Part shown: in pieces, positions 1 to 9,780 of the stretch | How positions within the stretch are numbered: the stretch's first letter is position 1 | Layout: every line of letters starts with the position of its first letter | IMG/VR virus record: IMGVR_UViG_2700989535_000004 | Span: 1-9,780 of that record | Direction: 5' to 3' (one strand) | Origin: a virus | Taxonomy: Duplodnaviria; Heunggongvirae; Uroviricota; Caudoviricetes | Length of the DNA: 9,780 nucleotides | Notes under the pieces: model-generated | Seen by the model: the letters and a program-made list of their open reading frames with translations, nothing else | Told to the model about the DNA's origin: nothing | Database searches by the model: none | Program-made: the position numbers and the translations under genes

Positions 1-564
1 TCAACGACTGCGCTTAGCGTGGCGCTCCCAGTTTTCTTGCTTCGCCTGCGCCGTTTTACGTAGTGCGACGTAACACGCCCCGCTGCCGCCATGATGCGGT
101 AGCGCAGTGCAATATGCCTGAACATCATCAAATTCGGTCAGCCAGCGCGCCACATAGCTGCGGACAATATTGGCATGCGATTTATCATCCCGTCCTTTGC
201 CATGAATAATCAGCACGTTACGCAAACCATCAGCCATGGCTTGTTGAATGAAACTGAACATCATTTTGCGGCACTCTTCCACCGGCTGGCGCAAAAGATT
301 CAGGCTCGCCTGTTGCGGATATTTACCACTGCGCAGCTTATCCAGCACCCCATGTTGCAACCCTTCCCGCCGAAACTCCAGCGGCTGACTTAGTGGGATG
401 ATGTCGAGAAATCCGGTGGTGAGGAAATTATCAAGCTGCAGCGTGTCGATACGCTGCGGCGCACGTTGGTTACGCGTTGGATGCCAGTGGACATCGGTAG
501 CACGTTTCAGCGGCTGGACATCTTCCATGGCGTCAAGAAACAGCGATTTGTCGTCAAGGTTCAT
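1..564 (-). CDS. smrA: Smr-domain protein (SmrA/YdaL-like putative DNA endonuclease); host gene flanking the island
   Basis: Complete 187-aa ORF on the minus strand with stop at 1-3. Smr-type core motif (..NVLIIHGKGRDDKS..). The 187-aa length and the MNLDDKSLFLDAMEDV N-terminus match my recollection of E. coli SmrA rather than SmrB; not verified by search. Confidence 0.7.
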   Translation of the reverse strand: MNLDDKSLFLDAMEDVQPLKRATDVHWHPTRNQRAPQRIDTLQLDNFLTTGFLDIIPLSQPLEFRREGLQHGVLDKLRSGKYPQQASLNLLRQPVEECRKMMFSFIQQAMADGLRNVLIIHGKGRDDKSHANIVRSYVARWLTEFDDVQAYCTALPHHGGSGACYVALRKTAQAKQENWERHAKRSR

Positions 565-782
565 GTTACATCCTCCCGCAATTAAGAGCGCGATATGATA
601 ACCAGACCGGGTCGGTCCAACAACGTATTACCCAAAATTCCAGTAATAAGTTCCAAATATTGCCGATATTTTAAGCAAAATGCTTATGCATGATTATTCA
701 TTCACGATATTTATAATTAAATGCGCATAACTTATTGAATTTAACCAACAAACATCGCTGCAAATAACGTTAAAAATCGCAA

Positions 783-806
783 ATTAACTACACCATTAAC
801 TACACC
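783..806. repeat. Perfect tandem direct repeat, 2 x 12 bp (ATTAACTACACC)
   Basis: Read directly: attaactacacc at 783-794 and again at 795-806, in the AT-rich intergenic region upstream of the Smr gene. Confidence 0.9.
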
Positions 807-1296
807 GTTCGGTGCACTGTATGCAACAATGCGGAACAAATAGACACAAGCGACGGGCTATACCGTTATCATTTTCCGGCTATCCGCCATGAAGCTGGTG
901 GATGATCACGGATAAACCGTTATGGAAGTCCCCATATCGGCATCATGCCCACCAGCGAGATTAGTTATCTGGTTGCTGATGGGAGGCTGACGAACCTCGA
1001 TGCTAGGGTGCGCAAAACTAGTGAGACCTTTTTTCTCTGCAACAGGCCCATAATTCGCGTTTTCTTTGTCTGCCGTAAGGTGGGGGATTTTTGGCGGATC
1101 CAGCAATGGCGCGGATTTTGTGATTTTTTATAGATAGACCTCATCTATCAATCCCGTGCACACCTTCCCAAAAAAAGTTTTCGAACCTGCGGCGATGTGA
1201 ACAAGGGTAGGCGGGCGGTCCCATAAGCAATGAGGTGTAGGGATTTCTATCCCCCTGGGGGTATTAAACACCACCCGATTTAAATACCGTCTTTTT

Positions 1297-1332
1297 TGTC
1301 ACTGTGTGTCACTCTCCGTCACGGTATGTCAC
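1297..1332. repeat. Four (T/C)GTCAC motifs at exact 10-bp phasing; candidate protein-binding array at the left island edge
   Basis: tgtcac at 1297-1302, tgtcac at 1307-1312, cgtcac at 1317-1322, tgtcac at 1327-1332. The array lies immediately downstream of the last island ORF (stop at 1339). Confidence 0.8.
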
Positions 1333-1338
1333 CACAAG

Positions 1339-1620
1339 TTAACGTCGTAACCGTTCCGGCTTCTTCCAGTGGTAAGTAATTTTTTCTTTCTCTTGGTACA
1401 TCTGCACGCGGCGACGGTACGACAACATCTCCAGAACTCTGGTGCGTATGTTGCGCATATCCACGCCGTTAAGCTCGATACCGTCACGGCGCATCACCTC
1501 AGCAACAACACGCACATAATTTTCAGCGGTCACGCTGTCCGGCTGCGTGGCCTGTTCGTCAGCCTGCTGGCTGATTCCGGTAACGCGGCGGATTAATCGC
1601 AGTATTTCGGCTTCTGTCAT
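1339..1620 (-). CDS. Hypothetical protein (93 aa), last gene of the packaging operon
   Basis: ATG at 1618-1620 preceded by TGGGGGCACA (G-rich SD, 4-nt spacer); 73-bp gap after the Nu1-like gene. No recognisable similarity to lambda gpA, gpW or gpFII. Confidence 0.5.
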   Translation of the reverse strand: MTEAEILRLIRRVTGISQQADEQATQPDSVTAENYVRVVAEVMRRDGIELNGVDMRNIRTRVLEMLSYRRRVQMYQEKEKITYHWKKPERLRR

Positions 1621-1693
1621 TGTGCCCCCATCGCTCTGATAGCCTGGTGTCGTCAGGTCCTTCCTGGAATTATGGCCCGTTACGGGGCGGCGG

Positions 1694-2236
1694 TTACTCG
1701 CCTTTGTTCTGTAGCAACTTCTCAGGCGCGCTTCCGGTAGTTTCCATCAGGTAATCAGCCAGTATCTGTGGCAGGTTTTCGTCAAGTCTTGCACATGCGT
1801 TACATGCTTTGGCTATTTCCCTTTTTAGTTCATCCAGCATATACGGCCTTATATCGGGAAAGCGCCTTTGCATTGTGAGCGGGAGGCTGTCCATGATTGA
1901 TGAAATCTGACTCGCTAGTTTTGAAATCGCGTAGATGCAAAACTTTGTATCAATCACCTCGCCGCGTTCGCGCTCGTTTTTAAGTTCCTGCGCTTCCGCC
2001 TGGGCCGTCATTAATCTGATTCTTACGCGTAAAAGTTCATCATCATCAATCTCGCCTTTGTCGTTTGTAAGCTGGTTAATTGCATTGTTAACCCTATTGT
2101 CTATCACGCTAGCAACATCATAAAACGCCTCACGGCCTTTACGCTCAACGGGAGTTACTCCCCACTTGTCGAACGCTGTCGCACTTACGCGGCAGCTTTG
2201 CGCCATAGTTTTTTTGTTCATCAGGTGCGATTTCAT
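1694..2236 (-). CDS. Terminase small subunit, lambda Nu1 family
   Basis: Translation aligns along its length with lambda Nu1 as recalled (e.g. RLMTAQAEAQELKNERERGEVIDTKFCIYAISKLASQISSIMDSLPLTMQRRFP vs lambda RLTRAQADAQELKNARDSAEVVETAFCTFVLSRIAGEIASILDGLPLSVQRRFP). About 180 aa like Nu1. Start taken at ATG 2234-2236 (SD GTGGGGA, 5-nt spacer); ATG 2219-2221 (MNKK.., aligning with lambda MEVNKK) and GTG 2246-2248 are alternatives. Sits 134 bp downstream of cosN. Confidence 0.85.
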   Translation of the reverse strand: MKSHLMNKKTMAQSCRVSATAFDKWGVTPVERKGREAFYDVASVIDNRVNNAINQLTNDKGEIDDDELLRVRIRLMTAQAEAQELKNERERGEVIDTKFCIYAISKLASQISSIMDSLPLTMQRRFPDIRPYMLDELKREIAKACNACARLDENLPQILADYLMETTGSAPEKLLQNKGE

Positions 2237-2261
2237 CAATATCCCCACTTAGTTAAGGTTT

Positions 2262-2420
2262 CAGGTTGGTGTGTTGGTGTTATCTTTCCCTTTTTATTCA
2301 TAGAGATAGAGCGAAAAACAAAACCACCACCACCAACCCGAAAAGGCTCATAAATAGCGAAAATCCGCAAGGTCGCCGCCCCGTAGCCTGCCGGATCGCC
2401 GGAAAGGACCCGCCAGCCAG
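2262..2420 (-). other. Lambda-type cos site: cosQ-like flank (2382-2420), cosN (2370-2381) and a divergent cosB-like region (2262-2369)
   Basis: The minus strand reads CTGGCTGGCGGGTCCTTTCCGGCGATCCGGCAGGCTACG|GGGCGGCGACCT|TGCGGATTTTCGCTATTTATGA. The 12-nt block is the lambda cohesive end, and both flanks match the lambda right-end and left-end sequences as I recall them with only a few substitutions. After TATTTATGA the sequence diverges; the cosB-like region carries GGTTGGTGTGTTGGTG (2265-2280) and its inverted partner CCACCACCACCAACC (2324-2338) around an AT-rich core. Confidence 0.8.
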
Positions 2421-2437
2421 AACGGGCCCTAATTTCA

Positions 2438-2821
2438 TCAACCAATCAGCTTATAGCGACCATCCCGTGCATTGCGACGTACACGCTCAATCTTGAGGCA
2501 TAGCGCCGCATCTGGCTTTTTGGGGACAGGTACGCGGCAATATTCAGAAGCTCGAGGAATATTGTTTATCCAGTCGATCACTTCACTTAAATACCAGGCT
2601 TTACGCCCTTCCGTAACCTGTACGCGTTCGGGGAACTCTCCACGAGCCTCAAGGTTTAGCAATGTGCGACGGCTAAGGGTAGTAAGTTCCATCACCTGAT
2701 TCATATCAACAAGGCGTTCACTTAAACGCATTTTGTCAGCAATAGCCTTTAATTCCTCTACTGCTGGATCCGGATACATCATTTCGGCAATTGGCTTAAG
2801 GTCATTGTAATGATTCTGCAT
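2438..2821 (-). CDS. AlpA/Xis-family (HTH_17-like) DNA-binding protein, 127 aa
   Basis: ATG at 2819-2821 with SD AAGGGGGA (4-nt spacer). Central segment MELTTLSRRTLLNLEARGEFPERVQVTEGRKAWYLSEVIDWI has the AlpA/excisionase-type HTH pattern, with about 40 extra residues at the N-terminus and about 40 at the C-terminus. The stop lies directly next to cosQ. Confidence 0.6.
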   Translation of the reverse strand: MQNHYNDLKPIAEMMYPDPAVEELKAIADKMRLSERLVDMNQVMELTTLSRRTLLNLEARGEFPERVQVTEGRKAWYLSEVIDWINNIPRASEYCRVPVPKKPDAALCLKIERVRRNARDGRYKLIG

Positions 2822-2832
2822 TGTATCCCCCT

Positions 2833-3174
2833 TTACACACGAGCCAGCGGCTGAACAGAAATACCTGAGCCAACAAACGCGGCAACCTTTGCCGACAGTT
2901 CTCTTACAGACTCAGGCCAGTTCAGAGCATCAACATTTAAAACACCTGTCTTATAAACCTGTGCCTGTGTTTTTTTCGCTGTGTCGATTTGTACAGCGGA
3001 AACATAAACCGCTTTGCCTGCGCTCGTTCCATCCCATACCACTAGCGCACCAGTTGCATCTTCCTGCATCAGTGGCGTAAACGCAGGTATTACCCCTTTA
3101 TTGGCTGAAAATATCCCCAGCGTAGTAACCAGTGCTTCAGTGCCAGACATGAGTTCAGTGTAATGAGTAGCCAT
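2833..3174 (-). CDS. Head decoration protein, lambda gpD family
   Basis: 113 aa. Shares with lambda gpD as recalled: TPLM, LV(V/A)WDGT, YK(T/S)G, WPE and AF(V/A)G(S/T)(G/A)IS in the same order and spacing. ATG at 3172-3174 with SD AAGGGGGAG; starts 9 nt after the capsid gene stop. Confidence 0.85.
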   Translation of the reverse strand: MATHYTELMSGTEALVTTLGIFSANKGVIPAFTPLMQEDATGALVVWDGTSAGKAVYVSAVQIDTAKKTQAQVYKTGVLNVDALNWPESVRELSAKVAAFVGSGISVQPLARV

Positions 3175-3183
3175 TGCTCCCCC

Positions 3184-4230
3184 TTAGCCAATGCGAACGG
3201 TAACAAAACGATTGATGCGGGCCGGTATTGGCTGTGGTGCAGAGTGCGTTTGTACGTACTCAATAGCCGGATCACCAGGCACAATATAGTTTTTCGGTGC
3301 AAGTTCGGCTTTAGTCAGCCCCATTCGGGTTAGCTCCGGATCCTGAATACCGCCATAGGCGACAATCCCCTGAAGAGCCGTATTGCCAAGCACCATCAAA
3401 TCAGGATCAAGGAAATGTTTTTCAGTTCCGTCCTCGTCGGTATAACGTCCGCTGTAAACAACAATCGCAACATCGCCCATATACCCTTTAAAACTCACCG
3501 AATCACCAAGGTCTTTAAGGGCCGTTTCCAGTTCGGAATTAGAACCACGGCGGGTATCCAGAGCCTCTTTTATCGCTCTGAATGAACGGTATTTCTTCCA
3601 TACATTACCGCCCATAATGATGATATTAGTGACGCCCTCACTAAATTCTGCGTAGCTCTCAATATCATCATTTGGATCAAAAGTTTCTTTATCCTTACCT
3701 GACCACTCAGCACCGCCAGACTGCGTGATAATATTTTGTGGTTTTATATTCCAGTCCAGTTCATAACGTTCAATACCATCGCCCTCAATGATATTTTTCC
3801 CCGTTGTGATTGCCTGAACAGCAAGCCATTCAATACGTGCACGTATAGCTTTAGCCTGATTTACAATCGCCTGTTTAACTTTAATATTACGCGCCCCAAA
3901 AGCATTGTATTGTTCAGGTGATACACCAGCAGGGCGCACAGCTAACTTATTTGGATCAATGCTGCTTTTCGGTTTCATATAGCCAGGGCGAATTGTTTTT
4001 GATTCGTATCCCTCATCTCGTGAAACTTTACTGCCCACCATAGGAGAGCAAAACGCCGCGATCGGGATATTTGGATCGTCGATCGTATCAAGAATAATGT
4101 CTCTCGATTCAAACATTACCGAGCGAGTGAAAAACAAACTGGTAAACAACGCATTTAATTTTTTTTGCACATCTTCAGCATTAGCCATCTGCACAAGCTG
4201 TGTAGGCGAATATAAATCAACCATACTCAT
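3184..4230 (-). CDS. Major capsid protein, lambda gpE family
   Basis: Strong colinear similarity to lambda gpE as recalled (ITQSGGAEWSGKDKETFDPNDDIESYA.., DTRRGSNSELETALKDLG, GDVAIVVYSG, MVLGNT, with an MSM start like gpE). 348 aa from ATG 4228-4230 (SD AAAGAGG directly upstream); ATG 4222-4224 has better SD spacing. The six-frame ORF runs on to 4311 but that extension has no gpE counterpart. Confidence 0.9.
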   Translation of the reverse strand: MSMVDLYSPTQLVQMANAEDVQKKLNALFTSLFFTRSVMFESRDIILDTIDDPNIPIAAFCSPMVGSKVSRDEGYESKTIRPGYMKPKSSIDPNKLAVRPAGVSPEQYNAFGARNIKVKQAIVNQAKAIRARIEWLAVQAITTGKNIIEGDGIERYELDWNIKPQNIITQSGGAEWSGKDKETFDPNDDIESYAEFSEGVTNIIIMGGNVWKKYRSFRAIKEALDTRRGSNSELETALKDLGDSVSFKGYMGDVAIVVYSGRYTDEDGTEKHFLDPDLMVLGNTALQGIVAYGGIQDPELTRMGLTKAELAPKNYIVPGDPAIEYVQTHSAPQPIPARINRFVTVRIG

Positions 4231-4393
4231 CCTCTTTACATTCATTACAAATAATTGTGAATATATTCTATTACCGATGTCTGCTATGCGAATACATGCA
4301 ACCAAGTGCAATGTTGTATAAAATATGCCGTGACAACTTCAGTGCTGATAATTCGTGTTAATGTATTTACTTCCTTTGGTCGGGATTTATGTA

Positions 4394-4435
4394 GCATGCC
4401 GGAAAATCTATTTTTTTCCGGCATCTTTTTGTTTG
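4394..4435 (+). terminator. Stem-loop (11-bp stem) with a T-tract on the plus strand; terminator-like element between the SSB and capsid genes
   Basis: ATGCCGGAAAA (4396-4406) pairs with TTTTCCGGCAT (4414-4424), followed by CTTTTTGTTTG. The U-tract geometry is on the plus strand; on the coding minus strand the hairpin is preceded by an A-tract instead. Lies 16 bp beyond the SSB stop. Confidence 0.4.
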
Positions 4436-4441
4436 CAGAAT

Positions 4442-4864
4442 TTAAAACGGTATATTATCGCCGTACGGATCATCATTCCCCGACTGTTGTTTTGCCCTGT
4501 TCAGTGCGTCAGTGGCCTGCCCCTGCTGACCTTTTTTGCCGCCCGGTCGCGCCGTTCGCGCACTGATTACGCTGTCTGCGATAACCTGCCAGCCCCGCCG
4601 CGTTTCGCCGTTCTGGCCTGTCCACTGGCTTACCTGCATGTTACCCGCCACGCTCAGGAGTTCACCCTTGCGGTGCTTTGCCAGTGCTTCGGCCTGTCTG
4701 CCAAACGCCAGGACGGATAACCACATCGTCGCCGTTCCGTCATCTGCCTGGCTGCACGGAAGTGGGACCGCCATACTCGCCATCGTCATTTGTGTACCCT
4801 TGCTGGTGGTCTTTAACTGCGGGTCAGCCACCAGCCGCCCGTAAGCCGCTATCTGTGCTGTCAT
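4442..4864 (-). CDS. ssb: Single-stranded DNA-binding protein (SSB)
   Basis: 140 aa with an OB-fold-like N-terminal region (IAAYGRLVADPQ.., WLSVLAFGRQAEALAKHRKGELLSVAGNMQVSQWTGQNGETRRGWQVIADSV), a Gly/Gln-rich linker and an acidic tail ending DNIPF (compare SSB DDDIPF). Its ATG (4862-4864) overlaps the upstream stop as ATGA. Confidence 0.85.
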   Translation of the reverse strand: MTAQIAAYGRLVADPQLKTTSKGTQMTMASMAVPLPCSQADDGTATMWLSVLAFGRQAEALAKHRKGELLSVAGNMQVSQWTGQNGETRRGWQVIADSVISARTARPGGKKGQQGQATDALNRAKQQSGNDDPYGDNIPF

Positions 4865-5112
4865 GCTGTCTGCTCTCCGGTTTTAACGTTGATGGTTGTC
4901 ACCTGTTCCGCTTCGGCAATCTCCCGTTCTGTCAGTGTGGCAAAATTTGCCGCCGCCGTGGTCATGAATGCGCTTATCAGTTCGGGATGCGCTTTCGCGT
5001 ATCCTTCTCCGGCGTGGCGGTCTATCGTTCTGATTGCCACCTTTAAGGCGTGCTCTGTCATGTCTAATGCGCGATATTTTGGTGCTGTTTTATCTCTGCT
5101 TTTTCTGGTCAT
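4861..5112 (-). CDS. Hypothetical protein (83 aa), translationally coupled to ssb
   Basis: ATG at 5110-5112 directly abutting the iteron region; G-rich sequence upstream; stop overlaps the ssb start. No family recognised. Confidence 0.5.
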   Translation of the reverse strand: MTRKSRDKTAPKYRALDMTEHALKVAIRTIDRHAGEGYAKAHPELISAFMTTAAANFATLTEREIAEAEQVTTINVKTGEQTA

Positions 5113-5113
5113 T

Positions 5114-5316
5114 CCCCACTACCCCCCACTTTTTCGCCTCACTTTTTAAGCTCCCCACATGATTTCCAACCTTGTTTTTTTGTGATTCTAATATGTTGTT
5201 TTTCAATGTGTTTTTTATTCCTCACTTTTGAGCCTATATACAGATTGAAAAGTGAGGGGCGCGGTTGCTTTTTGTTCAGTTCCTGCTATCCCCTCACTTT
5301 TGCGCCTCACTTTTTA
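5114..5316. repeat. Iteron array flanking an AT-rich core: putative replication origin
   Basis: CC(C/T)CACTTTT(T) copies at 5124-5134, 5137-5147, 5219-5229, 5292-5301 and 5304-5315; partial copies at 5114-5120 and 5153-5160; one inverted copy (AAAAGTGAGGGG, 5247-5258). A T-rich core lies at 5161-5217. The array starts at the stop codon of the replicase gene. Confidence 0.65.
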
Positions 5317-6729
5317 CAGTGGGCGCACATCATCACCGTCAATAGCGATAACGCCGTCTCTTTCCAGCTTGTACAGCCAGCGCCGGAAGTTTTTCATCTC
5401 ATACCCCAGCTTTTTCATATCATCGCGCAACAACGGGATAGTGCATTTATCGCCGCGCTGTGTGCGTGACCGGATACAGCCCCATAGTGCGGCGTGATTC
5501 TCCGTCTTGTTTCCGGCCTCCTCGATGCGCTCCAGTTCAACGGGTGGGCGCGGCTTATCCACAACCACCAGCGACGTGATTAACTCCTTGTCAGCGTCGG
5601 TAAAAAGCTCCACCACACGTAAATCATATGCAGCCTCTTTCAGTTCCTCCGCGTCCTTCATTTTGGTGCAGGAGATAACCAGGGCCTCACTGTCCGCGCC
5701 TTCGCGGCGGATCCGGTACTCAGCGTCCAGAGATGCACGAAATGCACTGGAACCACGCGCCCCTTTTGTTTCATCCTTGCCGGAATGGTGAACCACCAGC
5801 ACCGTGGCCCCTGTGCGTCGTTTCAGTTCGTCACATCCACGGATAAACGCCCCCATATCCCGCGCGTCATTTTCATCATTACCGCCAAAGCAACGCGCCA
5901 GCGTATCCAGAATAATCATGCGTACCGGTTTACCCGTTTCCCGTTCAACCTGGCGGGATGCGATAACCATTTCATCAACATCAAACTGGGCTGCAGGAAA
6001 AATCGGGCGGGTTACCAGGTACAGATTTTTCACCCGTTCATCATTAACGATTTCCCATGCCTTGATACGGCGGGGGACACCAATGCCACCTTCACCGACA
6101 ACATACATCACCGAACCATGCGCCACCCTGCGACCTCCCCAGTGGCGACCCGTGGCAACATGACACGCCCAGGAACACGCGAGGAACGATTTATAGGAAC
6201 CGCTCGCGCCGTATGTGCTGCACAATGAATTAGCCGGAATCACGCCCTTAACGACATAATCAAGCTGTGTGTCGTACCCTGCAGATCCAATGCTCATTGG
6301 TAGCGTGGTTTTTCGCTGACTGTATTGCTCGTCAGTAAGTATTTCCCCGCGCTCTGCCTGTTCGCGGATCCGTTGCAGGTAGTCGTGCCAGTTCTCCAGC
6401 TTCTGACTGTGCATTCCCTCAGGGTAATAATTCGCATCCCGTACACCTGCCGCCGCCAGCTTTTGCCCGATGGCATTAATATTTGACGGCTTGATGTGGC
6501 CTGCCTTGTACAGTCGGACACAATAGCGACCATCGTCGATAATTTTCAGGCCTGCCAGTTCGTCAAGCTGGCTGTCTCCCAGCCATACAGGCGGAACATT
6601 GTCGCCAGCAAGTCGCCCGTCCTGCTCCTGCCATTGTTTCGCGTGCGCCCAGGCATCACTACCCGCAAAAATAATGACTTCGGTCATTTTGTCGTAAGGC
6701 TGTTTTTTTAAGTTCGGTGCGCTTTTCAT
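5314..6729 (-). CDS. Replication initiator, primase/helicase type, with RepA-like AAA_25 ATPase core
   Basis: 471 aa. Walker A-like GASGSYKSFLA (Tyr where Gly is usual), Walker B-like RMIILDT and a VLVVHHSGKDE motif typical of RepA/AAA_25 helicases. The N-terminal 170 aa may be a degenerate Toprim (EVIIFAGSDAW..LKIIDDG) and the C-terminal 100 aa a DNA-binding domain. ATG at 6727-6729 (SD AGGGG, 6-nt spacer) overlaps the upstream stop as ATGA. Confidence 0.8.
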   Translation of the reverse strand: MKSAPNLKKQPYDKMTEVIIFAGSDAWAHAKQWQEQDGRLAGDNVPPVWLGDSQLDELAGLKIIDDGRYCVRLYKAGHIKPSNINAIGQKLAAAGVRDANYYPEGMHSQKLENWHDYLQRIREQAERGEILTDEQYSQRKTTLPMSIGSAGYDTQLDYVVKGVIPANSLCSTYGASGSYKSFLACSWACHVATGRHWGGRRVAHGSVMYVVGEGGIGVPRRIKAWEIVNDERVKNLYLVTRPIFPAAQFDVDEMVIASRQVERETGKPVRMIILDTLARCFGGNDENDARDMGAFIRGCDELKRRTGATVLVVHHSGKDETKGARGSSAFRASLDAEYRIRREGADSEALVISCTKMKDAEELKEAAYDLRVVELFTDADKELITSLVVVDKPRPPVELERIEEAGNKTENHAALWGCIRSRTQRGDKCTIPLLRDDMKKLGYEMKNFRRWLYKLERDGVIAIDGDDVRPL

Positions 6730-7025
6730 TTCTTGCCCCTGAATCCGTTAATCATGGTTTTCAGCTTCTGGATGTTTGCCCGTGCCCTGGCGTTGCTGGT
6801 GGGCACGTTATGCGGCGCGGTCTGTACCAGAGAAAAATCACACCGGAACTGATAAACAGGCATCACGCAATCATATTCGTAACCTTCACGGCGGTAGATT
6901 ACGCGCCGTTCTTCCACGCCCTTAATCATTACCGTGCCGCCGTACTGGTCGCGGTAAATATCACCGCGCGTAAATTTAGGGTGAGTGTTGCCACTGGCAG
7001 TTAAGCCAGAATATTTAAGTTTCAT
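6726..7025 (-). CDS. Hypothetical protein (99 aa)
   Basis: ATG at 7023-7025 with SD GGAGA upstream; stop overlaps the replicase start. Tight operon context; no family recognised. Confidence 0.5.
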   Translation of the reverse strand: MKLKYSGLTASGNTHPKFTRGDIYRDQYGGTVMIKGVEERRVIYRREGYEYDCVMPVYQFRCDFSLVQTAPHNVPTSNARARANIQKLKTMINGFRGKK

Positions 7026-7030
7026 TATTT

Positions 7031-7264
7031 TTATTCTCCGGTGTGCTGTTCTTTATATCTGTCGTGCAATAGATCTATTTCTTGCAGTTCCATTATTACA
7101 GGCTCAAGAAGCGTTATTAATGCCGTGGCAATTCTTGATTTTTGTTTGTCGCATTCATTGTCGCCAAGTGTTTCAAGCCATATGCGCAATATTTCCAGCA
7201 TGTTTTCACTGTGAGAAAGTGCAAGAAATGCGCGGTCTATTGTTTCGTGGTAAATATCACGCAT
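7031..7264 (-). CDS. Hypothetical protein (77 aa)
   Basis: ATG at 7262-7264 with SD GAGGA (about 8-nt spacer); 5-nt gap to the next gene. No family recognised. Confidence 0.45.
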   Translation of the reverse strand: MRDIYHETIDRAFLALSHSENMLEILRIWLETLGDNECDKQKSRIATALITLLEPVIMELQEIDLLHDRYKEQHTGE

Positions 7265-7490
7265 GGCTTACATCCTCAGGAAATTTTCTTCTGTAACGCG
7301 CCTCTGCCACATATTCCGCATAATCGGCGGCGATATTCAGTACATCAAGCCCCGTTGATTTATATTCTCTCGTGGAAAGTAAGAAAAAAGCCGCTCTAAT
7401 AAGCTCTGGCATTGACGAAAGCGCATCAGCCGCATCATCAGGAACGCCGGAAAATTCCTGTTTCAGGGAATTAAAACGATCATCACGCAT
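7257..7490 (-). CDS. Hypothetical protein (77 aa); possibly the C-terminal half of a frameshifted gene
   Basis: ATG at 7488-7490 lies 2 nt downstream of a G9 tract on the coding strand, which could serve as a G-rich SD. The frame is closed 6 codons upstream of the ATG. See finding on the homopolymer. Confidence 0.4.
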   Translation of the reverse strand: MRDDRFNSLKQEFSGVPDDAADALSSMPELIRAAFFLLSTREYKSTGLDVLNIAADYAEYVAEARYRRKFPEDVSHA

Positions 7491-7723
7491 AACCCCCCCC
7501 CATTTTCACAATCAGCAATCAGGATGGCTTTGGCCTCATTCAGCGCCATATCCGCACTAAGTTGCATAACCGCCAGCGAATGAGGAACGAAAGCCCCGGC
7601 ATATTCTGTTTCACTGGTAGCGTGCTTATGCGCCCTGTCCGCGATAACAGAAATATCAATCAGCGCATCAATCAGTGTTTTGATTGCTTCGGCGGCTGCG
7701 TCCGGACGGGTGTTATTGCACAT
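7463..7723 (-). CDS. Hypothetical protein (86 aa); possibly the N-terminal half of a frameshifted gene
   Basis: ATG at 7721-7723 with SD AGGGGGT (5-nt spacer). The reading frame passes through the G9 tract (encoding GGG) and stops 28 nt later, overlapping the next ORF. Confidence 0.4.
   Translation of the reverse strand: MCNNTRPDAAAEAIKTLIDALIDISVIADRAHKHATSETEYAGAFVPHSLAVMQLSADMALNEAKAILIADCENGGGLCVMIVLIP
7493..7501 (-). repeat. Homopolymeric tract: C9 on the plus strand, G9 on the coding strand
   Basis: Read directly (aaCCCCCCCCCatttt). Sits exactly at the junction of two overlapping out-of-frame ORFs. Confidence 0.95.
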
Positions 7724-7919
7724 GGTGCACCCCCTGACGAATACGGGCGGCGAATACCATCACGCAGCCAGCCGGTGATTGCTGACGGGCTTCCTGTTCG
7801 CTGGTGGCCTCAATGGTAATCACGCGCGGTTGTGCCGTACTCAGGGCGATAAAACGCCAGATGTATTTATTCAGGTTGTGCGAGTCCCGCCCTTGCGGGT
7901 GTATGGTATGATTTCTCAT
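7713..7919 (-). CDS. Hypothetical protein (68 aa), first gene of the minus-strand operon
   Basis: ATG at 7917-7919 with SD GAGG (5-nt spacer). The six-frame ORF extends to a TTG at 8009, but that extension would cover the leader hairpin and has no RBS. Confidence 0.4.
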   Translation of the reverse strand: MRNHTIHPQGRDSHNLNKYIWRFIALSTAQPRVITIEATSEQEARQQSPAGCVMVFAARIRQGVHHVQ

Positions 7920-8017
7920 AGCAGCCTCGATAATCTTGCTATCGTTGGTGGTTAGACGCCCCGTATGTGTTTCCGGCACTGCGGGGCGTTGCTCTTTGTA
8001 TTTCAACAATTCTTTTG

Positions 8018-8096
8018 GTGTGTTTCATGTTATGAGCGCATGAAACACACGTCAAGGCTTTTTGTATTTCTTTTTTTGTGTATACTGAAACACACC
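8018..8096. promoter_or_regulatory. Divergent promoter/operator region: perfect 12-bp inverted repeat overlapping a minus-strand sigma70-like promoter, plus a third half-site at the plus-strand promoter
   Basis: GTGTGTTTCATG (8018-8029), 9-bp spacer, CATGAAACACAC (8039-8050). Minus-strand promoter: -35 TTGACG (revcomp of 8050-8055), 17-bp spacer, -10 TAACAT (revcomp of 8027-8032). Third half-site TGAAACACAC at 8086-8095 just downstream of a plus-strand -10-like TATACT (8081-8086). A fourth GTGTTTC lies at 7967-7973 inside a leader hairpin (ACGCCCCG 7956-7963 / CGGGGCGT 7982-7989). Confidence 0.5.
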
Positions 8097-8116
8097 GATG
8101 ATTAGGAGTTTCAGAA

Positions 8117-8422
8117 ATGGCAACGGCTAACAAAAACGCAAAATCACAACTGACAACTGTCAGAGTCCCACTAGATGTTATGCAAGGGATGGAATCCGTT
8201 AAGCTGGACGGCGAAAGCAATGCCGGATTTATCGTAACCGCCATGCGCGGAGAAATAGCCCGCCGCCAAGCAGAAGGCAGCGGAGAAAATCCCCTTGTGT
8301 CGTCACTGGATGCCCTGGCTAAGGTCGAACAAATCGGCATCAAAGCAGCGGAAGAAATCGGGCAGCTTGTCACCGTTGCACGCGAAGAACTCCAGCGTCG
8401 CAAGACCAAAGAACCAGAGTAA
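8117..8422 (+). CDS. Putative ribbon-helix-helix (RHH) DNA-binding protein, 101 aa; candidate island repressor
   Basis: Strong SD (TAGGAG, 8-nt spacer). N-terminal segment QLTTVRVPLDVMQGMESVKLDGESNAGFIVTAMRGEIARR fits a beta-strand/helix/helix RHH pattern. Operator-like repeats lie just upstream and an intrinsic terminator downstream on the same strand. Composition is A/E/K-rich, unlike the Ser/Arg/Cys-rich opposite-strand reading. Confidence 0.6.
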   Translation: MATANKNAKSQLTTVRVPLDVMQGMESVKLDGESNAGFIVTAMRGEIARRQAEGSGENPLVSSLDALAKVEQIGIKAAEEIGQLVTVAREELQRRKTKEPE

Positions 8423-8479
8423 TCACCATCAGCGCCGTGGTGTAAGGTATTACGGCGCATTGCTATGCAGGACAACACA

Positions 8480-8653
8480 ATGACCGATAAAGAATTGACC
8501 AAAACATTATCACCGGCACGGAAAAGACGGCGCAGAAAGATAGAGCATGAATCAGAAAGATTCGCGCCATGTGCTTTTGCTCTTGAGAAATTCCTTAAAG
8601 AGCACAGGAAAAAGCTCTCGTTGCAAACCTTGGAACGAACCAAATCTGACTGA
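8480..8653 (+). CDS. Small basic protein (57 aa), co-transcribed with the RHH gene
   Basis: ATG at 8480 with AGGA 7 nt upstream; the ORF-track start at 8465 has no SD. Contains an RKRRRRK block. Followed 80 bp later by an intrinsic terminator. Confidence 0.4.
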   Translation: MTDKELTKTLSPARKRRRRKIEHESERFAPCAFALEKFLKEHRKKLSLQTLERTKSD

Positions 8654-8732
8654 TCACATTGCCCACCAGCCGCAAATGTGGCATTGTTGGTGATGCTCAT
8701 GCGTTGGGGATAACGTGTAGCTTGTGTCGAGG

Positions 8733-8761
8733 GGCCACCGTAGCGGGTGGCCTTTGTTTTG
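8733..8761 (+). terminator. Rho-independent terminator of the plus-strand cassette
   Basis: GGCCACC (8733-8739), loop gtagcg, GGTGGCC (8746-8752), then TTTGTTTTG. The U-tract is on the plus strand only. Confidence 0.6.
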
Positions 8762-8763
8762 CC

Positions 8764-9129
8764 TGTTATCCGGCAATTGTGGCGCTTCGCCACACGGTTG
8801 ATATAATCCCACTGCTCAGATTCATTTTTTGCGCAGTAGGTTAATTGTTCACAAAGGCGCTCCGGCAACGGGGCGCTTTTTGTTTTTATTAGTTTGTAGA
8901 AACCTGACTCAGAGATAATGCTCATATTCTGATTGCCGTCAGGGGTGTAAGTTAAATTTACTCCCTTTTTATCATCAAACATCTGCAACGCTCTGGCGTT
9001 AACAATATTGGTTTCACTCCCTCCAGTAAGGCCGGAAATAACCGGAATAATTTCGGCAAAATTTTGCAGATTCTGTTTTTCAGGACGAACGAAGCCCCGC
9101 CCTTGTTCGGGAGAATATCCAGTATTCAT
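8764..9129 (-). CDS. Hypothetical protein with a possible Bro-N-like motif; 3' boundary undefined, possibly a truncated remnant
   Basis: ATG at 9127-9129 with only a weak SD. The segment PDGNQNMSIISESGFYKLIKTKSAP resembles the Bro-N core (GGKQ.MT.INESGLYSLI..S.KP), but the N-terminal Bro-N signature is not evident. The ORF formally continues without a stop to 7939, across the plus-strand terminator, cassette and promoter region; I list only the 5' part, ended at an arbitrary in-frame position. Confidence 0.3.
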
Positions 9130-9181
9130 GGTTAGATCTCTGTATTAGTGGATGGGTGGCGGCTGTGTGCCGCCAGCCTGA

Positions 9182-9370
9182 TTAGTGAACTGCCTCGCAG
9201 CTTTCCTTCCATGCCAGAACTTCGGATAAAGACCAGCCAACGGAACGACCGCCGAGCTTACGCCGTGATGGGAATTGTCCGGTTTTTTCCAGGCGGTACC
9301 GACATGAACGGCTCAGGCCTGTAAGTTGCTGACATTCTTTTTCACGTATAAAGCGATCTGTGCTTAACAC
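9182..9370 (-). CDS. alpA: AlpA-family transcriptional regulator / excision-associated HTH protein (62 aa)
   Basis: DRFIREKECQQLTGLSRSCRYRLEKTGQFPSRRKLGGRSVGWSLSEVLAWKE matches the AlpA/Vis-type HTH. Start taken at GTG 9368-9370, preceded by SD AAGGGGGA (3-nt spacer); the 118-aa ORF-track start at 9538 has no comparable RBS. Confidence 0.75.
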   Translation of the reverse strand: MLSTDRFIREKECQQLTGLSRSCRYRLEKTGQFPSRRKLGGRSVGWSLSEVLAWKESCEAVH

Positions 9371-9403
9371 AATTCCCCCTTTGATATTTCTTAAAGAGTT
9401 ATT

Positions 9404-9450
9404 TGGTGTCCTATTGTGTTGTGGTGCGTCGGATTGTGTCAGGGTGTTTA
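9404..9450. repeat. Five (T/G)GTGT(C/T)-type motifs at 10-bp phasing upstream of alpA
   Basis: TGGTGTC 9404-9410, TTGTGTT 9414-9420, GGTGCGTC 9423-9430, TTGTGTC 9434-9440, GGTGTTT 9444-9450. Confidence 0.7.
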
Positions 9451-9664
9451 TGGAATGGCAAACACTGGCGGCGGTCATTTTACAGAAGTGTGGTAATGAG
9501 AATAAAAACTCTTTTAATTCATTGTGGTGCAAAGGCATAAAATTCTGTTTTTACGCCTTTTTTACATGTTTTTAAGAGTGATTCGCCAATGTACAAAAAG
9601 CCAGTAAAACGACTGAAAATCAACTTTTTAGGGTGTCAGTCAGATGTTAATCAAGTTTGTTCCA

Positions 9665-9715
9665 GATTGTTCGCCGTTGTTCGTCGTGGTGTCTCGTTGT
9701 TTCACGTTGTGTCAG
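9665..9715. repeat. Five tandem 10-bp units ending in (C)GTTGT, with TTGTGTCAG
   Basis: Motifs (G/C)(A/G)T(T/G)GT at 9665, 9675, 9685, 9695 and 9705. The 9-mer TTGTGTCAG occurs at 9707-9715 and at 9434-9442; GGTGTCAG at 9632-9639. Confidence 0.7.
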
Positions 9716-9780
9716 TTCTAAAAAATCGCAAAAAAAATTATATTTCTCTGGCTATTGGCAGTGTGGTTACGTTTTTGTGA

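Follow-up and report, generated by a model that had tools for sequence, protein, structure and literature searches.

Identity and Extent of the Island

The window, by which we mean the whole 9,780-nt stretch of DNA analysed here, very probably represents nearly all of a 10.4-kb classical Gram-negative phage-inducible chromosomal island (PICI) of the EcCICFT073 family, inserted by a tyrosine integrase at an att site in the smrA-abgR intergenic region. The first-pass annotation had interpreted this DNA as a satellite dependent on lambdoid helpers rather than one arm of a prophage, and had proposed that the sequence be extended rightward. Sequence beyond the window end was taken from E. coli KSC1031, whose record matches the window (RefSeq annotation; L001 coordinates). 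An integrase gene lies just past the window end and is followed directly by McaS and abgR, and the phage structural and lysis genes of a full prophage are absent. In the RefSeq annotation of that record, the stretch from smrA to abgR is free of genes for tail, lysis, portal and large terminase (terL) proteins; therefore, the prophage-arm explanation falls and the satellite reading stands. A complete account of the 16 CDS that lie between the att sites likewise includes no portal, TerL, tail or lysis protein.

The island was originally placed from position 1290 onward. However, it begins at the att core at 702-719 and ends near 11,159 (window numbering), giving roughly 10.4 kb, within the size range of PICIs (about 8-12 kb). 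In agreement with the organization of PICIs, int and alpA are located at one end, the one next to abgR, and point in the same direction (minus strand), and lysis genes, tail genes and a complete morphogenesis module are lacking. The components on which the first reading was built, namely alpA, a RepA-type replicase, an iteron origin, ssb, terS, cos and a capsid pair, were all found and are supported by profiles. Megablast of the island against the phage collection matched the 79-nt cos only, and the single hit of the tRNA and Rfam searches was McaS, outside the island.

Integration Site and Integrase

The Smr gene noted beside the insertion is smrA (1-564, minus strand; RefSeq annotation of the matching record), a chromosomal flank gene outside the island. 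Comparison with strains lacking the insertion, as had been suggested, revealed an empty site in most E. coli genomes and allowed the crossover core to be defined. Based on alignment of the empty site with both junctions and a pattern search, the core at the smrA-side junction is TCACGATATTTATAATTA (starting with TCACGATATT; 702-719), and the partner core, TCACGATATTAATAATGT, lies outside the window at L001 23141-23158. This core is identical to the published core ACATTATTAATATCGTGA of the PICI EcCIEC2733.1 (lysR-smrA). PICIs typically occupy specific att sites that have a direct-repeat core and are not shared with prophages, and both the empty site and the published core back the PICI reading.

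The 3' end of the tyrosine integrase gene occupies 9738-9780 on the minus strand (RefSeq annotation; domain match). The full gene spans L001 21737-22966, equivalent to 9738-10967 in window numbering, so that its last 43 nt fall in the window. A 26-nt repeat, AATTAACTACACCATTAACTACACCG, was detected by repeat search inside the island at 782-807, and its second copy adjoins int at L001 22988-23013; the same sequence is also present at the end of EcCICFT073. The repeat was considered as the att core and ruled out, since the empty-site alignment puts both copies within the island. The integrase carries an Arm-DNA-bind_3 domain, and the repeats are probably arm-type integrase binding sites.

Comparison with the Prototype EcCICFT073

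EcCICFT073 serves as the prototype of E. coli PICIs (Fillol-Salom 2018, PMC6092414; 2019, PMC6739421), and experiments on it have shown what AlpA, cos and the origin do. Gene order in the island is the same, starting with int and ending with the terminal 93-aa ORF: int, alpA, a divergent YlcI/YnfO gene, an icd-like gene, a DUF4222 gene, the replicase gene, ssb, the major capsid protein (MCP) gene, the decoration protein gene, two small genes and the 93-aa ORF. The identities between the two elements are 87% for the integrase, 95% for AlpA, 61% for the N-terminal domain of the replicase, 55% for the MCP, 54% for the decoration protein and 86% for the terminal ORF. The two elements also share an origin with iterons on the 3' side of the replicase gene, a probable arm-type repeat at the island end and, immediately before the packaging gene, a lambda-type cosQ/cosN whose cosB is not of lambda type.

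It follows that, while the PICI diagnosis stands, the departures from the canonical E. coli PICI layout claimed in the first-pass annotation do not. The divergent cassette downstream of alpA had been regarded as one such departure; however, EcCICFT073 has the same YlcI/YnfO cassette there. The capsid pair had been regarded as another, but EcCICFT073 likewise carries c1499 (capsid) and c1500 (decoration) (PMC6092414). The actual differences are elsewhere. EcCICFT073 is inserted at ycfD-phoQ rather than smrA-abgR; its replicase has a primase catalytic domain, whereas that of the island has a RepA/AAA_25 domain; its c1501 and RppA are replaced in the island by an AlpA-like HTH protein and a full-length Nu1-family TerS; its perC is absent from the island; and its two lambda-type cos correspond to one lambda-type cosN plus an HK97-type element, the latter in place of cos2. 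The island is thus a mosaic that is new in its combination of modules, although its family, att site and modules were already known. In this respect the finding adds little, because the PICI family was described in 2018-2019 and the att site is already catalogued.

Regulatory and Replication Genes

The alpA gene (9182-9370, minus strand) was identified by PF05930 (E=1.3e-17); AlpA has been shown to act as the activator of the island cycle in EcCICFT073 (PMC6092414). The divergent cassette (8117-8653, plus strand) comprises a gene for a YlcI/YnfO-family protein (8117-8422; PHROG and family match) and a 62-aa ORF (8465-8653); hairpins that resemble terminators follow it at 8730-8755 and 8853-8880. 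The proposal that this cassette encodes a repressor is unsupported: the YlcI/YnfO-family protein lacks an assigned role, and a master repressor is not known in such islands. The remaining genes of this part, all on the minus strand, encode an Icd-like host cell division inhibitor (7713-7919; NF033153, RefSeq annotation), the products of three small conserved ORFs (7031-7723; phrog_2196, phrog_2512/24341 and phrog_5146) and a DUF4222 protein (6726-7025; profile match), the last of which is encoded at the same position in EcCICFT073.

The replicase gene (5314-6729, minus strand) encodes a RepA/AAA_25 helicase domain (E=2.5e-44), preceded by the N-terminal domain of 130 aa held in common with the EcCICFT073 primase. 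A putative replication origin (5122-5320) contains six AAAAGTGAGG iterons, five direct and one inverted, flanking an AT-rich stretch. The iteron region overlaps the repA stop codon and then runs directly 3' of repA, which matches the position of the PICI ori described in PMC6092414; on sequence grounds, therefore, the island, like other PICIs, appears to supply its own replication module, with an iteron origin after it. An 83-aa ORF (4861-5112; phrog_1231) and ssb (4442-4864; PF00436), which encodes a single-stranded DNA-binding protein, follow on the minus strand.

The Icd-like protein, an AlpA/Vis-like protein, the integrase, a cos site and an own replicase are also features of P4-like satellites. 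However, psu, sid, delta, epsilon and a P4 alpha-type primase were absent in profile searches, the cos is of lambda type rather than P2/P4 type, and PMC6092414 explicitly sets the EcCICFT073 family apart from P4, so that a P4-like satellite is extremely improbable.

Capsid Pair and Packaging Genes

The MCP homologue (3184-4224, minus strand; Phage_cap_E, PF03864) is lambda E-like; the closest phage protein is lambda E itself, with 41.8% identity, as against the 55% with c1499. The adjacent gene (2833-3174, minus strand; HDPD, PF02924) encodes a lambda D-like head decoration protein, whose counterpart for the 54% given above is c1500. Deletion of the capsid/decoration genes of EcCICFT073 gave no interference phenotype.

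The element encodes an MCP, a decoration protein and a TerS and contains an HK97-type cos-like site such as HNH/TerS/TerL packaging modules employ (see below); in this it resembles a cf-PICI or a reduced derivative of one, which would make its own small capsids and steal only tails. However, the genes that define cf-PICIs, namely those for portal, prohead protease, head-tail connectors, HNH and TerL (10.1101/2022.09.08.507074), are all missing between the att sites; moreover, the island measures 10.4 kb, whereas cf-PICIs have about 15 kb. We consider a cf-PICI highly improbable and retain the classical PICI.

The lambda-type cos (cosQ, cosN and I2; 2335-2413, minus strand) was delimited by comparison with the cos of lambda and cos1 of EcCICFT073. 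Its cosN, GGGCGGCGACCT (2370-2381, minus strand), matches that of lambda exactly, and the surrounding cosQ and I2 are nearly identical to those of lambda. A non-lambda cosB follows at about 2250-2340, and its GGTTGGTG/CACCAAC inverted repeats are candidate TerS binding sites. The same pattern, a lambda-like cosQ/cosN/I2 with a divergent cosB, is seen in EcCICFT073 cos1. A second lambda-type cosN like that of EcCICFT073 cos2 was not found in the window at <=2 mismatches.

Downstream of cos lies terS (1694-2248, minus strand; RefSeq start 2236), encoding a full-length Nu1-family small terminase subunit (Phage_Nu1, E=9e-24; phrog_57, E=6e-53, full length). TerS is 47.5% identical to N15 gp1 and 39% identical to lambda Nu1 over Nu1 residues 28-180, the C-terminal region included. 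Known packaging hijack by PICIs combines a helper-type cos with an Rpp or a TerS; here, the lambda-identical cosN/cosQ stands upstream of a Nu1-family terS. No Rpp was found, the term being taken to mean a small homologue of RppA, RppB or RppC of about 144-153 aa: BLASTP of TerS and of the neighbouring HTH protein against EcCICFT073 RppA and c1501 products gave zero alignments. TerS as a mis-annotated Rpp was ruled out by the blank RppA BLASTP, the Nu1 alignment reaching the C-terminus and the full-length phrog_57 match. A phmmer search with TerS gave nothing significant among PDB chains, a set in which the presence of RppC chains is unconfirmed. The HTH protein (127 aa; 2438-2821, minus strand) is a second AlpA-family member (PF05930; phrog_2790; PDB 8c3t, an AlpA-family protein, E=1.6e-10). 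It sits where EcCICFT073 has c1501 but is not similar in sequence to the product of that gene. A Ppi homologue was not detected in the island.

TerS and the MCP share at most 39-48% identity with any homologue in the phage collection, and hence the helper specificity cannot be read off from them. The values also bear on a further explanation, in which the element is a decayed lambdoid prophage remnant that has kept its head and packaging genes rather than a dedicated satellite. Capsid E, decoration D, Nu1 and cos are indeed all of lambda type; yet with <=48% identity to phage homologues, MCP and TerS are not recent phage debris. Furthermore, the 10.4-kb element is compact, with intact ORFs and zero pseudogenes, the order of its own replicon, integrase and alpA follows that of a PICI whose mobilisation has been shown by experiment, its att site is one published for PICIs, and the same architecture occurs at several att sites. 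A remnant is accordingly a very remote prospect.

Proposed Life Cycle

By homology with EcCICFT073, a life cycle can be proposed for the island as a PICI. A lambdoid helper phage would induce alpA, and AlpA would turn on the leftward operon. The island would then excise and replicate from the iteron origin beside the RepA-type replicase, yielding concatemers. Packaging would proceed without Rpp, by means of the Nu1-family TerS, which is complete but diverged in its DNA-binding end. TerS most likely binds the island cosB and recruits the large terminase of a lambda-type helper via its conserved C-terminal part, and the recruited terminase would cut the lambda-identical cosN of the island. The HK97-type cos-like element may also permit packaging by HNH-dependent HK97-like terminases. 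The closest analogy in mechanism is provided by TerS-encoding SaPIs and cos SaPIs (SaPIbov5), in which an own TerS redirects the helper TerL and a helper-type cos is used, respectively; however, SaPIs live in Gram-positive hosts and their proteins are unrelated to those of the island.

Related Islands and Distribution

EcCIEC2733.1 (lysR-smrA; PMC6092414 Table S1) has the same att core, insertion site and size class (10.5 kb). It is reported with RppC (PMC6739421), whereas the island has a Nu1-type TerS at that place, a contrast drawn from the reports and not from direct comparison of the sequences. EcCIDI14 (E. coli clone D i14; PMC6092414 Table S1) shares identical AlpA, YlcI/YnfO and Icd-like accessions with the island and likewise has a RepA-type replicase. 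Its TerS is of equal size and has a neighbouring RefSeq protein accession, a likeness of size and accession rather than of alignment. The end region of EcCIDI14, including the HK97-type element, is 100% identical to window 830-1338. By contrast, it lies inside an IS110-family element and carries an MCP, a decoration protein and a c1501-like cassette of EcCICFT073 type.

The architecture recurs at several att sites, and the modules of the island recur in EcCIDI14 and in hundreds of E. coli genomes. The terS module, at least in part, was found in 969 of 5426 complete E. coli genomes, O157:H7 included, and it is also present in an O157:H7 PICI. TerS-type classical PICIs are thus common yet uncharacterised: experiments cover the Rpp mechanism only, and no functional study on TerS-type E. 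coli PICIs, this island included, was found in the literature.

A Second, HK97-type cos-like Element

A second cos-like element, of HK97/mEp235 type, was detected at 1145-1255 (minus strand) by BLASTN against phages (E down to 1e-12). In the phages, its counterparts always have terS on one side and HNH endonuclease or lysis genes on the other. For HK97, the record ends were taken as the physical cos ends, and the physical end aligns <=3 nt from the shared ACCGCCGCC motif; the mEp235 record ends were dropped for this purpose, as the record begins at the terS ATG. The core of the element is conserved across PICI ends with diverged flanks. However, the cleavage-region motif of the island element has an extra base (ACCGCCCGCC vs ACCGCCGCC), and therefore the element may not be cut. 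Literature searches found no functional study of an HK97-type cos in a PICI.

A tentative reading, which we think somewhat unlikely, is that the island, EcCIDI14 and about 70-150 related islands are dual-cos satellites, with a lambda-type cos served by their own Nu1-type TerS and a lambda-like helper TerL, and a separate HK97-type cos at the end. If so, the HK97-type cos would let the HNH-dependent terminases of HK97-like phages or cf-PICIs package the island without any island factor, and the helper range would be widened over two unrelated packaging systems. The swappable capsid/TerS cassettes at one position, of which two types were seen (E/D with Nu1; a protease-MCP fusion with DUF1441), would then be helper-matching modules. 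As a matter of sequence, a lambda-type cos and an HK97-type cos-like element do occur side by side in a subset of the islands. Should both cos types work, broad helper use would be explained, with a bearing on the prediction of mobilising prophages. The possible dual-cos design is the sole lead here worth following.

A similar HK97-type cos element occurs in about 1100 of 5426 E. coli genomes; genomic contexts aside, these matches are presumed to lie mostly in HK97-like prophages. Four GTCAC motifs in 10-nt phase (1298-1332; repeat search) are located between the element and the conserved 93-aa terminal ORF (1339-1620, minus strand; phrog_1561), the counterpart of the last EcCICFT073 ORF.

Integration site and limits of the island

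The chromosome of Escherichia coli KSC1031 (NZ_CP019560.1) matches the window end to end, with one substitution at 5123, inside an iteron, and a 1-nt indel near 7493, which gives the 7463-7723 ORF a longer C-terminus than in the RefSeq gene model. At least 80% of the window is present in 20 of 5426 complete E. coli genomes. Because the window starts at the smrA stop codon in the annotated record, the flanking "Smr gene" is smrA, not smrB. On the right, the matching KSC1031 locus (L001) continues with the gene of a 409-aa tyrosine integrase (L001 21737-22966, or 9738-10967 in window numbering carried past the window end), directly followed by the sRNA gene McaS and then abgR. The first-pass annotation had read the stretch as a phage-inducible chromosomal island (PICI) and had named a full set of phage structural and lysis genes on the right flank as the outcome that would speak against this. 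Since the smrA-abgR interval of the annotated matching record is without a tail, lysis, portal or large terminase gene, that outcome is absent, and integrase, McaS and abgR are found instead.

Comparison with the empty site of strain 120899, the kind of comparison that the first-pass annotation had called for, located the att core at both junctions, with the crossover in TCACGATATT(A/T)ATAAT (window 702-719 and L001 23141-23158). This gives an island of about 10.4 kb that starts about 590 bp to the left of position 1290, where its start had been placed. Table S1 of Fillol-Salom et al. 2018 (PMC6092414) gives the reverse complement of this core, ACATTATTAATATCGTGA, as the core of EcCIEC2733.1 (CXXR01000010.1, 90531-101020), a 10.5-kb PICI at "lysR-smrA". 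The recognition of a PICI is borne out: without a full phage gene set, the element belongs, as a mosaic, to a PICI family that is already known and catalogued, and the att site that it occupies has been published.

A 26-nt direct repeat, AATTAACTACACCATTAACTACACCG, lies near both island ends (window 782-807 and L001 22988-23013). It was rejected as the att site because the empty site of strain 120899 puts both copies inside the island. Given this position and the arm-binding domain of the integrase, the repeats are probably arm-type integrase binding sites. In the 2018 catalogue (PMC6092414) this very sequence is entered as "att core" for EcCIDI14; as the identical sequence here lies inside the island, that core may have been mis-assigned.

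Gene content and replication module

Profile matches show that every component listed in the first-pass annotation is real: AlpA (PF05930), a RepA-like replicase (AAA_25), SSB (PF00436), TerS (Phage_Nu1), a capsid protein (Phage_cap_E) and a decoration protein (HDPD). PHROG and NCBIfam further identified Icd-like and YlcI/YnfO proteins and several conserved small ORFs without an assigned role. Directly 3' of repA, six AAAAGTGAGG iterons lie around an AT-rich stretch (5122-5320), and PICI origins have been described with the same arrangement, iterons directly 3' of the replicase gene (PMC6092414).

Relationship to known PICIs

The gene order is the same as that of EcCICFT073, the prototype E. 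coli PICI at roxA-phoQ in CFT073 (locus L005): int, alpA, divergent YlcI/YnfO, icd-like, small ORFs, DUF4222, replicase, small ORF, ssb, major capsid protein (MCP), decoration protein, two small genes and a 93-aa ORF. Identity between the two islands is 87% for the integrase, 95% for AlpA, 55% for the MCP, 54% for the decoration protein and 86% for the terminal ORF. Two features had been regarded as departures from the canonical PICI, the capsid-protein pair and the cassette downstream of alpA; neither is one, as EcCICFT073 carries the same pair, capsid (c1499) and decoration (c1500) genes (PMC6092414), and the same divergent YlcI/YnfO cassette. The labelling of this cassette as a repressor is also unsupported, because in the EcCICFT073 study AlpA proved to be an activator and no master repressor was found (PMC6092414). 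Interference with lambda persisted after deletion of c1499/c1500, and the DNA that was packaged was of phage size (PMC6092414).

The catalytic domain of the replicase is of the RepA/AAA_25 type here, whereas that of EcCICFT073 is a primase. The replicase (window 5314-6729) and the primase (L005 27242-28996) have a common 130-aa N-terminal domain (61% identity) joined to unrelated catalytic domains, an indication that domains have been shuffled among PICI replicases. EcCIDI14, from the 2018 catalogue, has a RepA replicase as here; its AlpA, YlcI/YnfO and Icd-like proteins are identical to those of the island, its end region is 100% identical, and its TerS, equal in size to the one here, carries a neighbouring RefSeq accession. 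The O157:H7 PICI at roxA-phoQ has a TerS of the same type. None of the modules in which the island differs from EcCICFT073 is unique to it.

In sibling islands of E. coli PI7 (L018, 3839-6780) and EC-107 (L019), another cassette, a ClpP-like protease/MCP fusion with a DUF1441 protein, replaces the MCP, decoration protein, HTH protein and Nu1-family TerS; one such island occupies the same smrA att site and another the yejO site. In this exchange, capsid and packaging genes appear to be replaced jointly, as a single cassette.

Lambda-type cos and TerS

On the minus strand, positions 2413-2335 read CGGGTCCTTTCCGGCGATCCGGCAGGCTACG, GGGCGGCGACCT and TGCGGATTTTCGCTATTTATGA in succession, near-identical to lambda cosQ, cosN and I2, with cosN exact. 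Past I2 the sequence diverges from lambda into a different cosB (about 2250-2340) with GGTTGGTG/CACCAAC inverted repeats. The island cosB contains GGTTGGTGGTGGTGG (within window 2310-2345); in the cosB of EcCICFT073 cos1 (L005 32600-32625), CACCACCACCAC, which resembles its reverse complement, is about equally far from cosN but in the opposite orientation.

In place of c1501 and rppA (c1503) of EcCICFT073, the island carries a second AlpA-family HTH protein (2438-2821) and a complete Nu1-family TerS, which shows no similarity to RppA of EcCICFT073. This TerS is 47.5% identical to N15 gp1. Against lambda Nu1, its alignment spans residues 28-180 of Nu1 with 39% identity and takes in the C-terminal segment, which in lambda binds gpA; the least conserved part of the TerS is the N-terminal DNA-binding end. 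Of 5426 genomes, 264 carry at least 80% of the terS/cos/HTH module and 969 carry part of it.

An HK97-type cos-like element

Besides the lambda-type cos upstream of terS, the island has at its end a second cos-like element (window 1145-1255, minus strand), whose homologue in HK97-like (HNH-dependent) lambdoid phages is the cos region. Its matches in phage DNA reach an E-value of 1e-12, and in all phages examined (mEp235, PhiR49_2, vB_EcoS-640R1 and vB_EcoS-569R6) the match lies just upstream of terS and downstream of HNH endonuclease or lysis genes, which is where these phages have their cos region. We joined the two ends of the HK97 record, taken as the physical cos ends, and aligned the element with the junction; the ends fell at most 3 nt from a ACCGCCGCC motif common to HK97 and the island element, at which position the island reads ACCGCCCGCC, with one extra C. 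The element core is kept in PICI ends with diverged flanks and quite different packaging cassettes. About 1100 E. coli genomes contain a match to about 75 nt of it, 81-86% identical; we infer that these matches are prophage cos sites.

The element is common to EcCIDI14 and other PICI ends and is absent from EcCICFT073 and the O157 PICI. EcCICFT073 and the O157:H7 PICI have two lambda-type cosN, whereas the present island and EcCIDI14 have one lambda-type cosN and the HK97-type element, a possible dual-cos design. Our literature search found no publication on an HK97-type cos in a classical PICI. Little in the island is new; the leads are this possible design and the TerS-type packaging module, which is uncharacterised.

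Between the 93-aa ORF and the element, four GTCAC motifs (window 1298-1332) follow one another at intervals of exactly 10 nt; in related islands the motif is present five or six times.

Proposed island cycle

Homology with EcCICFT073, which has been studied experimentally, leads us to propose that a helper phage induces alpA and that the island then excises, replicates from the iteron origin and is packaged by way of its lambda-type cos. Instead of an Rpp-TerS heterocomplex, its own TerS most likely binds cosB of the island and brings in the lambda-type TerL of the helper; the HK97-type element may open a second route to packaging for which no island factor is needed.

The 530-nt stretch from 8653 to alpA holds no annotated gene and has two strong terminator-like hairpins (8730-8755 and 8853-8880). 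A 396-aa mechanical ORF (window 7939-9129, minus strand), absent from the RefSeq annotation, overlaps the plus-strand YlcI/YnfO cassette and is probably spurious.

Follow-up and report, generated by a model that had tools for sequence, protein, structure and literature searches.

A lambda-type cos site with a private cosB and a Nu1-family small terminase: a candidate packaging cassette in a phage-inducible chromosomal island of Escherichia coli

The DNA analysed here (the window, a stretch of 9,780 nucleotides) was a phage-inducible chromosomal island (PICI) of Escherichia coli of approximately 10 kb. Its cos region is probably a packaging cassette with which the island parasitises lambda-like phages, the island's own small terminase (TerS) reading a private cosB. 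Comparison at the sequence level showed that the island has kept cosN and cosQ, the elements for nicking and termination that would be read by the large terminase (gpA/TerL) of the helper phage, and that from approximately +35 it carries a private cosB along with a full-length Nu1-family TerS, the predicted recognition helix of which is unlike that of lambda. From this arrangement we infer that the island TerS binds the island cosB and that the helper TerL cuts at the island cosN. The concept adds nothing beyond what is published, as the design principle is known from sister islands. A conserved cosQ and cosN combined with a divergent cosB had already been described for E. coli PICIs, with the protein Rpp as the redirecting factor (PMC6092414, PMC6739421, PMC9026076), and cos1 of EcCICFT073, in which the same cosQ/cosN is joined to a private cosB, was packaged by lambda and phi80 (PMC6092414, PMC6739421). 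The TerS-encoding E. coli PICIs EcCIIHE3034 and EcCI18098 were catalogued in 2018 and not dissected (PMC6092414).

The island and its packaging module

The genes of the island were assigned from the RefSeq annotation of a 100% identical locus in strain KSC1031 together with Pfam. The order was integrase, AlpA, Icd-like, DUF4222, RepA-type helicase, SSB, capsid E homolog, decoration D homolog, AlpA-like, cos and TerS, with all genes in one direction over approximately 10 kb between abgR and smrA of E. coli. The size, the single direction of the genes, the int-alpA-replication module, an att site of its own and the absence of tail and lysis genes all agreed with the description of Gram-negative PICIs, for which 10-20 kb is given (Fillol-Salom 2018, PMC6092414). 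The att site abgR(lysR)-smrA is that listed for the catalogued PICI EcCIEC2733.1, but the two islands are not identical, since EcCIEC2733.1 encodes RppC. Assignment to the cf-PICI class was also rejected, because capsid and decoration genes were present and portal, protease and TerL were absent.

The features of the packaging region are as follows. Signed positions are counted from the cohesive end.

2438..2821, minus strand: AlpA-family DNA-binding protein, 127 aa (Pfam Phage_AlpA, 1.4e-8; PDB 8c3t, 1.6e-10; PHROG 2790)
2335..2412, minus strand: segment common to lambdoid phage cos, -31 to +47, including the cosN-to-cosB spacer (69/78 identical to lambda)
2405..2411, minus strand: cosQ heptamer GGGTCCT, -30 to -24 from the cohesive end (equal to lambda 48473-48479)
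2368..2383, minus strand: cosN, the 12-nt cohesive end GGGCGGCGACCT (2370-2381) with 2 bp on each side (15/16 identical to lambda)
2314..2337, minus strand: proximal cosB block GTTGGTGGTGGTGGTTTTGTTTTT, +45 to +68, candidate R3 equivalent with the (GGT)n core at +48 to +58 (by position and conservation)
2280..2323, minus strand: AT-rich core, +59 to +102, flanked by the repeat arms and containing A and T tracts (27% GC)
2260..2279, minus strand: distal cosB block CACCAACACACCAACCTGAA, +103 to +122, in inverse orientation to the proximal block, R2-like (by inverted repeat and conservation)
1694..2236, minus strand: Nu1-family small terminase TerS, 180 aa (Pfam PF07471, Phage_Nu1; PHROG 57)
1650..1692, plus strand: truncated second cos (cos2), inverted orientation (by alignment to the complete cos2 of EcCIIHE3034)

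The AlpA-family gene lay directly upstream of cos and belonged to a module of capsid, decoration protein, AlpA-like protein, cos and TerS, the order of which was kept in more than 80 loci and maintained across genera. Many relatives were located inside lambdoid prophages. Among 5426 complete E. coli genomes, 969 (approximately 18%) matched the cassette, and 761 of these 969 matches covered at least 80% of the query.

The window represented another member of the catalogued TerS type, as the TerS of EcCIIHE3034 was 86% identical and its cosB blocks were the same. The two islands differed in the att site (cspD-clpS in EcCIIHE3034, abgR-smrA here) and in the gene upstream of cos, which encodes a 137-aa hypothetical protein in EcCIIHE3034 in place of the AlpA-like protein. 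They also differed in cos2, which is intact and inverted with a phage-type cosB in EcCIIHE3034 and truncated here. The truncated cos2 retained a cosQ-like GGTCCTT and GTTACG|GGGCGGCG and was then joined to the terS 3' end; the alignment ran to the eighth base of the cohesive end, beyond which the cosB part was absent. This element is a neighbour of the packaging cassette and lies outside the finding proper.

The cos site and the small terminase

The sequence-only reading had proposed that the lambda cohesive end and about 25 nt on each side were nearly identical to lambda. Alignment of the reverse complement of 2335-2412 with the cos junction of lambda (J02459) bore this out, with 69 of 78 positions identical over -31 to +47 and no gap (28/31 upstream, 12/12 in the cohesive end and 29/35 downstream), the matching flanks being slightly longer than had been stated. 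The spacing from cosQ to cosN was the same as in lambda, cosQ was largely conserved across 63 variants of the family, and GGGCGGCGACCT at 2370-2381 on the minus strand was the sole exact copy in the window. When 50,697 phage genomes were searched by BLASTN, they matched the island in the cosQ-cosN segment of approximately 79 bp and nowhere else (88-90% identity, E ~2e-21). Sibling islands carried variant cohesive ends, such as GGGCGTCAGGCG, and the same ends were found in true lambda-like prophages. The GGGCGTCAGGCG end was common to TerS-type islands and to prophages whose Nu1 and gpA were 98-100% identical to those of lambda. This correspondence between the end variants of islands and those of prophages, as read from the sequences, is counted here as new.

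The similarity to lambda stopped at +47, directly before R3 of lambda (AAGGCGTTTCCGTTCT, +49 to +64), in agreement with the proposal that it would end where the Nu1-binding R sites begin. The lambda R sequences were taken from the supplement of PMC6092414. None of the lambda sequences R3, R2 and R1 was present in the island cosB, which contained neither a GTTTCC nor a GGAAAC core and gave no alignment past +47, and terS begins at +146, leaving no space for R1. In lambda and the island alike, the cosQ heptamer, the 12-nt end and the spacer from +13 to +47 were present, whereas R3/R2/R1, the IHF consensus and an adjoining TerL gene were features of lambda absent from the island.

In the place of the R sites, two blocks containing the candidate TerS-binding motifs GGTGGTGG and CACCAACC were found. 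The position of the proximal block matched R3 of lambda (+49 to +64) and R3 of N15 (+48 to +59; PMC4669245), and its mean column conservation across the 63 variants was 0.96, compared with 0.84 for the third codon positions of TerS. The distal block, which lies 24-43 bp ahead of the start codon of terS, was invariant in 15 of 16 columns at +107 to +122 across the same variants. Conservation of the cosB blocks above the neutral rate across 63 distinct variants is a finding that we count as new, estimated from this alignment. The arms of the inverted repeat (2259-2271 and 2331-2343) were complementary at 12 of 13 positions and 59 nt apart, a level reached in 2 of 1000 dinucleotide shuffles. The distance of approximately 58-61 bp between the centres of the two blocks resembled the 60 bp between R3 and R2 of lambda. 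The AT-rich core was partly conserved in the 63 variants, for example in TATCT and ATGAAT.

It had also been proposed that inverted blocks surround an AT-rich core in a layout of binding sites flanking a bend site. The repeat and the 27% GC core supported the first part of this proposal. The bend site is not endorsed here, because no match to WATCAANNNNTTR within two mismatches was detected in +1 to +150, whereas the same scan detected I1 of lambda; an intrinsic bend from the A and T tracts of the core is possible. Nor did the two-site layout prove to be general. A lineage in Enterobacter and Citrobacter, with a TerS 56% identical and a nearly invariant DNA-binding domain, retained the (GGT)n block as GGTGGTGGTGTTGTT at +51 to +65 and lacked the distal arm, so that the two-site, bend-dependent architecture does not extend to the whole family.

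TerS, annotated in RefSeq as 'terminase small subunit' (WP_000835286.1), starts 134 bp downstream of the cohesive end. That the island supplies its own Nu1 homolog at this position was confirmed by Pfam PF07471 (84.4 bits against a cut-off of 30, E 8.7e-24), by PHROG 57 (E 9e-53 over residues 1-172) and by an alignment with lambda Nu1 at 37% identity that spanned its full length (residues 6-166). The two proteins belong to the same Pfam family and have the same three-part layout. The central domain was 54% identical to that of lambda Nu1 and the final ~42 alignable residues 40%, while the predicted recognition helix TAFDKWGV shared one of eight residues with RTIQNWQE of lambda. The nearest phage protein was gp1 of N15 (47.6%), the recognition helix of which, QAFDKWGV, is nearly identical to that of the island. 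R3 of N15 (+48 to +59) consists of repeated G/T triplets, GAGGTTGTTGTT, and the island has GGTGGTGGTGGT at the same position. N15 differed from the island in having (GTT)n where the island has (GGT)n, in its single critical R3 (PMC4669245), in its cohesive end GGGCGGCGTCCG and in its own TerL, which follows the N15 TerS.

A sequence search of the PDB with TerS retrieved neither the DNA-binding domain of lambda Nu1 nor RppC; its sole hit was an ankyrin-repeat match that was judged spurious. The AlphaFold model of TerS was of low confidence (pLDDT 64.6 overall), too weak for a claim on the fold. It placed helix 1, helix 2, a beta-hairpin and helix 3 within residues 5-56 at a pLDDT of only 66-78, and the top Foldseek matches of the model, MerR-type wHTH proteins (GlnR, RacA), were not significant (E 0.1-0.2).

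Linkage between cosB and TerS

TerS followed the island-type cos in all 80 related IMG/VR loci, and no gpA homolog was found after terS in the window or in these 80 loci, as expected for a satellite. When the loci were defined by the proximal motif adjoining cosN, 60 of 62 had TerS downstream and the remaining two ended at contig ends. TerL was near the motif in 0 of 62, and none was found within 3.5 kb of the 60 motif-defined loci. The association of the proximal motif with a following TerS and never with a large terminase, as it appears in these loci, is counted as new. Among the 50,697 phage genomes, none contained the island cosB and no phage encoded TerS at 60% identity or higher; a scan of genome contigs with the TerS sequence confirmed no relative. 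Judging from this set, the apparent absence of both the TerS and the cosB from sequenced phages is likewise regarded as new.

Sibling islands with capsid, decoration and AlpA-like genes 94-99% identical to those of the window carried a lambda-type cosB instead, and some of them also carried a lambda-like Nu1 with a DNA-binding N-terminus identical to that of lambda. The junction at which one cassette gives way to the other was located at approximately +35. The cosB type and the DNA-binding domain of TerS are thus exchanged as a pair among sibling islands, which we also consider new. In PMC6092414, no description of a pairing between cosB and TerS was found in the main text and the searched passages of the supplement. 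The summary of the locus as 'same cutter, different address label' was supported in part: the linked swap, the matching ends and the lack of a linked TerL spoke for it, but the design that it described had already been published.

Packaging model, alternatives and implications

In the reading that we prefer, the induced island would replicate as concatemers, and dimers of the island TerS would bind the (GGT)n block situated where lambda has R3 and, in the E. coli lineage, also the inverted CACCAACC block approximately 60 bp away, across the AT-rich and possibly intrinsically bent spacer. Using its conserved central and C-terminal domains, TerS would then recruit the helper TerL, the helper TerL would nick cosN to give GGGCGGCGACCT ends, the island DNA would be pumped into helper proheads, and the next cosQ-cosN would end packaging. 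Because TerS keeps the C-terminal region that is absent from Rpp, it probably replaces the helper TerS and does not need it as a bridge. Counting against this reading are the lack of transfer of the two TerS-encoding PICIs tested in 2018 (described below), the negative IHF scan, the missing distal arm in Enterobacter and Citrobacter and the weak AlphaFold model.

A close comparison is with EcCICFT073, which encodes RppA, and with the RppB, RppC and RppG islands, which belong to the same family and share its arrangement of genes, namely the capsid E homolog, the decoration gene, one further ORF, cos, the DNA-binding packaging protein and a 93-aa ORF. Their cosQ and cosN are lambda-like and their cosB is private from approximately +35, as in the window. 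The island cosB consists of (GGT)n at +48 to +58 and an inverted distal block, whereas a single ACCACCACC, oppositely oriented, occupies +55 to +63 of the Rpp-type cosB. In Staphylococcus aureus pathogenicity islands (SaPIs), as summarised in bioRxiv 10.1101/2022.09.08.507074, the satellite small terminase TerS-S similarly pairs with the helper large terminase at a satellite-specific site. The SaPIs differ in headful pac packaging, in an unrelated TerS family and in a separate inhibitor of the phage TerS, Ppi; the island, unlike the SaPIs, is cos-based and has its cut site in common with the helper. In the proposed model, the island would apply the TerS strategy of the SaPIs to cos phages.

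Three other explanations were weighed against the private-address reading. TerS could act in the manner of Rpp, forming hetero-oligomers with the helper Nu1, blocking the phage cosB and redirecting the mixed complex, in which case the helper TerS would be required. In EcCICFT073, rppA occupies exactly the position of terS, with cos1 on one side and the conserved 93-aa ORF on the other, the central oligomerisation domain is the part 54% identical to lambda Nu1, and ACCACCACC of the Rpp-type cosB is the reverse complement of GGTGGTGGT in the island, which hints at related recognition. The proteins themselves point the other way: RppA showed no similarity to TerS by BLAST with E up to 100, and no PDB chain, RppC included, matched TerS. 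Rpp proteins have 139-154 aa, with a wHTH and a C-terminal coiled coil and without the TerL-binding tail (PMC9026076), whereas TerS is a Nu1 homolog of 180 aa and full length, with its C-terminus aligned to that of Nu1. TerS also lacks approximately 11 residues in the helix-3 region (approximately lambda 48-58), a stretch that covers residues of the dimer interface of the lambda DNA-binding domain and Y50, at which Rpp-escape mutations occur. We regard an Rpp-like action as unlikely.

Lower still stands the possibility that the GGTGG/CACCA inverted blocks are operators for a regulator of terS, for example the neighbouring AlpA-family protein, and are not sites of TerS. An AlpA-family DNA-binding gene abuts cos, and inverted repeats upstream of genes are typical of operators. 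The proximal block, however, occupies the R3 position of lambda and N15 relative to cosN (+48 to +58). Moreover, the blocks track the TerS type and not the AlpA-like gene, as islands with 96-99% identical AlpA-like proteins carry the lambda cosB and IHE3034-type islands retain the blocks while lacking the AlpA-like gene. A scan of 1600-2900 found no sigma-70-like promoter, which weakens the operator explanation without eliminating it. Least probable of all, and given very little weight here, is that cos and terS are inert, decaying remnants of a lambdoid or N15-like prophage with no present role in packaging. The adjacent cos2 is truncated, and the PICIs of IHE3034 and 18098 gave no transfer after mitomycin C induction of the native strains when TerS-type PICIs were tested in 2018 (PMC6092414), so that no helper is known for the TerS-type E. 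coli PICIs; no experimental study of the packaging of TerS-type cos PICIs was found in the literature searched, which contained few subscription journals. Decay is not what the sequences suggest, however: the terS ORF is intact in hundreds of genomes, its first two codon positions are more conserved than the third (0.957 versus 0.839), the non-coding cosB blocks exceed this third-position baseline in conservation, and the order of the module is kept across genera.

With the private-address reading as the basis, a wider proposal may be ventured tentatively, with less confidence than the reading itself. The TerS-type cos PICIs may represent a distinct hijack that works without the helper TerS, in which a complete satellite Nu1 homolog takes the place of the phage small terminase on the phage gpA and reads a cosB found only in satellites. 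The conserved cosQ-cosN-(+35) segment may serve as a recombination joint at which islands that are nearly identical elsewhere would exchange at least four address cassettes, namely an N15-like TerS with the (GGT)n cosB, a lambda-like Nu1 with the lambda cosB, the lambda cosB by itself, and Rpp paired with an (ACC)n cosB. Since (GGT)n and (ACC)n are mirror images at the R3 position, the Rpp-type and TerS-type addresses would share a common origin.

PICIs spread virulence and anti-phage genes, and the capture of the packaging motor of a helper decides which phage moves them. In E. coli the Rpp route alone has been worked out, and the TerS cassette would be an alternative that employs a whole satellite small terminase. 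If TerS works without the helper Nu1, the island would provide a natural system for the question raised by Murialdo and Feiss (PMC9026076) of how a small terminase bound at the R3 position places gpA on cosN. The cosB/TerS cassettes that have been swapped in nature would also constitute ready-made specificity pairs, which may be used for engineering delivery particles with specific packaging.

The island and the anatomy of its cos site

The queried cassette was 100% identical to the chromosome of E. coli KSC1031, and the element measured approximately 10 kb with abgR and smrA as flanks. RefSeq, Pfam and PHROG gave the gene order of integrase, HTH/AlpA, YlcI, Icd-like, DUF4222, RepA-type helicase and SSB in the first half, followed by lambda-E-type capsid, lambda-D-type decoration, a second AlpA-family protein, 'terminase small subunit' (TerS) and a 93-aa ORF. 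All the annotated island genes except the YlcI/YnfO gene were located on the minus strand. The element fits the description of a phage-inducible chromosomal island (PICI) in Fillol-Salom 2018 (PMC6092414), and Table S1 of that paper lists another PICI, EcCIEC2733.1, at the same lysR-smrA site. As the packaging gene of EcCIEC2733.1 is RppC, a packaging-redirecting protein (Rpp), the present island was regarded as its sibling with a different packaging gene.

Features of the island (window coordinates)
1339-1620, minus strand: 93-aa ORF, PHROG 1561
1650-1692, plus strand: truncated cos2, inverted; cosQ-like GGTCCTT, GTTACG/GGGCGGCG
1694-2236, minus strand: island TerS ORF, 180 aa, start 134 bp from the cohesive end
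2370-2381, minus strand: cohesive end GGGCGGCGACCT, single copy in the window
2405-2411, minus strand: cosQ, GGGTCCT
2438-2821, minus strand: second AlpA-family gene, 127 aa, AlpA-like region at residues 35-95, directly upstream of cos
7939-9129, minus strand: 396-aa ORF, absent from the RefSeq annotation of the identical locus

The reverse complement of 2335-2412 aligned without gaps to the cos junction of lambda (J02459) from -31 to +47 relative to the cohesive end, with 69 of 78 positions identical. The alignment ended at +47, and lambda R3 occupies +49 to +64. The sequence-only reading had described a lambda cohesive end with near-identical flanks, similarity stopping where the lambda R sites begin and a Nu1 homolog 134 bp downstream, all of which held; its anatomy was correct and its interpretation reasonable. 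Among 50,697 phage genomes, matches were confined to a stretch of about 79 bp (88-90%, E about 2e-21), and nothing matched downstream of this cosQ-cosN stretch.

The island TerS belonged to the Nu1 family (Pfam 84.4 bits, PHROG 57) with 37% end-to-end identity to lambda Nu1. Identity was highest in the central domain (54%), similar in the DNA-binding region (41%) and the last ~42 residues at the C-terminus (40%), and lowest in the linker (14%). Approximately 11 residues were absent from the helix-3 region, which in lambda Nu1 includes residues of the DNA-binding domain dimer interface and Y50, an Rpp-escape site (PMC6739421, PMC9026076). The predicted recognition helix, TAFDKWGV, shared one residue with RTIQNWQE of lambda and was nearly identical to QAFDKWGV of N15. 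No phage TerS with at least 60% identity was present in the 50,697 genomes, the best being N15 gp1 (47.6%). The AlphaFold model, of low confidence (pLDDT 64.6), agreed at its N-terminal end with the winged-helix topology that was expected, and its matches to MerR-type winged-helix proteins were not significant; the winged-helix fold is regarded as putative.

The truncated cos2 ran straight into the 3' end of terS, adjoining the stop codon at 1694. A complete cos2 occupies this place in EcCIIHE3034 and EcCICFT073, and the cosB after it resembles the one of the CFT073 prophage phi4 (ATGTCGGTACTTCTCG...); compared with these, the window copy lacked everything beyond base 8 of the cohesive end. 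Besides the second AlpA-family gene, the island has an alpA-like HTH gene close to its integrase; IHE3034- and CFT073-type islands carry an unrelated 137-aa hypothetical protein in the slot of the second AlpA-family gene. The 93-aa ORF, a conserved, uncharacterised module member, followed the packaging gene in TerS-type, Rpp-type and some lambda-cosB-only islands. The 396-aa ORF overlapped the oppositely oriented YlcI/YnfO gene (8117-8422) and showed only weak PHROG matches to anti-repressor (Ant/Bro-type) families at residues about 50-85, with no Pfam match; IHE3034 has an annotated partial BRO-N pseudogene in the corresponding region.

Co-inheritance of cosB and TerS

The inverted blocks around an AT-rich core noticed earlier were confirmed as arms at 2259-2271 and 2331-2343, complementary at 12 of 13 positions, a repeat attained in only 2 of 1000 dinucleotide shuffles, with a GC content of 27% between them. 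The proximal block, (GGT)n between +48 and +58, was in the same place as R3 of lambda (+49 to +64) and of N15 (+48 to +59, PMC4669245). The inverted TGGTG/CACCA cores were spaced by 58-61 bp, compared to 60 bp between the R3 and R2 cores of lambda; with the terS start at +146, there was no space for R1. The bend site that had been expected in the core was not borne out, as no IHF consensus within two mismatches was found in the island cos by a scan that detected lambda I1. The T tracts and A tracts of the spacer could nevertheless give it an intrinsic bend.

The 80 IMG/VR loci, together with IHE3034 and the window, supplied 63 different sequences for an estimate of conservation. In the distal block (+107 to +122), 15 of 16 columns were invariant, and mean conservation in the proximal block (+48 to +68) was 0.96, when compared with a baseline of 0.84 (31% invariant) at third codon positions of TerS. 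Together with the linkage, the absence from phages, the natural swap and the deeper lineage described here, this conservation is evidence that the private cosB is probably in use and is the partner of the island TerS.

The order of capsid, decoration, cos and TerS was found in all 80 IMG/VR loci, mostly with the 93-aa ORF after TerS, and a gpA homolog followed TerS in none of them. In the motif-first search, the proximal block was adjacent to a cosN in 62 cases, 60 with an island-type TerS downstream and two ending at a contig edge; a large terminase (TerL) was within 3.5 kb of none of the 62. Another 28 copies of the motif lacking cosN were unrelated.

In sibling islands with 94-99% identity to the window island in the capsid, decoration and AlpA-like genes (L095, L096, L098, L101, L104, L106 and L107), a full lambda cosB (R3, R2, R1) came after the same cosQ-cosN, with the divergence point at about +35. 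Four of them (L096, L098, L104, L106) had an island-borne Nu1 72-73% identical to lambda Nu1, and the one ORF read out (L104) was identical to lambda's at the N-terminus including the recognition helix. L095 and L107 lacked TerS, and L101 terminated at a contig edge. This natural swap indicated that the cosB type changes with the DNA-binding domain of TerS, not with the remainder of the island. A satellite with such a lambda-like Nu1 would duplicate the address reader that its helper already encodes.

In a deeper lineage from Enterobacter, Citrobacter and other Enterobacteriaceae, the same module, in islands inserted into a lambdoid prophage capsid gene, had a TerS of 54-57% identity with an almost invariant DNA-binding domain and a divergent C-terminal third. 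Its cos retained GGTGGTGGTGTTGTT at +51 to +65, and the distal CACCAACC block was not present in the Enterobacter/Citrobacter cos, indicating that the site at the R3 position is robust and the inverted partner specific to one lineage.

Cohesive ends shared with lambda-like phages

Family members carried the cohesive-end variants GGGCGTCAGGCG, GGGCGGCAGACG, GGGCGGAAGGCG, GGGCGGCTGACG, GGGCGTCGACCT and GGGCGACGACCT on a constant cosB (L061, L065-L068, L071, L077, L079-L086, L091-L110). The GGGCGTCAGGCG end was also present in genuine prophages (L092, L105, L110) with normal R sites and Nu1 and gpA 98-100% identical to lambda; L097 had the same cos, with terminase genes outside the locus. The locus L059 contained lambda-type Nu1 and gpA (99% lambda-identical) within a few kb of the island module on the same contig. 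The shared variants suggested that the island cosN tracks the cosN of lambda-like phages, which would be the outcome if the nuclease is the gpA of these phages.

Many relatives were embedded in lambdoid prophages (L087-L090, several of L017, L051-L059, L077-L085); in L087-L090 the island splits the major capsid gene E, followed by FI, FII, Z, U and V. Such islands are reportedly the 'helper-embedded satellites' of the Williams laboratory. L059 was odd: its lambda-type Nu1-A precedes the island capsid gene by about 1 kb, and an ORF of 533 aa, the length of a portal protein (gpB), lies on the opposite strand.

Packaging by TerS-type and Rpp-type islands

The cos sites of EcCICFT073, an island packaged by lambda and phi80, have lambda-like cosQ and cosN with a 'completely divergent' cosB, which is recognised by a heterocomplex of RppA and phage TerS (PMC6092414, PMC6739421). 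It has been argued that Rpp lacks a TerL-binding tail, hence phage TerS is needed as a bridge, and 'R3-PICI' of the Rpp type was placed at +48 to +65 with a 9-mer at +55 to +63 identical in four islands (PMC9026076). The PICIs IHE3034 and 18098 'encode TerS', and neither was transferred in the 2018 assay (PMC6092414). The EcCIIHE3034 TerS was 86% identical to the window TerS, with the same blocks in cosB, and rppA of EcCICFT073 occupied exactly the slot of terS in both islands. RppA had no detectable similarity to the window TerS. The Rpp-type R3 candidate ACCACCACC in cos1 of EcCICFT073 (L005, about 10613-10621, +55 to +63) was the reverse complement of the island GGTGGTGGT at 2324-2334 (+48 to +58), a few bp away in cos coordinates; one duplex motif thus occurs in opposite orientations in Rpp- and TerS-type PICIs despite the dissimilar proteins. 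With the EcCICFT073 design published and TerS-type PICIs recorded in 2018, the general design is known and the island type catalogued. A literature search, with most subscription journals outside its coverage, yielded no study in which the TerS-type cassette had been dissected experimentally; evidence for a natural cassette swap and for an island cosN that follows phage cosN is what these comparisons add.

The island combines lambda-type cosQ-cosN, a conserved satellite-only cosB and a Nu1 homolog of full length whose reading head differs, without TerL, and its cosB and TerS are co-inherited. The island TerS would bind the (GGT)n site, and in E. coli also the inverted distal site, and would recruit the gpA of the helper by way of the TerS central and C-terminal parts, which resemble those of Nu1. 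The gpA would then nick cosN and package island concatemers up to the next cosQ-cosN. As the island TerS has the C-terminal tail, the helper's own TerS is probably dispensable for island packaging, and this dispensability would be the main testable difference from Rpp.

The cosB blocks could instead be operators for the adjacent AlpA-like protein, but they tracked the TerS type, not the AlpA-like gene, and no promoter was predicted, making this quite improbable. That cos and terS are an inert relic is hardly credible considering the conservation of the cassette and its prevalence, with matches in 969 of the 5426 complete E. coli genomes. An obligate heterocomplex of the island TerS with phage TerS, as for Rpp, appears unlikely.

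Follow-up and report, generated by a model that had tools for sequence, protein, structure and literature searches.

The window analysed here, the whole stretch of 9,780 nucleotides, is 100% identical to DNA of E. coli KSC1031 and contains most of a satellite of roughly 10 kb that is inserted in the chromosome between smrA and abgR. The minus-strand genes follow the order integrase, alpA, small ORFs, RepA-type helicase, SSB, E-like, D-like, AlpA2, cos, TerS and a 93-aa ORF, which is the Gram-negative PICI layout of Fillol-Salom et al. (PMC6092414) and of a study of helper-embedded PICIs, in which integration, Bro, replication and late zones are distinguished (PMC10111431). The features of the locus are as follows:

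beyond 9737, minus strand: integrase
9374-9381, minus strand: Shine-Dalgarno sequence AAGGGGGA of alpA
9182-9370, minus strand: canonical alpA, 62 aa, GTG start, beside the integrase end of the island (PF05930, E 1.3e-17; RefSeq coordinates)
between alpA and the RepA-type helicase gene, minus strand: small ORFs, including an Icd-like gene
5314-6729, minus strand: RepA-type helicase
4442-4864, minus strand: SSB
4396-4424: perfect 11-bp inverted repeat (hairpin) that follows SSB and sets the replication genes apart from the capsid operon
4286-4321, minus strand: array of four hexamers with an exact 10-bp period (TTATAC 4321-4316, TTGCAC 4311-4306, TTGCAT 4301-4296, TCGCAT 4291-4286), the proposed AlpA2 operator
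4265-4292, minus strand: P_E, a predicted sigma-70 promoter (TTCGCA, 16-nt spacer, TAGAAT)
3184-4224, minus strand: lambda E-like major capsid gene (PF03864, E 7e-42; RefSeq start 4224)
3178-3185, minus strand: Shine-Dalgarno sequence AAGGGGGA of the D-like gene
2833-3174, minus strand: lambda D-like head decoration gene, in every case the gene immediately preceding AlpA2 (PF02924, E 4.6e-15)
2826-2833, minus strand: Shine-Dalgarno sequence AAGGGGGA of AlpA2
2438-2821, minus strand: AlpA2, a 127-aa AlpA-family winged-HTH protein, ATG start (ORF, Pfam, phrog, RefSeq)
2564-2716, minus strand: winged-HTH core of AlpA2, residues 36-86
2440-2438, minus strand: stop codon of AlpA2
2411-2399, minus strand: cosQ-like element GGGTCCTTTCCGG (read from the sequence; alignment with the cos of EcCICFT073 and of a lambdoid prophage)
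2381-2370, minus strand: cosN, the lambda cohesive-end sequence GGGCGGCGACCT (sequence and the same alignment)
2343-2331 and 2271-2259, minus strand: cosB-like element, a 13-nt inverted repeat (GGTTGGTG...) around an A/T-rich spacer
1694-2236, minus strand: Nu1-like small terminase of the island (TerS), 180 aa (PF07471, E 9e-24; phrog_57)

Directly downstream of the RepA helicase gene, an AT-rich stretch is flanked by iterons of the sequence CCTCACTTTT (AAAAGTGAGG), which are present at 5122-5320 in six or seven copies and in both orientations and are almost certainly the replication origin of the satellite. At the other end, the program-called alpA ORF of 118 aa (9182-9538) is over-extended, RefSeq and the AAGGGGGA site both placing the start at the GTG at 9370. 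A 396-aa minus-strand ORF at 7939-9129 is probably spurious; it has no RefSeq annotation and overlaps an annotated plus-strand gene of the YlcI/YnfO family (8117-8422). The stretch of about 760 bp from the latter gene to alpA (8423-9181) contains neither an annotated gene nor an Rfam match, and the Rfam search of the window returned no RNA family.

A sequence-only reading of this DNA had taken the ORF at 2438-2821 for an AlpA/Xis-like HTH paralog with N- and C-terminal extensions, a description on which Pfam, phrog, RefSeq and the alignment with alpA agree. In RefSeq the gene has identical ends in a 100% identical E. coli locus (WP_001179421.1, 'helix-turn-helix transcriptional regulator'); this name is generic, and no paper describing the gene was found. 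Against the Pfam profile Phage_AlpA (PF05930) the protein scores 34.9 bits (cut-off 21, E 1.4e-8), and its residues 36-85 cover profile positions 2-51 of 51, which places it in the family. It also matches phrog_2790 (E 1.8e-48) and is paralogous to the canonical alpA of the island (35% identity over 63 residues, E 7e-10), whose presence near the right end of the island the same reading had pointed out. Its placing of AlpA2 between the decoration gene and cosQ was likewise correct, with the D-like gene upstream and the cosQ-like element 26 nt past the stop codon, as was its remark that the D-like gene, AlpA2 and alpA share a Shine-Dalgarno sequence: AAGGGGGA occurs exactly three times in the window, where 0.23 occurrences are expected, and none of 200 shuffles reached three.

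Both the N-terminal (residues 1-35) and the C-terminal (residues 87-127) extensions of AlpA2 are kept at full length across the Enterobacteriaceae. The length of 127 aa is retained in Escherichia, Enterobacter, Citrobacter, Klebsiella, Salmonella, Kosakonia, Kluyvera, Pluralibacter, Trabulsiella, Cedecea, Buttiauxella and Scandinavium, and shorter relatives of 112-117 aa are found in Serratia. The suggestion that a profile search might match the extensions to a known domain brought nothing: Pfam and NCBIfam yielded no further domain, and the structure matches do not cover the extensions. The NCBIfam search gave no family for AlpA2, alpA, c1501, orf93 or TerS, and the Phage_Nu1 profile (PF07471), which the neighbouring 180-aa protein matches, does not match AlpA2. 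The AlpA2 gene is present in 398 of 5,426 complete E. coli genomes, and a scan of genome contigs yielded four loci; a tblastn search of 50,697 phage genomes gave no hit at E <= 1e-3 and hence no phage source at that threshold.

The structure of AlpA2 was predicted with AlphaFold2 from an alignment of 69 sequences (mean pLDDT 80.5, pTM 0.53), an earlier prediction from 17 sequences having been unusable (pLDDT 46). In the model, two helices (8-15 and 19-33) form the N-terminal extension and are followed by a predicted winged HTH made up of helices 40-47 and 51-60, a hairpin (67-77) and helix 78-86, after which a proline-rich linker leads to a basic C-terminal helix (105-119); the placement of the extensions relative to the core is uncertain, because the pTM is only 0.53. 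The nearest structures are excisionases (GIsul2 Xis, 8c3t, with 43% identity over the core, and RdfS) and BldC-type proteins. A sequence search of the PDB at E <= 1 returned 8c3t and chance matches only; the Pseudomonas AlpA antiterminator complexes, which a relationship would be expected to bring up provided that the searched set includes them, were not among the matches at that threshold, and a literature search with the code 8C3T returned nothing relevant. AlpA2 forms an AlpA subfamily of its own, set apart by its extensions and by its genomic role.

The genomic setting of this subfamily was surveyed in 80 IMG/VR loci with AlpA2 and in loci from seven other genera (about 90 satellites). In E. 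coli, AlpA2 itself is at least 95% identical, and the DNA downstream of it is of at least three types. About 41 loci have the Nu1-like TerS of the island with GGTGGTGG-type inverted repeats; 8 have a near-lambda Nu1, which is 36% identical to the island TerS; and 29 have no ORF of at least 90 aa within 1.1 kb (L057; for example L042-L045 and L049-L051). In L057, the only terS-less locus whose sequence was read, identity with the window stops between cosQ and cosN, the cohesive ends have an altered sequence and the repeats of cosB resemble those of lambda, which suggests that the terS-less relatives may use the helper TerS directly. The cosB-like repeats of the window are kept together with Nu1-like TerS in Kosakonia, Superficieibacter and Buttiauxella and would, we infer, be bound by the island TerS rather than by AlpA2. 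A comparison set of 80 loci was collected by the D gene of the CFT073 type; AlpA2 is present in none of them, the Nu1-like TerS of the island in 41, RppA in 18 and neither in the remainder. From the two surveys it therefore follows that the packaging segment, made up of cosN, cosB and either terS or rpp, assorts independently of the capsid segment of E, D and the gene after them, X.

Two further observations concern the packaging segment. In the cosB-like region of the window, GGTGGTGGTGG stands at about +47 to +58 relative to the cos nick, and its inverted partner is 59 nt away. The RppA-type cos of EcCICFT073 (L002 2585-2625) carries the oppositely oriented CACCACCACCAC at about +54 to +65, and the repeats that the two packaging systems read may be related but opposite in orientation. 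The 93-aa ORF (1339-1620 in the window, 3374-3655 in L002) belongs to phrog_1561 and has no known domain. Its product comes after terS or rpp in AlpA2-type and CFT073-type satellites alike, with 86% identity, and it seems to be part of the exchangeable packaging segment.

The capsid gene E, the decoration gene D and AlpA2 are contiguous in every surveyed locus, down to an AlpA2 identity of 50% (Serratia, Buttiauxella), and in the E. coli loci this block is preceded by SSB. The genes around it are variable, comprising the integrase, the canonical AlpA, the replication genes and the cos/terS segment. AlpA2 is constant across integrases and across the attachment sites smrA/abgR, the prophage capsid gene E and fis, and is thus not linked to one cognate integrase, as it stays with E-D when integrase, AlpA class and attachment site change. 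The canonical AlpA falls into at least three divergent classes with the recognition helices SRSCRYRLEKTGQFP, SRTTRYELEKKGGFP and ANSTRWKLEKEGKFP, all three occurring in E. coli islands with nearly identical P_E and AlpA2, and the replicase changes between islands from the RepA helicase to a D5-type primase or DUF927. The hexamer array and AlpA2 are separated by less than 1.9 kb and lie within the sole block that never recombines.

P_E is the only minus-strand promoter-like site that a scan found within 1300-4500. The array overlaps its -35 or lies just upstream of it, and is the only TTGCA-N5-7-TTGCA site in the window. Among Escherichia, Kosakonia, Kluyvera, Superficieibacter, Cedecea and a metagenomic relative, the distance between the array and the capsid start codon is constant in surroundings that are otherwise unalignable, and other genera have GC-rich hairpins equivalent to that which follows the SSB gene here. 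In Kosakonia, Kluyvera and Superficieibacter the array consists of TTATAC followed by three TTGCAY units, in Cedecea of two TTGTAC and one TTGCAT, and in the metagenomic relative of TTGCAC, TTATAC and TTGCAT. The hexamers of Serratia, which has five TTAGAC/TTGTGC-type units with a 10-bp period, and of Buttiauxella have drifted, the latter being more degenerate. With respect to P_E, the E. coli hexamers span about -63 to -29, the last unit doubling as a weak -35, and those of Kosakonia, Kluyvera and Superficieibacter about -73 to -38, one turn further out; outside E. coli, the array is followed by a TGn-extended -10, and a -35 is not recognisable. A site at about -73 to -38 is in the position of an activator.

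In a neutral search for three phased 7-mers, shuffling gave p <= 0.013 in four genera; for E. coli (p about 0.24), as for Serratia, Buttiauxella and the metagenomic locus, the same test was not significant. The motif TTRYAY-N4-TTRYAY is present between -140 and -40 of the capsid start in all 86 loci that have AlpA2 and the start of E, with only 10 matches elsewhere in 2.2 Mb, and in none of the 80 E-D loci of the CFT073 type, all without AlpA2 (no match in 1.1 Mb); as the 80 IMG/VR loci are close relatives from E. coli, the contrast of 86/86 with 0/80 amounts to two lineages plus the conservation across genera. The array and the AlpA2 gene are thus co-inherited. The phased TTGCAY pattern alone is not diagnostic across the virosphere: at least 120 stretches of IMG/VR contain three perfect TTGCAY units that repeat every 10 bp, and among those listed five are capsid promoters of AlpA2 satellites (L116, L137, L145, L154 and L211), AlpA2 lying inside the fetched DNA for four of the five, and the others are unrelated contigs. 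Two other functions were considered for this region and rejected. An assignment of the array as a replication origin is contradicted by the iterons that adjoin repA at 5122-5320 and by the persistence of the array with a different replicase, the D5-type primase. As for a helper Q-type antitermination site at P_E, a scan of the coding strand from the promoter to the capsid start turned up nothing terminator-like.

Our favoured reading, to which we give a probability of about one half, is that AlpA2 is a dedicated, module-specific regulator, probably an activating one, of the capsid/late operon of the satellite. It is most likely that AlpA2 switches on the capsid genes and does not direct packaging, because it travels with the capsid genes and not with the packaging site. 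The sequence-only reading had offered a late-gene activator in preference to an excision regulator, which fits the position-fixed phased hexamers at the capsid promoter and their strict co-occurrence with AlpA2. The proposal of an autoregulated activator follows from the position of the array, its linkage to the gene, the variability of AlpA and replicase around them and the precedent of the fold class. BldC binds phased direct repeats, and it and lambda Xis, which are of the same fold class, bind head to tail on direct repeats one helical turn apart. We infer both that the array would be bound by AlpA2 and that binding would activate the operon, the sign of regulation being read only from where the array lies.

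The other role suggested earlier, and the one that the position of the gene makes tempting, is that of a packaging accessory, in which AlpA2 would bind at or near cos, or bind the island or helper TerS, and confer specificity or aid termination at cosQ. AlpA2 adjoins cos, but this does not make it a packaging factor, and we consider this role very improbable and the least supported of the alternatives. An almost invariant AlpA2 precedes three different arrangements of cosN, cosB and terS, and the TerS of the island occurs in 41 loci with the AlpA2-less CFT073-type module; as the packaging and capsid segments assort independently, a reader of cosB or a partner of TerS is not what one would expect AlpA2 to be. 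The spacer between the AlpA2 stop and cosQ shows no conservation between genera, a search around cos found no phased hexamer array, and AlpA2 has no similarity to RppA. The specificity is already accounted for by the cosB inverted repeats that co-vary with the Nu1-like TerS, and the specificity pair of this satellite is this TerS with its own cosB repeats, a segment exchanged separately. The nearest solved structures, GIsul2 Xis (8c3t) and RdfS, would favour a recombination directionality factor, AlpA2 being either the excisionase of the island or an aid to excision of a helper prophage; for the latter, EcCIMP1 provides a parallel with its second AlpA-family gene, AlpA_1, which is dispensable for the island and supports helper excision (PMC11773190). 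AlpA_1, however, differs from AlpA2 in position and strand, and the AlpA2 gene is located about 5.5 kb from the integrase, beside which an alpA is already present. A protein found with differing integrases and attachment sites also suits a factor for one att site poorly, and the sole phased hexamer array of a 21-kb locus, the candidate AlpA2 site, lies at P_E and not at an island end. A role in excision is thus improbable, though less so than one in packaging.

A further alternative separates AlpA2 from the array: AlpA2 would regulate helper or host genes in trans, as an interference function, and the P_E array would be read by the canonical AlpA, a helper CII-like protein or a host factor. 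Satellites commonly encode regulators of helper genes, and cross-talk of AlpA-family proteins between elements has been described (PMC11773190). Against this, the helper late-gene DNA that flanks the helper-embedded copies yielded no phased array, and the recognition helix of the canonical AlpA varies between islands with identical P_E. The motif TTGC-N6-TTGC is also that of lambda CII, and a helper activator could for that reason read P_E, but the array has three to four copies and its hexamer drifts with the AlpA2 lineages (TTGCAC, TTGTAC, TTATAC, TTAGAC). The array could be bound by something other than AlpA2, be it the canonical AlpA, a helper factor or a host factor; the alternative as a whole we regard as unlikely, if somewhat less so than a role in excision.

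Like the PICI AlpA of EcCICFT073, AlpA2 is encoded by a satellite and belongs to PF05930 and to the winged-HTH fold class. The AlpA of EcCICFT073 is a transcriptional activator that acts on its own promoter (PMC6092414); for AlpA2, the only candidate site for autoregulation is the predicted operator at P_E. AlpA2 is twice as long as PICI AlpA and has conserved N- and C-terminal helices, and it lies in the capsid operon and assorts with E-D, not with int. The place of the PICI master AlpA, immediately downstream of the integrase, is held here by the 62-aa alpA. Phage_AlpA is a signature of the integration zone in the helper-embedded PICI study (PMC10111431), and a single AlpA has been stated to be usual for the PICIs of E. 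coli (PMC11773190). EcCIMP1, whose helper is the P22-like phage Kapi1, sets a precedent for a PICI with two AlpA-family genes in different roles (PMC11773190), but its AlpA_1 is short and TorI/Xis-like, is encoded at the far island end on the opposite strand, and belongs to an island that has no capsid genes. The GIsul2 excisionase, RdfS and Xis-type factors are proteins of 55-75 aa that are encoded beside the integrase and have their sites in att arms, whereas AlpA2 has extra helices, is encoded far from int and has its candidate array at a promoter. BldC of Streptomyces (6ama, 6amk) has no detectable sequence relation to AlpA2, carries no extensions and is a chromosomal developmental regulator.

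The model PICI EcCICFT073 has the order E, D, X, cos, Y as here, with a 137-aa protein as X and RppA as Y. The Rpp proteins (RppA/RppC) of EcCICFT073-type PICIs are encoded downstream of cosN in the terS position, AlpA2 upstream of cosQ; unlike Rpp, AlpA2 is not co-inherited with cos, as cosN/cosB/terS varies independently of it, and both the Rpp-type and the Nu1-type packaging segments combine with AlpA2-less modules. AlpA2 and RppA gave no BLASTP alignment at E <= 100, and tblastn with RppA found it in CFT073-type loci only. The 137-aa c1501-type protein of EcCICFT073 occupies the slot of AlpA2, from the D-like gene to cosQ, yet is unrelated to it in sequence, has no HTH and belongs to a module without a hexamer array. 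That c1501 is the 137-aa gene is deduced from gene order; Table 1 of PMC6092414 has a c1501::tetA island as the marked element whose transfer was followed. In EcCICFT073 (L002 1-670), a gene for a PerC-family regulator and a 68-aa ORF precede the capsid gene, with no hexamer array, and in this lineage the same capsid genes may be under another regulator.

As a mechanism for capsid-operon control by AlpA2, we envisage an operon that would run from P_E through the E-like capsid gene and the D-like decoration gene to alpA2, with terS and orf93 expressed by read-through across cos. The scan found no minus-strand promoter-like site between cos and terS, and for this reason TerS and orf93 are probably transcribed by read-through on circular or concatemeric DNA; lambda late transcription likewise reads across cos. 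The three or four TTRYAY hexamers, with a spacing of exactly one helical turn, would be occupied head to tail by several AlpA2 protomers, and this late switch would sit downstream of the canonical AlpA, which controls induction. Since alpA2 is itself part of the proposed operon, positive feedback would result; being at the end of its own operon, it would have to be expressed at a basal level or by read-through before the switch could act. Autorepression is another reading for E. coli, where the last hexamer overlaps the -35. More tentatively, and with rather less confidence than we place in AlpA2 as the capsid-operon regulator, capsid-carrying PICI-type satellites may have a two-tier AlpA cascade, in which the int-linked AlpA would start induction and AlpA2 would polymerise on its array and fire the capsid/terminase operon, with operator, promoter and regulator moving as a portable, self-regulating capsid cassette between satellites that differ in integrase, replicon and packaging site.

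Many Gram-negative PICIs carry capsid and decoration homologues; in EcCICFT073, deletion of these homologues altered neither transfer nor interference (PMC6092414). AlpA2 and its candidate operator would offer an experimental handle with which the cassette could be switched on and off, and with which one could ask what the capsid proteins of satellites do.

Beyond the capsid operon, the window has a second phased array. At 9655-9710 on the minus strand, between the end of int and alpA, there are five GAACAA(C)-type units with a 10-bp period, which could be canonical AlpA sites or integrase arm sites, parallel to the array at the capsid promoter. Many relatives are helper-embedded PICIs that interrupt the capsid gene E of lambda-like prophages (L003, L004, L007, L012, L016, L094-L096 and many more), in which a 3' fragment of E lies 1-2 kb past terS and is followed by the tail genes.

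Follow-up and report, generated by a model that had tools for sequence, protein, structure and literature searches.

Results

A satellite island between smrA and abgR

The window, by which we mean the whole 9,780-nucleotide stretch analysed here, corresponds to positions 680498–690276 of E. coli KSC1031 (NZ_CP019560.1) and contains nearly all of a 10,206 bp island. The left end of the island is marked by a 26-nt att core (782–807), AATTAACTACACCATTAACTACACCG, which recurs as an exact direct repeat 10,206 bp further to the right, just past the window edge (copies at 8782 and 18988 of locus L001). Host smrA (1–564) forms the left flank and host abgR the right one; the first-pass annotation had correctly placed the left end against the host Smr gene. 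To the right of the window, a tyrosine integrase is the sole island gene before abgR. The integrase, recognised by profile matches, starts at around 9737 and runs beyond the window end, and is adjoined by an AlpA regulator (9181–9369, minus strand).

The replication module (4442–6729) consists of three minus-strand genes, which encode a RepA-family helicase (5314–6729), an 83-aa protein (4861–5112) and an SSB (4442–4864), together with iteron-like repeats downstream of rep (5124–5148 and 5292–5316). Between the SSB gene and the major capsid protein (MCP) gene lies a hairpin with an 11-bp stem (4396–4424), where the replication module may give way to the late module. A sigma-70-like promoter match, by consensus only, is located just upstream of the MCP gene (TTCGCA-16-TAGAAT; 4265–4292, minus strand). 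The late module then runs in the order MCP, decoration protein (Dec), AlpA-like regulator, cos, Nu1-type small terminase (TerS) and a 93-aa gene. No tRNA genes were found in the window, and Rfam searches gave no matches, either across the whole window at gathering thresholds or within 7900–9780 at E<=1.

The island has the gene-level features that define Gram-negative PICIs (Fillol-Salom 2018), namely int and alpA at one end, rep with an ori downstream, co-oriented genes, a length of ~10–15 kb, flanking att repeats and a lack of lysis and tail genes. By this gene content, it is a classical Gram-negative PICI, which probably parasitises lambda-like phages, and this anatomy, together with the 26-nt repeats, upholds the earlier proposal of a satellite island. 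ORF, Pfam and PHROG scans of the whole mapped island detected no portal, protease/scaffold or large terminase (TerL), as had been suspected from the window, and neither a scaffold-like nor a Sid/Cpm-like gene is among the Pfam and PHROG matches of the island. We therefore rejected assignment to the cf-PICIs, because the island lacks a portal, protease, head-tail connectors and TerL of its own. The HE-PICI class was likewise rejected for the island in the window, the flanks of which are host smrA and abgR.

A lambda-type capsid protein and its decoration protein

The MCP gene (3184–4224, minus strand) encodes a 346-aa, HK97-fold protein of the lambda gpE type, identified by Pfam, PHROG and PDB matches and by its predicted fold. 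The gene had been drawn to 4230. The ORF is real, but the ATG at 4230 is two codons upstream of the RefSeq start, an ATG at 4224 that follows an AGAGGA Shine-Dalgarno sequence by 7 nt. A 375-aa ORF opening with a TTG at 4311 represents the mechanical maximum only. Residues 40–372 of this longer ORF cover profile positions 3–327 of 329 in PF03864 (Phage_cap_E; 144 bits against a cut-off of 22.9, E 7e-42). The protein is colinear with lambda gpE (residues 7–345 versus 6–340; phmmer E 2e-77), with 41.8% identity over residues 1–346. Its AlphaFold2 model (pLDDT 79.5) superimposes on lambda gpE (7SJ5, 7VI9) with TM-scores of 0.85–0.88 in Foldseek, and on 3BQW with a TM-score of 0.90.

Most of the departure from the lambda clade falls within residues 1–160 and the C-terminus. 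On the basis of the AlphaFold2 secondary structure and general knowledge of the HK97 fold, we take residues 1–160 to be the N-arm, E-loop and spine helix. Residues 161–320 are the most conserved relative to lambda-like MCPs, with a consensus identity of 0.6–0.9. Throughout the subclade, a tyrosine occupies the position equivalent to W308 of gpE, a residue with a role in capsomer assembly.

Dec (2833–3174, minus strand) is a 113-aa head decoration protein of the gpD/SHP type according to Pfam, PHROG, sequence and fold matches. It scores 56.2 bits against PF02924 (cut-off 29.1) and matches phage 21 SHP (E 3e-16) and lambda gpD (E 1.6e-12; 40% identity over 78 aa). The AlphaFold2 model (pLDDT 80.7) reaches TM-scores of 0.81–0.90 with SHP and gpD structures (1TD0, 1C5E, 8XQB). 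Its N-terminal arm is kept among PICIs and is unlike that of gpD. The first-pass annotation, which had called both proteins full-length gpE and gpD homologues and proposed protein searches and structure prediction as a check, is thus confirmed, as is its observation on gene order: lambda D (5747–6079) precedes E (6135–7160), and the island carries E then D. The diverged N-terminal part and C-terminus of the MCP, taken together with the PICI-conserved N-terminal arm of Dec, suggest that the two proteins form a cognate pair.

The cos site and the packaging genes

Dec is followed, 11 nt downstream, by the gene of an AlpA-like helix-turn-helix protein of 127 aa (2438–2821, minus strand), which is conserved beside the MCP-Dec pair in relatives. 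Comparison with lambda reveals a lambda-type cos core (2347–2412, minus strand) with an exact 12-nt cosN, GGGCGGCGACCT, at 2370–2381. A block of ~65 nt around cosN is nearly identical to lambda cosQ-cosN, whereas the cosB region has diverged and the similarity to lambda fades towards the start of terS. The cosN lies 134 nt upstream of the gene for the Nu1-type TerS (1694–2236, minus strand; 180 aa), which was assigned by Pfam, PHROG and alignment. TerS is 37% identical to lambda Nu1 over its full length and is best conserved in the C-terminal half, the part of Nu1 that binds gpA. Neither does TerS give a BLASTP alignment with RppA, nor does the AlpA-like 127-aa protein show similarity to c1501; a packaging module of the Rpp type was therefore rejected in favour of a Nu1-type TerS. 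The last gene of the late module (1339–1620, minus strand) encodes a 93-aa protein (phrog_1561) that is 86% identical to the product of the last gene of EcCICFT073.

These findings alter two points of the first-pass annotation. Its statement that none of the other head genes is present holds for portal, protease and TerL, but the island does carry packaging functions in the form of a cos site and TerS. Moreover, it had argued that an island of roughly 10 kb cannot fill a lambda head. This premise fails because the exact cosN, the cosQ-like block and the island's own Nu1-type TerS would allow concatemers to be packaged, and four units of 10,206 bp amount to 40.8 kb, or 84% of lambda.

Conservation, lineage and helper type

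All 83 copies of the MCP gene and 82 of the 83 of the Dec gene are intact and identical in length. Between genera, dN/dS ranges from 0.02 to 0.11 with saturated dS; because of this saturation we used pN/pS instead, which, computed among 43 and 19 close alleles, is 0.061 for MCP and 0.134 for Dec. Both capsid genes are thus under strong purifying selection, and their length as well as the E-then-D order are conserved across genera.

The homologues of the MCP fall into two groups, a clade at >=51% identity and lambda-like proteins at 38–44%. Every sampled genomic context of the former is a PICI. Among the matches listed, no phage or helper MCP exceeds 45% identity to this clade, and a search of 50,697 phage genomes listed no MCP of at least 60% identity, the best match being lambda with 41.8%. 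Likewise, no phage with this MCP clade or with the E-then-D order appeared among the top-ranked matches listed (~30 per search) from these genomes. Among the sampled contexts, MCP and Dec therefore constitute a clade found only in satellites, always paired in the order E then D. A single-protein scan of genome contigs returned four loci only.

Close relatives are abundant in IMG/VR, where 80 loci have the same module order, with MCPs 98–100% and Dec and AlpA-like regulators 94–100% identical to those of the window. Lambda-like head clusters surround the island in 57 of these 80 loci, a sample that is biased toward prophage-like regions, in two of four loci from other genera and in two of three additional E. 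coli copies (L010–L012; the window island and L002 not counted). Most of the 57 head-cluster copies split the helper gene E at codon ~80–82. L007, L008, L011, L012 and L093 are HE-PICIs; L093 is inserted in a portal gene and still carries the MCP-Dec pair, and other islands with the pair occupy a second late-gene site, located approximately, where helper E is intact. The window MCP is 41–45% identical to the helper E proteins of the head-cluster loci, and the window integrase 40–45% identical to the integrases of the helper-embedded islands. The presence of near-identical PICIs inside the head-gene clusters of lambda-like prophages identifies the helper type, which, judging from these helper-embedded relatives, is probably phages with lambda-like heads.

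A PICI of Lelliottia (L095) encodes, besides MCP and Dec, a full-length gpC-like S49 protease, Nu3 part included, with 50% identity to lambda C. Two clade members (L098, L099) lie within P2-like prophages, which have an unrelated MCP and scaffold. The late zones of some relatives contain genes for tail assembly, head closure and a protease, and TIR and Abi defence cargo was also observed among these relatives.

Discussion

A proposed private shell on a helper initiator

The sequence data indicate that MCP and Dec are probably functional shell and cement subunits. We tentatively propose, with a probability of about 0.4, that the island builds a private shell on a helper initiator, reinforces it with its cognate Dec and fills the resulting lambda-sized heads with island concatemers. 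In this mechanism, the island MCP would polymerise on the portal and scaffold-protease initiator of the helper, and the co-diverged Dec would cement the lattice. The island TerS would direct helper TerL to the island cos, and TerL would load these heads, of lambda size, with concatemers about four units long, making a small capsid unnecessary. The model assumes that a 42%-identical MCP is compatible with helper Nu3, C and B, as the island itself encodes neither scaffold nor protease. It is plausible that the island supplies shell and cement subunits to helper-initiated procapsids without a change in size.

The pair of genes in such islands is already published, as c1499 and c1500 of EcCICFT073 (2018), and deleting either one altered neither interference with lambda nor transfer by the native helper (PMC6092414). 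Any contribution of the pair must therefore be redundant or conditional. If helper gpE and gpD can stand in for the island proteins, as our model supposes, this substitution would account for the absent laboratory phenotype. A private shell of unchanged size would confer no obvious selfish advantage, and L098 and L099, which reside in prophages with an unrelated MCP and scaffold, also count against the model.

A somewhat unlikely variant would make these islands 'shell-only' capsid formers that stand between capsid-stealing PICIs and cf-PICIs. Here, the private shell would be assembled on the portal, scaffold and protease of a natural lambda-like helper, maybe with a smaller T number and one or two island units per capsid, and the published negatives would reflect a non-native helper or marked constructs.

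The first-pass annotation had favoured another mechanism, in which MCP with Dec redirects helper procapsids to a smaller T number, similar to Ccm, such that only island DNA fits and the helper is inhibited. This idea was already raised and tested on c1499/c1500 with negative results: EcCICFT073 packaged phage-sized DNA and no small DNA, and the deletions were silent for lambda plaquing and for transfer (PMC6092414). A review by Dokland concurs (PMC6893505), and of the post-ori genes, each expressed on its own, c1503 (RppA) was the sole inhibitor of lambda (PMC6739421). Size redirection would be unneeded where four-unit cos concatemers fit a lambda head, and the island has no scaffold-like or Sid/Cpm-like gene. 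On the other hand, strong purifying selection on a divergent MCP of the island's own is most easily justified by a change of the capsid, and SaPIbov5 Ccm and PmCI172, where an MCP homologue occurs together with small capsids, are precedents (PMC6092414, PMC6893505). By volume scaling, a T=4 lambda-type shell would hold an estimated ~21 kb, compared with 20.4 kb for two island units. The published tests also concerned c1499, which is only 55% identical to the window allele, and the latter pairs with TerS rather than Rpp. Overall, size redirection by the window allele is unsupported, and we consider it unlikely. Similarly doubtful is the proposal (PMC10111431) that the pair is a back-up copy which replaces or supplements helper gpE/gpD and has no specialised property. 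Islands often insert into helper head genes or depress helper late expression, most of the 57 head-cluster copies split E, and a supply role would account for laboratory dispensability. However, the pair is equally present in the island within the portal gene (L093), in those at the second site that spare E and in chromosomal islands, and islands at other sites carry no copy of whichever gene they interrupt. The distance between window MCP and helper E gives no sign of recapture or homogenisation, and a private Dec is retained despite an intact helper D.

It is less probable still that MCP and Dec serve for interference or as decoys instead of forming island particles, either disrupting head assembly in lambdoid phages, helpers or otherwise, or targeting immune or regulatory systems that sense capsids. 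Interference with helpers is typical of PICIs, the conserved residues 161–320 might permit mixed capsomers with lambda-like MCPs, and relatives carry the TIR and Abi genes mentioned above. Yet in EcCICFT073 the post-ori genes besides c1503 were not inhibitory to lambda and deletion of c1503 restored plaquing (PMC6739421), whereas deletion of c1499 or c1500 brought no relief (PMC6092414). A poison subunit, furthermore, needs no co-evolving decoration protein. It is very improbable that the pair has lost its function and is left over from a decayed prophage head cluster or from a larger island that formed capsids. In favour of this reading, the island carries just two of some ten head genes, the late zones of PICIs, which are dynamic, at times contain captured phage clusters (PMC10111431), and relatives have tail assembly, head closure and protease genes. 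Nevertheless, the intact copies and low pN/pS, the length and gene order kept across genera despite saturated synonymous sites, the clean att ends of the island and the lack of a phage with this clade or order among the matches listed largely refute the degraded-prophage reading, which had been named as a way in which the first-pass annotation could fail.

Should the pair indeed build or modify capsids, satellites would have a third route to capsid piracy, exchanging the shell while retaining the helper portal and motor. This would explain why the MCP is the commonest late gene of Gram-negative PICIs; it is present in 21 of 29 reference islands (PMC10111431). We found no paper in the post-2019 literature that assigns a function to the PICI MCP-Dec pair. 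To this we add purifying selection on both genes, a satellite-only clade, helpers with lambda-type heads, and a Nu1-type TerS with cos rather than an Rpp module.

Comparison with known systems

The overall organisation of the island resembles that of EcCICFT073, the prototype E. coli Gram-negative PICI (Fillol-Salom 2018, PMC6092414), with its rep/SSB, MCP (c1499, capsid; PDB 3BQW), Dec (c1500, head decoration), small gene, cos, packaging-specificity gene and 93-aa gene. Both islands have a lambda-type cosN, and concatemer packaging is reported for EcCICFT073 (PMC6092414; PMC10111431). The capsid protein shares the identity with c1499 given above, and Dec is 54% identical to c1500. However, EcCICFT073 encodes RppA in place of the dissimilar Nu1-type TerS, the small genes after Dec are unrelated, its replicase is a primase instead of a RepA helicase, and it is integrated near phoQ rather than between smrA and abgR. 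Similarity to the 11capE-type helper-embedded PICIs (PMC10111431) is drawn through the 80 IMG/VR loci, which share the module order of the window and lambda-like helpers. Whereas the island described here is chromosomal, 11capE-type islands lie inside a prophage late gene.

Lambda gpE/gpD and phage 21 SHP belong to the same Pfam families as the island pair, with the same predicted folds and full-length colinearity. Compared with lambda, the island proteins are ~42% and 40% identical, their order is inverted, the neighbouring Nu3, C, B, W and A are missing, and divergence affects the MCP in its N-terminal half and Dec in its N-terminal arm.

Like the island MCP, SaPIbov5 Ccm is an HK97-fold homologue of the helper MCP encoded by a cos-packaged PICI. 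It diverts phi12 towards small capsids. Ccm is 23% identical to the capsid protein of its helper, and its deletion raises helper titres 10^6–10^7-fold (PMC6893505), whereas the E. coli homologues have no deletion phenotype (PMC6092414). Ccm and the island MCP share only the fold and are otherwise unrelated. To our knowledge, Ccm has no partner decoration protein. In P4, Psu and Sid are satellite-supplied proteins that decorate or stabilise a helper-derived head, as Dec would; we know of no sequence relation of either to gpD or gpE, and of no MCP in P4.

Finally, cf-PICIs such as EcCIEDL933 (bioRxiv 10.1101/2022.09.08.507074) encode a portal, protease, head-tail connectors, HNH, TerS and TerL and make small capsids of their own; of these genes, the island in the window has TerS only. 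Both types nevertheless combine an int, alpA and rep backbone with a capsid protein of their own.

Island limits and gene content

The window is identical to positions 680498-690276 of the E. coli KSC1031 chromosome (NZ_CP019560.1). The island follows host smrA (1-564) and is bracketed by a 26-nt exact direct repeat, AATTAACTACACCATTAACTACACCG, found at 782-807 and again 10,206 bp rightward. Beyond the right window edge, the sole island gene is a tyrosine integrase (starting at about 9737 and running off the window), followed by host abgR; the extra head genes for which the first-pass annotation had allowed on this side are absent.

Nearly all island genes lie on the minus strand. From right to left, this strand encodes AlpA (9181-9369), a RepA-family helicase (5314-6729), an 83-aa protein (4861-5112), SSB (4442-4864), the major capsid protein (MCP; 3184-4224), the decoration protein (Dec; 2833-3174), an AlpA-like helix-turn-helix (HTH) protein (2438-2821), cos (2347-2412), a Nu1-type small terminase (TerS; 1694-2236) and a conserved 93-aa protein (1339-1620). 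A DUF4222 protein is encoded at 6726-7025, and small genes, one of them Icd-like, lie between it and AlpA. Directly downstream of the helicase gene, a 25-nt iteron-like direct repeat, CCYCACTTTTNCGCCTCACTTTTTA, at 5124-5148 and 5292-5316 probably constitutes the ori. This anatomy is that of a classical Gram-negative phage-inducible chromosomal island (PICI).

The ~760 bp between a YlcI-like gene and alpA (8422-9180) carry no annotated gene and are covered solely by an implausible 396-aa minus-strand ORF (7939-9129) overlapping the YlcI gene. No Rfam match was obtained in this zone, even at E ≤ 1. In relatives, immunity RNAs of the P4-like and PICI kinds have been reported from the equivalent zone (PMC10111431).

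Identity and fold of MCP and Dec

MCP matches PF03864 with 144 bits (cut-off 22.9) as well as phrog_29. Its alignment with lambda gpE runs from end to end (E 2e-77), with 41.8% identity across residues 1-346. Its top PDB match is 3BQW (E 3e-121), the crystal structure of a 'putative capsid protein of prophage' from E. coli CFT073. The AF2 model of MCP (pLDDT 79.5, pTM 0.81) yields TM values of 0.90 to 3BQW and 0.85–0.88 to lambda gpE. Dec matches PF02924 with 56 bits (cut-off 29.1), resembles phage 21 SHP (E 3e-16) and lambda gpD (E 1.6e-12) in sequence, and its AF2 model shows TM values of 0.81–0.90 to both. The first-pass annotation had thus correctly recognised gpE and gpD homologues, and comparison with the lambda gene positions confirms their E-then-D order, the inverse of lambda's. 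Gaps of just 9 and 11 nt make co-transcription of MCP, Dec and HTH probable; between SSB and MCP there is a promoter-like match as well as a hairpin.

The divergence of the two proteins is unevenly distributed. Identity between the PICI and lambda-like clade consensus sequences of MCP is 0.2–0.5 over residues 1-160, 0.6–0.9 over residues 161-320 and 0.35 at the C-terminus (321-340). Judged from the secondary structure of the AF2 model and the general HK97-fold layout, residues 1-160 would comprise N-arm, E-loop and spine helix. In Dec, PICIs share a conserved N-terminal stretch of ~25 residues that is unlike gpD. In the lambda capsid, gpD pairs through its N-terminus with the E-loop and N-arm of gpE, and the divergent segments therefore fall at the expected MCP–Dec contact. 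This pattern fits a cognate pair and would imply lattice sites of island MCP.

MCP Y313 (about 3286-3288) aligns with gpE W308. This position is Tyr in 9/9 members of the window subclade, Trp in 14/14 lambda-like proteins and variable within the CFT073 subclade. The gpE mutant W308A, whose structure is PDB 7SJ5, is taken to be assembly-defective.

Conservation in a satellite clade

Megablast detected the MCP–Dec pair in 397 of 5,426 complete E. coli genomes, and a scan of IMG/VR returned 80 loci with MCP 98–100% identical. Across these 80 and three E. coli loci, 83/83 MCP and 82/83 Dec copies are intact and identical in length. The pN/pS ratio is 0.061 for MCP over 43 alleles (85 synonymous-only versus 29 replacement polymorphic codons) and 0.134 for Dec over 19 alleles. 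Copies from Kluyvera, Superficieibacter, Cedecea and Kosakonia retain 79–86% protein identity with saturated synonymous sites, and between-genus dN/dS is 0.02–0.11 where computable.

Among 50,697 phage genomes, no MCP at ≥60% identity was found, the best match being lambda. Protein-database matches are bimodal, with one clade at ≥51% identity followed by lambda-like MCPs at 38–44%. Members of the first clade have a PICI backbone and the MCP-then-Dec order in every context examined (E. coli, Edwardsiella, Lelliottia, Serratia, Salmonella, Kluyvera, Superficieibacter, Cedecea and Kosakonia). MCP and Dec hence appear, from these sequence data, to be functional and satellite-specific. We rejected a degraded prophage fragment as their source, because the copies are intact and under purifying selection and each clade member examined in context has a PICI backbone.

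Another E. coli strain carries an island at the chromosomal site of the window island (L002:11999-13390); there, Dec is 96% but MCP only 83% identical to window 2833-4224, and the replicase is a primase rather than RepA. This mosaic indicates recombination breakpoints within MCP as well as between modules. Rare fused forms (P0005, P0076 and P0146) include MCP–Dec fusions of 463 and 470 aa and a 194-aa TerS–Dec hybrid annotated as small terminase. A single IMG/VR copy (L013:6608-6801) has a Dec truncated at nt 194 and lacks both HTH and TerS.

Helpers and related islands

Relatives in Cedecea (L007), Kosakonia (L008) and E. coli strains 550 and 2015C-4136CT1 (L011, L012) interrupt the E gene of lambda-like prophages that carry B, C, D, E, FI and FII. 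Likewise, 57 of the 80 IMG/VR loci lie within lambda-like head clusters, most splitting helper E at codon ~80–82; a second class occupies another late-gene site and leaves E intact. An Edwardsiella relative interrupts the portal gene. These are the helper-embedded PICIs described previously (PMC10111431). Since relatives are embedded in lambda-like head clusters, the predicted helpers have lambda-type heads. The window MCP is only 41–45% identical to the E genes of the hosting prophages, which argues against recent capture from a helper or homogenisation.

A PICI at fis in Lelliottia sp. SL45 (L095:10001-13337) encodes Dec and an MCP 51% identical to the window's. It further carries the gene for a gpC-like S49 protease of full length, Nu3 region included, which shares 50% identity with lambda C; an Rpp homologue sharing 39% with RppA; and, near alpA, an Hc1-like head-closure gene. 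Its predicted gene content lies between those of classical and capsid-forming PICIs, and at least some members of the satellite lineage therefore carry more procapsid-assembly genes. In Salmonella enterica (L098, L099), PICIs with Dec and an E-type MCP (58% identical), followed by a 521–534-aa protein (phrog_3654), reside inside P2-like prophages, either among baseplate and tail genes or among gpO/gpN and portal genes. The capsid genes of these helpers are unrelated to gpE, which counts against a simple picture.

Abortive-infection family proteins and a TIR-domain protein are encoded at the ends of related islands (L011:8411-9172, L011:16747-17622, L012:8164-8925, L100:11326-12090); the window island has no recognisable defence cargo. 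A lambda gpI-like tail assembly gene recurs in several relatives, where it lies in the late zone downstream of MCP, Dec and HTH (L096:12122-12748, L100:10367-10975, L012:9918-10526).

Packaging of island DNA

The exact lambda cohesive-end sequence GGGCGGCGACCT (cosN) is located at 2370-2381 on the minus strand, 134 nt upstream of the terS start; by our own arithmetic, ~0.001 such 12-mers are expected by chance in 2 × 9.8 kb. It lies in a ~65-nt block (2347-2412) nearly identical to lambda cosQ–cosN, and the similarity vanishes in the cosB region. The adjoining protein (180 aa) shares 37% identity with lambda Nu1 along its entire length, most strongly in the C-terminal half, the part of Nu1 that binds gpA, and weakly in the N-terminal DNA-binding domain. 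Given this combination, TerS most likely directs the helper large terminase (TerL) to the island cos.

The first-pass annotation held that ~10 kb cannot fill a lambda head. This premise is false: lambda is well known to package cos multimers, and four island units amount to 40,824 bp, or 84% of lambda, inside the 78–105% range that it quoted. Accordingly, all packaged DNA was phage-sized in a lambda lysogen carrying the prototype E. coli PICI EcCICFT073 (PMC6092414), and Gram-negative PICI DNA is packaged as phage-length concatemers (PMC10111431).

Possible role of the pair

In the reading we consider best supported, which we propose tentatively at a probability of roughly 0.4, MCP and Dec would be functional subunits of shell and cement, assembling on helper portal, scaffold and protease. 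Helper TerL would fill these lambda-sized heads with island concatemers via the island cos and TerS, and helper gpE and gpD could substitute for the island proteins. Identity, fold, intactness, selection, clade structure, cos with TerS and helper type come from the analysis; that the proteins enter particles and suit the helper scaffold is inferred, as is the size of the heads. In EcCICFT073, deletion of c1499 (MCP) or c1500 (Dec) neither restored lambda plaquing nor changed transfer by the resident helper (PMC6092414), and substitution by helper gpE and gpD would explain this missing phenotype.

The same published tests, on the closest studied homologue, speak against the first-pass model, in which the pair redirects helper procapsids to small heads in a Ccm-like manner; together with its false head-filling premise, they make it unlikely. 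A simple back-up role, for a helper E that is interrupted or limiting, seems similarly improbable in view of the deep divergence from helper E, the fact that islands elsewhere also carry the pair, and the retention of a private Dec. Interference with the helper, or a decoy function, is less likely again: when post-ori genes were expressed alone, only c1503 (RppA) inhibited lambda (Fillol-Salom et al. 2019, PMC6739421). That the genes are relics is scarcely credible and is refuted by the selection data.

Comparison with EcCICFT073

The MCP–Dec pair, correctly observed in the first-pass annotation, is a published feature of PICIs. c1499 and c1500 were named capsid protein and head decoration protein, and the Ccm analogy was raised, by Fillol-Salom et al. 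2018 (PMC6092414). A capsid gene is present in 21/29 reference Gram-negative PICIs and is dispensable for transfer (PMC10111431). EcCICFT073 encodes a capsid homologue, yet with lambda it is packaged in normal-sized capsids (Dokland review, PMC6893505). Our literature search found no later paper giving the pair a function.

In EcCICFT073 (L003), MCP (5669-6724) and Dec (6736-7071) are succeeded by a small gene, cosN, the gene for RppA (144 aa) and one for a 93-aa protein, after which comes phoQ. The island has two cosN copies (L003 7559 plus and 8309 minus), and its helper prophage one (L003 44745). Identity to the window counterparts is 55% for c1499 (MCP), 54% for c1500 (Dec) and 86% for the terminal 93-aa gene. 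The packaging-specificity gene may co-vary with the MCP subclade, with TerS here and Rpp in the CFT073 and Lelliottia subclade. Whereas the window island encodes a full-length Nu1-type small terminase, EcCICFT073 has RppA at the same slot, and the two proteins share no similarity.

Follow-up and report, generated by a model that had tools for sequence, protein, structure and literature searches.

A probable replication origin in an EcCICFT073-family phage-inducible chromosomal island and covariation of its iterons with residue 447 of the RepA-family Rep protein

Described replicons and the element analysed

RepA of plasmid RSF1010 (IncQ) is a helicase only, and the iterons of the plasmid are recognised by a separate protein, RepC. 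In satellite phage P4 priming, helicase and a C-terminal winged-helix origin-binding domain are combined in one protein, alpha, which binds short repeats; P4 also needs a second, distant repeat cluster (crr). EcCICFT073 is the prototype Gram-negative phage-inducible chromosomal island (PICI). Its cloned rep gene with the adjacent origin sustains a temperature-sensitive plasmid, and deletion of rep or of the origin abolishes or reduces plasmid maintenance (Fillol-Salom et al. 2018, PMC6092414). According to the same study, PICIs have their origin directly 3' of the initiator gene, and in those of E. coli it always contains two iteron sets flanking an AT-rich region (PMC6092414). The Rep proteins of the SaPIs are self-loading helicases in which a C-terminal winged helix recognises iterons located immediately downstream of rep, with an AT-rich centre (PMC9371898). 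Since the position of the origin after rep is textbook knowledge for PICIs and SaPIs, the finding reported here mainly annotates the element correctly; that position was known already, and the new part is the correspondence between residue 447 of Rep and one base of the iteron.

The window is the whole stretch of 9,780 nucleotides that was analysed (IMG/VR record IMGVR_UViG_2700989535_000004). It is 99.97% identical to, and collinear with, the sequence of E. coli KSC1031, where the element is about 9.6 kb long and lies between smrA and abgR. The genes of the element are, in order, integrase, alpA-like, icd-like, small ORFs, DUF4222, rep, an 83-aa ORF and SSB, followed by homologues of major capsid protein E and decoration protein D, an HTH protein and a terS-like protein. 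EcCICFT073 (NC_004431.1, 1377749-1389210) has its genes in the same order as the window and shares with it blocks of 80-92% DNA identity. A unidirectional gene order, a size of about 10 kb and a specific chromosomal site, as in EcCICFT073-type PICIs, were all found. This comparison identifies the window as a Gram-negative PICI of the EcCICFT073 family, with smrA and abgR on either side of the insertion. In a published PICI catalogue EcCIEC2733.1 occupies the same lysR-smrA site. A PDB sequence search with the terS-like ORF (1694-2248) gave no match to RppC of EcCIEC2733.1, so that the shared insertion site is the one link by which the two elements can be identified with each other. The region 5000-5420 was matched in 986 of 5426 complete E. 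coli genomes, and relatives of the replicon were found across the Enterobacterales, including an apparently capsid-forming satellite recorded as a plasmid; the replicon type is a common one.

Several other features of the window were recorded. Positions 1-564 (-) are the chromosomal gene smrA, and the right end of the element is therefore placed within ~565-1330. A search of the window for the published att core of the lysR-smrA PICI, ACATTATTAATATCGTGA, gave no match with up to 2 mismatches allowed. A helper-type cos sequence, the lambda-type GGGCGGCGACCTTGCGGATTTT, is present at 2360-2381 (-). It departs from the lambda-type query at 2 positions, chance would give 0 matches, and on this sequence match it is probably the packaging site of the element. 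The cos core lies between an AlpA-like gene (2438-2821) and the terS-like ORF (1694-2248). This gene (2438-2821, -) is the second AlpA-like gene, located in the late region beside cos, and its product is a 127-aa HTH protein with a match to an AlpA-family phage regulatory protein of solved structure (8c3t, E 1.6e-10). At 7939-9129 (-) there is a 396-aa ORF with an ATG start and no Pfam match, which is unannotated in the identical RefSeq record. It has weak PHROG matches to anti-repressors (Ant) over residues ~50-84 only, and its C-terminal two thirds are rich in Ser, Cys and Arg and resemble the antisense translation of a ylcI/ynfO-like gene (8116-8421, +).

The repeat array between rep and the next ORF

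All genes in this part of the window are on the minus strand. The gap 5113-5313 (201 bp) contains six exact copies of CCYCACTTTT, five direct copies on the plus strand at 5124, 5137, 5220, 5292 and 5305 and one inverted copy on the minus strand at 5248-5257, together with degenerate copies at 5114-5123 and 5155-5162. A first-pass annotation, made from the sequence alone, had reported at least five direct copies and one inverted copy of CC(C/T)CACTTTT, starting at the replicase stop codon and flanking a T-rich core. The count proved to be exactly five and one, the two degenerate copies having gone unlisted. Iteron 1 (5305-5314, -; AAAAGTGAGG on the coding strand) overlaps the TAA stop codon of rep (5314-5316), as had been stated for the start of the array. 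It is followed on the coding strand by iteron 2, a second AAAAGTGAGG (5292-5301, -), and after 30 nt by iteron 3, in inverted orientation (5248-5257, +). Iterons 2 and 3 together make a perfect inverted repeat of 12 bp, and iteron 3 also makes a palindrome with iteron 4, the direct copy AAAAGTGAGG at 5220-5229 (-). Between iterons 3 and 4 lies the centre TGTATATA (5235-5242, -), which is conserved in relatives.

The next ~55 nt (5164-5219, neither strand assigned) are an AT-rich spacer with 70-80% A+T in 20-nt windows, which is T-rich on the plus strand and lies between the iteron groups, where the T-rich core had been described; it is the proposed melting region. Beyond the spacer are the degenerate copy ATGTGGGG (5155-5162, -), iteron 5, AAAAGTGAGG (5137-5146, -), iteron 6, the G-type variant AAAAGTGGGG (5124-5133, -), and the degenerate iteron 7, GGTAGTGGGG (5114-5123, -), the coding strand reading GTAGTGGGG into the ATG of the next ORF at 5112. 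Iterons 1 to 6 were located as exact repeat matches, the other two as degenerate matches. Because iteron 1 overlaps the rep stop and the last copy adjoins the next ATG, the repeats fill the whole intergenic gap. The ORF directly downstream (4861-5112, -; 83 aa) was identified by ORF search and by its match to phrog_1231, and the gene after it (4442-4864, -) encodes the SSB of the replication module (Pfam SSB, E 9.7e-16; RefSeq annotation). Many short repeats in a compact non-coding stretch beside an initiator gene, next to an AT-rich region that would be able to unwind, are the features of an iteron origin.

Two comparative sets were used, the first with 79 usable loci of other Enterobacterales (Rep 51-71% identical over residues ~136-471) and the second with 80 closer relatives (62-100% identity); statistics on origin anatomy were taken from 99 non-identical origins. 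In nearly all relatives the 200 bp after the Rep stop hold four to ten copies of the AAGTG-NGG type at the offsets and in the orientations found in the window: direct at ~+3, +16 and +25 from the stop, inverted at +57, direct at +88, then the AT-rich gap, and direct again at ~+145 to +195. The inverted copy at ~+57 is conserved in the 99 distinct origins. The distance from its core to the next direct core is 24 or 26 nt in 83/99, and a YRTATAYA-like motif is present at the centre of this inverted/direct pair in 92/99. In A+T content the spacers have a median of 0.70 and whole loci one of 0.50, the spacer value being the higher of the two in 98/99; the sequence of the spacer is not conserved.

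CCYCACTTTT with up to 1 mismatch was matched 7 times against a shuffle mean of 1.46, and 7 matches were reached in 0 of 200 shuffles. The core AGTGRGG had 11 matches in the window against a shuffle mean of 1.41, and 7 of the 11 fell inside 5114-5311, which is about 2% of the window; the scan of the whole window for this core gave no second iteron cluster. The region is rich in A/T and in homopolymers, in which short motifs recur easily, and the array might have arisen by chance or from low complexity, or be left over from a local duplication, and have no function. The shuffle counts speak against this explanation. So does the fact that the repeats keep their position, number and orientation all the way from E. 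coli to Xenorhabdus, Pectobacterium, Pantoea and Morganella in spite of diverging spacers, and the explanation was considered extremely improbable.

We infer that 5113-5313 is very probably the vegetative replication origin of this EcCICFT073-family PICI, at which Rep would bind, melt the DNA and load the helicase. Shown directly by computation are the repeats, which are conserved and vary in concert, as well as their covariation with residue 447, the fold predicted for Rep and the limits of the cassette. In the proposed mechanism the C-terminal winged helix of Rep would bind the AAAAGTG(A/G)GG iterons, and the base at position 4 of the GTGNGG core would be read by residue 447, at the start of the recognition helix. 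Binding to the left group (two direct copies and the inverted/direct pair around TGTATATA) and to the right group (three to four direct copies) would give rise to Rep oligomers, whereupon the AT-rich spacer would melt and the RecA-fold helicase would be loaded. The SSB encoded by the element two genes downstream would belong to the same replication module. The first-pass reading of the region as a PICI/SaPI-style origin beside its initiator is supported by the synteny with EcCICFT073 and by the conserved array after Rep homologues, and further by the winged helix predicted at the C-terminus of Rep and the covariation with residue 447, the likeness to SaPIs being one of analogy.

Other signals were sought in and near the gap. 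No DnaA box was found in 5113-5313, and the count over the window was not above chance; a perfect DnaA box, TTATCCACA, is present at 5555-5563 (+), within the rep coding region and ~240 bp from the origin. The IHF consensus gave a single match with 1 mismatch at 5189-5201, which is not above chance. Single-strand folding of the gap was not significant (z -1.3), the sole notable pairing being the inverted repeat of iterons 2 and 3. The scan of 4800-5600 for promoters and terminators, sigma-70-like promoters included, found nothing.

Iterons in plasmids commonly also have control roles. The repeats could be Rep-binding sites used mainly for control, whether by autoregulation, by control of read-through into the downstream operon or by copy-number and incompatibility control through handcuffing, and the origin would then lie elsewhere. 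The array extends from the rep stop to the next start codon, so that Rep bound there would cross the path of transcripts into the 83-aa ORF, SSB and capsid genes, and the covariation described below bears on binding specificity, not on origin activity. A control-only role was nevertheless judged unlikely because the AT-rich spacer between the iteron groups is conserved and because EcCICFT073, an element of this family, sets a precedent in that its corresponding region is required for full plasmid maintenance (PMC6092414). The single iteron cluster in the window and the negative promoter and terminator scan of 4800-5600 also argue against it.

Rep and the exchange of the replicon cassette

The rep gene (5314-6729, -) encodes a protein of 471 aa for which ORF search, Pfam, Foldseek and AlphaFold2 give an N-terminal domain, a helicase of RepA/AAA_25 type with RecA fold and a predicted C-terminal winged helix. 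Residues 152-320 match Pfam AAA_25 (PF13481) with E 2.5e-44 and 151.7 bits, above the gathering cut-off of 27. The RefSeq name is 'helicase RepA family protein', and phrog_2850 is matched over the full length. When Rep was searched against PDB sequences (E <= 1) the only solved relative was RSF1010 RepA (PDB 1g8y; E 0.016, residues 153-325). Neither a SaPI Rep chain nor similarity to any solved P4 chain was found at this threshold, and no SaPI Rep chain was among the best 50 Foldseek matches. The AlphaFold2 model of full-length Rep had a mean pLDDT of 65.6, with the helicase core weak in parts. Its best Foldseek matches were T7 gp4, RAD51/RadA and DnaB, which suggest a RecA-fold helicase rather than a SaPI-type AAA+ protein.

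The locus resembles the SaPIs in its short iterons directly after rep, in the AT-rich centre between the iteron groups and in having some iterons in opposite directions, and a predicted C-terminal winged helix is likewise combined with an origin immediately 3' of rep. The helicase core, in contrast, was matched to Pfam AAA_25, RSF1010 RepA, T7 gp4, RAD51/RadA and DnaB, and not to SaPI Rep: SaPI Reps belong to the AAA+ superfamily III clade, whereas Rep of the window is of the RecA-fold AAA_25/RepA type. Rep is not homologous to the SaPI Reps, and the resemblance is therefore one of architecture and not of descent. RSF1010/IncQ RepA is of the same Pfam family, AAA_25, but in Rep of the window the helicase is fused to its own, predicted, DNA-binding domain. 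P4 alpha with ori/crr is similar as the replicon of an enterobacterial satellite with a single replication protein, and the P4 helicase is of a different superfamily. The helicase class of Rep differs from that of the PICI and SaPI initiators that have been studied.

The C-terminal domain, residues 401-471 (5317-5529, -), is the proposed iteron-binding domain and was modelled by AlphaFold2 as a winged helix-turn-helix with helices at 410-425, 431-440 and 448-457 and a beta hairpin at 461-470. The pLDDT was 88-94 in the full model and ~95 when the domain was modelled alone. Foldseek aligned it with the winged helices of a LexA-DNA complex, DtxR/IdeR, MepR and DnaD-N at TM 0.6-0.69 and probabilities of 0.97-0.99, with E-values not significant alone (best 0.065); values of only ~0.07 or higher are attributable to the size of the domain, 76 residues. 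A profile of the domain gave nothing significant against PDB sequences, and BLASTP against the LexA DNA-binding domain gave no alignment. A weak local alignment placed Asn447 on LexA Asn41 (score 32, reached by 9 of 500 shuffles). LexA Asn41 makes a base-discriminating contact to an operator adenine (PMC5999292). Homologues of the helicase core are common in phages, and in the collections searched the helicase joined to this C-terminal domain was essentially confined to satellite-like loci. Iteron binding by the C-terminal domain, which the first-pass annotation had predicted, is supported indirectly by computation, through the concerted change of the copies, the covariation of the variable base with residue 447 and the predicted fold. 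In the origin explanation, which as a whole was given high confidence, Rep would be a self-loading initiator-helicase.

The N-terminal domain, residues 1-131 (6337-6729, -), was recognised by sequence match as common to Rep and the Pri-Rep of EcCICFT073. It shares 61% identity with residues 1-134 (L003:5242-5643) of the EcCICFT073 protein, which has 584 aa, and matches part of phrog_864 'DNA primase'; this shared module could be a docking or priming domain. Beyond residue 131 the two proteins are unrelated, the 584-aa initiator of EcCICFT073 being of the 'DNA primase family' as against the 471-aa RepA/AAA_25 helicase with a winged helix in the window. The two elements agree in family, in gene order, in the location of the origin in the gap after rep and before the 83-85-aa ORF and SSB, and in having iterons in two groups and in both orientations. 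They differ in the iterons themselves, which are GGTAGAYA in EcCICFT073 (gap L003:6997-7284, both orientations) and AAAAGTGRGG in the window; the module that was tested experimentally is that of EcCICFT073, with an initiator and iterons different from those of the window. An N-terminal domain that both elements have in common, although their iterons are unrelated, is unlikely to be what sets iteron specificity.

The limits of the exchange were located with blastn against EcCICFT073, in which 6376-7545 (85%) and 4536-5073 (80%) aligned and the stretch separating them did not. DNA homology ends at 6375 and resumes at 5073, and therefore the exchanged unit (5074-6375, -) covers Rep residues ~119-471 and the origin and takes in the first 13 codons of the next ORF. 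The breakpoints bracket exactly the helicase, the C-terminal domain and the origin, and on this alignment a cassette of these three parts has replaced that of EcCICFT073. The exchange bears also on an explanation of the repeats as operator or promoter elements for another regulator, for example an AlpA-like one, that would switch on the downstream morphogenesis and interference genes. The array is intergenic and directly upstream of a gene block, and the element encodes AlpA-family helix-turn-helix proteins. The repeats, however, were exchanged with the helicase and C-terminal domain of Rep only, the variable iteron base tracks a residue of Rep and not of another protein (see below), and a sigma-70-like promoter was not found in 4800-5600; an operator of this kind was considered very unlikely.

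Residue 447 and the variable base of the iteron

Within one origin all copies share the variant of their lineage, which is GTGAGG, GTGGGG, GTGGGC, GTGGGGG or GTGCGGC; the origin of the window itself is mixed. The group of the window and Xenorhabdus have GTGAGG, and other E. coli elements have GTGGGG or GTGGGC; Pectobacterium, Serratia and Morganella have GTGGGGG, and Kosakonia, Leclercia, Phytobacter and Enterobacter have GTGCGGC. Such concerted change of the copies is expected of binding sites of one specific protein.

The iteron type was compared with the Rep alignment column by column. The proposed specificity residue is Asn447, with its codon at 5389-5391 (-; GTT on the plus strand, AAC on the coding strand). 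In the AlphaFold2 model it is directly before helix 3 (448-457), at the N-terminus of the predicted recognition helix. The pairing of Asn447 with GTGAGG was seen in 31 of 31 distinct sequences; for GTGGGG/GTGGGC the residue was His or Lys, and for GTGCGG it was Ser. The mutual information between residue 447 and iteron type was 1.33 of 1.50 bits, the best of 332 alignment columns, the next reaching 1.03, and there was no variation at K446 or R450. A neighbour-joining tree built on the helicase backbone required 22 changes of the residue, 22 of the base and 23 of the two combined (approximate counts), from which it follows that residue and base switch together, repeatedly, on near-identical backbones. 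Rep of one relative (L088) differs from that of the window at 11 residues, and in the C-terminal domain the differences are confined to N447H and R457G. The iterons of L088 from +18 to +186 are GTGGGG where those of the window are GTGAGG, and its last copy (+196) is GTGAGG. Residue 457 has no association with iteron type. A first specificity scan with four iteron classes had given only five class-specific positions, with 445 and 447 in the C-terminal domain, and was superseded by the analysis of 332 columns.

The covariation is inflated by physical linkage, because codon 447 is only ~75 bp from iteron 1 and recombination co-transfers both. Neighbouring columns were also informative (0.79-0.80 against 0.98 bits in a subset of 44 sequences). 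The stronger argument is that four to ten dispersed copies change in concert, for which linkage alone does not account. The repeats could also be a packaging site, that is, cos or pac accessory repeats recognised by the small terminase or an Rpp protein. Lambda cosB also has repeated protein-binding sites. A TerS-like protein is encoded here, and the element family is packaged from cos sites (PMC6739421). The repeats, however, covary with Rep, and since the lambda-type cos GGGCGGCGACCTTGCGGATTTT is separate, beside the terS-like gene, the array is not taken to be the packaging site; this explanation was given hardly any weight.

In the origin of the window GTGGGG is present at 5114-5123, 5124-5133 and 5155-5162 and GTGAGG in the other five copies, with Asn447 in Rep. 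Because of these five GTGAGG and three GTGGGG copies with one residue, a rule of one residue and one base is not absolute. The origin of another relative (L103) has GTGAGG copies only. The mixed origin of the window may be a recombinant, or the three positions may tolerate either base.

With about even confidence we propose that a single residue at the start of the recognition helix sets the iteron variant required (Asn447 with A, His or Lys with G, Ser with C), and that exchange or mutation of a short cassette of C-terminal domain and origin, on helicase backbones that are otherwise near-identical, would split satellites into replicon specificity groups with no cross-reaction between them. 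If true, this would amount to a simple, rewritable code for recognition of an origin by its initiator. The covariation offers a hypothesis for how satellite replicons gain distinct origin specificities that is testable by one mutation, and it has a bearing on the co-residence and incompatibility of satellites and on orthogonal small replicons. Among satellites that share one genome, the cases seen gave a mixed picture as to whether their iteron types differ.

Two further observations were made on the relatives. The circular 16,971-bp Klebsiella pneumoniae 'plasmid' pKp_Goe_795-4 (L164, CP018459.1) carries a Rep homologue with iterons and encodes integrase, capsid, head-tail adaptor, terminase and a tape-measure-annotated protein. 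This gene content suggests a satellite that forms capsids and was assembled as a circle, and not a plasmid. The residue equivalent to 447 is Ser, and the iterons are AAGTGCGGCA. In three loci from Xenorhabdus and a MAG (L008, L017 and L026) repeats of the AAATGAGG type are present instead of AAGTGAGG with the same VKNFS signature in Rep, and these may be a further iteron variant, at another position of the core.

What the first reader, a model, noticed from the sequence alone, without database searches (positions are those of the whole stretch)
6726..7919. Operon of five small unknown proteins upstream of the replicase
Five ORFs of 68-99 aa are packed with overlaps of 4, 8 and 11 nt (plus the 28-nt G-tract overlap) between the switch region and the replicase, and all have plausible ribosome-binding sites. 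None matches a family I can name. In satellites this early position is where helper-sensing, derepression or helper-interference proteins sit.
Basis: inference. Interest (0 to 1): 0.5.

Follow-up and report, generated by a model that had tools for sequence, protein, structure and literature searches.

The report
Early operon of an E. coli phage satellite
The five small genes are real and form the conserved early operon of a common E. coli phage satellite (the EcCICFT073 / CP-933C family); two have known families, so the operon is ordinary, apart from an unstable run of G bases that fuses or separates two of the genes.

Summary
Observation confirmed. Five minus-strand ORFs of 99, 77, 77, 86 and 68 aa have the stated 4, 8, 28 and 11 nt overlaps. 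All five are under purifying selection, and their order is fixed in 82 related loci.

"Unknown" is only partly right.
- ORF1 (6726-7025) is RgdR (DUF4222). It is 97% identical to the O157:H7 CP-933C regulator of type III secretion and motility.
- ORF5 (7713-7919) is an Icd/Kil-like cell-division inhibitor, the same family as the first gene of the phage P4 left operon.
- ORF2-4 are acidic helical proteins with no known function.

The whole operon is syntenic with the prototype PICI satellite EcCICFT073.

ORF4 and ORF3 are two ancestrally separate, translationally coupled genes joined by a hypermutable poly-G tract (7493-7501). Relatives carry G7 to G11. G8 restores the ancestral ATGCGTGA junction, and G7 or G10 fuse the two genes into one 154/155-aa protein.

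Outside the given coordinates:
- The leader upstream of the Icd-like gene lacks the P1/P4 C4-type RNA.
- It carries a covarying hairpin that folds best on the opposite strand, which suggests a roughly 80-nt cis-antisense RNA over the ribosome-binding site. This is inference.

No test supported a helper-sensing or derepression role. Homology to P4 epsilon was rejected.

The parts
6726..7025 (-). ORF1, 99 aa, basic (pI about 10). RgdR-family DUF4222 protein with an RGD motif at residues 20-22. Its stop overlaps the replicase start (ATGA).
7031..7264 (-). ORF2, 77 aa, acidic (pI 4.8), predicted helical, function unknown. Present in 65 of 82 related loci.
   Evidence: phrog_2196 at E=6e-41, a family of unknown function. 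pN/pS is 0.36. It is 96% identical to the CP-933C gene and 88% to the EcCICFT073 gene. There is no Pfam, NCBIfam, PADLOC or PDB match.
7257..7490 (-). ORF3, 77 aa, acidic. It is the 'C-half' partner gene, and its start lies in an ATGCGTGA junction directly after the G tract.
   Evidence: It matches phrog_24341 and positions 78-154 of phrog_2512. pN/pS is 0.36. Distant relatives are stand-alone proteins of about 76 aa.
7493..7501 (-). Poly-G tract (G9 in this window) at the ORF4/ORF3 boundary. It encodes the Gly run at the end of ORF4 and serves as the Shine-Dalgarno element for ORF3. It is hypermutable: G7 or G10 fuse the two genes, G8 gives the ancestral 8-nt overlap, and G9 or G11 give other split forms.
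   Evidence: Among 81 IMG/VR loci the tract is G7 in 23, G8 in 34, G9 in 17, G10 in 4 and G11 in 2, plus one locus with an interrupted tract. Length is uncorrelated with flank similarity. This window's own allele is found as the G9 form on 163 contigs, G8 on 78, G7 on 15 and G10 on 4. Three islands that are 99.8-99.9% identical carry G8, G9 and G11.
7463..7723 (-). ORF4, 86 aa in this G9 state. Residues 1-77 are the conserved 'N-half' protein (acidic, helical). The last 9 residues (LCVMIVLIP) are a frame-dependent tail.
   Evidence: It matches phrog_5146 and positions 1-77 of phrog_2512. pN/pS is 0.23 for codons 1-77. Distant relatives are stand-alone proteins of about 75 aa that end ..GHA or ..HHA and have no G tract.
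7713..7919 (-). ORF5, 68 aa, basic (pI 10.7). Icd/Kil-like putative host cell-division inhibitor and first gene of the operon.
   Evidence: NCBIfam NF033153 at 68.9 bits against a cut-off of 25. It shares phrog_1743 and NF033153 with the C-terminal part of the old P4 'cI ORF', the kil region. The P4 region is in turn related to the N15, PY54 and D6 icd genes. pN/pS is 0.18. ATG 7919 is the start, because non-3n indels occur upstream of it.
7920..8020 (-). 5' leader of the operon. It contains the invariant CTAACCA motif (7949-7955), a small hairpin next to the Shine-Dalgarno element, and a GC-rich covarying hairpin (7956-7989).
   Evidence: Alignments of 9-45 variants. Covariation is seen in 6 of 8 pairs. 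The same element precedes Icd-like genes in Dryocola, Pectobacterium, Edwardsiella, Klebsiella, Enterobacter, Citrobacter, Cedecea and Oceanisphaera.
7904..8004 (+). Candidate cis-antisense RNA of about 80 nt. An extended -10 (TGGTATGAT, 7904-7912) is followed by the complement of the Icd-like AUG and Shine-Dalgarno element, the hairpin 7956-7989, and a T-rich tail 7990-8004. Inferred, not shown.
   Evidence: The hairpin is more stable on the + strand in 19 of 22 variants (mean -20.8 against -16.5 kcal/mol). The + strand consensus fold is -20.6 kcal/mol with 18 pairs, 9 of them compensatory, and G.U pairs that are valid only on this strand. A -10-like hexamer sits a constant 35-37 nt from the motif in most true elements (41-42 nt in three) across divergent starts. 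Terminator-like sites were called on the + strand at 7971-7995. There is no Rfam match.
8027..8055 (-). Sigma-70-like promoter of the operon (TTGACG, 17 nt, TAACAT). Three operator-like copies of GTGTGTTTCA overlap or flank it (8017-8027, 8041-8050, 8086-8096).
   Evidence: Promoter scan and repeats. The -35 element is conserved, and the repeat sequence changes in concert at its copies between island types.
5314..6729 (-). RepA-family helicase/replicase (471 aa), the last gene of the translationally coupled string.
   Evidence: Pfam AAA_25 at E=2.5e-44. RefSeq calls it 'helicase RepA family protein'. It is replaced by a primase-type replicase in EcCICFT073.
8117..8422 (+). Divergently transcribed YlcI/YnfO-family gene (101 aa), the candidate repressor of the operon. 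Context only.
   Evidence: NCBIfam NF041551 at E=1.6e-17. The same position and orientation are seen in EcCICFT073 and in many of the related loci; tblastn detects it in 58 of the 82.

Best explanation
The region is the conserved early operon of an E. coli phage-inducible chromosomal island (PICI) of the EcCICFT073 / CP-933C (O-island 51) type. In this window the island is inserted between smrA and abgR.

Shown:
- One minus-strand string of real genes runs from an Icd/Kil-like gene, through two small acidic partner genes (ORF4, ORF3), an acidic ORF2 and the RgdR (DUF4222) gene, into the replicase.
- Start and stop codons overlap, or nearly so, as expected for translational coupling.
- The ORF4/ORF3 junction is a hypermutable poly-G tract. 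It toggles between the ancestral two-gene state (G8), a fused single 154/155-aa protein (G7, G10), and a split state with a 9-residue tail and a 28-nt overlap (G9, as here).

Inferred:
- The operon is transcribed from the promoter at 8055-8027.
- In the resident state it is held off by the divergent YlcI/YnfO-type protein acting at the three operator-like repeats.
- An antisense RNA of about 80 nt may also mask the ribosome-binding site of the Icd-like leader gene.
- It is switched on when a helper phage induces the island activator AlpA.
- Once translated, the Icd-like protein blocks host cell division.
- RgdR, a basic small beta-barrel protein, modulates transcription, possibly through RNA polymerase.
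- The replicase then starts island replication.
- The three acidic proteins remain functionally unassigned. The fusions suggest that ORF4 and ORF3 act as a pair.
For: The genes are real and the order is conserved.
- pN/pS is 0.18-0.38 in frame against about 1-3 out of frame.
- The gene order is fixed in 82 loci.
- RefSeq carries the same annotation.

Family assignment.
- ORF1 hits DUF4222. It is 97% identical to O157:H7 RgdR and 92% to CFT073 c1493.
- Published work shows RgdR activates LEE1, represses motility and binds DNA non-specifically (PMC3378721).
- ORF5 hits NF033153 and shares that family and phrog_1743 with the P4 kil region.

Synteny with the prototype PICI EcCICFT073 is complete: alpA, YlcI on the opposite strand, Icd-like (97%), N-half, C-half, ORF2, c1493, replicase, SSB, capsid, decoration. 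The CP-933C island shows the same synteny.

Published work on EcCICFT073 shows that AlpA activates the island genes and is itself induced by the helper phage (PMC6092414).

G tract.
- Lengths from 7 to 11 occur.
- The identical allele is found in four tract states.
- Three near-identical islands carry G8, G9 and G11.
- Distant relatives have two separate genes and no tract.

Promoter and operator-like repeats. Antisense RNA candidate.

Precedent that satellite early operons with an Icd-like gene kill or arrest the cell when triggered comes from bioRxiv 10.1101/2023.04.06.535777.
Against: - No expression data were available, so the promoter, the repressor role of YlcI, the antisense RNA and the translational coupling are all sequence inferences.
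- Cell-division inhibition by this particular Icd-like protein is untested. It is only distantly related to P1 Icd, and tblastn found no direct hit in the phage collection beyond one satellite-like record.
- RgdR must be expressed without helper induction to affect LEE in EHEC. That does not fit a strictly repressed operon. A promoter-like site inside ORF2 (7120-7092) may explain it.
- The AF2 model of the fused ORF4-ORF3 protein was unusable (pLDDT 45.7).
- In the IMG/VR sample, fused forms make up about one third of alleles, which is the neutral expectation. The tract may therefore be merely tolerated rather than used.
Confidence: 0.6

Rival explanations
1. The small proteins are helper-sensing, helper-derepression or helper-interference factors, like epsilon of phage P4.
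For: - The position matches the P4 left operon, where epsilon (helper derepression) follows the kil/Icd-like region.
- Three of the five proteins are small, acidic and helical (pI about 4.7-4.8). That is a common look for proteins that bind and inhibit other proteins or mimic DNA.
- ORF2 and extra small genes come and go between islands, as accessory genes do.
Against: - Profile comparison of the N-half family with P4 epsilon gave a probability of 0.5%, and C-half against P4 ORF151 gave 0.2%.
- There are no PADLOC, Pfam or NCBIfam matches for ORF2-4.
- In EcCICFT073 the known packaging-interference function lies elsewhere (Rpp, per the title and abstract of PMC6739421 seen). The helper acts by inducing alpA rather than by relieving a repressor.
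Confidence: 0.25
2. The operon is chiefly an abortive-infection or superinfection-exclusion device. The Icd-like protein is a toxic effector, released when an incoming phage protein is sensed by the linked small proteins and the replicase.
For: - In ECOR61, a prophage-borne set of six linked genes (an Icd-like protein, small hypothetical proteins and a DNA primase) caused cell death on expression of a phage accessory gene. Removing the Icd-like gene abolished the effect.
- In an ECOR15 P4 satellite, suppressor insertions hit alpA, the Icd-like gene, a small gene and the primase.
- A tightly controlled leader, with operators plus a possible antisense RNA, is what a toxic first gene would need.
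Against: [quoted passage not shown] They could not be fetched for comparison, so homology beyond the Icd-like domain is untested.
- There are no PADLOC hits.
- The same operon is needed upstream of the replicase for the normal island cycle, so defence may be a side effect.
Confidence: 0.3
3. ORF4 and ORF3 are the two pieces of one gene broken by a frameshift (a decaying pseudogene), or the G-tract differences are sequencing errors.
For: - The two ORFs match the two halves of a 154-position PHROG.
- Many databases hold intact 154/155-aa proteins.
- Homopolymers are error-prone in some sequencing chemistries.
Against: - Both halves are under purifying selection (pN/pS 0.23 and 0.36).
- Relatives at 40-50% identity are separate proteins of about 75 aa, with no G tract and the same ATGCGTGA-type junction. 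Two genes is therefore the ancestral state.
- ORF3 keeps its own ATG and Shine-Dalgarno element in every state.
- The same allele occurs as G9, G8, G7 and G10 on 163, 78, 15 and 4 independent contigs from NCBI, ENA and Logan assemblies.
- All 12 sampled complete genomes with the CP-933C-type 94.6%-identity allele, seven of them labelled O157:H7, agree on G7. Random error would not produce that agreement.
Confidence: 0.07
4. The covarying hairpin in the leader acts in the sense mRNA, as a stabiliser, a processing site or a translational control element, and not as the terminator of an antisense RNA.
For: - The hairpin also forms in the sense orientation (mean -16.5 kcal/mol).
- The invariant CTAACCA motif can pair with the start-codon region (AUGGUU or AUGGCU) in several variants, which would sequester the start.
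- P1 and P4 control icd/kil through RNA elements on the sense strand.
Against: - In 19 of 22 variants the + strand hairpin is longer and more stable, because C-A mismatches in the sense strand become G.U pairs.
- A T-rich tail follows the hairpin only on the + strand.
- A -10-like hexamer keeps a fixed distance on the + strand.
- Rfam C4, isrK and c4-a1b1 models hit P4 but not this window.
Confidence: 0.3

Closest known systems
Early region of the prototype Gram-negative PICI EcCICFT073 (E. coli CFT073; Fillol-Salom et al. 2018, PMC6092414)
   Same: The gene string is the same: alpA, YlcI/YnfO on the opposite strand, Icd-like (97% identical), N-half (47%), C-half (90%), ORF2 (88%), DUF4222 c1493 (92%), replicase, SSB, capsid and decoration. 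The same G tract is present (G8 there).
   Different: EcCICFT073 has one extra 76-aa gene after the Icd-like gene and a primase-type replicase (584 aa) in place of the RepA-type helicase. It is inserted elsewhere in the chromosome, next to the phoPQ operon. The small genes were drawn as hypothetical proteins and were not studied.
CP-933C / O-island 51 of EHEC O157:H7 and its regulator RgdR (ECs1581; Flockhart et al. 2012, PMC3378721)
   Same: ORF1 is 97% identical to RgdR, including the RGD motif. ORF2 is 96%, ORF3 100%, ORF4 91% and the replicase 88% identical.
   Different: CP-933C carries the fused G7 form (154 aa), an extra 70-aa gene, a more divergent Icd-like gene (51%) and a degraded upstream region. 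RgdR was studied only for its effects on host LEE and motility, not for its role in the satellite.
Left (early) operon of satellite phage P4: kil/Icd-like region, epsilon, orf151, cnr, alpha
   Same: An AlpA/Vis-type gene lies upstream. An Icd-like domain protein is the first translated gene (NF033153 and phrog_1743 are shared). Several small proteins follow, and the replicase comes last.
   Different: There is no detectable homology of ORF1-4 to epsilon, orf151 or cnr. P4 controls the operon with the CI/C4-type RNA in the leader (Rfam C4, isrK and c4-a1b1 hit P4), whereas this island has no such RNA. It has a divergent protein gene with operator-like repeats instead.
immI-type icd-ant modules of P1/P7, N15 and PY54. 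From established knowledge, the c4 antisense RNA blocks icd translation and thereby blocks transcription of the downstream genes.
   Same: A small Icd-family ORF leads an operon whose downstream genes start the lytic or replicative programme. The P4 Icd-like region links this family to N15 gp32, PY54 icd and the icd of the P1-like phage D6. The leader ribosome-binding site appears to be an RNA-controlled gate.
   Different: The candidate RNA here is cis-encoded on the opposite strand, not a processed trans-acting C4 RNA. The downstream genes are satellite genes and a replicase, not an antirepressor. This part is inference.
Satellite or prophage-borne programmed-cell-death systems with an Icd-like effector (ECOR61 and ECOR15 P4; Silas et al., bioRxiv 10.1101/2023.04.06.535777)
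   Same: An Icd-like gene, small hypothetical genes and a primase or replicase act as one linked unit. Suppressor insertions fall in the Icd-like gene and neighbouring small genes.
   Different: No trigger is known for this island.
Homopolymer-tract phase variation (contingency loci of Neisseria, Haemophilus and Campylobacter; established knowledge)
   Same: A G run of 7-11 changes length between otherwise identical alleles and changes the reading frame downstream.
   Different: The tract sits at a gene boundary, and no state is a plain OFF. Both halves keep their own start signals, so the switch is between two polypeptides and one fused polypeptide. Switching within a clone has not been shown. 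Such tracts are uncommon in E. coli.

Membership tests
Gram-negative PICI (EcCICFT073 type) | Gene layout int - alpA - (regulatory region) - small genes - replicase - packaging/capsid-remodelling genes, about 10-15 kb, with no tail or lysis genes | tested here: met
   The window carries alpA (PF05930, E=1.3e-17), a RepA helicase, SSB, capsid, decoration and a Nu1-like terS. The integrase sits just beyond the window in the 99.9%-identical island of strain KSC1031. Gene-by-gene synteny with EcCICFT073 was confirmed.
Gram-negative PICI (EcCICFT073 type) | Induction, replication and high-frequency transfer by a helper phage through AlpA | not testable with these tools
   This is shown for EcCICFT073 only, in the literature.
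RgdR / DUF4222 | DUF4222 domain above the Pfam gathering score, about 99 aa, conserved core at residues 20-68 | tested here: met
   PF13973 scores 85.2 bits against a cut-off of 27, covering residues 16-68. The protein is 97% identical to O157:H7 RgdR.
RgdR / DUF4222 | RGD tripeptide at residues 20-22, which is functionally important in ECs1581 | tested here: met
   The sequence reads ...KFTRGDIYRD..., with R20, G21 and D22.
RgdR / DUF4222 | Activates LEE1 and represses motility | not testable with these tools
   This activity is published for ECs1581 and for CFT073 c1493, the closest relatives.
Icd / Kil cell-division inhibitors (P1 Icd, P4 kil region) | Match to the Icd-like domain model | tested here: met
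   NF033153 scores 68.9 bits against a cut-off of 25. The same model hits the P4 kil region at E=7.8e-21.
Icd / Kil cell-division inhibitors (P1 Icd, P4 kil region) | Inhibits host cell division when expressed | not testable with these tools
   No experiment was possible. The role is inferred from the family name only.
P1/P4-type immunity module (C4/CI RNA controlling icd/kil) | C4-family RNA and its target sites in the leader upstream of the icd-like gene | tested here: not met
   Rfam C4, isrK and c4-a1b1 are found in the P4 leader, which served as a positive control. Nothing was found in this window even at E of 10 or less.
P4 epsilon (helper derepression protein) | Sequence or profile homology to epsilon | tested here: not met
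   hhalign of the N-half family against epsilon gives a probability of 0.5%. A pairwise BLAST hint at 22% identity was not upheld.
Phase-variable contingency locus | Homopolymer tract whose length differs between otherwise identical alleles and shifts the frame | tested here: met
   The tract ranges from G7 to G11. Pairs with identical flanks share the same length only 56% of the time, and pairs with 1-2 flank differences only 12%. One allele occurs in four tract states on 260 contigs.
Phase-variable contingency locus | Reversible switching at high rate within a clonal population, with a phenotypic consequence | not testable with these tools
   This needs amplicon sequencing and phenotyping. 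The G7 state looks stable: all 12 sampled complete genomes with the CP-933C-type 94.6%-identity allele, seven of them labelled O157:H7, agree on G7.
Cis-antisense RNA control of a toxic leader gene (type I toxin-antitoxin-like) | Antisense promoter, complementarity to the toxin ribosome-binding site, and an intrinsic terminator | tested here: inconclusive
   An extended -10 lies at 7904-7912. The covarying hairpin is favoured on the + strand and is followed by a T-rich tail. No transcript evidence exists, and the -35 element is poor.
Known anti-phage defence systems (PADLOC) | Match to any PADLOC model | tested here: not met
   No hits at E of 1 or less for any of the proteins tested.

The most novel reading that the evidence does not exclude
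The operon may carry two unrecognised control layers.

1. The poly-G tract could be a true phase-variation switch. It would reversibly convert a two-subunit protein pair (ORF4 + ORF3) into a single fused chain, or into a tailed variant, so that a clonal population of satellite carriers holds several functional states.

2. An unannotated cis-antisense RNA of about 80 nt may exist, conserved upstream of Icd-like genes across Enterobacterales. By masking the ribosome-binding site of the Icd-like leader ORF, it would gate translation of the whole string down to the replicase. That would be a cis-encoded counterpart of the P1 c4-icd-ant gate.
Probability: 0.3. Interest if true: 0.6.

Novelty: new member of a known kind. 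Interest (0 to 1): 0.38.

Why it matters
About a fifth to a third of complete E. coli genomes carry DNA matching this operon: 1079 of 5426 match the ORF4/ORF3 segment, and 1830 of 5426 match some part of the operon. Pathogens such as O157:H7 and CFT073 are among them. One of its genes, rgdR, already links the satellite to virulence gene control.

Placing RgdR and an Icd/Kil-like protein in one coupled early operon of a PICI gives their natural context. It also offers concrete experiments for the open question of how Gram-negative PICIs stay silent and how they handle the host after induction.

The length-variable G tract means that annotation of these islands (two genes or one) is unstable, and that isolates may differ functionally at this locus.

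If the antisense RNA is real, it would be a new, widespread RNA family controlling toxic leader genes of satellites.

Tried and rejected
1. Long form of ORF5 from TTG 8009 (98 aa, matching a PHROG labelled 'transcriptional repressor'). Rejected, because relatives have 1-6 nt indels upstream of ATG 7919. The promoter would also leave no room for a ribosome-binding site. The PHROG label traces back to the obsolete P4 'cI ORF'.

2. ORF4/ORF3 as one gene broken by a frameshift. Rejected in favour of two ancestral genes.

3. Homology of ORF4 to P4 epsilon and of ORF3 to P4 ORF151. Rejected by hhalign.

4. AlphaFold model of the fused ORF4-ORF3 protein. The pLDDT was 45.7, so it was not used for fold search.

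5. Sequence search of all five proteins against PDB chains. Nothing below E=1.

6. PADLOC. No hits.

7. Rfam. Only meaningless microRNA-model matches appeared, on a long inverted repeat at 2258-2344 and in the switch region. Esr41 lies in a different O-island and has its own Rfam family, which did not hit.

9. The search for related loci with the C-half alignment failed for lack of a conserved block.

10. The genome contigs pattern scan returned mostly chance matches outside Enterobacterales. Only the 9 Enterobacterales hits and the Oceanisphaera hit showed the hairpin and an Icd-like start.

11. Literature searches for 'CP-933C + sRNA' and for 'Icd-like' beyond the Silas preprint gave nothing useful.

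12. The EcCIMP1 paper concerns a PerC-like gene, not this operon.

Full report
**What is in the window.** All long ORFs lie on the minus strand. A megablast of 6726-8009 against complete E. coli genomes matches 1830 of 5426 genomes. The best match is 99.9% identical, in strain KSC1031. RefSeq annotation of that locus shows an island between smrA and abgR. Its genes, in order, are: integrase, an AlpA-type HTH, a YlcI/YnfO gene on the opposite strand, an Icd-like gene, three hypothetical genes, a DUF4222 gene, a RepA-family helicase, a hypothetical gene, SSB, major capsid protein, head decoration protein, a second HTH, and small terminase. There are no tail or lysis genes. The layout and the proteins match the prototype Gram-negative PICI EcCICFT073 gene for gene, and also CP-933C / O-island 51 of O157:H7.

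**Check of the observation.** The five ORFs, their sizes (99, 77, 77, 86, 68 aa) and their overlaps (4, 8, 28, 11 nt, plus one 5-nt gap) are as stated. Each has a Shine-Dalgarno-like element. They are genuine genes:
- Across distinct alleles from 82 related loci, pN/pS is 0.18 (Icd-like), 0.23 (ORF4 codons 1-77), 0.36 (ORF3), 0.36 (ORF2) and 0.38 (ORF1).
- The shifted frames of the same alignments give about 0.8-2.9.
- The order Icd-like > ORF4 > ORF3 > (ORF2) > DUF4222 > replicase never changes.
- Each exact protein is already present on 163 to at least 1000 public contigs. All are named hypothetical, prophage protein, DUF4222 or Icd-like.

**ORF1 is RgdR.**
- It hits Pfam DUF4222 at 85 bits.
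- It is 97% identical to the O157:H7 protein and 92% to CFT073 c1493.
- It has the RGD motif at residues 20-22.
- Flockhart et al. (PMC3378721) showed that ECs1581/RgdR of CP-933C activates the LEE1 promoter and type III secretion. It also represses motility, binds DNA without sequence specificity, and c1493 can substitute for it.
- My AlphaFold model has mean pLDDT 69.9, and 83-87 for residues 20-68. It shows a five-stranded small barrel plus a basic C-terminal helix.
- Foldseek gives only KOW domains, at E about 0.03.
- This fits a factor that works through RNA polymerase, but the scores are weak and the fold is common. I treat it as a lead only.

**ORF5 is Icd/Kil-like.**
- It hits NCBIfam NF033153 at 68.9 bits against a cut-off of 25.
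- The same model, and phrog_1743, hit the C-terminal part of the old 'cI ORF' of phage P4, which is the kil region.
- That P4 segment is related to N15 gp32, PY54 icd and the icd of the P1-like phage D6.
- The real start is ATG 7919. Upstream of it, relatives differ by indels of 1-6 nt.

**ORF4 and ORF3, and the G tract.**
- ORF4 matches positions 1-77 and ORF3 positions 78-154 of one PHROG. Intact 154/155-aa proteins are common.
- The junction is a run of nine G at 7493-7501.
- Relatives at 40-50% identity, however, are separate proteins of about 75 aa with no G tract. The upstream protein ends ..GHA or ..HHA, which corresponds to a CATGCGTGA-type overlap with the next start. The ORF3/ORF2 junction in this window is built the same way.
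- Two genes is therefore the ancestral state. G8 reproduces it (as in CFT073). G7 or G10 fuse the genes (as in O157:H7). G9, as here, gives a 9-residue tail and the 28-nt overlap.
- Among 81 IMG/VR loci the tract is G7 in 23, G8 in 34, G9 in 17, G10 in 4 and G11 in 2, plus one locus with an interrupted tract.
- Tract length is essentially unrelated to flank similarity.
- This window's own allele is recorded as G9, G8, G7 and G10 on 163, 78, 15 and 4 contigs.
- Three islands 99.8-99.9% identical to each other carry G8, G9 and G11.
- All 12 sampled complete genomes with the CP-933C-type 94.6%-identity allele, seven of them labelled O157:H7, agree on G7. That argues against random sequencing error.
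- The tract is therefore hypermutable. Whether the cell exploits this is unknown. In the IMG/VR sample, one third of alleles are fused, which is the neutral expectation.

**ORF2-4 function.** All three are acidic (pI 4.7-4.8) and predicted helical. There is no match in Pfam, NCBIfam, PADLOC or PDB sequences. A pairwise hint of similarity between ORF4 and P4 epsilon was not upheld by profile comparison (probability 0.5%). The model of the fused protein was too poor to use.

**Control region (outside the given coordinates).**
- A sigma-70-like promoter (TTGACG, 17 nt, TAACAT; 8055-8027) faces the operon.
- Three copies of GTGTGTTTCA lie over and beside it. Their sequence changes in concert between island types, while the -35 element stays fixed. 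That is the behaviour of operators for the divergent YlcI/YnfO-family protein.
- P4 controls its kil-led operon with the C4/CI RNA. Rfam finds C4, isrK and c4-a1b1 in P4 but nothing here.
- Instead, the leader has an invariant CTAACCA motif and a GC-rich hairpin (7956-7989) with compensatory changes.
- The hairpin is longer and more stable on the + strand in 19 of 22 variants, because sense-strand C-A mismatches become G.U pairs.
- The + strand consensus fold is -20.6 kcal/mol with 9 of 18 pairs compensatory, against -5.3 kcal/mol for the sense alignment.
- On the + strand a T-rich tail follows the hairpin.
- An extended -10 (TGGTATGAT, 7904-7912; TATAAT in some alleles) keeps a constant distance of 35-37 nt from the motif in most true elements (41-42 nt in three), across alleles with different start regions.
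- The same element precedes Icd-like genes in eight other genera.
- I infer a cis-antisense RNA of about 80 nt covering the Icd-like Shine-Dalgarno element and AUG. There is no transcript evidence.

**How it most likely works.** In EcCICFT073, AlpA activates the island genes, and helper phages induce alpA (PMC6092414). I therefore read the five genes as the first part of the helper-triggered early transcript, translated as a coupled string that ends in the replicase.
- The Icd-like leader probably arrests host division.
- RgdR modulates transcription.
- The acidic pair and ORF2 are unassigned.

A preprint shows that comparable satellite-borne units (an Icd-like gene, small genes and a primase) cause cell death when a phage accessory protein is expressed, with the Icd-like protein as the likely effector. 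A defence role is therefore a serious rival.

RgdR affects LEE without helper induction. That points to some independent expression, and a promoter-like site inside ORF2 (7120-7092) is a candidate source.

**Verdict.** The finding is real but largely ordinary. It is a new member of a known kind of satellite early operon, with two of the five genes nameable and one already characterised. The parts worth following up are the length-variable G tract at a gene boundary and the candidate antisense RNA.

Noticed in passing
window 8017-8096: Three copies of the 10-11-mer GTGTGTTTCA (two direct, one inverted) sit over and beside the operon promoter, between the operon and the divergent YlcI/YnfO gene. 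In other island types all copies change together (for example GTGTATTTCA, GTGCGATTCA, GTGGGCCACA). This looks like type-specific operators, and so like a repressor-based switch in a PICI family for which no repressor has been reported.
   Followed up: partly
window 7904-8004, + strand: Candidate antisense RNA of about 80 nt (extended -10, complement of the Icd-like Shine-Dalgarno element and AUG, covarying hairpin, T-rich tail). It is not in Rfam. The same element occurs upstream of Icd-like genes in Dryocola, Pectobacterium, Edwardsiella, Klebsiella, Enterobacter, Citrobacter, Cedecea and Oceanisphaera.
   Followed up: partly
window 7939-9129, - strand: A 396-aa ORF runs from just downstream of alpA, through the antisense of the YlcI/YnfO gene and the promoter region, and ends inside the Icd-like leader. 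Only its N-terminal part looks protein-like (weak Bro-N hit, E=0.058). In O157:H7 the homologous stretch is annotated as an Icd-like pseudogene fragment. It is probably a remnant of an older, longer Icd-like or antirepressor-like gene.
   Followed up: partly
window 2258-2344: A near-perfect inverted repeat of about 87 nt lies between the second AlpA-like HTH gene (2438-2821) and the Nu1-like small terminase gene (1694-2248). It matched a microRNA model on both strands, which is a false positive. It could be a packaging, cos-related or regulatory site.
   Followed up: no
window 7092-7120, - strand: A promoter-like site (TTAATA, 17 nt, AATAAT, with TG) lies inside ORF2, 67-95 nt upstream of the rgdR start. 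It might explain why RgdR acts on host genes without helper induction.
   Followed up: no
window 7257-7264 and 7483-7490: The same ATGCGTGA(T) junction is used at the ORF3/ORF2 boundary and, in the G8 state, at the ORF4/ORF3 boundary. Both downstream proteins are 77 aa and begin with MRD. No other similarity between them was seen.
   Followed up: no
window 1694-4311: This 9-10 kb satellite encodes its own major capsid protein, head decoration protein and Nu1-like small terminase, but no portal, protease or large terminase. A second AlpA-family HTH gene (2438-2821) is embedded in this module.
   Followed up: no
L085 6455-6667 (O157:H7) and L131 3286-3516 (CFT073): Related islands carry one extra small gene between the Icd-like gene and the N-half gene (70 aa beginning MINLSLTDLN... 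in CP-933C, and an unrelated 76-aa gene in EcCICFT073). Some database proteins are fusions of these extra genes, or of the Icd-like gene, to the N-half. This slot therefore behaves as an accessory-gene hotspot.
   Followed up: no
window 565-1338: No convincing gene lies between smrA (1-564) and the first island gene (1339-1620). This is presumably the island end and attachment site. The island sits in the smrA-abgR intergenic region rather than at a tRNA gene.
   Followed up: no

Follow-up and report, generated by a model that had tools for sequence, protein, structure and literature searches.

The window analysed here, a stretch of 9,780 nt, is, judged by its predicted genes, a capsid-encoding E. 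coli phage satellite of the PICI/CP-933C type. All genes lie on the minus strand, and the early operon has the order alpA, icd-like gene, ORF1, ORF2, ORF3, rgdR and repA (Table 1). The island carries alpA, a replication gene and its own capsid and small terminase genes, with no full phage set in the window. These agree with the hallmark genes given for cf-PICIs (PMC10085698). RgdR, or ECs1581, is a 99-aa regulator of the LEE/type III secretion and of motility, and is encoded by the cryptic prophage CP-933C/OI-51 of O157:H7 (PMC3378721). Since the DUF4222 ORF matches RgdR in its length and in its RGD, the window appears to be a CP-933C-like satellite, with an rgdR homolog two genes 3' of the homopolymer tract that is the subject of this study. 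A Smr-domain gene of chromosomal type lies at the window end, which places one boundary of the island somewhere from about 600 to 1340; the window contains no tRNA gene, and the end of the island that carries the integrase lies beyond it. The 396-aa ORF at 7939-9129 (-) is probably not a gene: at homologous loci, RefSeq annotates a YlcI/YnfO-family gene on the plus strand (window 8117-8422) and, in this stretch, no more than remnants of a BRO-N gene.

Table 1. The G tract, the reading frames that meet at it and the other genes of the island, in window coordinates.
Feature	Position	Strand	Description
G9 homopolymer	7493..7501	-	Gly-Gly-Gly near the 3' end of ORF1; 2 nt 5' of the ORF2 ATG
ORF1, 86 aa (G9 state)	7463..7723	-	N module, residues 1-74 (phrog_5146), then GGG and the frame-dependent tail LCVMIVLIP
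ORF1 TGA stop, G9 frame	7463..7465	-	27 nt beyond the tract; 25 nt within ORF2
ORF2, 77 aa	7257..7490	-	C module (phrog_24341); own ATG 7488-7490; protein MRDDRFNSLK...
ORF3, 77 aa	7031..7264	-	phrog_2196 (unknown function); 8-nt ATGCGTGA overlap with ORF2, 7257-7264
Icd-like gene	7713..7919	-	NF033153; overlaps the ORF1 start; GGGGG Shine-Dalgarno before ORF1; from RefSeq of homologous loci
DUF4222/RgdR-family gene, 99 aa	6726..7025	-	PF13973; RGD at residues 20-22
RepA-family helicase	5314..6729	-	AAA_25; the island's replication gene
AlpA	9182-9370	-	Phage_AlpA; two copies in the window
Smr-domain gene	1-564	-	Chromosomal type; at the window end
Remaining genes			SSB, Phage_cap_E major capsid, lambda-gpD-like decoration protein (HDPD), second AlpA-like, Nu1-like small terminase (Phage_Nu1)

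The tract is a C9 on the plus strand and a G9 on the minus strand, where ORF1 crosses it as GAA AAT GGG GGG GGG TTA. After the three Gly codons, ORF1 continues for nine more codons to its TGA, and its C-terminal end reads ...ENGGGLCVMIVLIP*. A sequence-only reading of this DNA had described an 86-aa ORF that passes through the nine G and a 77-aa ORF that begins 2 nt after them in another frame, and this arrangement is present as described. The frame of ORF2 is -1 relative to that of ORF1. One additional G, or a -1 slip, would join the two as ...ENGGGVMRDD.... The single fused protein proposed by that reading therefore stands as to the join, and its size is 155 aa, the earlier figure of about 160 aa having been slightly high. 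In G8 alleles, the ORF1 stop shifts to the ATGCGTGA overlap at 7483-7490. The ORF1 C terminus differs between the split states, being a strongly hydrophobic stretch of nine residues, LCVMIVLIP (7463-7492, -), in G9 and only YA in G8. By chance, 0.09 runs of G9/C9 are expected per window, and at least one such run occurred in 11 of 200 dinucleotide-preserving shuffles. On its own, the G9 run is only borderline, or mildly unusual. It is the behaviour of the tract across genomes that sets it beyond chance.

Tract length and gene models across genomes

Tract lengths were counted in 5,426 complete E. coli genomes by exact match with 30-nt flanks. The census, whose genomes are phylogenetically non-independent, gave G7 in 120, G8 in 123, G9 in 97, G10 in 11 and G11 in 1. 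An earlier "spread" sample had suggested a G7 majority of about 78%, a figure inflated by clonal STEC lineages and superseded by the exact-flank census. At 90% identity or more, the junction is found in about 690 complete E. coli genomes (~13%). The viral sequences of IMG/VR, sampled as 119 loci containing the ORF2 start, have a similar range: window-type junctions have G7 in about 24 loci, G8 in 23, G9 in 16, G10 in 3 and G11 in 2, and there are a few interrupted runs.

Tract length decides how the locus is read. G7 and G10 alleles have a single gene of 154/155 aa, and G8, G9 and G11 alleles have two genes. Five complete genomes (L001-L005) share identical 30-nt flanks and have unlike tract lengths. 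With G7 there is one CDS of 465 nt and 154 aa (L001, WP_000336167.1); with G8 there are genes of 79 aa and 77 aa (L002 and L004), with G9 of 86 aa and 77 aa (L005), and with G11 of 80 aa and 77 aa (L003). Of the 120 best protein homologs, 84 have a length of 154 aa and 18 of 155 aa, and the junctions of the fused homologs read ENGGVMRDD (G7) or ENGGGVMRDD (G10). The sequence-only reading had called for a comparison of tract lengths in related islands and for a search for relatives with a single protein. Lengths from G7 to G11 occur among otherwise identical islands, and relatives with G7 or G10 encode one protein of 154/155 aa. What would have spoken against that reading, a fixed length and always two genes, is not what is found. 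The Shigella flexneri copy (L008, 3205-3500), a G8 allele, combines a variant N module with another frameshift within ORF2; it is genuinely decayed, unlike most E. coli copies.

The length of the tract changes quickly. Between the window (5300-9600) and E. coli KSC1031, 4301 nt are identical save for one G missing in the tract. The 460-nt flank haplotype of the window is found with G8, G9, G10 and G11, and tract length differs in 10 of the 22 pairs of loci with identical 402-nt flanks. Fitch parsimony on a UPGMA tree of the flanks gives at least 32 length changes over 71 leaves, against 36 with shuffled labels. Tract length is almost uncorrelated with the flank phylogeny and is near saturation relative to point substitution. 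On contigs from NCBI, ENA and Logan, products of the window haplotype are present for G7 (15), G8 (78), G9 (163, the exact 86-aa product of the window), G10 (4) and G11 (2), and none is present for G5, G6 or G12-G14. The exact ORF2 product is found on at least 1000 contigs. As at a contingency locus, a slip-prone coding homopolymer varies in length among close strains faster than point substitution.

Modules at the junction and the ORF2 start

ORF1 and ORF2 match their PHROG families at E-values of 1e-32 to 1e-50. PHROGs holds a fused family (phrog_2512, 154 aa), an N family (phrog_5146) and a C family (phrog_24341), all annotated as of unknown function. A HMMER scan of 1.84 billion representatives returned 49 relatives only. 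The distant relatives are either N-only proteins of 77-84 aa that end in ...HHA or ...DHA and have no Gly run, or C-only proteins of 75-77 aa that start at the Met of ORF2. In the metagenomic relative L006, what comes after the N gene is an unrelated gene of 71 aa that overlaps it by 8 nt. The N and C modules are of separate ancestry. The AF2 model, with a mean pLDDT of 68, predicts two helical parts, a hairpin spanning residues 9-73 with a pLDDT of about 80 and a second module at about 92-146; between them, the residues around the Gly run (77-91) are disordered.

A profile-based locus search found E. ruysiae and S. flexneri as the only species representatives, which suggests that the family is narrow and essentially confined to Escherichia/Shigella. 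Pfam, NCBIfam and PADLOC gave no match for ORF1, ORF2, the fused protein or ORF3, and a sequence profile search of the PDB gave none for the modules. A function based on fold was set aside, as Foldseek of the AF2 model against the PDB returned generic helical hairpins only (E > 1). A link to P4 orf151 or to a catalogued phage was likewise dropped after tblastn with the fused protein found no match in 50,697 phage records. The notion of ORF1, ORF2 and ORF3 as tandem paralogs was dropped too, their PHROGs being different and similarity not evident. Distant N-module proteins end in ...HA*, which is consistent with a ATGCGTGA-type junction, and P0232 is a deletion fusion at RLRDD/MRDD.

The G run probably also serves as the ribosome-binding site of ORF2. 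The predicted duplex between the run (G6-G12) and the 3' end of 16S rRNA has an energy of -10.5 to -12.7 kcal/mol, with -12.7 kcal/mol for the G9 run of the window; the consensus Shine-Dalgarno sequence gives -13.3. At the icd/ORF1 junction, GGGGG has a predicted duplex of -13.1 kcal/mol, and other operon junctions use GGGGG as well. ORF2 also occurs behind a different gene, of 127 aa, in E. ruysiae and at 42 IMG/VR loci, and here again a G run is followed by TAAAC and the ATG. The run in this context is G6 at 30 loci, G7 at 4 (and at 3 more with G7AAAC), G8 at 3 and G10 at 2; the ATGCGTGA overlap results from G6 and G9, and a 203-aa fusion from G8. A predicted duplex near consensus and a variable G run behind a second upstream gene both argue for the G-rich Shine-Dalgarno sequence that had been offered as an alternative to a frameshift. 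The spacing from run to ATG is just 2 nt in the window context, so the run would have to be used in a sliding way. As in a coupled gene pair, a run complementary to the anti-Shine-Dalgarno lies within about 15 nt of the ORF2 start, and the two genes are independent in relatives. Codons of the GGAGGTGGC type have no complementarity to the anti-Shine-Dalgarno, and GGTGGCGGT keeps Gly without anti-Shine-Dalgarno pairing or slippage.

The start of ORF2 resembles another start in the operon. The 9-mer ATGCGTGAT occurs twice in the window, at 7482-7490 and 7256-7264 (-), which are the starts of ORF2 and ORF3, with 0.12 occurrences expected. It contains the 8-nt start/stop overlap ATGCGTGA, and its presence at both starts means that G8 alleles recreate the canonical junction of the operon. 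G8 and G11 alleles have this overlap, in G9 the stop lies inside ORF2, and in G7 and G10 there is no stop. The ATGCGTGAT/ATGCGTGA junction may be a conserved module boundary for the shuffling of small genes.

Long G runs are not confined to this junction. Related islands have further runs of at least seven G, nearly always on the coding strand (28 G runs against 2 C runs). For about half of the coding-strand runs (12 of 26), an ORF of 40 aa or longer, alpA among them, has its start codon 1-5 nt after the run. Relative to the ORF2 start, further runs of 7-10 G are found at 5358 (L017), 4891 (L057), 2830 (L033 and L117), about 5000 (L040 and L082) and -1699 (L127), and a further run lies at +333 in L047, L057, L078, L100, L108 and L122. 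Several of them vary between loci (G8 vs G10; G7, G8 and G9). These satellite islands may in general have unstable Shine-Dalgarno sequences made of poly-G.

We consider it likely that a hypermutable tract, at once a G-rich Shine-Dalgarno sequence and a Gly linker, toggles the locus between one fused gene and two coupled genes. The tract lies where two small helical modules meet, N (ORF1) and C (ORF2), each of which would fold independently. These would have originated as separate, translationally coupled genes, with the G run serving first as the Shine-Dalgarno sequence of ORF2 within the last codons of ORF1. Once grown to at least seven G, the run would become a hotspot of slipped-strand mispairing in DNA replication, and each change of +/-1 would move the locus among three heritable configurations. 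Alleles with n = 7 or 10 would produce a fused two-domain protein of 154/155 aa with a Gly linker. With n = 8 or 11 there are two genes whose stop and start share ATGCGTGA, the canonical overlap, and n = 9, the state of the window, gives an ORF1 with a 9-aa tail and a stop 25 nt inside ORF2. Since ORF2 keeps a strong Shine-Dalgarno-like run and an ATG in every state, the C module would probably still be made, by translation from its own start. The switch would alter the covalent linkage, the ORF1 tail and perhaps stoichiometry, and not presence or absence.

Selection and competing explanations

Purifying selection on the two modules is equal in all states. Across all alleles, pN/pS is 0.30 for the N part of ORF1 and 0.41 for ORF2. 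In-frame alleles have 0.28 (ORF1) and 0.41 (ORF2), and out-of-frame alleles have 0.30 and 0.41. An open ORF2 is found in nearly all alleles, 43 of 45 split and 30 of 31 fused. The frame state appears to be tolerated, because pN/pS is equal in both states and because 131 of the 352 tracts in the complete-genome census (37%) are in frame. Equal pN/pS would also be expected if switching outpaces substitution, even with out-of-frame alleles that are OFF.

This last consideration belongs to a classical contingency locus, the best placed of the alternatives and still an unlikely one. Mutability itself would be under selection, and the full-length or C-terminal protein would be ON in G7/G10 and OFF in G8/G9/G11. 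Such a locus would give the satellite population heterogeneity, for example in its interaction with helper phages. The hypermutable tract and its different lengths among near-identical islands are what a contingency locus would have, and fast switching would mask relaxed selection in OFF alleles; but ORF2 has an ATG and a strong Shine-Dalgarno-like run in all states, and distant homologs work as separate genes. The tract is retained across alleles with a pS of about 0.25, only about 10% of tracts being interrupted, and the second, independent junction before ORF2 also has a variable G run. However, the 127-aa-gene context is dominated by the split state (G6 in 30 of 42), the in-frame share is near the neutral one third, and close strains mostly share one length, as in the O26 group, the UTME group and NCTC86, of which two independent assemblies both have G8. 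The phase variation raised by the sequence-only reading is, in its ON/OFF form, unlikely at a locus at which ORF2 has its own start, constraint is equal in all frames and about one third of alleles are in frame.

A wider form of this explanation is a selected contingency element of the satellite, in which slippage heritably switches between a fused protein and two polypeptides, or turns the C module off. We regard it as improbable. If the contingency reading were true, the element would diversify the dealings of the satellite with its helper phages or host, and the G-run Shine-Dalgarno sequences at several junctions would be a set of such switches.

It is very improbable that G9 is an artefact or a mark of decay, that is, an assembly error or an inactivating frameshift in a decaying cryptic element. 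Some sequencing chemistries often misread homopolymer length, and some length calls in public assemblies, for example from older 454 or uncorrected long-read data, may be homopolymer errors. The nearest complete genome is one G off. Against an error, which the sequence-only reading had allowed for, 163 contigs of several sources carry the exact product of the G9 haplotype, compared with 78 for G8, and 97 complete genomes have G9 with the same flanks. Control homopolymers at the same loci are constant, T7 in 23 of 23 and A6 in 41 of 42. As for decay, the second frameshift inside ORF2 of the Shigella copy is what it would lead to, but both ORFs are open and constrained in out-of-frame alleles.

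In the ORF1 frame, G_GGG_GGG fits the X_XXY_YYZ pattern of a slippery heptamer, a -1 shift would give exactly the G10-encoded protein, and a Shine-Dalgarno-like run can stimulate frameshifting. Low-level compensatory frameshifting is known on the G run of HSV thymidine kinase (PMC5009743), and adventitious shifting at a similarly low level may occur here. GGN is one of the codons less prone to shifting in E. coli (PMC4066793). Transcriptional slippage by the RNA polymerase of E. coli has been characterised on A/T runs (PMC6260861). Programmed recoding in G9, by a -1 slip of the ribosome or a G added by the polymerase at a set ratio of ORF1 to the fused 155-aa protein, is the least probable explanation, and the -1 slip suggested earlier is not upheld in a programmed form: the two-frame arrangement varies among homologs, G9 is no commoner than either G7 or G8, G8 would need a +1 shift, the fold of 7400-7520 (-) shows neither a signal above shuffles (z = -0.04) nor a separate downstream stem as a stimulatory RNA structure, and the sole predicted hairpin involves the slippery run itself.

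Significance and relation to known systems

The tract is present in about 13% of complete E. coli genomes, EHEC lineages included, with the virulence regulator RgdR and the satellite replication gene two genes downstream of it. Tract length explains why the locus is annotated as one gene or as three two-gene versions, and why it is spread over three PHROGs families. PHROGs already catalogues the fused and split forms as families, without linking them through the tract. The alleles are a natural fused/split series for probing early satellite proteins, and the tract is a cheap marker of very recent divergence among otherwise identical islands.

Poly-G/C contingency loci are known from Campylobacter, Neisseria, Haemophilus and Helicobacter and are often annotated as two ORFs that flank the tract. 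Repeat-driven gene switching is textbook knowledge in Neisseria, Haemophilus and Campylobacter, but documented cases in E. coli are rare. Neither an earlier description of this tract nor a report of repeat-driven switching in phage satellites turned up in a literature search.

Like the poly-G/C contingency loci, the tract is a coding run of at least seven G with +/-1 changes, probably of the slipped-strand kind, near-identical strains differ in its length, and one or two ORFs are annotated according to that length. Unlike them, it is found in E. coli, a host in which such loci are rare, and its gene is on a phage satellite. Another difference is that the downstream half has a probable Shine-Dalgarno sequence, an ATG and independent homologs, so that out-of-frame alleles would probably give two proteins and not none. 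The locus also resembles coupled genes of the ATGnnTGA type, since G8 alleles have the ATGCGTGA overlap of ORF2 and ORF3 and the putative G-rich Shine-Dalgarno sequence falls within the final codons of the gene before it, as at the icd/ORF1 junction. In contrast to other coupled overlapping genes, this Shine-Dalgarno sequence would be a long, unstable homopolymer, and coupling geometry and fusion state vary by strain. With dnaX, lambda G/GT and the G run of HSV thymidine kinase it shares a slippery run at a frame overlap, where a -1 shift gives a longer fusion. It differs from them in that the frame arrangement varies, there is no stimulatory structure, and the fusion is mostly encoded in the DNA. 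In summary, the tract belongs to a known kind of element and is a new case of it; both the host and the mobile element that carries it are unusual.

Follow-up and report, generated by a model that had tools for sequence, protein, structure and literature searches.

The stretch of DNA analysed here, which we refer to as the window, comprises positions 1 to 9,780 (9,780 nucleotides) of IMG/VR virus record IMGVR_UViG_2700989535_000004. The window is a capsid-forming PICI/P4-related satellite of E. coli. The six-frame ORF list revealed a minus-strand ORF of 396 codons, with its start ATG at 9129 and its TAG stop at 7939-7941, which has the plus-strand gene ylcI (8117-8422) and a 62-aa plus-strand ORF (8465-8653) antisense to it. 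Also within this long ORF are two plus-strand terminator-like hairpins (8730-8755 and 8853-8880) and the divergent promoter/operator region, with a minus promoter-like site (8055..8027) and GGTGTGTTTCA-type repeats. The original prediction of an ORF crossing the plus-strand cassette, its terminators and the operator region was confirmed from the sequence. The features of the region are as follows.

9413..9461, minus strand: two overlapping promoter-like sites upstream of alpA (consensus match only), a candidate source of the read-through transcript.
9182..9370, minus strand: alpA, homologue of P4 vis (Pfam Phage_AlpA, 1.3e-17; PGAP), its stop preceding the long ORF by 52 nt.
7939..9129, minus strand: the long ORF (six-frame ORF list), a putative 396-codon read-through leader ORF and positional equivalent of P4 eta, recurring in relatives.
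8984..9129, minus strand: remnant of an AntA-type 5' end spanning codons 1-49, with the translation start of intact antA genes (blastn and BLASTP).
8887..8991, minus strand: piece from the middle of a Bro-N domain with 'ESGFYKLI', codons ~47-81 (blastn to positions 3376-3483 of the related locus L003, 91%).
8853..8880, plus strand: second intrinsic terminator-like hairpin, 12 pairs and a T-run, reading 'KTKSAPLPERLCEQ' in the long ORF.
8730..8755, plus strand: first intrinsic terminator-like hairpin, at the end of the ylcI cassette (hairpin prediction).
8465..8653, plus strand: small basic ORF of 62 aa in the same plus frame as ylcI, likely start the second ATG at 8480, without a PGAP call.
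8117..8422, plus strand: ylcI, a YlcI/YnfO-family gene of 101 aa, probably encoding a small DNA-binding regulator (NF041551, PGAP, phrog_6522).
8027..8055, minus strand: promoter-like site TTGACG-17-TAACAT for the icd operon, inside the long ORF (consensus match only).
7966-7973, 8017-8027, 8041-8050 and 8086-8096, no strand assigned: four repeats (G)GTGTGTTTCA / TGAAACACAC(C), putative operators (repeat search).
7713..7919, minus strand: icd-like gene, kil homologue, 68 aa, with a GAGG Shine-Dalgarno sequence (NF033153, PGAP).

The ATG at 9129, 52 nt past the alpA stop, is also the start used by intact antA homologues. At the other end, 19 nt separate the stop of the long ORF from the icd ATG, and a hairpin (7956-7989) lies within the icd leader. 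The long ORF of the window is out of frame with icd; relative to relatives in which the two are fused, a 1-nt difference at ~7970 leads to the TAG at 7939-7941. The Icd-like protein is a member of family NF033153 (68.9 bits, cut-off 25), and P4 Kil scored 76.1 bits with the same NCBIfam model. The shared model places the icd-like gene in the P4 kil family; a tblastn search of the phage collection with Icd (E<1e-3) returned one record only, P4 not being among the matches. Capsid, decoration and TerS genes follow downstream in the window (PGAP).

On the plus strand, ylcI is preceded by an AGGAG Shine-Dalgarno sequence (8103-8107) and its product belongs to the family NF041551 (YlcI_YnfO_N; 63.2 bits, cut-off 30, residues 9-50). 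The structure model of YlcI (pLDDT 76.5) consists of an extended N-terminal segment, helices at 19-28 and 35-54 and a long helix at 59-98. Pfam PSK_trans_fac gave a weak match (E 0.02) and some UniRef names of YlcI matches include 'Arc-like DNA binding domain', while a Foldseek search with the model and PDB sequence and profile searches returned nothing informative on the fold. The small basic ORF, which 22 distinct sequences (88 loci) retain intact, matched phrog_21027 from residue 6 (E 2e-14), with weak codon periodicity (11/8/16). Both strong hairpins are predicted to act as terminators in the plus direction only. Given the YlcI_YnfO_N score, the plus-strand cassette is genuine. Upstream of ylcI, the repeat pair at 8017 and 8041 forms an inverted repeat spanning the minus promoter-like site, which may be equivalent to the P4 early promoter PLE; this internal site and the four operator-like repeats inside the long ORF are consensus matches only.

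The other two minus phases contain 26 and 21 stops over the same 1191 bases, against no internal stop in the long ORF. At a stop rate of ~0.059 per codon, the calculated probability of 396 open codons is ~3e-11, and it is still ~1e-7 once a permissive antisense frame opposite the two plus-strand genes is allowed for. The openness of the long ORF is thus far beyond chance. It had been attributed to the codon composition of the plus-strand genes, and the underlying observations were verified: Tyr is absent from both genes, their Gln (6+2) and His (2) codons are all preceded by codons ending in A, G or C, and the ylcI stop codon is preceded by GAG, so that no TTA, CTA or TCA occurs in the critical phase. 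As the sole cause of the openness this account is insufficient, the frame being open in nearly all relatives, in unrelated control regions and in several genera.

In order to sample relatives without reference to the long frame, loci were collected via single Icd proteins, which yielded 151 loci in 89 sequence clusters. In 84 of the 89 clusters a frame of 180 codons or more led into icd, the corresponding count for the next-best frame being 0 of 89; on the icd strand, 87 of the 89 had an open frame of 187 codons or more. These frames were either fused to icd or had their stop between about -13 and +27 nt relative to the Icd match, a few stopping at 112-173 nt, and their median length was 332 codons versus 24-48 for the next forward frame. 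Roughly two thirds of the related clusters have the ORF fused in frame to icd; a widespread variant ends '...AGNTYGASNHQR', and in it the long ORF stops before icd, as it does in the window. The 200-nt control region fell into 7 unrelated sequence families, all of them open (per-family chance ~0.006), and the middle part of the long ORF was completely different from one family to another. Loci without a YlcI match carried another small Arc-like ORF antisense at the equivalent place. The region as a whole is present in about 1800 E. coli genomes.

Nearly all ylcI homologues (113 of 115, representing 46 distinct proteins) lay wholly inside the open frame, always with coinciding third codon positions. 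The long-ORF phase was open through 62 of 63 distinct ylcI coding sequences, the other two antisense phases having means of 2.9 and 4.4 stops, and synonymous recoding kept ~25% open. Because a single ylcI gene would be open by chance in ~25% of cases, the argument rests on the family-wide pattern, the lineages of which are not fully independent. Lambdoid prophages were used as a control: there the same antisense phase through ylcI was open for only 39-90 codons, and a stop-creating variant was common in the lambdoid ylcI context. These sequences are 95-100% identical to one another, which makes the control weak within the gene; as to how far the stretch stays open, its result is clear.

Sampling via YlcI in other genera gave frames of 237-418 codons in 6 of 7 loci, from Yersinia, Photorhabdus, Edwardsiella, Xenorhabdus, Klebsiella and Serratia. 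In four of these six loci the frame began with a 1-17 nt overlap of the antA/alpA stop upstream; the first ATG was located 42 nt downstream of the upstream gene in Klebsiella and 288 nt downstream in Edwardsiella. The frames ended by fusion to icd or 11-15 nt before it, the latter in Yersinia, Photorhabdus, Xenorhabdus and Klebsiella. The same long-frame pattern was observed in the related locus L002 and in a Rahnella locus (L009). In loci with an intact antA, the start of the long ORF overlaps the antA stop codon. These comparisons indicate that the frame has been kept open by selection and not by accident.

The original prediction had proposed a comparison with related islands and named a conserved 396-aa protein as the outcome that would overturn it. 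The open frame proved to be conserved but the protein sequence did not. Variable sites in ylcI were distributed 6/0/27 over the YlcI codon positions, compared with 15/17/12 in the terminator spacer, and amino-acid divergence was lower in the YlcI frame than in the long-ORF frame in 94 of 100 and 597 of 621 pairs. A conserved 396-aa protein was rejected because this codon-position pattern favours the YlcI strand, and the view of the remainder of the ORF as antisense or spacer translation under no protein-level constraint of its own was upheld. An indel-length (3n) test of the non-coding parts had only 1-2 gap events per segment among full-length homologues to draw on. Overall, the comparisons showed an ORF whose openness is constrained and whose amino-acid sequence is not.

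The 5' part of the long ORF has a different origin. By blastn, window positions 8984-9111 matched L002 3728-3855 at 89%, and residues 6-49 of the translated ORF (44 aa) aligned at 77% identity with the N-terminal 49 residues of an intact AntA protein (BLASTP). The intact AntA of L002 (~266 aa) is composed of an AntA N-terminal domain and a C-terminal region; Pfam AntA gave no match in the long ORF, from which the remainder of antA beyond its 5' end is deleted relative to L002. Residues 42-97 showed 59% identity to residues 57-115 of an intact BRO protein (BLASTP), and this Bro-N piece matched PHROG anti-repressor families with E values down to 9e-6. Pfam Bro-N (PF02498) scored 14.5 bits over residues 52-91 (E 0.058), below its gathering cut-off of 25.6, with only profile positions 37-85 of 96 matched; the long ORF lacks the domain's first half, which the intact BRO relative has. 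The Bro-N-like core noticed originally is therefore real as a remnant and weak as a domain call. The N-terminal ~85 codons are a chimeric AntA/Bro-N remnant, derived from an antirepressor gene as predicted originally; the protein-like part had been put at about 120 codons, and homology to real proteins stops at about codon 85.

The proposal that acquisition of the cassette cost a Bro-N gene its 3' end was contradicted by relatives with intact antA (L002) or BRO (L003), which have the same cassette. In L002 a 435-codon ORF begins at the antA stop, reads across this hairpin in an identical frame ('SAPLPERLCE') and extends to icd, and its spacer 3001-3057, homologous to the second-hairpin spacer, lies just 3' of the antA stop (blastn). 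Because a leader ORF already exists beside intact antA in L002, the window ORF is taken to have arisen by in-frame deletion or recombination, the antA 5' end and the Bro-N middle piece having been joined to a pre-existing leader ORF. Depending on the island, the N-terminal domain is intact, half-deleted or almost wholly deleted.

According to the passages of PMC10111431 that cite Forti et al. 1999, eta of phage P4 is coupled to the alpA homologue, its translation prevents termination, and it contains an internal constitutive promoter and immunity sites. In P4 itself, an open frame of 214 codons begins directly behind vis/alpA and terminates as kil. The window ORF likewise comes right after a vis/alpA homologue and ends at a small Kil/Icd-family gene; the promoter-like site and the operator-like repeats inside it, as consensus matches, may correspond to the internal early promoter and immunity determinants of eta. 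Several differences are apparent. Eta is in frame with kil, as is the ORF with icd in most relatives but not in the window, where this nested-gene feature is absent because the TAG precedes the icd ATG by 19 nt. The window ORF is two to three times the length of eta and, unlike eta, has a full protein cassette with divergent promoters on the opposite strand (ylcI, the small ORF and two terminators). Inside P4 eta, the immunity element is an RNA (C4/CI and isrK/seqA were detected in P4), whereas an Rfam scan of the window (E<=1) found no C4-, isrK- or CI-type RNA, and 19 related loci without a YlcI match lacked C4/isrK as well. RNA-based immunity of the P4 type was rejected for the window on this basis, so that what eta translation overcomes in P4 is not the immunity mechanism operating here. 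The sole Rfam match in the window was a spurious mir-3910 on a long hairpin at 2258-2344. The eta-type leader ORF is an architectural class, not a sequence family.

We consider it reasonably probable that the long ORF is the satellite's eta-type leader ORF, translated to let the upstream transcript reach icd, and that its translation would prevent premature (Rho-dependent) termination as in P4 eta. As the sequence shows, the ORF leads from the former antA start over the Ant/Bro remnant, the two plus-strand terminators, the small basic ORF, ylcI and the promoter/operators, in that order. In the quiescent island, a YlcI-type regulator bound to the GTGTGTTTCA repeats would keep the internal icd promoter shut. 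For EcCICFT073, AlpA has been reported to activate its own promoter and downstream fusions, with transcription into downstream genes (PMC6092414); on induction of the island in the window, an AlpA-activated upstream transcript would cross the entire region. Ribosomes initiating at 9129 would cover ~1.2 kb of otherwise untranslated RNA, and because of this cover the transcript would not be arrested by Rho-dependent or hairpin termination or by pairing with the convergent ylcI transcript. They would then be delivered to the icd start, and expression of icd and of the replication and packaging genes would not depend on the repressed promoter. Besides the selection on the open frame, a stretch rich in C and poor in G at ~8760-8680, putatively a Rho site, bears indirectly on such a role of translation. 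The weak Shine-Dalgarno sequence (GAGA) ahead of the ATG at 9129 counts against this leader-ORF reading.

More tentatively, with somewhat less than even confidence, we propose that the repressor cassette, with its promoters, operators, two genes and two terminators, has been written under the constraint of a fully translatable opposite strand, the satellite's induction transcript being translated across the island's repressor gene. In a large class of Enterobacterales satellites, the lysogeny/induction switch would then consist of convergent transcription and translation across ylcI, with a protein module replacing the P4 CI RNA and the anti-termination logic of eta kept. No repressor has been assigned in Gram-negative PICIs (PMC6092414). 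For these elements and for cfPICIs, the scheme offers a concrete model of how AlpA activation leads to expression of replication and packaging genes: a YlcI-type regulator may hold the icd promoter and a translated upstream transcript may bypass the block. The region also shows strong selection for an open frame, and none for the encoded protein, on DNA with genes and terminators on its other strand.

Other explanations were weighed against the same observations. The ORF might serve to deliver ribosomes to icd by termination-reinitiation or fusion, controlling the toxic Icd/Kil without any role for transcription termination. Its end at or near the icd start (19 nt in the window, 11-15 nt in the four genera named above) and the hairpin in the icd leader would suit such a function, which is compatible with the leader-ORF explanation and does not exclude it; taken by itself we regard it as unlikely, as icd has a good Shine-Dalgarno sequence of its own (GAGG) and coupling needs no 300-400 codon frame reaching back to the alpA/antA stop. 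A functional protein product, whether a true Eta-like protein in the form of an Ant/Bro-linker-Icd fusion or the product of an overlapping antisense gene, is suggested by the in-frame fusion to the Icd/Kil domain in most relatives, by P4 Eta, which is such a fusion, and by the whole Ash domains found inside the ORF in some relatives (P0102). We nevertheless hold it to be rather improbable, given that the ORF stops before icd in the window and in the '...AGNTYGASNHQR' variant, that its middle 300 codons are Ser/Ala/Arg-rich, differ wholly between control-region families and show no codon-position signature, and that the N-terminal domain is dispensable among islands. Very improbable, lastly, is a dead truncated Bro-N gene left open by accident through antisense, a functionless gene-calling trap: the chimeric N-terminus, the amino-acid selection on the YlcI strand, the permissiveness of a wobble-coincident antisense frame (P ~0.25 per ylcI gene) and the missing PGAP call in an identical genome all agree with it, but 84-87 of 89 clusters, sampled independently of the frame, have it open, as do the 7 control-region families and 6 of 7 loci from other genera. 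The frame is moreover coupled at its start to the upstream gene and at its end adjoins icd or is fused to it, and the lambdoid control frames reach only 39-90 codons.

The leader-ORF explanation can be set beside two further bodies of work. The 'Bro zone' of Gram-negative PICIs/HE-PICIs (PMC10111431) and cfPICIs (bioRxiv 10.1101/2022.09.08.507074) show the same order of int, alpA, Bro-network gene and replication genes as the window; the Ant/Bro/Ash domain-swapping described there is of a kind with which the AntA and Bro-N chimera fits, and capsid, decoration and TerS genes follow downstream. In the sections searched of those papers there is no mention of a YlcI-type gene lying antisense within the Bro-zone ORF, nor of an open frame conserved across it, and PMC13612085 lists YlcI and Icd only as accessory genes. 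The shadow or overlapping ORFs pop, asa and ano of EHEC (PMC7103648, PMC6294744) resemble the window ORF in being long, antisense to an annotated gene and in the phase in which third codon positions coincide. Unlike them, the window frame is open across genera without conservation of the protein sequence, spans several genes and non-coding control DNA, and is anchored by real genes at both ends, which argues for a role of translation itself and not of a new protein.

The warning that this region is a trap for gene calling was well founded. More than 1000 database proteins of 300-540 aa correspond to this leader ORF, many named 'Icd-like' and others 'hypothetical', while the embedded ylcI and small basic ORF are called inconsistently. 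PGAP treatment was inconsistent in one related locus (L004), and in a genome identical to the window the long ORF carries no PGAP annotation, ylcI, icd and alpA being annotated.

The window belongs to a satellite island, of the PICI and P4-related kind, in E. coli. Clone D i14 of E. coli carries an identical sequence, and the genes that PGAP annotates there are given below in window coordinates, with a 396-codon open reading frame (ORF) present in the window's six-frame ORF list, and the elements it crosses.

Genes (PGAP, clone D i14) and elements around the 396-codon ORF
From 9738, minus strand: integrase
9182-9370, minus strand: AlpA-type HTH gene (alpA)
9129..7939, minus strand: 396-codon ORF
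8853-8880, plus strand: terminator-like hairpin inside the long ORF
8730-8755, plus strand: terminator-like hairpin inside the long ORF
8465-8653, plus strand: 62-codon ORF
8117-8422, plus strand: YlcI/YnfO family gene (ylcI)
8055..8027, minus strand: promoter-like site TTGACG-17-TAACAT inside the long ORF
7713-7919, minus strand: Icd-like gene (icd)
Beyond icd, all minus strand: DUF4222, RepA-type helicase, SSB, major capsid, head decoration, small terminase

PGAP places no gene at 8423-9181. The exact 396-aa protein is recorded as a "hypothetical protein" in 51 database sequences (P0001) and is therefore called by some pipelines. Annotation is inconsistent in the related locus L004 (E. coli GN06667, 1684-2634), where PGAP gives a 157-aa "Icd-like" protein overlapping ylcI and a separate "incomplete" hypothetical pseudogene, both fragments of a single 428-codon leader ORF. 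From an ATG at 9538, the alpA frame stays open over 118 codons (9182-9538, minus strand); the PGAP start at 9370 (62 aa) is favoured because promoter-like sites at 9413-9461 fall within the longer version.

The long ORF does run antisense across the cassette, as originally described; it crosses ylcI, the 62-codon ORF, both terminators and the promoter/operator region. Its phase is the one whose third codon positions coincide with those of the two plus-strand genes. The codon-level reason proposed for its openness is exact for both genes: Tyr is absent, and the codon before each Gln or His always has A, G or C in third position. Over this stretch, 26 and 21 stops interrupt the remaining two phases of the minus strand. 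The 62-codon ORF, which is small and very basic (RKRRRRK motif), lies in the plus-strand frame of ylcI. It is conserved, with an uninterrupted frame in 88 related loci (22 distinct sequences), and its match to phrog_21027 begins at the second Met. Its homologue in the related locus L002 is called by PGAP, the ORF in the identical genome is not.

The original prediction implied that the frame is open by accident, which is contradicted by its conservation across Icd-sampled clusters and other genera. Searching proteins with the 396-aa ORF gave 1490 matches, many of them 400-474 aa long and named "Icd-like" because the leader ORF runs in frame on into icd, and the frame remains open even in places where the control regions of variants cannot be aligned. 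Ascertainment bias was avoided by retrieving loci solely through 66-68 aa Icd proteins, from 160 viral contigs and 9 species-level genomes. Analysis covered the 151 loci having 1 kb or more upstream, which form 89 clusters at 95% identity. In 87 of the 89 clusters a frame on the icd strand is open for 187 codons or more, and is either fused to icd or stops approximately -13 to +27 nt from the Icd match (a few at 112-173 nt). Measured 150, 400 and 650 nt ahead of icd, the median length of the long frame was 332 codons compared to 24-48 in the next-best forward frame, and it reached at least 180 codons in 84/89 clusters compared to 0/89. The 200-nt control region falls into seven sequence families without detectable mutual similarity and is open in all seven; taking the 0.075 stops per codon seen in the other frames, the chance of this is approximately 0.006 per family. 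The open frame is conserved, and both ends of the long ORF are coupled.

For a second, independent sample, YlcI proteins from other genera were used to find loci. In six of the seven genera (Yersinia, Photorhabdus, Edwardsiella, Xenorhabdus, Klebsiella and Serratia), a frame spanning ylcI is open for 237-418 codons; the pattern is absent from the locus of the seventh, Cronobacter. Four of the six frames have a first ATG that overlaps, by 1-17 nt, the stop codon of antA or alpA upstream, and in the other two it lies 42 nt (Klebsiella) or 288 nt (Edwardsiella) past the upstream gene; the frame ends at the icd stop or 11-15 nt ahead of the icd start. Two further related loci, L009 (Rahnella) and L127, share the architecture, but the small gene that lies antisense within the frame is another, Arc-like one. 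In these islands without a YlcI match, a 57-59-aa ORF (MSTPLEKRSPPYQMRLPEDF... / ...ALRVEPGLEEGIKKAL...) occupies the same antisense position in the leader ORF, on the strand opposite to icd (L127, 3197-3370; L009, 1632-1811), and its "...S(L/V)(A/S)(T/A)WIKR..." helix recalls lambdoid YlcI.

Homologues of ylcI lie wholly within the open frame in 113 of 115 cases (46 distinct proteins, down to ~32% identity), always in the wobble-coincident phase. This phase is open in 62 of 63 distinct ylcI coding sequences, while it stays open in ~25% of random synonymous recodings of each YlcI and ~20% of codon shufflings; the remaining two antisense phases hold means of 2.9 and 4.4 stops. In lambdoid prophages, which carry ylcI ahead of the terminase gene, the open stretch in this phase is only 39-90 codons long, and a stop-creating GAT-CAG variant is common. 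Amino-acid-level selection acts on YlcI and the long ORF is without protein-level constraint: variable sites in ylcI number 6/0/27 by YlcI codon position, and divergence is lower in the YlcI frame than in the long-ORF frame in 94/100 and 597/621 pairs. In the terminator spacer, variable sites are equal across the three phases (15/17/12). For YlcI, a possible RHH protein, the predicted model has an extended segment followed by two helices and, at the C-terminus, a long helix; structure search and PDB searches for the fold were uninformative.

DNA comparison with three related islands showed the 5' part of the long ORF to be a gene remnant, as had been proposed, here an antirepressor chimera of AntA and Bro-N. 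An intact antA/antB gene in L002 matches window 8984-9111 with its first 128 bases, the middle of an intact BRO gene in a further related locus, L003, matches 8887-8991, and the L002 spacer directly 3' of the antA stop, including the second terminator hairpin, matches 8831-8887; protein comparisons agreed for AntA and BRO. The suggestion that the cassette had truncated a Bro-N gene fails, since L002 (antA) and L003 (BRO) carry it beside an intact antirepressor gene and it is therefore not a late gene-cutting insertion. Of the original interpretation, the remnant and the annotation trap stand; truncation and accidental openness do not. In L002, a 435-codon ORF whose ATG overlaps the antA stop passes this hairpin in an unchanged frame ("SAPLPERLCE"), continues antisense over the cassette and fuses in frame to icd. 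Because this leader ORF already exists beside intact antA, the window ORF arose by in-frame deletion or recombination, which linked the start of antA and a fragment of Bro-N to such a leader. A shorter in-frame version retaining ~16 AntA-type codons is very common (database protein P0060, 308 aa; L127).

Four copies of a GTGTGTTTCA / TGAAACACAC motif lie inside the long ORF, at 7966-8096. One inverted pair spans the -35 and -10 of the minus-strand promoter-like site, one copy adjoins a TATACT hexamer upstream of ylcI and one sits in the loop of a hairpin (7956-7989) in the icd leader. Within this last copy, a 1-nt difference at ~7970 creates a TAG 19 nt ahead of the icd ATG, so that the window ORF is not fused to icd.

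The window ORF has the position of P4 eta and appears to share its logic. P4 Kil matches the Icd-like NCBIfam model (76 bits), and in P4 a 214-codon frame containing the C4 (CI) and isrK (seqA) RNA elements starts directly after orf88/vis and ends as kil. According to Forti et al. (1999), as summarised in PMC10111431, eta holds the constitutive early promoter and immunity sites, is translated from the upstream late promoter only, coupled to the alpA homologue, and its translation blocks termination so that the late transcript continues into downstream genes. In the PICI EcCICFT073, AlpA activates its own promoter as well as reporter fusions placed in downstream genes (PMC6092414). Unlike P4, the window lacks the CI/seqA RNA, its control module is made up of a protein-coding cassette that lies on the opposite strand and is transcribed divergently, and its ORF, in contrast to eta/kil, is unfused. 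By this analogy we interpret the feature as an eta-type read-through leader ORF bearing a complete antisense repressor cassette, an arrangement that appears from the loci compared to be widespread in Enterobacterales satellites and of which no description was found in the literature searched. YlcI would act as a repressor on the four repeats flanking both divergent promoters. The AlpA-driven transcript would read through, and translation from 9129 would shield it against termination, whether Rho-dependent or at hairpins, as well as against the convergent ylcI transcript, and would deliver ribosomes to icd. The sole hint of a putative Rho site is a C-rich, G-poor stretch at ~8760-8680.

In PHROGs (phrog_6196, phrog_1743) the Icd/Kil-like protein (7713-7919, minus strand) is labelled "transcriptional repressor". 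The label seems to be carried over from the old P4 annotation and does not count as evidence of repressor function, NC_001609 still giving the eta/kil frame (8168-8584) as "cI gene product". Between the small terminase gene (1694-2248, minus strand) and a 127-aa ORF (2438-2821, minus strand), an 87-nt near-perfect long hairpin (2258-2344) could be a bidirectional terminator or packaging-related site; its only Rfam match, sub-threshold to mir-3910 on both strands, was rejected as spurious. The 187-aa ORF at the left edge (1-564, minus strand) may be a host gene for an SmrA/YdaL-like Smr-domain protein. Other neighbours (IS fragments) lie to the left of the identical island segment in clone D i14, and the island flanks therefore vary among strains.

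Follow-up and report, generated by a model that had tools for sequence, protein, structure and literature searches.

A candidate RHH repressor operon lies antisense to a conserved long open reading frame in satellite islands of the EcCICFT073 type

INTRODUCTION

Immunity in P4 is exerted by a processed CI RNA that acts on the nascent transcript, and the promoters concerned are P_LL and P_LE. In lambda, the maintenance repressor gene cI is co-transcribed with rexA and rexB, two accessory genes that are on during quiescence. The P4 gene order is vis(alpA)-eta/kil-...-primase. Translation of eta, which is coupled to the alpA homologue, prevents termination, as summarised in PMC10111431.

A division of Gram-negative PICIs into four zones has been described (PMC10111431), as have the EcCICFT073 genes for capsid and decoration proteins (PMC6092414). 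AlpA is the helper-activated inducer of these elements. Its over-expression alone induces EcCICFT073, a relative of the island studied here, and the matter of a global repressor in Gram-negative PICIs was stated to be 'unclear' (PMC6092414). In the SaPIs, the Stl/Rpr repressor gene is divergent from the satellite replication operon, with the control region in between (PMC6092414).

Here we analyze a two-gene plus-strand cassette in a 9,780-nt stretch of viral DNA (the window), in which an RHH gene is likewise divergent from replication genes and the whole cassette lies antisense to a long minus-strand ORF. Our search of the literature on PICI repressors, RHH proteins and antisense ORFs found no paper with this arrangement.

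RESULTS

The island and its plus-strand transcription unit

In RefSeq, an identical island has the layout int - alpA - Bro/immunity zone - helicase/primase, SSB - capsid E-like, decoration, TerS, and the genes from int to the late genes share one orientation. Judged by its gene content and order, the island qualifies as a Gram-negative PICI of the EcCICFT073 type. The region was matched in 1,794 of 5,426 complete E. coli genomes. A DNA search of a phage collection with positions 8040-8900 returned nothing, and the Icd-like protein matched a single record among phages, a Klebsiella satellite-like element in which the antisense RHH arrangement is also present. There is no tRNA in the window.

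Both ORFs that the original prediction had drawn on the plus strand are present (Table 1), as is the terminator it had assigned to them, a hairpin plus T-run mapped to 8730-8755, with a second hairpin of the kind mapped to 8853-8880. A terminator-like hairpin on this strand follows ORF 2 in 89 of 93 copies, and at least five unrelated hairpin sequences are used. Upstream, the predicted -10 of the cassette reads TATAAT in Xenorhabdus and Photorhabdus; no convincing -35 was found for this promoter, and a consensus promoter scan missed it. Comparison of the copies confirms a real plus-strand unit, read from the sequence as a -10, the RHH gene, a spacer, the 57-aa gene and a terminator.

Table 1. 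Coordinates of the genes and signals in and around the cassette (window numbering)
Feature	Position	Strand	Details
Icd-like gene	7713-7919	-	68 aa; SD GAGG; first gene of the operon predicted to be repressed by RHH
Long read-through ORF, eta-like	7939-9129	-	396 codons; stop TAG 7941-7939
Stem-loop ACGCCCCG...CGGGGCGU	7956-7989	-	conserved; shared by the icd leader and the 3' end of the long ORF
Putative operator array, 9-bp sites TGAAACACA / TGTGTTTCA	7997-8094		spacing 22-23 bp
Predicted sigma-70 promoter, icd/replication operon	8055-8027	-	-35 TTGACG 8055-8050; 17-nt spacer; -10 TAACAT 8032-8027
Predicted cassette promoter, -10 TATACT	8081-8086	+	conserved; TGTG and T-tract upstream
ORF 1, RHH gene	8117-8422	+	101 aa; SD AGGAG 8104-8108, 8 nt 5' of ATG
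Intergenic spacer	8423-8479	+	57 nt (19 codons); length constant; includes the SD of ORF 2
ORF 2, small gene	8480-8653	+	57 aa; SD AGGA 8469-8472, 7 nt 5' of ATG
Terminator-like hairpin GGCCACC/GGTGGCC, then T-run	8730-8763	+	intrinsic type; end of the plus-strand transcription unit
Second terminator-like hairpin AAAGGCGCTCC..GGGGCGCTTTTTGTTTTT	8853-8890	+	kept in many relatives
alpA	9182-9370	-	62 aa in RefSeq; transcription from its promoter converges on the cassette

Existing annotation captures the unit only in part. RefSeq gives ORF 1 as WP_000179579.1, a 'YlcI/YnfO family protein' and the sole plus-strand gene annotated in the island, and is blank over 8423-9181. In O55:H7 CB9615, the RHH gene and the small ORF are both uncalled in RefSeq, and the stretch is marked as a pseudogene.

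Both plus-strand genes are under purifying selection at the protein level. Their dN/dS values (0.17 for ORF 1 and 0.35-0.37 for ORF 2) are in each case the lowest among the six frames. All 90 copies of ORF 2 are intact and represent 29 distinct nucleotide sequences; over these 29 the core of the ORF, EHESERFAPCAFALEKFLKE, is near-invariant, with eight mostly conservative substitutions and many synonymous changes.

The RHH protein

The original prediction had described an RHH-like N-terminus in the 101-aa protein. The predicted structure, modeled as a monomer only, bears this out with an N-terminal β-strand followed by two helices, i.e. the RHH fold, and so does a match to the YlcI/YnfO family (DUF3950; NCBIfam NF041551), which scores 63.2 bits over residues 9-50 against a cut-off of 30. 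Pfam DUF3950 gave no match to the 101-aa protein at E ≤ 1. There is a weak Pfam match to the VapB-type PSK_trans_fac family, below the cut-off (E = 0.02), and the closest structural neighbors of the RHH domain are antitoxins. When the PDB was searched with the RHH profile, the only match was a weak one of residues 45-86 to Hef (helix-hairpin-helix-like; E = 0.0055). We treat this as no more than a lead, since the AF2 model has one long helix there.

The protein comprises the RHH domain (residues ∼10-52), a helical insert of 42 aa (∼53-94) and a conserved basic tail, RRKTKEPE, which is kept while the RHH domains in front of it are swapped. The insert is absent from the 59-aa relatives, and in many islands the RHH protein is only 57-59 aa long and lacks the extra domain. 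Full-length homologues of ORF 1, at 65-90% identity, occur in at least 10 enterobacterial genera. Residue 19 is Leu in the window and His in >90% of homologues; the Leu allele is nonetheless common, being found in a cluster of 306 sequences. Some relatives carry a recognizably Arc-like RHH protein. In ∼25% of loci there are in-frame stops in the spacer, and the RHH gene there is Arc-like and unannotated.

Two proteins of the cryptic prophages of K-12, YlcI of DLP12 and YnfO of Qin, belong to NF041551 like the RHH protein of the window, and K-12 YlcI is close to one short form found in PICIs. The DLP12 gene differs in context: it is divergent from the small terminase gene nohD and has no 57-aa partner. 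We found no paper in the literature on YlcI, YnfO or DUF3950 that characterizes their function.

Putative operators between the RHH gene and icd

Among the Icd-anchored loci, 79 of 80 have a divergent RHH gene ∼200 nt upstream. In the window, the 9-bp sequence TGAAACACA occurs exactly three times in 9.8 kb, and all three copies fall within 8019-8094, between the RHH gene and icd (8019-8027, inverted; 8041-8049; and 8086-8094). Copies with one mismatch lie at 7997-8005 and 8063-8071. When up to one mismatch is allowed, the 9.8-kb window holds 13 matches, compared to 3.0 expected. Sites O2 and O1 overlap the predicted icd promoter (-35 and -10), and the third exact site adjoins the -10 of the cassette.

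Across related islands, all copies of the motif change in step with the β-strand residues of the RHH protein. We distinguished at least 12 β-strand types, each with its own motif of 9-11 bp in three to six copies at a spacing of 22-23 bp. Among the natural types, QLTTVRVP, for example, goes with TGAAACACA and QSLTARIP with GTCTTACAC. The scaffold around the motifs (GTCAAG -35, T-tract, TATAMT -10 and SD) is constant between types. The QLTTVRVP type has one and the same motif in E. coli, Xenorhabdus and Photorhabdus, and also in Serratia, where the β-strand is the near-identical QLFTVRVP; the inter-site spacers drift. As Icd is at least 91% identical across RHH types, it is not the specificity determinant. 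The covariation of motif and RHH protein may partly reflect physical linkage, because they are neighbors that recombine as a unit. We infer that the RHH protein binds the repeated sites, and it may do so through its ribbon residues.

The RHH gene had been said to be positioned like a master repressor with an Stl- or CI-like role. The presence, over the divergent promoter, of operator-like repeats that covary with the RHH β-strand supports the master-repressor reading on comparative grounds, whereas 'Stl-like' is not the best analogy.

Could the sites instead serve only the cassette itself? In an Aca-like arrangement, the RHH protein would limit its own operon, which would deliver a small protein (e.g. 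one for anti-defence, for exclusion or directed at the helper), and the sites would overlap the icd promoter only by chance. One predicted operator does lie at the start site of the cassette, and the slot 3' of the RHH gene resembles moron or acr-aca-type loci in being variable, with occupants that include the FALExFL family, a 50-aa TM peptide, a 176-aa TM protein and a 118-aa SWIM protein. However, two of the three strongest sites are on the -35/-10 of the divergent promoter rather than on that of the cassette, the linkage of RHH gene and icd is nearly invariant, and in other genera (RHH genes with no small ORF were found in Xenorhabdus, Photorhabdus, Serratia, Enterobacter and Klebsiella) the RHH gene stands alone, without cargo, yet the operator architecture over the icd promoter is retained. 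We consider a purely autoregulated cargo operon unlikely.

Slightly less probable still is a helper-sensing master repressor of the Stl/Rpr kind, in which the RHH protein would silence the whole island until bound by a helper protein, perhaps via the 42-aa insert. In its favor, the gene and the replication operon diverge, as they do in Gram-positive PICIs (PMC6092414), the conserved helical domain of the long form is missing in the 59-aa forms, and the specificity types are diverse. On the other hand, the many islands that have only a 57-59-aa RHH protein argue against such a role; the protein is RHH, not HTH, and has no sequence relationship to Stl; and nothing points to binding of a helper protein. 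Islands of this type are induced via AlpA, itself activated by the helper, which is the published inducer and alone suffices (PMC6092414). Given this, the RHH protein more likely guards an internal promoter than senses the helper, a role that we liken to that of P4 immunity acting on P_LE transcripts.

The 57-aa protein

The product of ORF 2 is a basic, helical protein of a 'PCxFALExFLK' family, in which residues 14-20 form the block RKRRRRK. An earlier start at 8465, giving 62 aa, is less probable, because PHROG 21027 and most homologues begin at MTDKEL. AF2 models two helices with low confidence (pLDDT 68); they form a charged hairpin, and no TM segment is predicted. That it resembles nothing recognizable, as originally noted, still holds: neither Pfam nor NCBIfam nor PADLOC matched it to a toxin or defence family (PADLOC matched none of the four proteins submitted), and tblastn against phages returned nothing. 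When 1.8 billion representatives were searched with an HMM of the 57-aa family, nine proteins were returned, none of them informative and one a spurious repeat protein.

The original prediction had offered a type II toxin-antitoxin or abortive-infection module as an alternative, with the RHH protein as antitoxin and the 57-aa protein as toxin. The order of the genes, the antitoxin-like structural neighbors and PSK_trans_fac match of the RHH domain, and the conservation of the basic tail across swapped RHH domains are all compatible with this idea. Several observations tell against it. Besides the lack of a toxin match, the two genes are separated by the spacer and have separate SDs instead of the usual overlap or tight coupling, and the predicted hairpin has no TM segment. 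Nor is the pairing obligate. In the five genera named above, the RHH gene is found with no small ORF behind it, and so it is in about one in three E. coli relatives (no close homologue of the 57-aa ORF is present at 28 of the 79 E. coli-type loci), where other cargo can fill the slot, and one and the same small ORF is paired with two different RHH tails, RRKAKExE and QQRGIEPKG. These data make a toxin-antitoxin pair very unlikely.

The long minus-strand ORF

The long minus-strand ORF begins 52 nt past the stop codon of alpA and ends 19 nt before the ATG of icd. It is antisense to both terminators, both plus-strand genes, the spacer, the predicted promoters and the putative operators. The 57-nt spacer puts the two plus-strand genes in one frame, and hence both have the identical wobble-on-wobble register relative to the minus-strand ORF. 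In all 90 loci the frame is open across the cassette, over 232-607 codons, and where the cassette is tandemly duplicated it is open over ∼800 codons. This openness is seen in ∼20 sequence clusters and extends to non-coding spacers, promoters and terminators. A 654-nt segment has 0.42 stops in the frame of the minus-strand ORF, compared to 5-15 in the other frames, and none of the mononucleotide shuffles (300 per segment) was open. At the wobble position before CAN codons, T was found in 0 of 119 cases, versus 21% elsewhere. The antisense ORF is maintained open.

An obvious concern is that the ORF is a compositional accident antisense to purine-rich genes. The wobble-on-wobble antisense frame is the one poorest in stops, and for a single RHH gene of given amino-acid sequence the probability that this frame is open is 0.04-0.87. 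An accident would, however, hardly extend through the non-coding elements of so many clusters or to ∼800 codons in one frame, and it accounts neither for the shuffles nor for the missing T before CAN. As a control, we considered ylcI of DLP12 in its lambdoid context, where no long antisense ORF is found. We regard this explanation as highly improbable.

The translation of the minus-strand ORF is rich in Ser, Leu, Arg and Cys and looks like antisense junk. Such a composition fits a frame that is kept open only, but is no proof of it. Residues 44-90 of the product weakly resemble Bro-N/Ant, and the minus-strand RNA has more C than G across the stretch, as judged by GC skew. Most improbable of all is that only the minus-strand ORF is a real gene, for a Bro-network protein, with the plus-strand ORFs as its shadows: its frame is open in all relatives and PGAP and other annotators sometimes call it a gene or pseudogene, but its translation is unrelated between RHH types, ORF 1 matches an RHH family and fold, the SDs, terminators and putative operators are arranged around the plus-strand genes, and the plus frames have the lowest dN/dS and are favored by the shared wobble sites, with 53 changes synonymous in the plus and non-synonymous in the minus frame versus 24 of the reverse kind. 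For ORF 2 alone, the wobble-site test does not discriminate overall (6 versus 7), while its conserved core alone favors the plus frame. It had been held at the outset that expression of the long minus-strand ORF would refute the cassette; the comparison shows instead that cassette and minus-strand ORF are both maintained.

DISCUSSION

Parallels with P4

The locus resembles P4 in the order of an AlpA-family gene, a long ORF ending in a Kil/Icd-type protein, and replication genes. The family phrog_1743 is common to the Icd-like protein (5.3e-23) and to the Kil part of P4 Eta, residues 133-197 (1.2e-20); a direct BLASTP comparison of P4 Eta with the Icd-like protein of the window is marginal (E = 0.012). 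The long ORF shares its frame with icd in 62 of 90 loci and terminates at the icd stop codon, the two being nested as eta is with kil. The window differs from P4 in that its long ORF is not nested with icd; here and in 25 other loci, it is in another frame, with its stop 19 nt before the ATG. An internal promoter, predicted in the case of icd, also precedes kil or icd, and lies inside the long ORF or where it ends; the predicted icd promoter occupies the position of P_LE.

Where P4 has its CI RNA, by contrast, this island has an oppositely oriented operon for a putative protein repressor, together with predicted operators. No antisense protein gene is annotated within P4 eta. Conversely, Rfam scans revealed no C4, isrK or other credible RNA, either in the whole window at gathering thresholds or in 7600-9780 at E ≤ 10, and returned terminator-like fragments only. 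We propose that the cassette is a protein-based counterpart of P4 RNA immunity, placed antisense within an eta-like read-through ORF.

A model for the cassette

We think it reasonably probable that the cassette serves an EcCICFT073-type Gram-negative PICI as its maintenance (immunity) operon, with the RHH protein repressing the icd/replication promoter, and that it lies antisense in an eta-like ORF. According to this model, which draws on sequence patterns and on analogy with P4, the RHH protein would bind the predicted 9-bp sites within the 200-bp region up to the divergent icd gene. Binding on the -35 and -10 would shut the leftward icd promoter, which would otherwise drive expression of the Kil-like Icd protein and the replication genes, and binding at the start of the repressor's own transcript would result in autoregulation. 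The 57-aa gene would be cargo on the repressor transcript, expressed when the island is quiescent; we think that it is not a toxin.

The model also suggests a reason for the open frame on the other strand. By analogy with P4 eta, the long ORF may be kept open so that ribosomes can trail RNA polymerase when AlpA-activated transcription arrives from upstream, and its translation would block both Rho-dependent and hairpin-dependent termination. The selection for openness and the excess of C over G in the minus-strand RNA are indirect pointers to such a role. The induced transcript could then cross the cassette, where convergent transcription would switch off the repressor operon, and continue into icd and the replication genes despite the repressor. 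Promoter activity, DNA binding and repression are, like the anti-termination role, predictions of the model. Since AlpA induces EcCICFT073 without removing any repressor, the RHH protein cannot be the sole gate.

A stronger version of the model can be put forward tentatively, as a possibility that we hold with less than moderate confidence. Here, the locus would be a convergent-transcription toggle: at rest, the RHH protein, as the 'missing' repressor of Gram-negative PICIs and a protein substitute for the RNA immunity of P4, would shut the internal promoter, and once the helper had triggered AlpA expression, translated read-through would override and silence the repressor operon. The frame would be conserved only for its translation, and the wobble register and 57-nt spacer would be adapted to double coding.

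Parallels with other immunity regions

Elements of this logic are found in temperate phages. Like immI of P22 with its small RHH repressors Arc and Mnt, the locus has a small putative RHH repressor, swapped specificities and closely spaced, predicted divergent promoters, and Bro-N/Ant antirepressor genes lie in the corresponding zone. It differs from immI in that the predicted operators are not on an ant promoter, the operon starting with icd and replication genes, and in that the cassette is antisense to a long ORF. The combination of a repressor with cargo, here in a slot that varies, recalls cI-rexA-rexB of lambda, with no homology between the two.

Implications

Islands of this type are common in E. 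coli and mobilize virulence and defence genes, and annotation pipelines currently miss parts of the locus. The cassette is also an unusually long and well-replicated case of bacterial antisense double coding, spanning 232 to ∼800 codons in ∼20 sequence clusters, and the selective signature on this double coding is visible because T never occupies the wobble position before CAN. The RHH protein may fill the place of the repressor believed to be missing from Gram-negative satellites, and the locus provides a testable candidate for that role, complete with predicted operators and natural specificity variants. The comparison ties PICI regulation to the eta/kil paradigm of P4 and suggests that RNA-based and protein-based immunity modules have been exchanged at one position.

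Island layout

A chromosomal island of E. coli KSC1031, between smrA and abgR, is 100% identical to the 9.78-kb window; of 5,426 complete E. coli genomes, 1,794 carry a related stretch. With one exception, the annotated genes of the island lie on the minus strand, and their order is int (outside the window, past its right end), alpA, an unannotated gap, the Icd-like gene (icd), three small hypothetical genes, DUF4222, a RepA-type helicase, a hypothetical gene, SSB, major capsid protein, head decoration protein, an HTH protein and small terminase. This layout matches the int/alpA, 'Bro zone', replication and late-gene plan of Gram-negative phage-inducible chromosomal islands (PICIs; PMC10111431), and the island's capsid and decoration genes correspond to ones described in EcCICFT073 (PMC6092414). 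Within the 118-codon open frame of alpA, the Pfam AlpA domain spans residues 61–110.

Features of the cassette region and of compared loci
Feature	Record	Position (strand)	Remark
alpA open frame	window	9182–9538 (−)	RefSeq calls the last 62 codons only (9182–9370)
Unannotated gap	window	8423–9181	
Long ORF	window	7939–9129 (−)	396 codons; stop TAG 7941–7939
Truncated Bro-N/Ant-like part	window	8760–9129 (−)	
RHH gene	window	8117–8422 (+)	101 aa
42-residue module	window	8273–8398	RHH residues ~53–94
57-aa ORF	window	8480–8653 (+)	
Widely shared part	window	8384–8671	
TGAAACACA copy 1	window	8019–8027	inverted; over −10 TAACAT of predicted minus-strand promoter
TGAAACACA copy 2	window	8041–8049	adjoins GTCAAG, the −35 (TTGACG) of predicted minus-strand promoter
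TGAAACACA copy 3	window	8086–8094	just after conserved plus-strand −10 TATACT
icd leader, folded	window	7915–8022	108 nt
icd leader stem-loop	window	7956–7989 (−)	
icd	window	7713–7919 (−)	
Arc-like RHH gene; 57-aa ORF	L002	5825–5998; 6056–6229	
Icd-ended ORF	L103	2790–3764	annotated, 324 aa
YlcI-type RHH gene	L103	3194–3397	unannotated, 67 aa
Duplicated cassette region	L105, L106	~1549–3963	
ylcI	L107	4252–4446	

The plus-strand genes

Both plus-strand ORFs, their Shine-Dalgarno (SD) sequences and a plus-strand terminator-like hairpin lie where the original prediction put them. RefSeq labels the 101-aa product 'YlcI/YnfO family protein'; a literature search on this family's function found it annotated but uncharacterised, with no paper on function. 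Full-length homologues (65–90% identity) occur in Yersinia, Xenorhabdus, Photorhabdus, Klebsiella, Citrobacter, Enterobacter, Serratia, Edwardsiella and Cronobacter, and dN/dS is 0.17, lowest among the six frames (23 distinct gene sequences). The 57-aa ORF, RefSeq-annotated in other genomes and uncalled in KSC1031, is found only in Escherichia, Shigella and their close relatives. All 90 copies are intact (29 distinct nucleotide sequences), no indel breaks the frame, and dN/dS, at 0.35–0.37, is again the lowest of six. The core, EHESERFAPCAFALEKFLKE, is near-invariant, with eight mostly conservative substitutions among the 29 sequences and many synonymous ones. A terminator-like hairpin with a T-run follows the ORF in 89 of 93 copies; the hairpins represent at least five unrelated sequences, which argues for conservation of function rather than of sequence. 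Collectively, the homologues, low dN/dS, intact copies and recurring hairpins indicate that the cassette is a genuine transcription unit.

Within the region, sharing is widest from the 3′ end of the RHH gene through the spacer and 57-aa ORF, a segment with ~91–92% identity in many genomes with differing flanks. By this comparison it behaves as a putative recombination module that is bounded within the RHH tail and right after the small ORF.

At exactly the cassette position, related islands carry RHH genes of 101 aa, of 59 aa (without the 42-residue insert AEGS...REELQ) and of 57 aa (clearly Arc-like), all followed by the same 57-nt spacer. The insert, cleanly missing from the 59-aa forms, has a weak helix-hairpin-helix-like profile match to Hef (1x2i, E = 0.0055) and an AF2 model of one long helix. 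The module may serve in oligomerisation or as a sensor. Tblastn gave no RHH match in E. coli O55:H7 CB9615 (L002), though an intact Arc-like RHH gene of 57 aa is present there, with 57-nt spacer and 57-aa ORF, all uncalled; RefSeq has nothing in this stretch but an 'Icd-like pseudogene' on the other strand. Palindromes of GGTAATTACC lie upstream.

Predicted operators co-vary with the RHH β-strand

Only three exact copies of TGAAACACA occur in the window, all in the 200-bp interval that separates the RHH gene from the divergent icd; two one-mismatch copies lie beside them, with a spacing of 22–23 bp. In relatives, the scaffold (−35, T-tract, −10, SD) is fixed, and the repeated motif switches as a set with the RHH β-strand residues.

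RHH β-strands and their repeated motifs (a selection; more types were found)
β-strand	Motif
QLTTVRVP	TGAAACACA
QSLTARIP	GTCTTACAC
QQLNARFP	GAATCGCAC
QALKARVP	GTGGCCCAC
KKLEARVP	TGTCAGCCAC
QTVAARVP	GTGTTGAACAC
KQISIRIP	TGAATCACA
PPYQMRLP (Arc-like)	GGTAATTACC

For the QLTTVRVP type the motif is unchanged in E. coli, Xenorhabdus and Photorhabdus, as it is for the near-identical QLFTVRVP in Serratia; the intervening sequence drifts. A divergent RHH gene is present in 79 of 80 Icd-anchored loci. Given that Icd is at least 91% identical over loci with many RHH types, it cannot set the specificity. This pattern is the comparative signature of a putative repressor and its operators, and it puts the predicted repressor at two promoters, that of the icd/replication operon and its own. 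The repressor-like position originally proposed for the RHH gene gains comparative support from these motif sets, with binding and repression as its predicted activities.

The icd leader, which doubles as the 3′ end of the long ORF, contains a conserved GC-rich stem-loop, ACGCCCCG...CGGGGCGU; CACTGCGGGGCGTTG is present in nearly all related islands, regardless of RHH type. Folding of the leader, stem-loop included, gave z = −2.3, and the stem-loop may serve in regulation or termination, as a counterpart of P4 t_imm or seqA. In K-12 DLP12 (L107), the namesake ylcI is divergent from the small terminase gene nohD, ~390 bp apart (cos region), which suggests that lambdoid YlcI members control a different promoter.

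The second gene as probable cargo

The sole match of the 57-aa protein is PHROG 21027 (unknown function); Pfam, NCBIfam and PADLOC gave none, and structure modelling yields a helical hairpin at low confidence. A toxin-antitoxin module had been offered as an alternative reading of the gene pair. Other genera, and a Klebsiella element, have RHH without the 57-aa partner, and other content occupies the slot 55–58 nt past the RHH stop in 28 of 79 E. coli-type loci: divergent 61–75-aa proteins with a PxxFALE(D)FL motif (hhalign probability 84%, E = 8e-6), or unrelated cargo (a 50-aa TM peptide, a 176-aa TM protein, a 118-aa SWIM zinc-finger protein). The 57-aa protein is no obligate RHH partner, and these data disfavour the toxin-antitoxin alternative; we read the protein as probable cargo co-expressed with the repressor.

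An open frame antisense to the cassette

The long ORF starts 52 nt past the alpA stop, ends 19 nt ahead of the icd ATG, and is antisense to both terminators, both plus-strand genes, the spacer, promoters and operators. Residues 44–90 bear a weak Bro-N/Ant likeness, including PHROG anti-repressor matches. The N-terminal ~120 residues look like a truncated Bro-N/Ant protein; PGAP labels the homologous stretch of strain B-2207 a Bro-N pseudogene, and other islands have full-length BRO-N or AntA/AntB genes at the equivalent position.

This frame is open for 232–607 codons in 90/90 related loci, and for ~800 codons in two loci where the cassette is duplicated in tandem. Over a 654-nt segment (71 distinct sequences, ~20 clusters) it averages 0.42 stops, versus 5–15 in the other five frames, and no mononucleotide shuffle of the segment was open in it. 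It is the frame in which the wobble positions of both strands coincide, and the constant spacer (19 codons) holds both plus-strand genes in this wobble-on-wobble register. Among 19 representative RHH genes, T at the wobble position preceding a CAN codon, exactly the combination that creates an antisense stop, was seen in 0/119 cases versus 21% elsewhere. K-12 DLP12 ylcI, in its lambdoid context, lacks a long antisense ORF. Together, these data argue that the openness is not accidental.

Of the changes at shared wobble sites, 53 are synonymous in the plus but not the minus frame and 24 the reverse, and the minus translation is unrelated from one RHH type to another. Hence the amino-acid constraint appears to lie on the plus-strand proteins, with the minus frame constrained mainly for openness. 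Minus-strand RNA has C>G over the cassette stretch, contrary to the rest of the island (GC skew), which is compatible with Rho loading when untranslated.

In L105 and L106, the duplication of the cassette region (a FALExFL-family ORF, then an RHH gene, with a second small ORF after it in L106) lies wholly inside one ~800-codon antisense frame that has an Icd-like domain at its end; the minus-strand gene matches Pfam Phage_ASH.

Parallel with P4 immunity

The long ORF shares both frame and stop with icd in 62 of 90 loci. Satellite phage P4 has the same gene order, vis(alpA)-eta/kil-...-primase, and the Kil part of P4 Eta matches phrog_1743 (1.2e-20), as does the window's Icd-like protein (5.3e-23); direct BLASTP between the two is marginal (E = 0.012). 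According to the summary of Forti et al. 1999 in PMC10111431, translation of eta keeps transcripts that start at the upstream regulated promoter from terminating, and those of the constitutive internal promoter are terminated via the CI immunity RNA encoded within eta. A C4/isrK-type RNA was looked for in the window and is absent; where P4 has CI RNA, the island has the RHH cassette and operators instead. Given this parallel, RHH would be a protein replacement for P4-type RNA immunity, guarding the internal promoter.

The same design is seen in Escherichia phage vB_KppS-Ant (L103; LR881103), a 16.5-kb 'induced prophage' record in which the RHH gene lies antisense inside an ORF with an Icd-like domain at its end; the 57-aa ORF is absent.

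AlpA-driven transcription in EcCICFT073 is helper-activated and enough for induction (PMC6092414). Here, such transcription would traverse the cassette, protected by translation of the long ORF, and the read-through would silence the convergent repressor operon. Promoter activity, binding and long-ORF translation are roles predicted from sequence.

RHH repressors with operator arrays are already known, as is P4 eta/kil. The founding PICI paper called the global repressor in Gram-negative elements 'unclear' (PMC6092414), and the 'Bro zone' paper (PMC10111431) has no mention of an opposite-strand RHH gene or antisense arrangement. What appears new is the combination, a putative repressor operon antisense inside a predicted eta-like read-through ORF, an arrangement that, by our comparisons, is maintained over hundreds of codons in many lineages.

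Follow-up and report, generated by a model that had tools for sequence, protein, structure and literature searches.

What are the short, phased TTGT-type repeats that lie in two clusters upstream of alpA in this Escherichia coli island, and which protein would read them? The window, by which we mean the whole 9,780-nt stretch of DNA that was analysed, carries an EcCICFT073-type E. coli PICI, whose insertion is flanked by abgR and smrA and whose genes lie on the minus strand. In gene content it corresponds to EcCICFT073, the Gram-negative prototype of these islands, which we located in NC_004431. Homology to island-free genomes ends at window position 720, and a copy of the att core, TCACGATATTTATAAT (702..717, unstranded), sits at the island/chromosome junction beside smrA. 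The sequence TCACGATATT(A/T)ATAAT is found at both junctions, the second copy being upstream of int, beside abgR. Among the island genes assigned by Pfam are an AAA_25/RepA-type helicase (5314-6729, minus strand), an SSB, a lambda-E-type capsid protein, a head-decoration protein, a second AlpA-domain protein and a Nu1-type small terminase.

The alpA gene itself (9182..9370, minus strand) encodes 62 aa, has a GTG start and an AGGGGG Shine-Dalgarno sequence, and belongs to Pfam family PF05930 (E 2.7e-18). At the window end lies the 3' end of a tyrosine integrase gene (9738..9780, minus strand; TAA at 9740-9738) that runs past the end of the window; based on the RefSeq annotation of identical DNA in E. 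coli genomes, int is 1230 bp long and co-oriented with alpA. The 367-bp int-alpA spacer (9371-9737), with a G+C content of 38%, contains both repeat clusters. This confirms the placement given in the initial annotation, upstream of alpA and on the integrase side, and identifies the site as the region immediately downstream of the int stop codon.

The distal array (cluster 2; 9657..9716, plus strand) consists of six 10-bp units with the core TTGT(T/G)(T/C)(C/G), which follow one another at exact 10-bp steps from 9657: TTGTTCCAGA, TTGTTCGCCG, TTGTTCGTCG, TGGTGTCTCG, TTGTTTCACG and TTGTGTCAGT. Tandem Repeats Finder gives a period of 10 for the cluster, and in none of 5000 dinucleotide shuffles of the 367-bp spacer did a chain of T[T/G]GT exceed three units, against the chain of six found here. 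Cluster 2 begins 22 bp past the int stop codon, at about -231 to -290 from the predicted alpA start, and its units read antisense to int and alpA. The bias in orientation extends to the spacer as a whole, where all 13 matches to T[TG]GT[TG] are on the plus strand and none is on the minus strand.

The proximal array (cluster 1; 9404..9443, plus strand) has in-phase units at 9404 (TGGTGTC), 9414 (TTGTGTT) and 9434 (TTGTGTC); the slot at 9424 is degenerate (GTGCGTC), and further copies at 9419 and 9422 are out of phase. Taken alone, this cluster is no more than modestly unusual, with its density matched in 59 of 3000 shuffles and its phasing (three of four slots) in 15 of 3000. At the same columns, relatives read TTGGGT / TTGTGTC / TTGTGTC in phase, which makes three adjacent units in relatives and, in the window, two plus one beyond the degenerate slot. 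The five phased units per cluster that had been described beforehand were thus too few for cluster 2, which with six is stronger than described, and too many for cluster 1, which has three in phase. The 9-mer TTGTGTCAG, which had been put forward as common to both clusters, is indeed present in both, with copies at 9434 and 9707 that are 273 bp apart. We set it aside as evidence because a repeated 9-mer in 367 bp is insignificant alone and the 9707 copy is not conserved in relatives.

Are the phased units maintained in related islands? In the spacers of 10 E. coli islands, which are 71-100% identical, TTGT is kept at 10-bp steps and the intervening bases change. We also aligned a wider set of 51 distinct upstream sequences with 62-100% identity to the window (50 IMG/VR sequences and one Shigella genome, plus the window's own). 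Across these 51 sequences, the mean column entropy in cluster 2 was 0.28, 0.25, 0.29, 0.19 and 0.40 at unit positions 1-5 and 0.89, 0.60, 0.76, 0.68 and 0.67 at positions 6-10, while the average over the whole spacer was 0.53. As judged from these alignments, a conserved TTGT(T) core with free spacers is the pattern of periodic purifying selection on the phased core, and since the 51-sequence alignment was not conditioned on the motif, it counts as independent evidence of such selection. A lack of conservation in related islands had been named in advance, alongside a lack of binding by AlpA and the integrase, as grounds against the proposal; the conserved core found both in the 10 islands and in the 51 sequences points the other way.

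These comparisons also bear on whether the repeats are protein sites at all, rather than a relic of slippage or duplication, a run of overlapping promoter-like hexamers, or replication iterons. One relative gained exactly one 10-bp unit in cluster 2, and gain and loss of units in 10-bp steps means that the array can expand by slippage; in addition, the unit GACACAAT contains -35-like and -10-like hexamers, and upstream of vis, P4 carries 10-bp repeats of 'ori type 2'. However, the core is conserved periodically, with variable spacers, across sequences that share only 62-100% identity, and the motif forms arrays at four separate, functionally sensible places and nowhere else. As for iterons, these should vary with the initiator, but the motif is unchanged across replication module types, as the arrays stay constant among islands with RepA helicase, DUF927 and primase-type modules, and the PICI ori has been mapped downstream of rep (PMC6092414). 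We consider it very improbable that the repeats are anything other than protein sites.

The position of the clusters relative to transcription start signals provides a first indication of what they may do. A promoter scan identified a candidate alpA promoter at 9433..9462 (minus strand), with a -35 hexamer TTGCCA (9461-9456), a 17-bp spacer and an extended -10 element comprising TG at 9441-9440 and CACAAT at 9438-9433 (TGnCACAAT, 9441-9433). The sequence TTTGCCA (9462-9456) is invariant in every variant type in our alignments, and EDL933-type relatives carry an exact 10-bp deletion in cluster 1, one unit's length, after which TTGCCA-17-AACAAT is recreated from the next unit. Because of this invariance and this recreated promoter, TTGCCA-17-TGnCACAAT is the best candidate for PalpA, with a predicted start near 9426. 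Cluster 1 covers about -17 to +23 of this predicted promoter, and the unit at 9434 holds its -10 hexamer. No conserved sigma-70-like pair, which would have permitted an antitermination model, was found upstream of the hairpin at 9531-9560 by eye or by promoter scan, and a search for plus-strand promoters driven by the spacer arrays, prompted by the late promoter of L012, returned poor -10 candidates only (TAAAAA). A second CACAAT at 9418-9413 was considered as a sigma-dependent pause element for Q-like loading or as a second promoter and rejected as a conserved feature, as relatives read CCCAAT there.

It had also been proposed that repeats at this location control int expression or excision. 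This is not supported: with int situated upstream and its end 22 bp short of cluster 2, it is the alpA promoter rather than Pint that the two clusters flank and overlap, and AlpA was without effect on Pint in EcCICFT073 (PMC6092414). Excision, or action on Pint, could come from separate arrays of the same motif in the P arm and the P' arm (820-849), to which we return below.

Between the two arrays, upstream of the candidate PalpA, is a conserved hairpin (9531..9560, minus strand), and between the hairpin and cluster 2 is a site that resembles the IHF consensus, AATCAACTTTTTA (9618..9630, plus strand). The consensus for IHF is WATCAR-N4-TTR; at this site, AAAATCA is invariant, the spacing to TTR is kept in nine of 10 relatives and the N4 varies. 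The minus-strand RNA of the hairpin has a predicted folding energy of -13 kcal/mol (z -3.8) and a weak U tract (UUUG), and it forms a G.U pair where the plus strand has an A.C mismatch. In relatives, the stem varies by compensation (GGCGTAAA/TTTACGCC, GGCAT/ATGCC). The hairpin is probably an int terminator or an insulator, the int terminator being the simplest reading. The stretch from PalpA to alpA is free of terminators, and a GC hairpin that follows the alpA stop codon (-17.3 kcal/mol, z -3.8) has no U tract. A search of 9150-9780 against Rfam gave no match at E <= 1 on either strand.

These promoter and hairpin features allow another reading, in which AlpA would be a Q-like antiterminator as in Pseudomonas aeruginosa, where AlpA binds between -35 and -10 and bypasses a downstream terminator (PMC7969949). 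The island protein would load at the cluster 1 unit that overlaps the spacer and -10 of the candidate PalpA and then read through downstream hairpins, with cluster 2 accessory or unrelated. The strong GC hairpin after alpA could be such a target, but it lacks the U tract, and the pause-like second CACAAT is not conserved. The 9531-9560 hairpin is upstream of the candidate promoter. Moreover, the P. aeruginosa element is a single bipartite GGGACGN5GGTA rather than a phased, multi-unit site, the cluster 1 unit is dissimilar to it, and loading at the promoter would leave the same arrays in the att arms unexplained. Antitermination is an unlikely role for the arrays on these grounds.

The AF2 model of AlpA (pLDDT 90) has as its best PDB match the GIsul2 excisionase 8c3t (TM 0.79-0.85, 39% identity) and also matches RdfS, TorI (1z4h) and Pukovnik Xis; AlpA thus models as an excisionase-type (RDF) winged helix. 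The window AlpA differs from EcCICFT073 AlpA at 2 of 62 residues, and EcCICFT073 carries the same four arrays. In EcCICFT073, AlpA alone activates a PalpA fusion and does not activate Pint, and overexpression of AlpA leads to int-dependent excision and replication (PMC6092414).

We scanned five whole islands (13-17 kb each) for runs of three or more T[TG]GT at 10-11-bp steps. In the window island, L013 and EcCICFT073, matches were limited to the post-int array, the P arm and the P' arm. The same three arrays were found in L012 (O157:H7 strain ATCC 35150, EDL933-type) together with one more, which lies straight after a terminator at the capsid-operon promoter, just upstream of, and overlapping, the -35-like hexamer of a -35/-10-like pair. 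In L014, the scan detected the post-int and P arm arrays and no P' arm array. The four-unit P arm array falls beyond the window end, 60-90 bp upstream of the int ATG. The P' arm array (TTGTGTCTAT TTGTTCCGCA TTGTTGCATA; 820..849, minus strand) comprises three units at 10-bp steps some 105-135 bp in from the end of the island, and is the same in L012, L013 and EcCICFT073. The arm arrays read in the sense direction, the spacer arrays in the antisense direction. A PWM scan gave frequent single matches throughout the island, in keeping with the low information content of the motif, so only clusters are meaningful, and it revealed no further clusters in this island.

Each arm array lies 5-13 bp from a doublet of a second, 12-bp motif, GGTGTAGTTAAT x2. 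One doublet is at 783..806 (minus strand), and past the window end an identical 26-mer is found, 22 bp upstream of the int ATG; the two are about 85 and 148 bp from the core and are candidate integrase arm-type sites. In each island, EcCICFT073 included, the doublet occurs in the two att arms only. It is an arm neighbour of the TTGT arrays, not the array itself. A second motif that is confined to the arms and has the layout of the P4 arm repeats leaves the TTGT arrays for the RDF; by analogy with the layouts of P4 and HE-PICIs, the doublets would be Int arm sites and the phased units those of the directionality factor.

The assignment could also be reversed. The P4-like integrase would then use the TTGT units as arm-type sites for its N-terminal domain, with the spacer arrays as extra Int sites (serving, for example, in Int autoregulation or as a sink), and the RDF would use the 12-bp doublets. 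Arrays in both att arms are normal for Int arm sites, the units are tandem like lambda P'1-P'3, and the arm copies do fall within the distance from the core at which arm sites are expected (~50-200 bp). P4 Int represses its own promoter, and the motif is kept in the P arm of cspD-type islands although their AlpA has diverged. Clusters 1 and 2, however, are separated from the core by the entire int gene, at a distance of about 1.3-1.7 kb, and arrays are also found at the alpA promoter and, in the EDL933-type island, at a capsid promoter. The 12-bp doublets fit the annotated P4 arm repeats in position and format, the TTGT units resemble the GTTCG sites of TorI, and it is AlpA alone that activates PalpA in EcCICFT073 (PMC6092414). 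We therefore think it unlikely that the TTGT units belong to the integrase. The suggestion of integrase arm sites in the initial annotation meets the same difficulty for the clusters upstream of alpA: the spacer is about 1.3 kb from the att core, the doublet is confined to the arms and the TTGT arrays stand at promoters as well.

Islands with other E. coli alpA alleles were compared as well. L018 and L019, which lie at the cspD site, have an unchanged P arm module; in these cspD-type islands, which have a diverged AlpA, the post-int position holds a different phased triplet (AATATC x3) and the alpA-proximal array retains a GTTCG-like core only. These islands are informative but do not separate Int from AlpA, and sequence covariation cannot do so either, since int and alpA are inherited together throughout the sets examined. 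A genome scan gave three AlpA loci, and the two distant ones, in Geobacter and an alphaproteobacterial MAG, had no comparable arrays.

Altogether, we think it reasonably probable that both clusters are operator arrays for the island's AlpA, which would act as excision factor and regulator in one. That AlpA is the most likely binder is inferred from its excisionase fold, the TorI-like GTTCG in the units, the repeat habit of RDFs and the activation of PalpA in EcCICFT073. The earlier proposal of cooperative binding by an AlpA/Xis-like HTH protein to helically phased sites is the one that the comparative evidence favours.

Several observations run against binding by AlpA. An RDF usually has its sites in just one of the att arms, versus arrays in both arms here. 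A position at -17 to +23, as for cluster 1, is odd for an activator. The cspD-type islands with diverged AlpA have AATATC x3 in the post-int position, and the information content of the motif is low, such that single matches are common throughout the island. Finally, Pint was unchanged by AlpA in EcCICFT073 despite the P arm array in the region upstream of int (PMC6092414).

If AlpA does bind the arrays, a mechanism can be sketched as follows. AlpA monomers would bind TTGT(T/G)YC units head to tail and cooperatively, one helical turn apart, at four arrays, two of them in the att arms and two bracketing the alpA promoter. At the arm arrays, AlpA would bend the DNA and drive excision, with the adjoining 12-bp doublet probably serving as the integrase arm site. 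After a helper phage has set off some transcription of alpA, the degree to which AlpA fills the two promoter arrays would set an autoregulatory loop; in EcCICFT073, positive autoregulation is reported. Cluster 1 overlaps the predicted -10 hexamer and the first ~20 bases that would be transcribed, a position that suggests a site more like that of a repressor or modulator, with modulation or repression at high occupancy. Cluster 2 is set ~230-290 bp upstream, with the IHF-like site and the putative int terminator hairpin between it and the promoter, and together with the IHF-like site it suggests something more like an upstream activating or looping element.

The first step of this scheme raises the question of whether the arrays, or some of them, are instead targets of a Xis/Cox-type protein of the helper phage, which would be the inducer that first switches on alpA. 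The lambda attP P arm sequence TATGTTGTGTTTT, the X2 site of Xis, has GTTGTGT in common with two units here (9433-9440 and 9706-9713), although this is a resemblance only, in a motif of low information content. Helper phages raise alpA transcription through a factor left unidentified (PMC6092414), and in EcCIMP1 induction persists in a delta-alpA background. On the other hand, related islands respond to helpers as different as lambda, phi80 and Kapi1. It is quite improbable, in our estimation, that the arrays belong to the helper, and equally so that a helper excisionase such as lambda Xis cross-binds the PalpA arrays and fires the first alpA transcripts, after which AlpA takes over. If this were true, satellite induction would be wired to the excision machinery of the helper via a shared RDF-site grammar, and the long-sought inducer of Gram-negative PICIs would be identified.

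With AlpA as the probable binder, the arrays bear on the master switch of Gram-negative PICIs, capsid-forming ones included. In the accessible literature, AlpA figures as an activator, an excisionase or both (PMC6092414 and PMC10111431 among the sources), and we found no paper there that maps AlpA sites in PICIs; the arrays seem not to have been mapped here before. Published work has yet to settle whether AlpA acts in transcription, in excision or in both, which sites it occupies and how helpers switch alpA on. One low-information motif, which forms helically phased arrays in each att arm, to either side of the alpA promoter and, in the EDL933-type island, at a late promoter, provides a testable site map for these questions. 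The same phased motif at att arms and promoters argues for one protein doing both jobs, as is the case for Apl, Cox and Vis. The arrays also offer a DNA bait for the phage inducer, and sites to mutate when PICIs are engineered as delivery vehicles.

How do the arrays compare with known systems? P. aeruginosa AlpA belongs to the same Pfam family, and its element lies between -35 and -10 (PMC7969949), where one unit of cluster 1 sits in the candidate PalpA. However, that AlpA uses a single bipartite element, exerts its effect through RNA polymerase at a terminator further downstream and plays no part at att, whereas here phased arrays stand at att and promoters. The attP of HE-PICIs carries tgTGTATTGCa x2 in co-oriented tandem doublets at fixed distances on either side of the core, 81 and 132 bp (PMC10111431), and the GGTGTAGTTAAT x2 doublets, which flank the core at about 85 and 148 bp, are similar. 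The authors of that study did not find the HE-PICI motif in other PICIs, and 10-bp phased TTGT arrays are not described there (PMC10111431).

Vis was called the AlpA homolog of P4 by Fillol-Salom et al. (PMC6092414), and AlpA as proposed here would resemble it as an AlpA-family excisionase and regulator, in an island whose integrase is P4-like. As in the P4 attP, 12-bp tandem arm doublets, annotated in P4 as 'attP arm sequence repeat', lie just upstream of int and across the core, and P4 has three phased TCCG units beside the int-proximal doublet where this island has a four-unit array. The correspondence is one of layout only. The motifs of P4 are different (TTGGGGGCAT doublets and TCCG units), and Vis, unlike AlpA here, is encoded far from int.

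The excisionase TorI of prophage KplE1 binds GTTCG, GATCG and GTCCG sites, one block of which has three sites 2 nt apart with a 10-bp period (PMC2951348). These sites overlap the int promoter in attL, and TorI represses intS (PMC2951348). Several units here read TTGTTCG, and the cspD-type relatives keep GTTCG; TorI sites, however, are known only in attL, no promoter-distal autoregulatory arrays have been described for TorI, and the similarity between TorI and this AlpA is distant (foldseek TM about 0.6).

A further parallel may be drawn with Apl of coliphage 186 and Cox of P2 and HP1, small HTH proteins that bind direct repeats 10-11 bp apart at att and at a distant promoter (PMC7498355). Direct repeats of 10-11 bp are the usual targets of RDFs; Apl, Cox and Vis recognize them at att as well as at promoters, and Apl, which binds cooperatively and bends DNA, needs at least three adjacent units (PMC7498355). 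Apl and Cox repress face-to-face lytic and lysogenic promoters, whereas AlpA is reported to activate its own promoter; they also belong to another protein family, and the arrays here differ from theirs in that each att arm has one and that those at the promoter are oppositely oriented. In common with them, the arrays here have 3-6 units at 10-bp spacing and occur at att and promoter. The units are direct, head-to-tail repeats one helical turn apart (six at exact 10-bp steps in cluster 2, three to four in the arms), copies of the motif lie in both att arms beside predicted integrase arm-type sites, and the element encodes a predicted cognate small winged-helix RDF, AlpA, by its modeled fold. 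The arrays belong to a well-known class, and their description is an advance at the level of annotation rather than a new mechanism.

AlpA, a small excisionase-type winged-helix protein, is predicted to bind the phased TTGT-type arrays. In an IMG/VR contig (L064), the array that follows int has gained one unit through an exact 10-bp insertion, GCAACAATGA, so the number of units in the array varies by whole helical turns. The EDL933-type cf-PICI of O157:H7 ATCC 35150 (L012) carries an extra three-unit TTGTTC array at 8310-8350 (TTGTTCGTGG TTGTTCCACG TTGTTCACTG), which comes after a terminator. The major capsid gene follows about 210 bp downstream. The array overlaps a -35-like hexamer, with TATTTT 16 bp further on. 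This placement suggests that the capsid operon of this element is under the control of the same protein. No counterpart of this capsid-upstream array was found in the island of the window. In two cspD-site islands with a diverged AlpA (L018 and L019), the TTGT units after the int stop codon are replaced by a phased triplet of AATATC in 10-bp steps (3110-3140 of each locus, sense strand). This triplet is located just past the end of int and a hairpin that resembles a terminator, and the P arm module, at the int end of these islands, is unaltered.

Between the two TTGT clusters of the window lies a conserved hairpin with a 12-bp stem (9531-9560), in which compensatory variants are seen among relatives. 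The minus-strand RNA folds better, with G.U where the other strand would have A.C. Its tail on the sense strand is no more than UUUG, and the other strand has a T6 run. This hairpin is probably the int terminator or an insulator. Further along the spacer is a candidate IHF site, AATCAACTTTTTA (9618-9630), that fits the consensus WATCAR-N4-TTR; among relatives, AAAATCA is invariant, and TTR is retained in nine out of ten although the N4 varies. A second, GC-rich hairpin (9155-9178, minus strand; -17.3 kcal/mol, z -3.8) is directly 3' of the alpA stop codon and lacks a U tract. Placed between alpA and the genes that follow, it may act as an attenuator or an RNA-stability element.

Directly downstream of alpA is a 396-aa ORF (7939-9129, minus strand) that has no Pfam match and whose later part has a serine/leucine/arginine-rich composition that is not protein-like. 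A YlcI/YnfO-family gene overlaps it in the opposite direction (8117-8422, plus strand). One genome annotates identical or near-identical DNA as a 470-aa "Icd-like" protein, and in another such DNA has no annotation. Since relatives carry an AntA/AntB antirepressor gene at this position, the region is probably a remnant. The window also encodes a second AlpA-domain protein of 127 aa (2438-2821, minus strand; PF05930, E = 1.4e-8), flanked by a head-decoration gene and a Nu1-type small terminase gene.

The att arms carry a separate repeat, a doublet of GGTGTAGTTAAT (783-806, sense strand) within a 26-mer that is identical at the two island ends. The second copy is past the end of the window, where it precedes the int ATG by 22 bp (5360-5385 of L011, identical RefSeq DNA that includes int). 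In every island checked, the doublet is confined to the two att arms, and by analogy it is likely an integrase arm-type site. In phage P4 (L020), a set of three phased (A/T)TCCG units adjoins the int-proximal arm doublet, and "ori type 2" repeats of the CCACTTAAAG type, three in number and 10 bp each, precede vis, the gene of its AlpA homolog; the two sets lie at 3973-4000 and 9176-9205, and their motifs differ. In its layout, the GGTGTAGTTAAT doublet matches the arm-repeat doublets annotated in P4 as well as the doubled motif reported for HE-PICIs.
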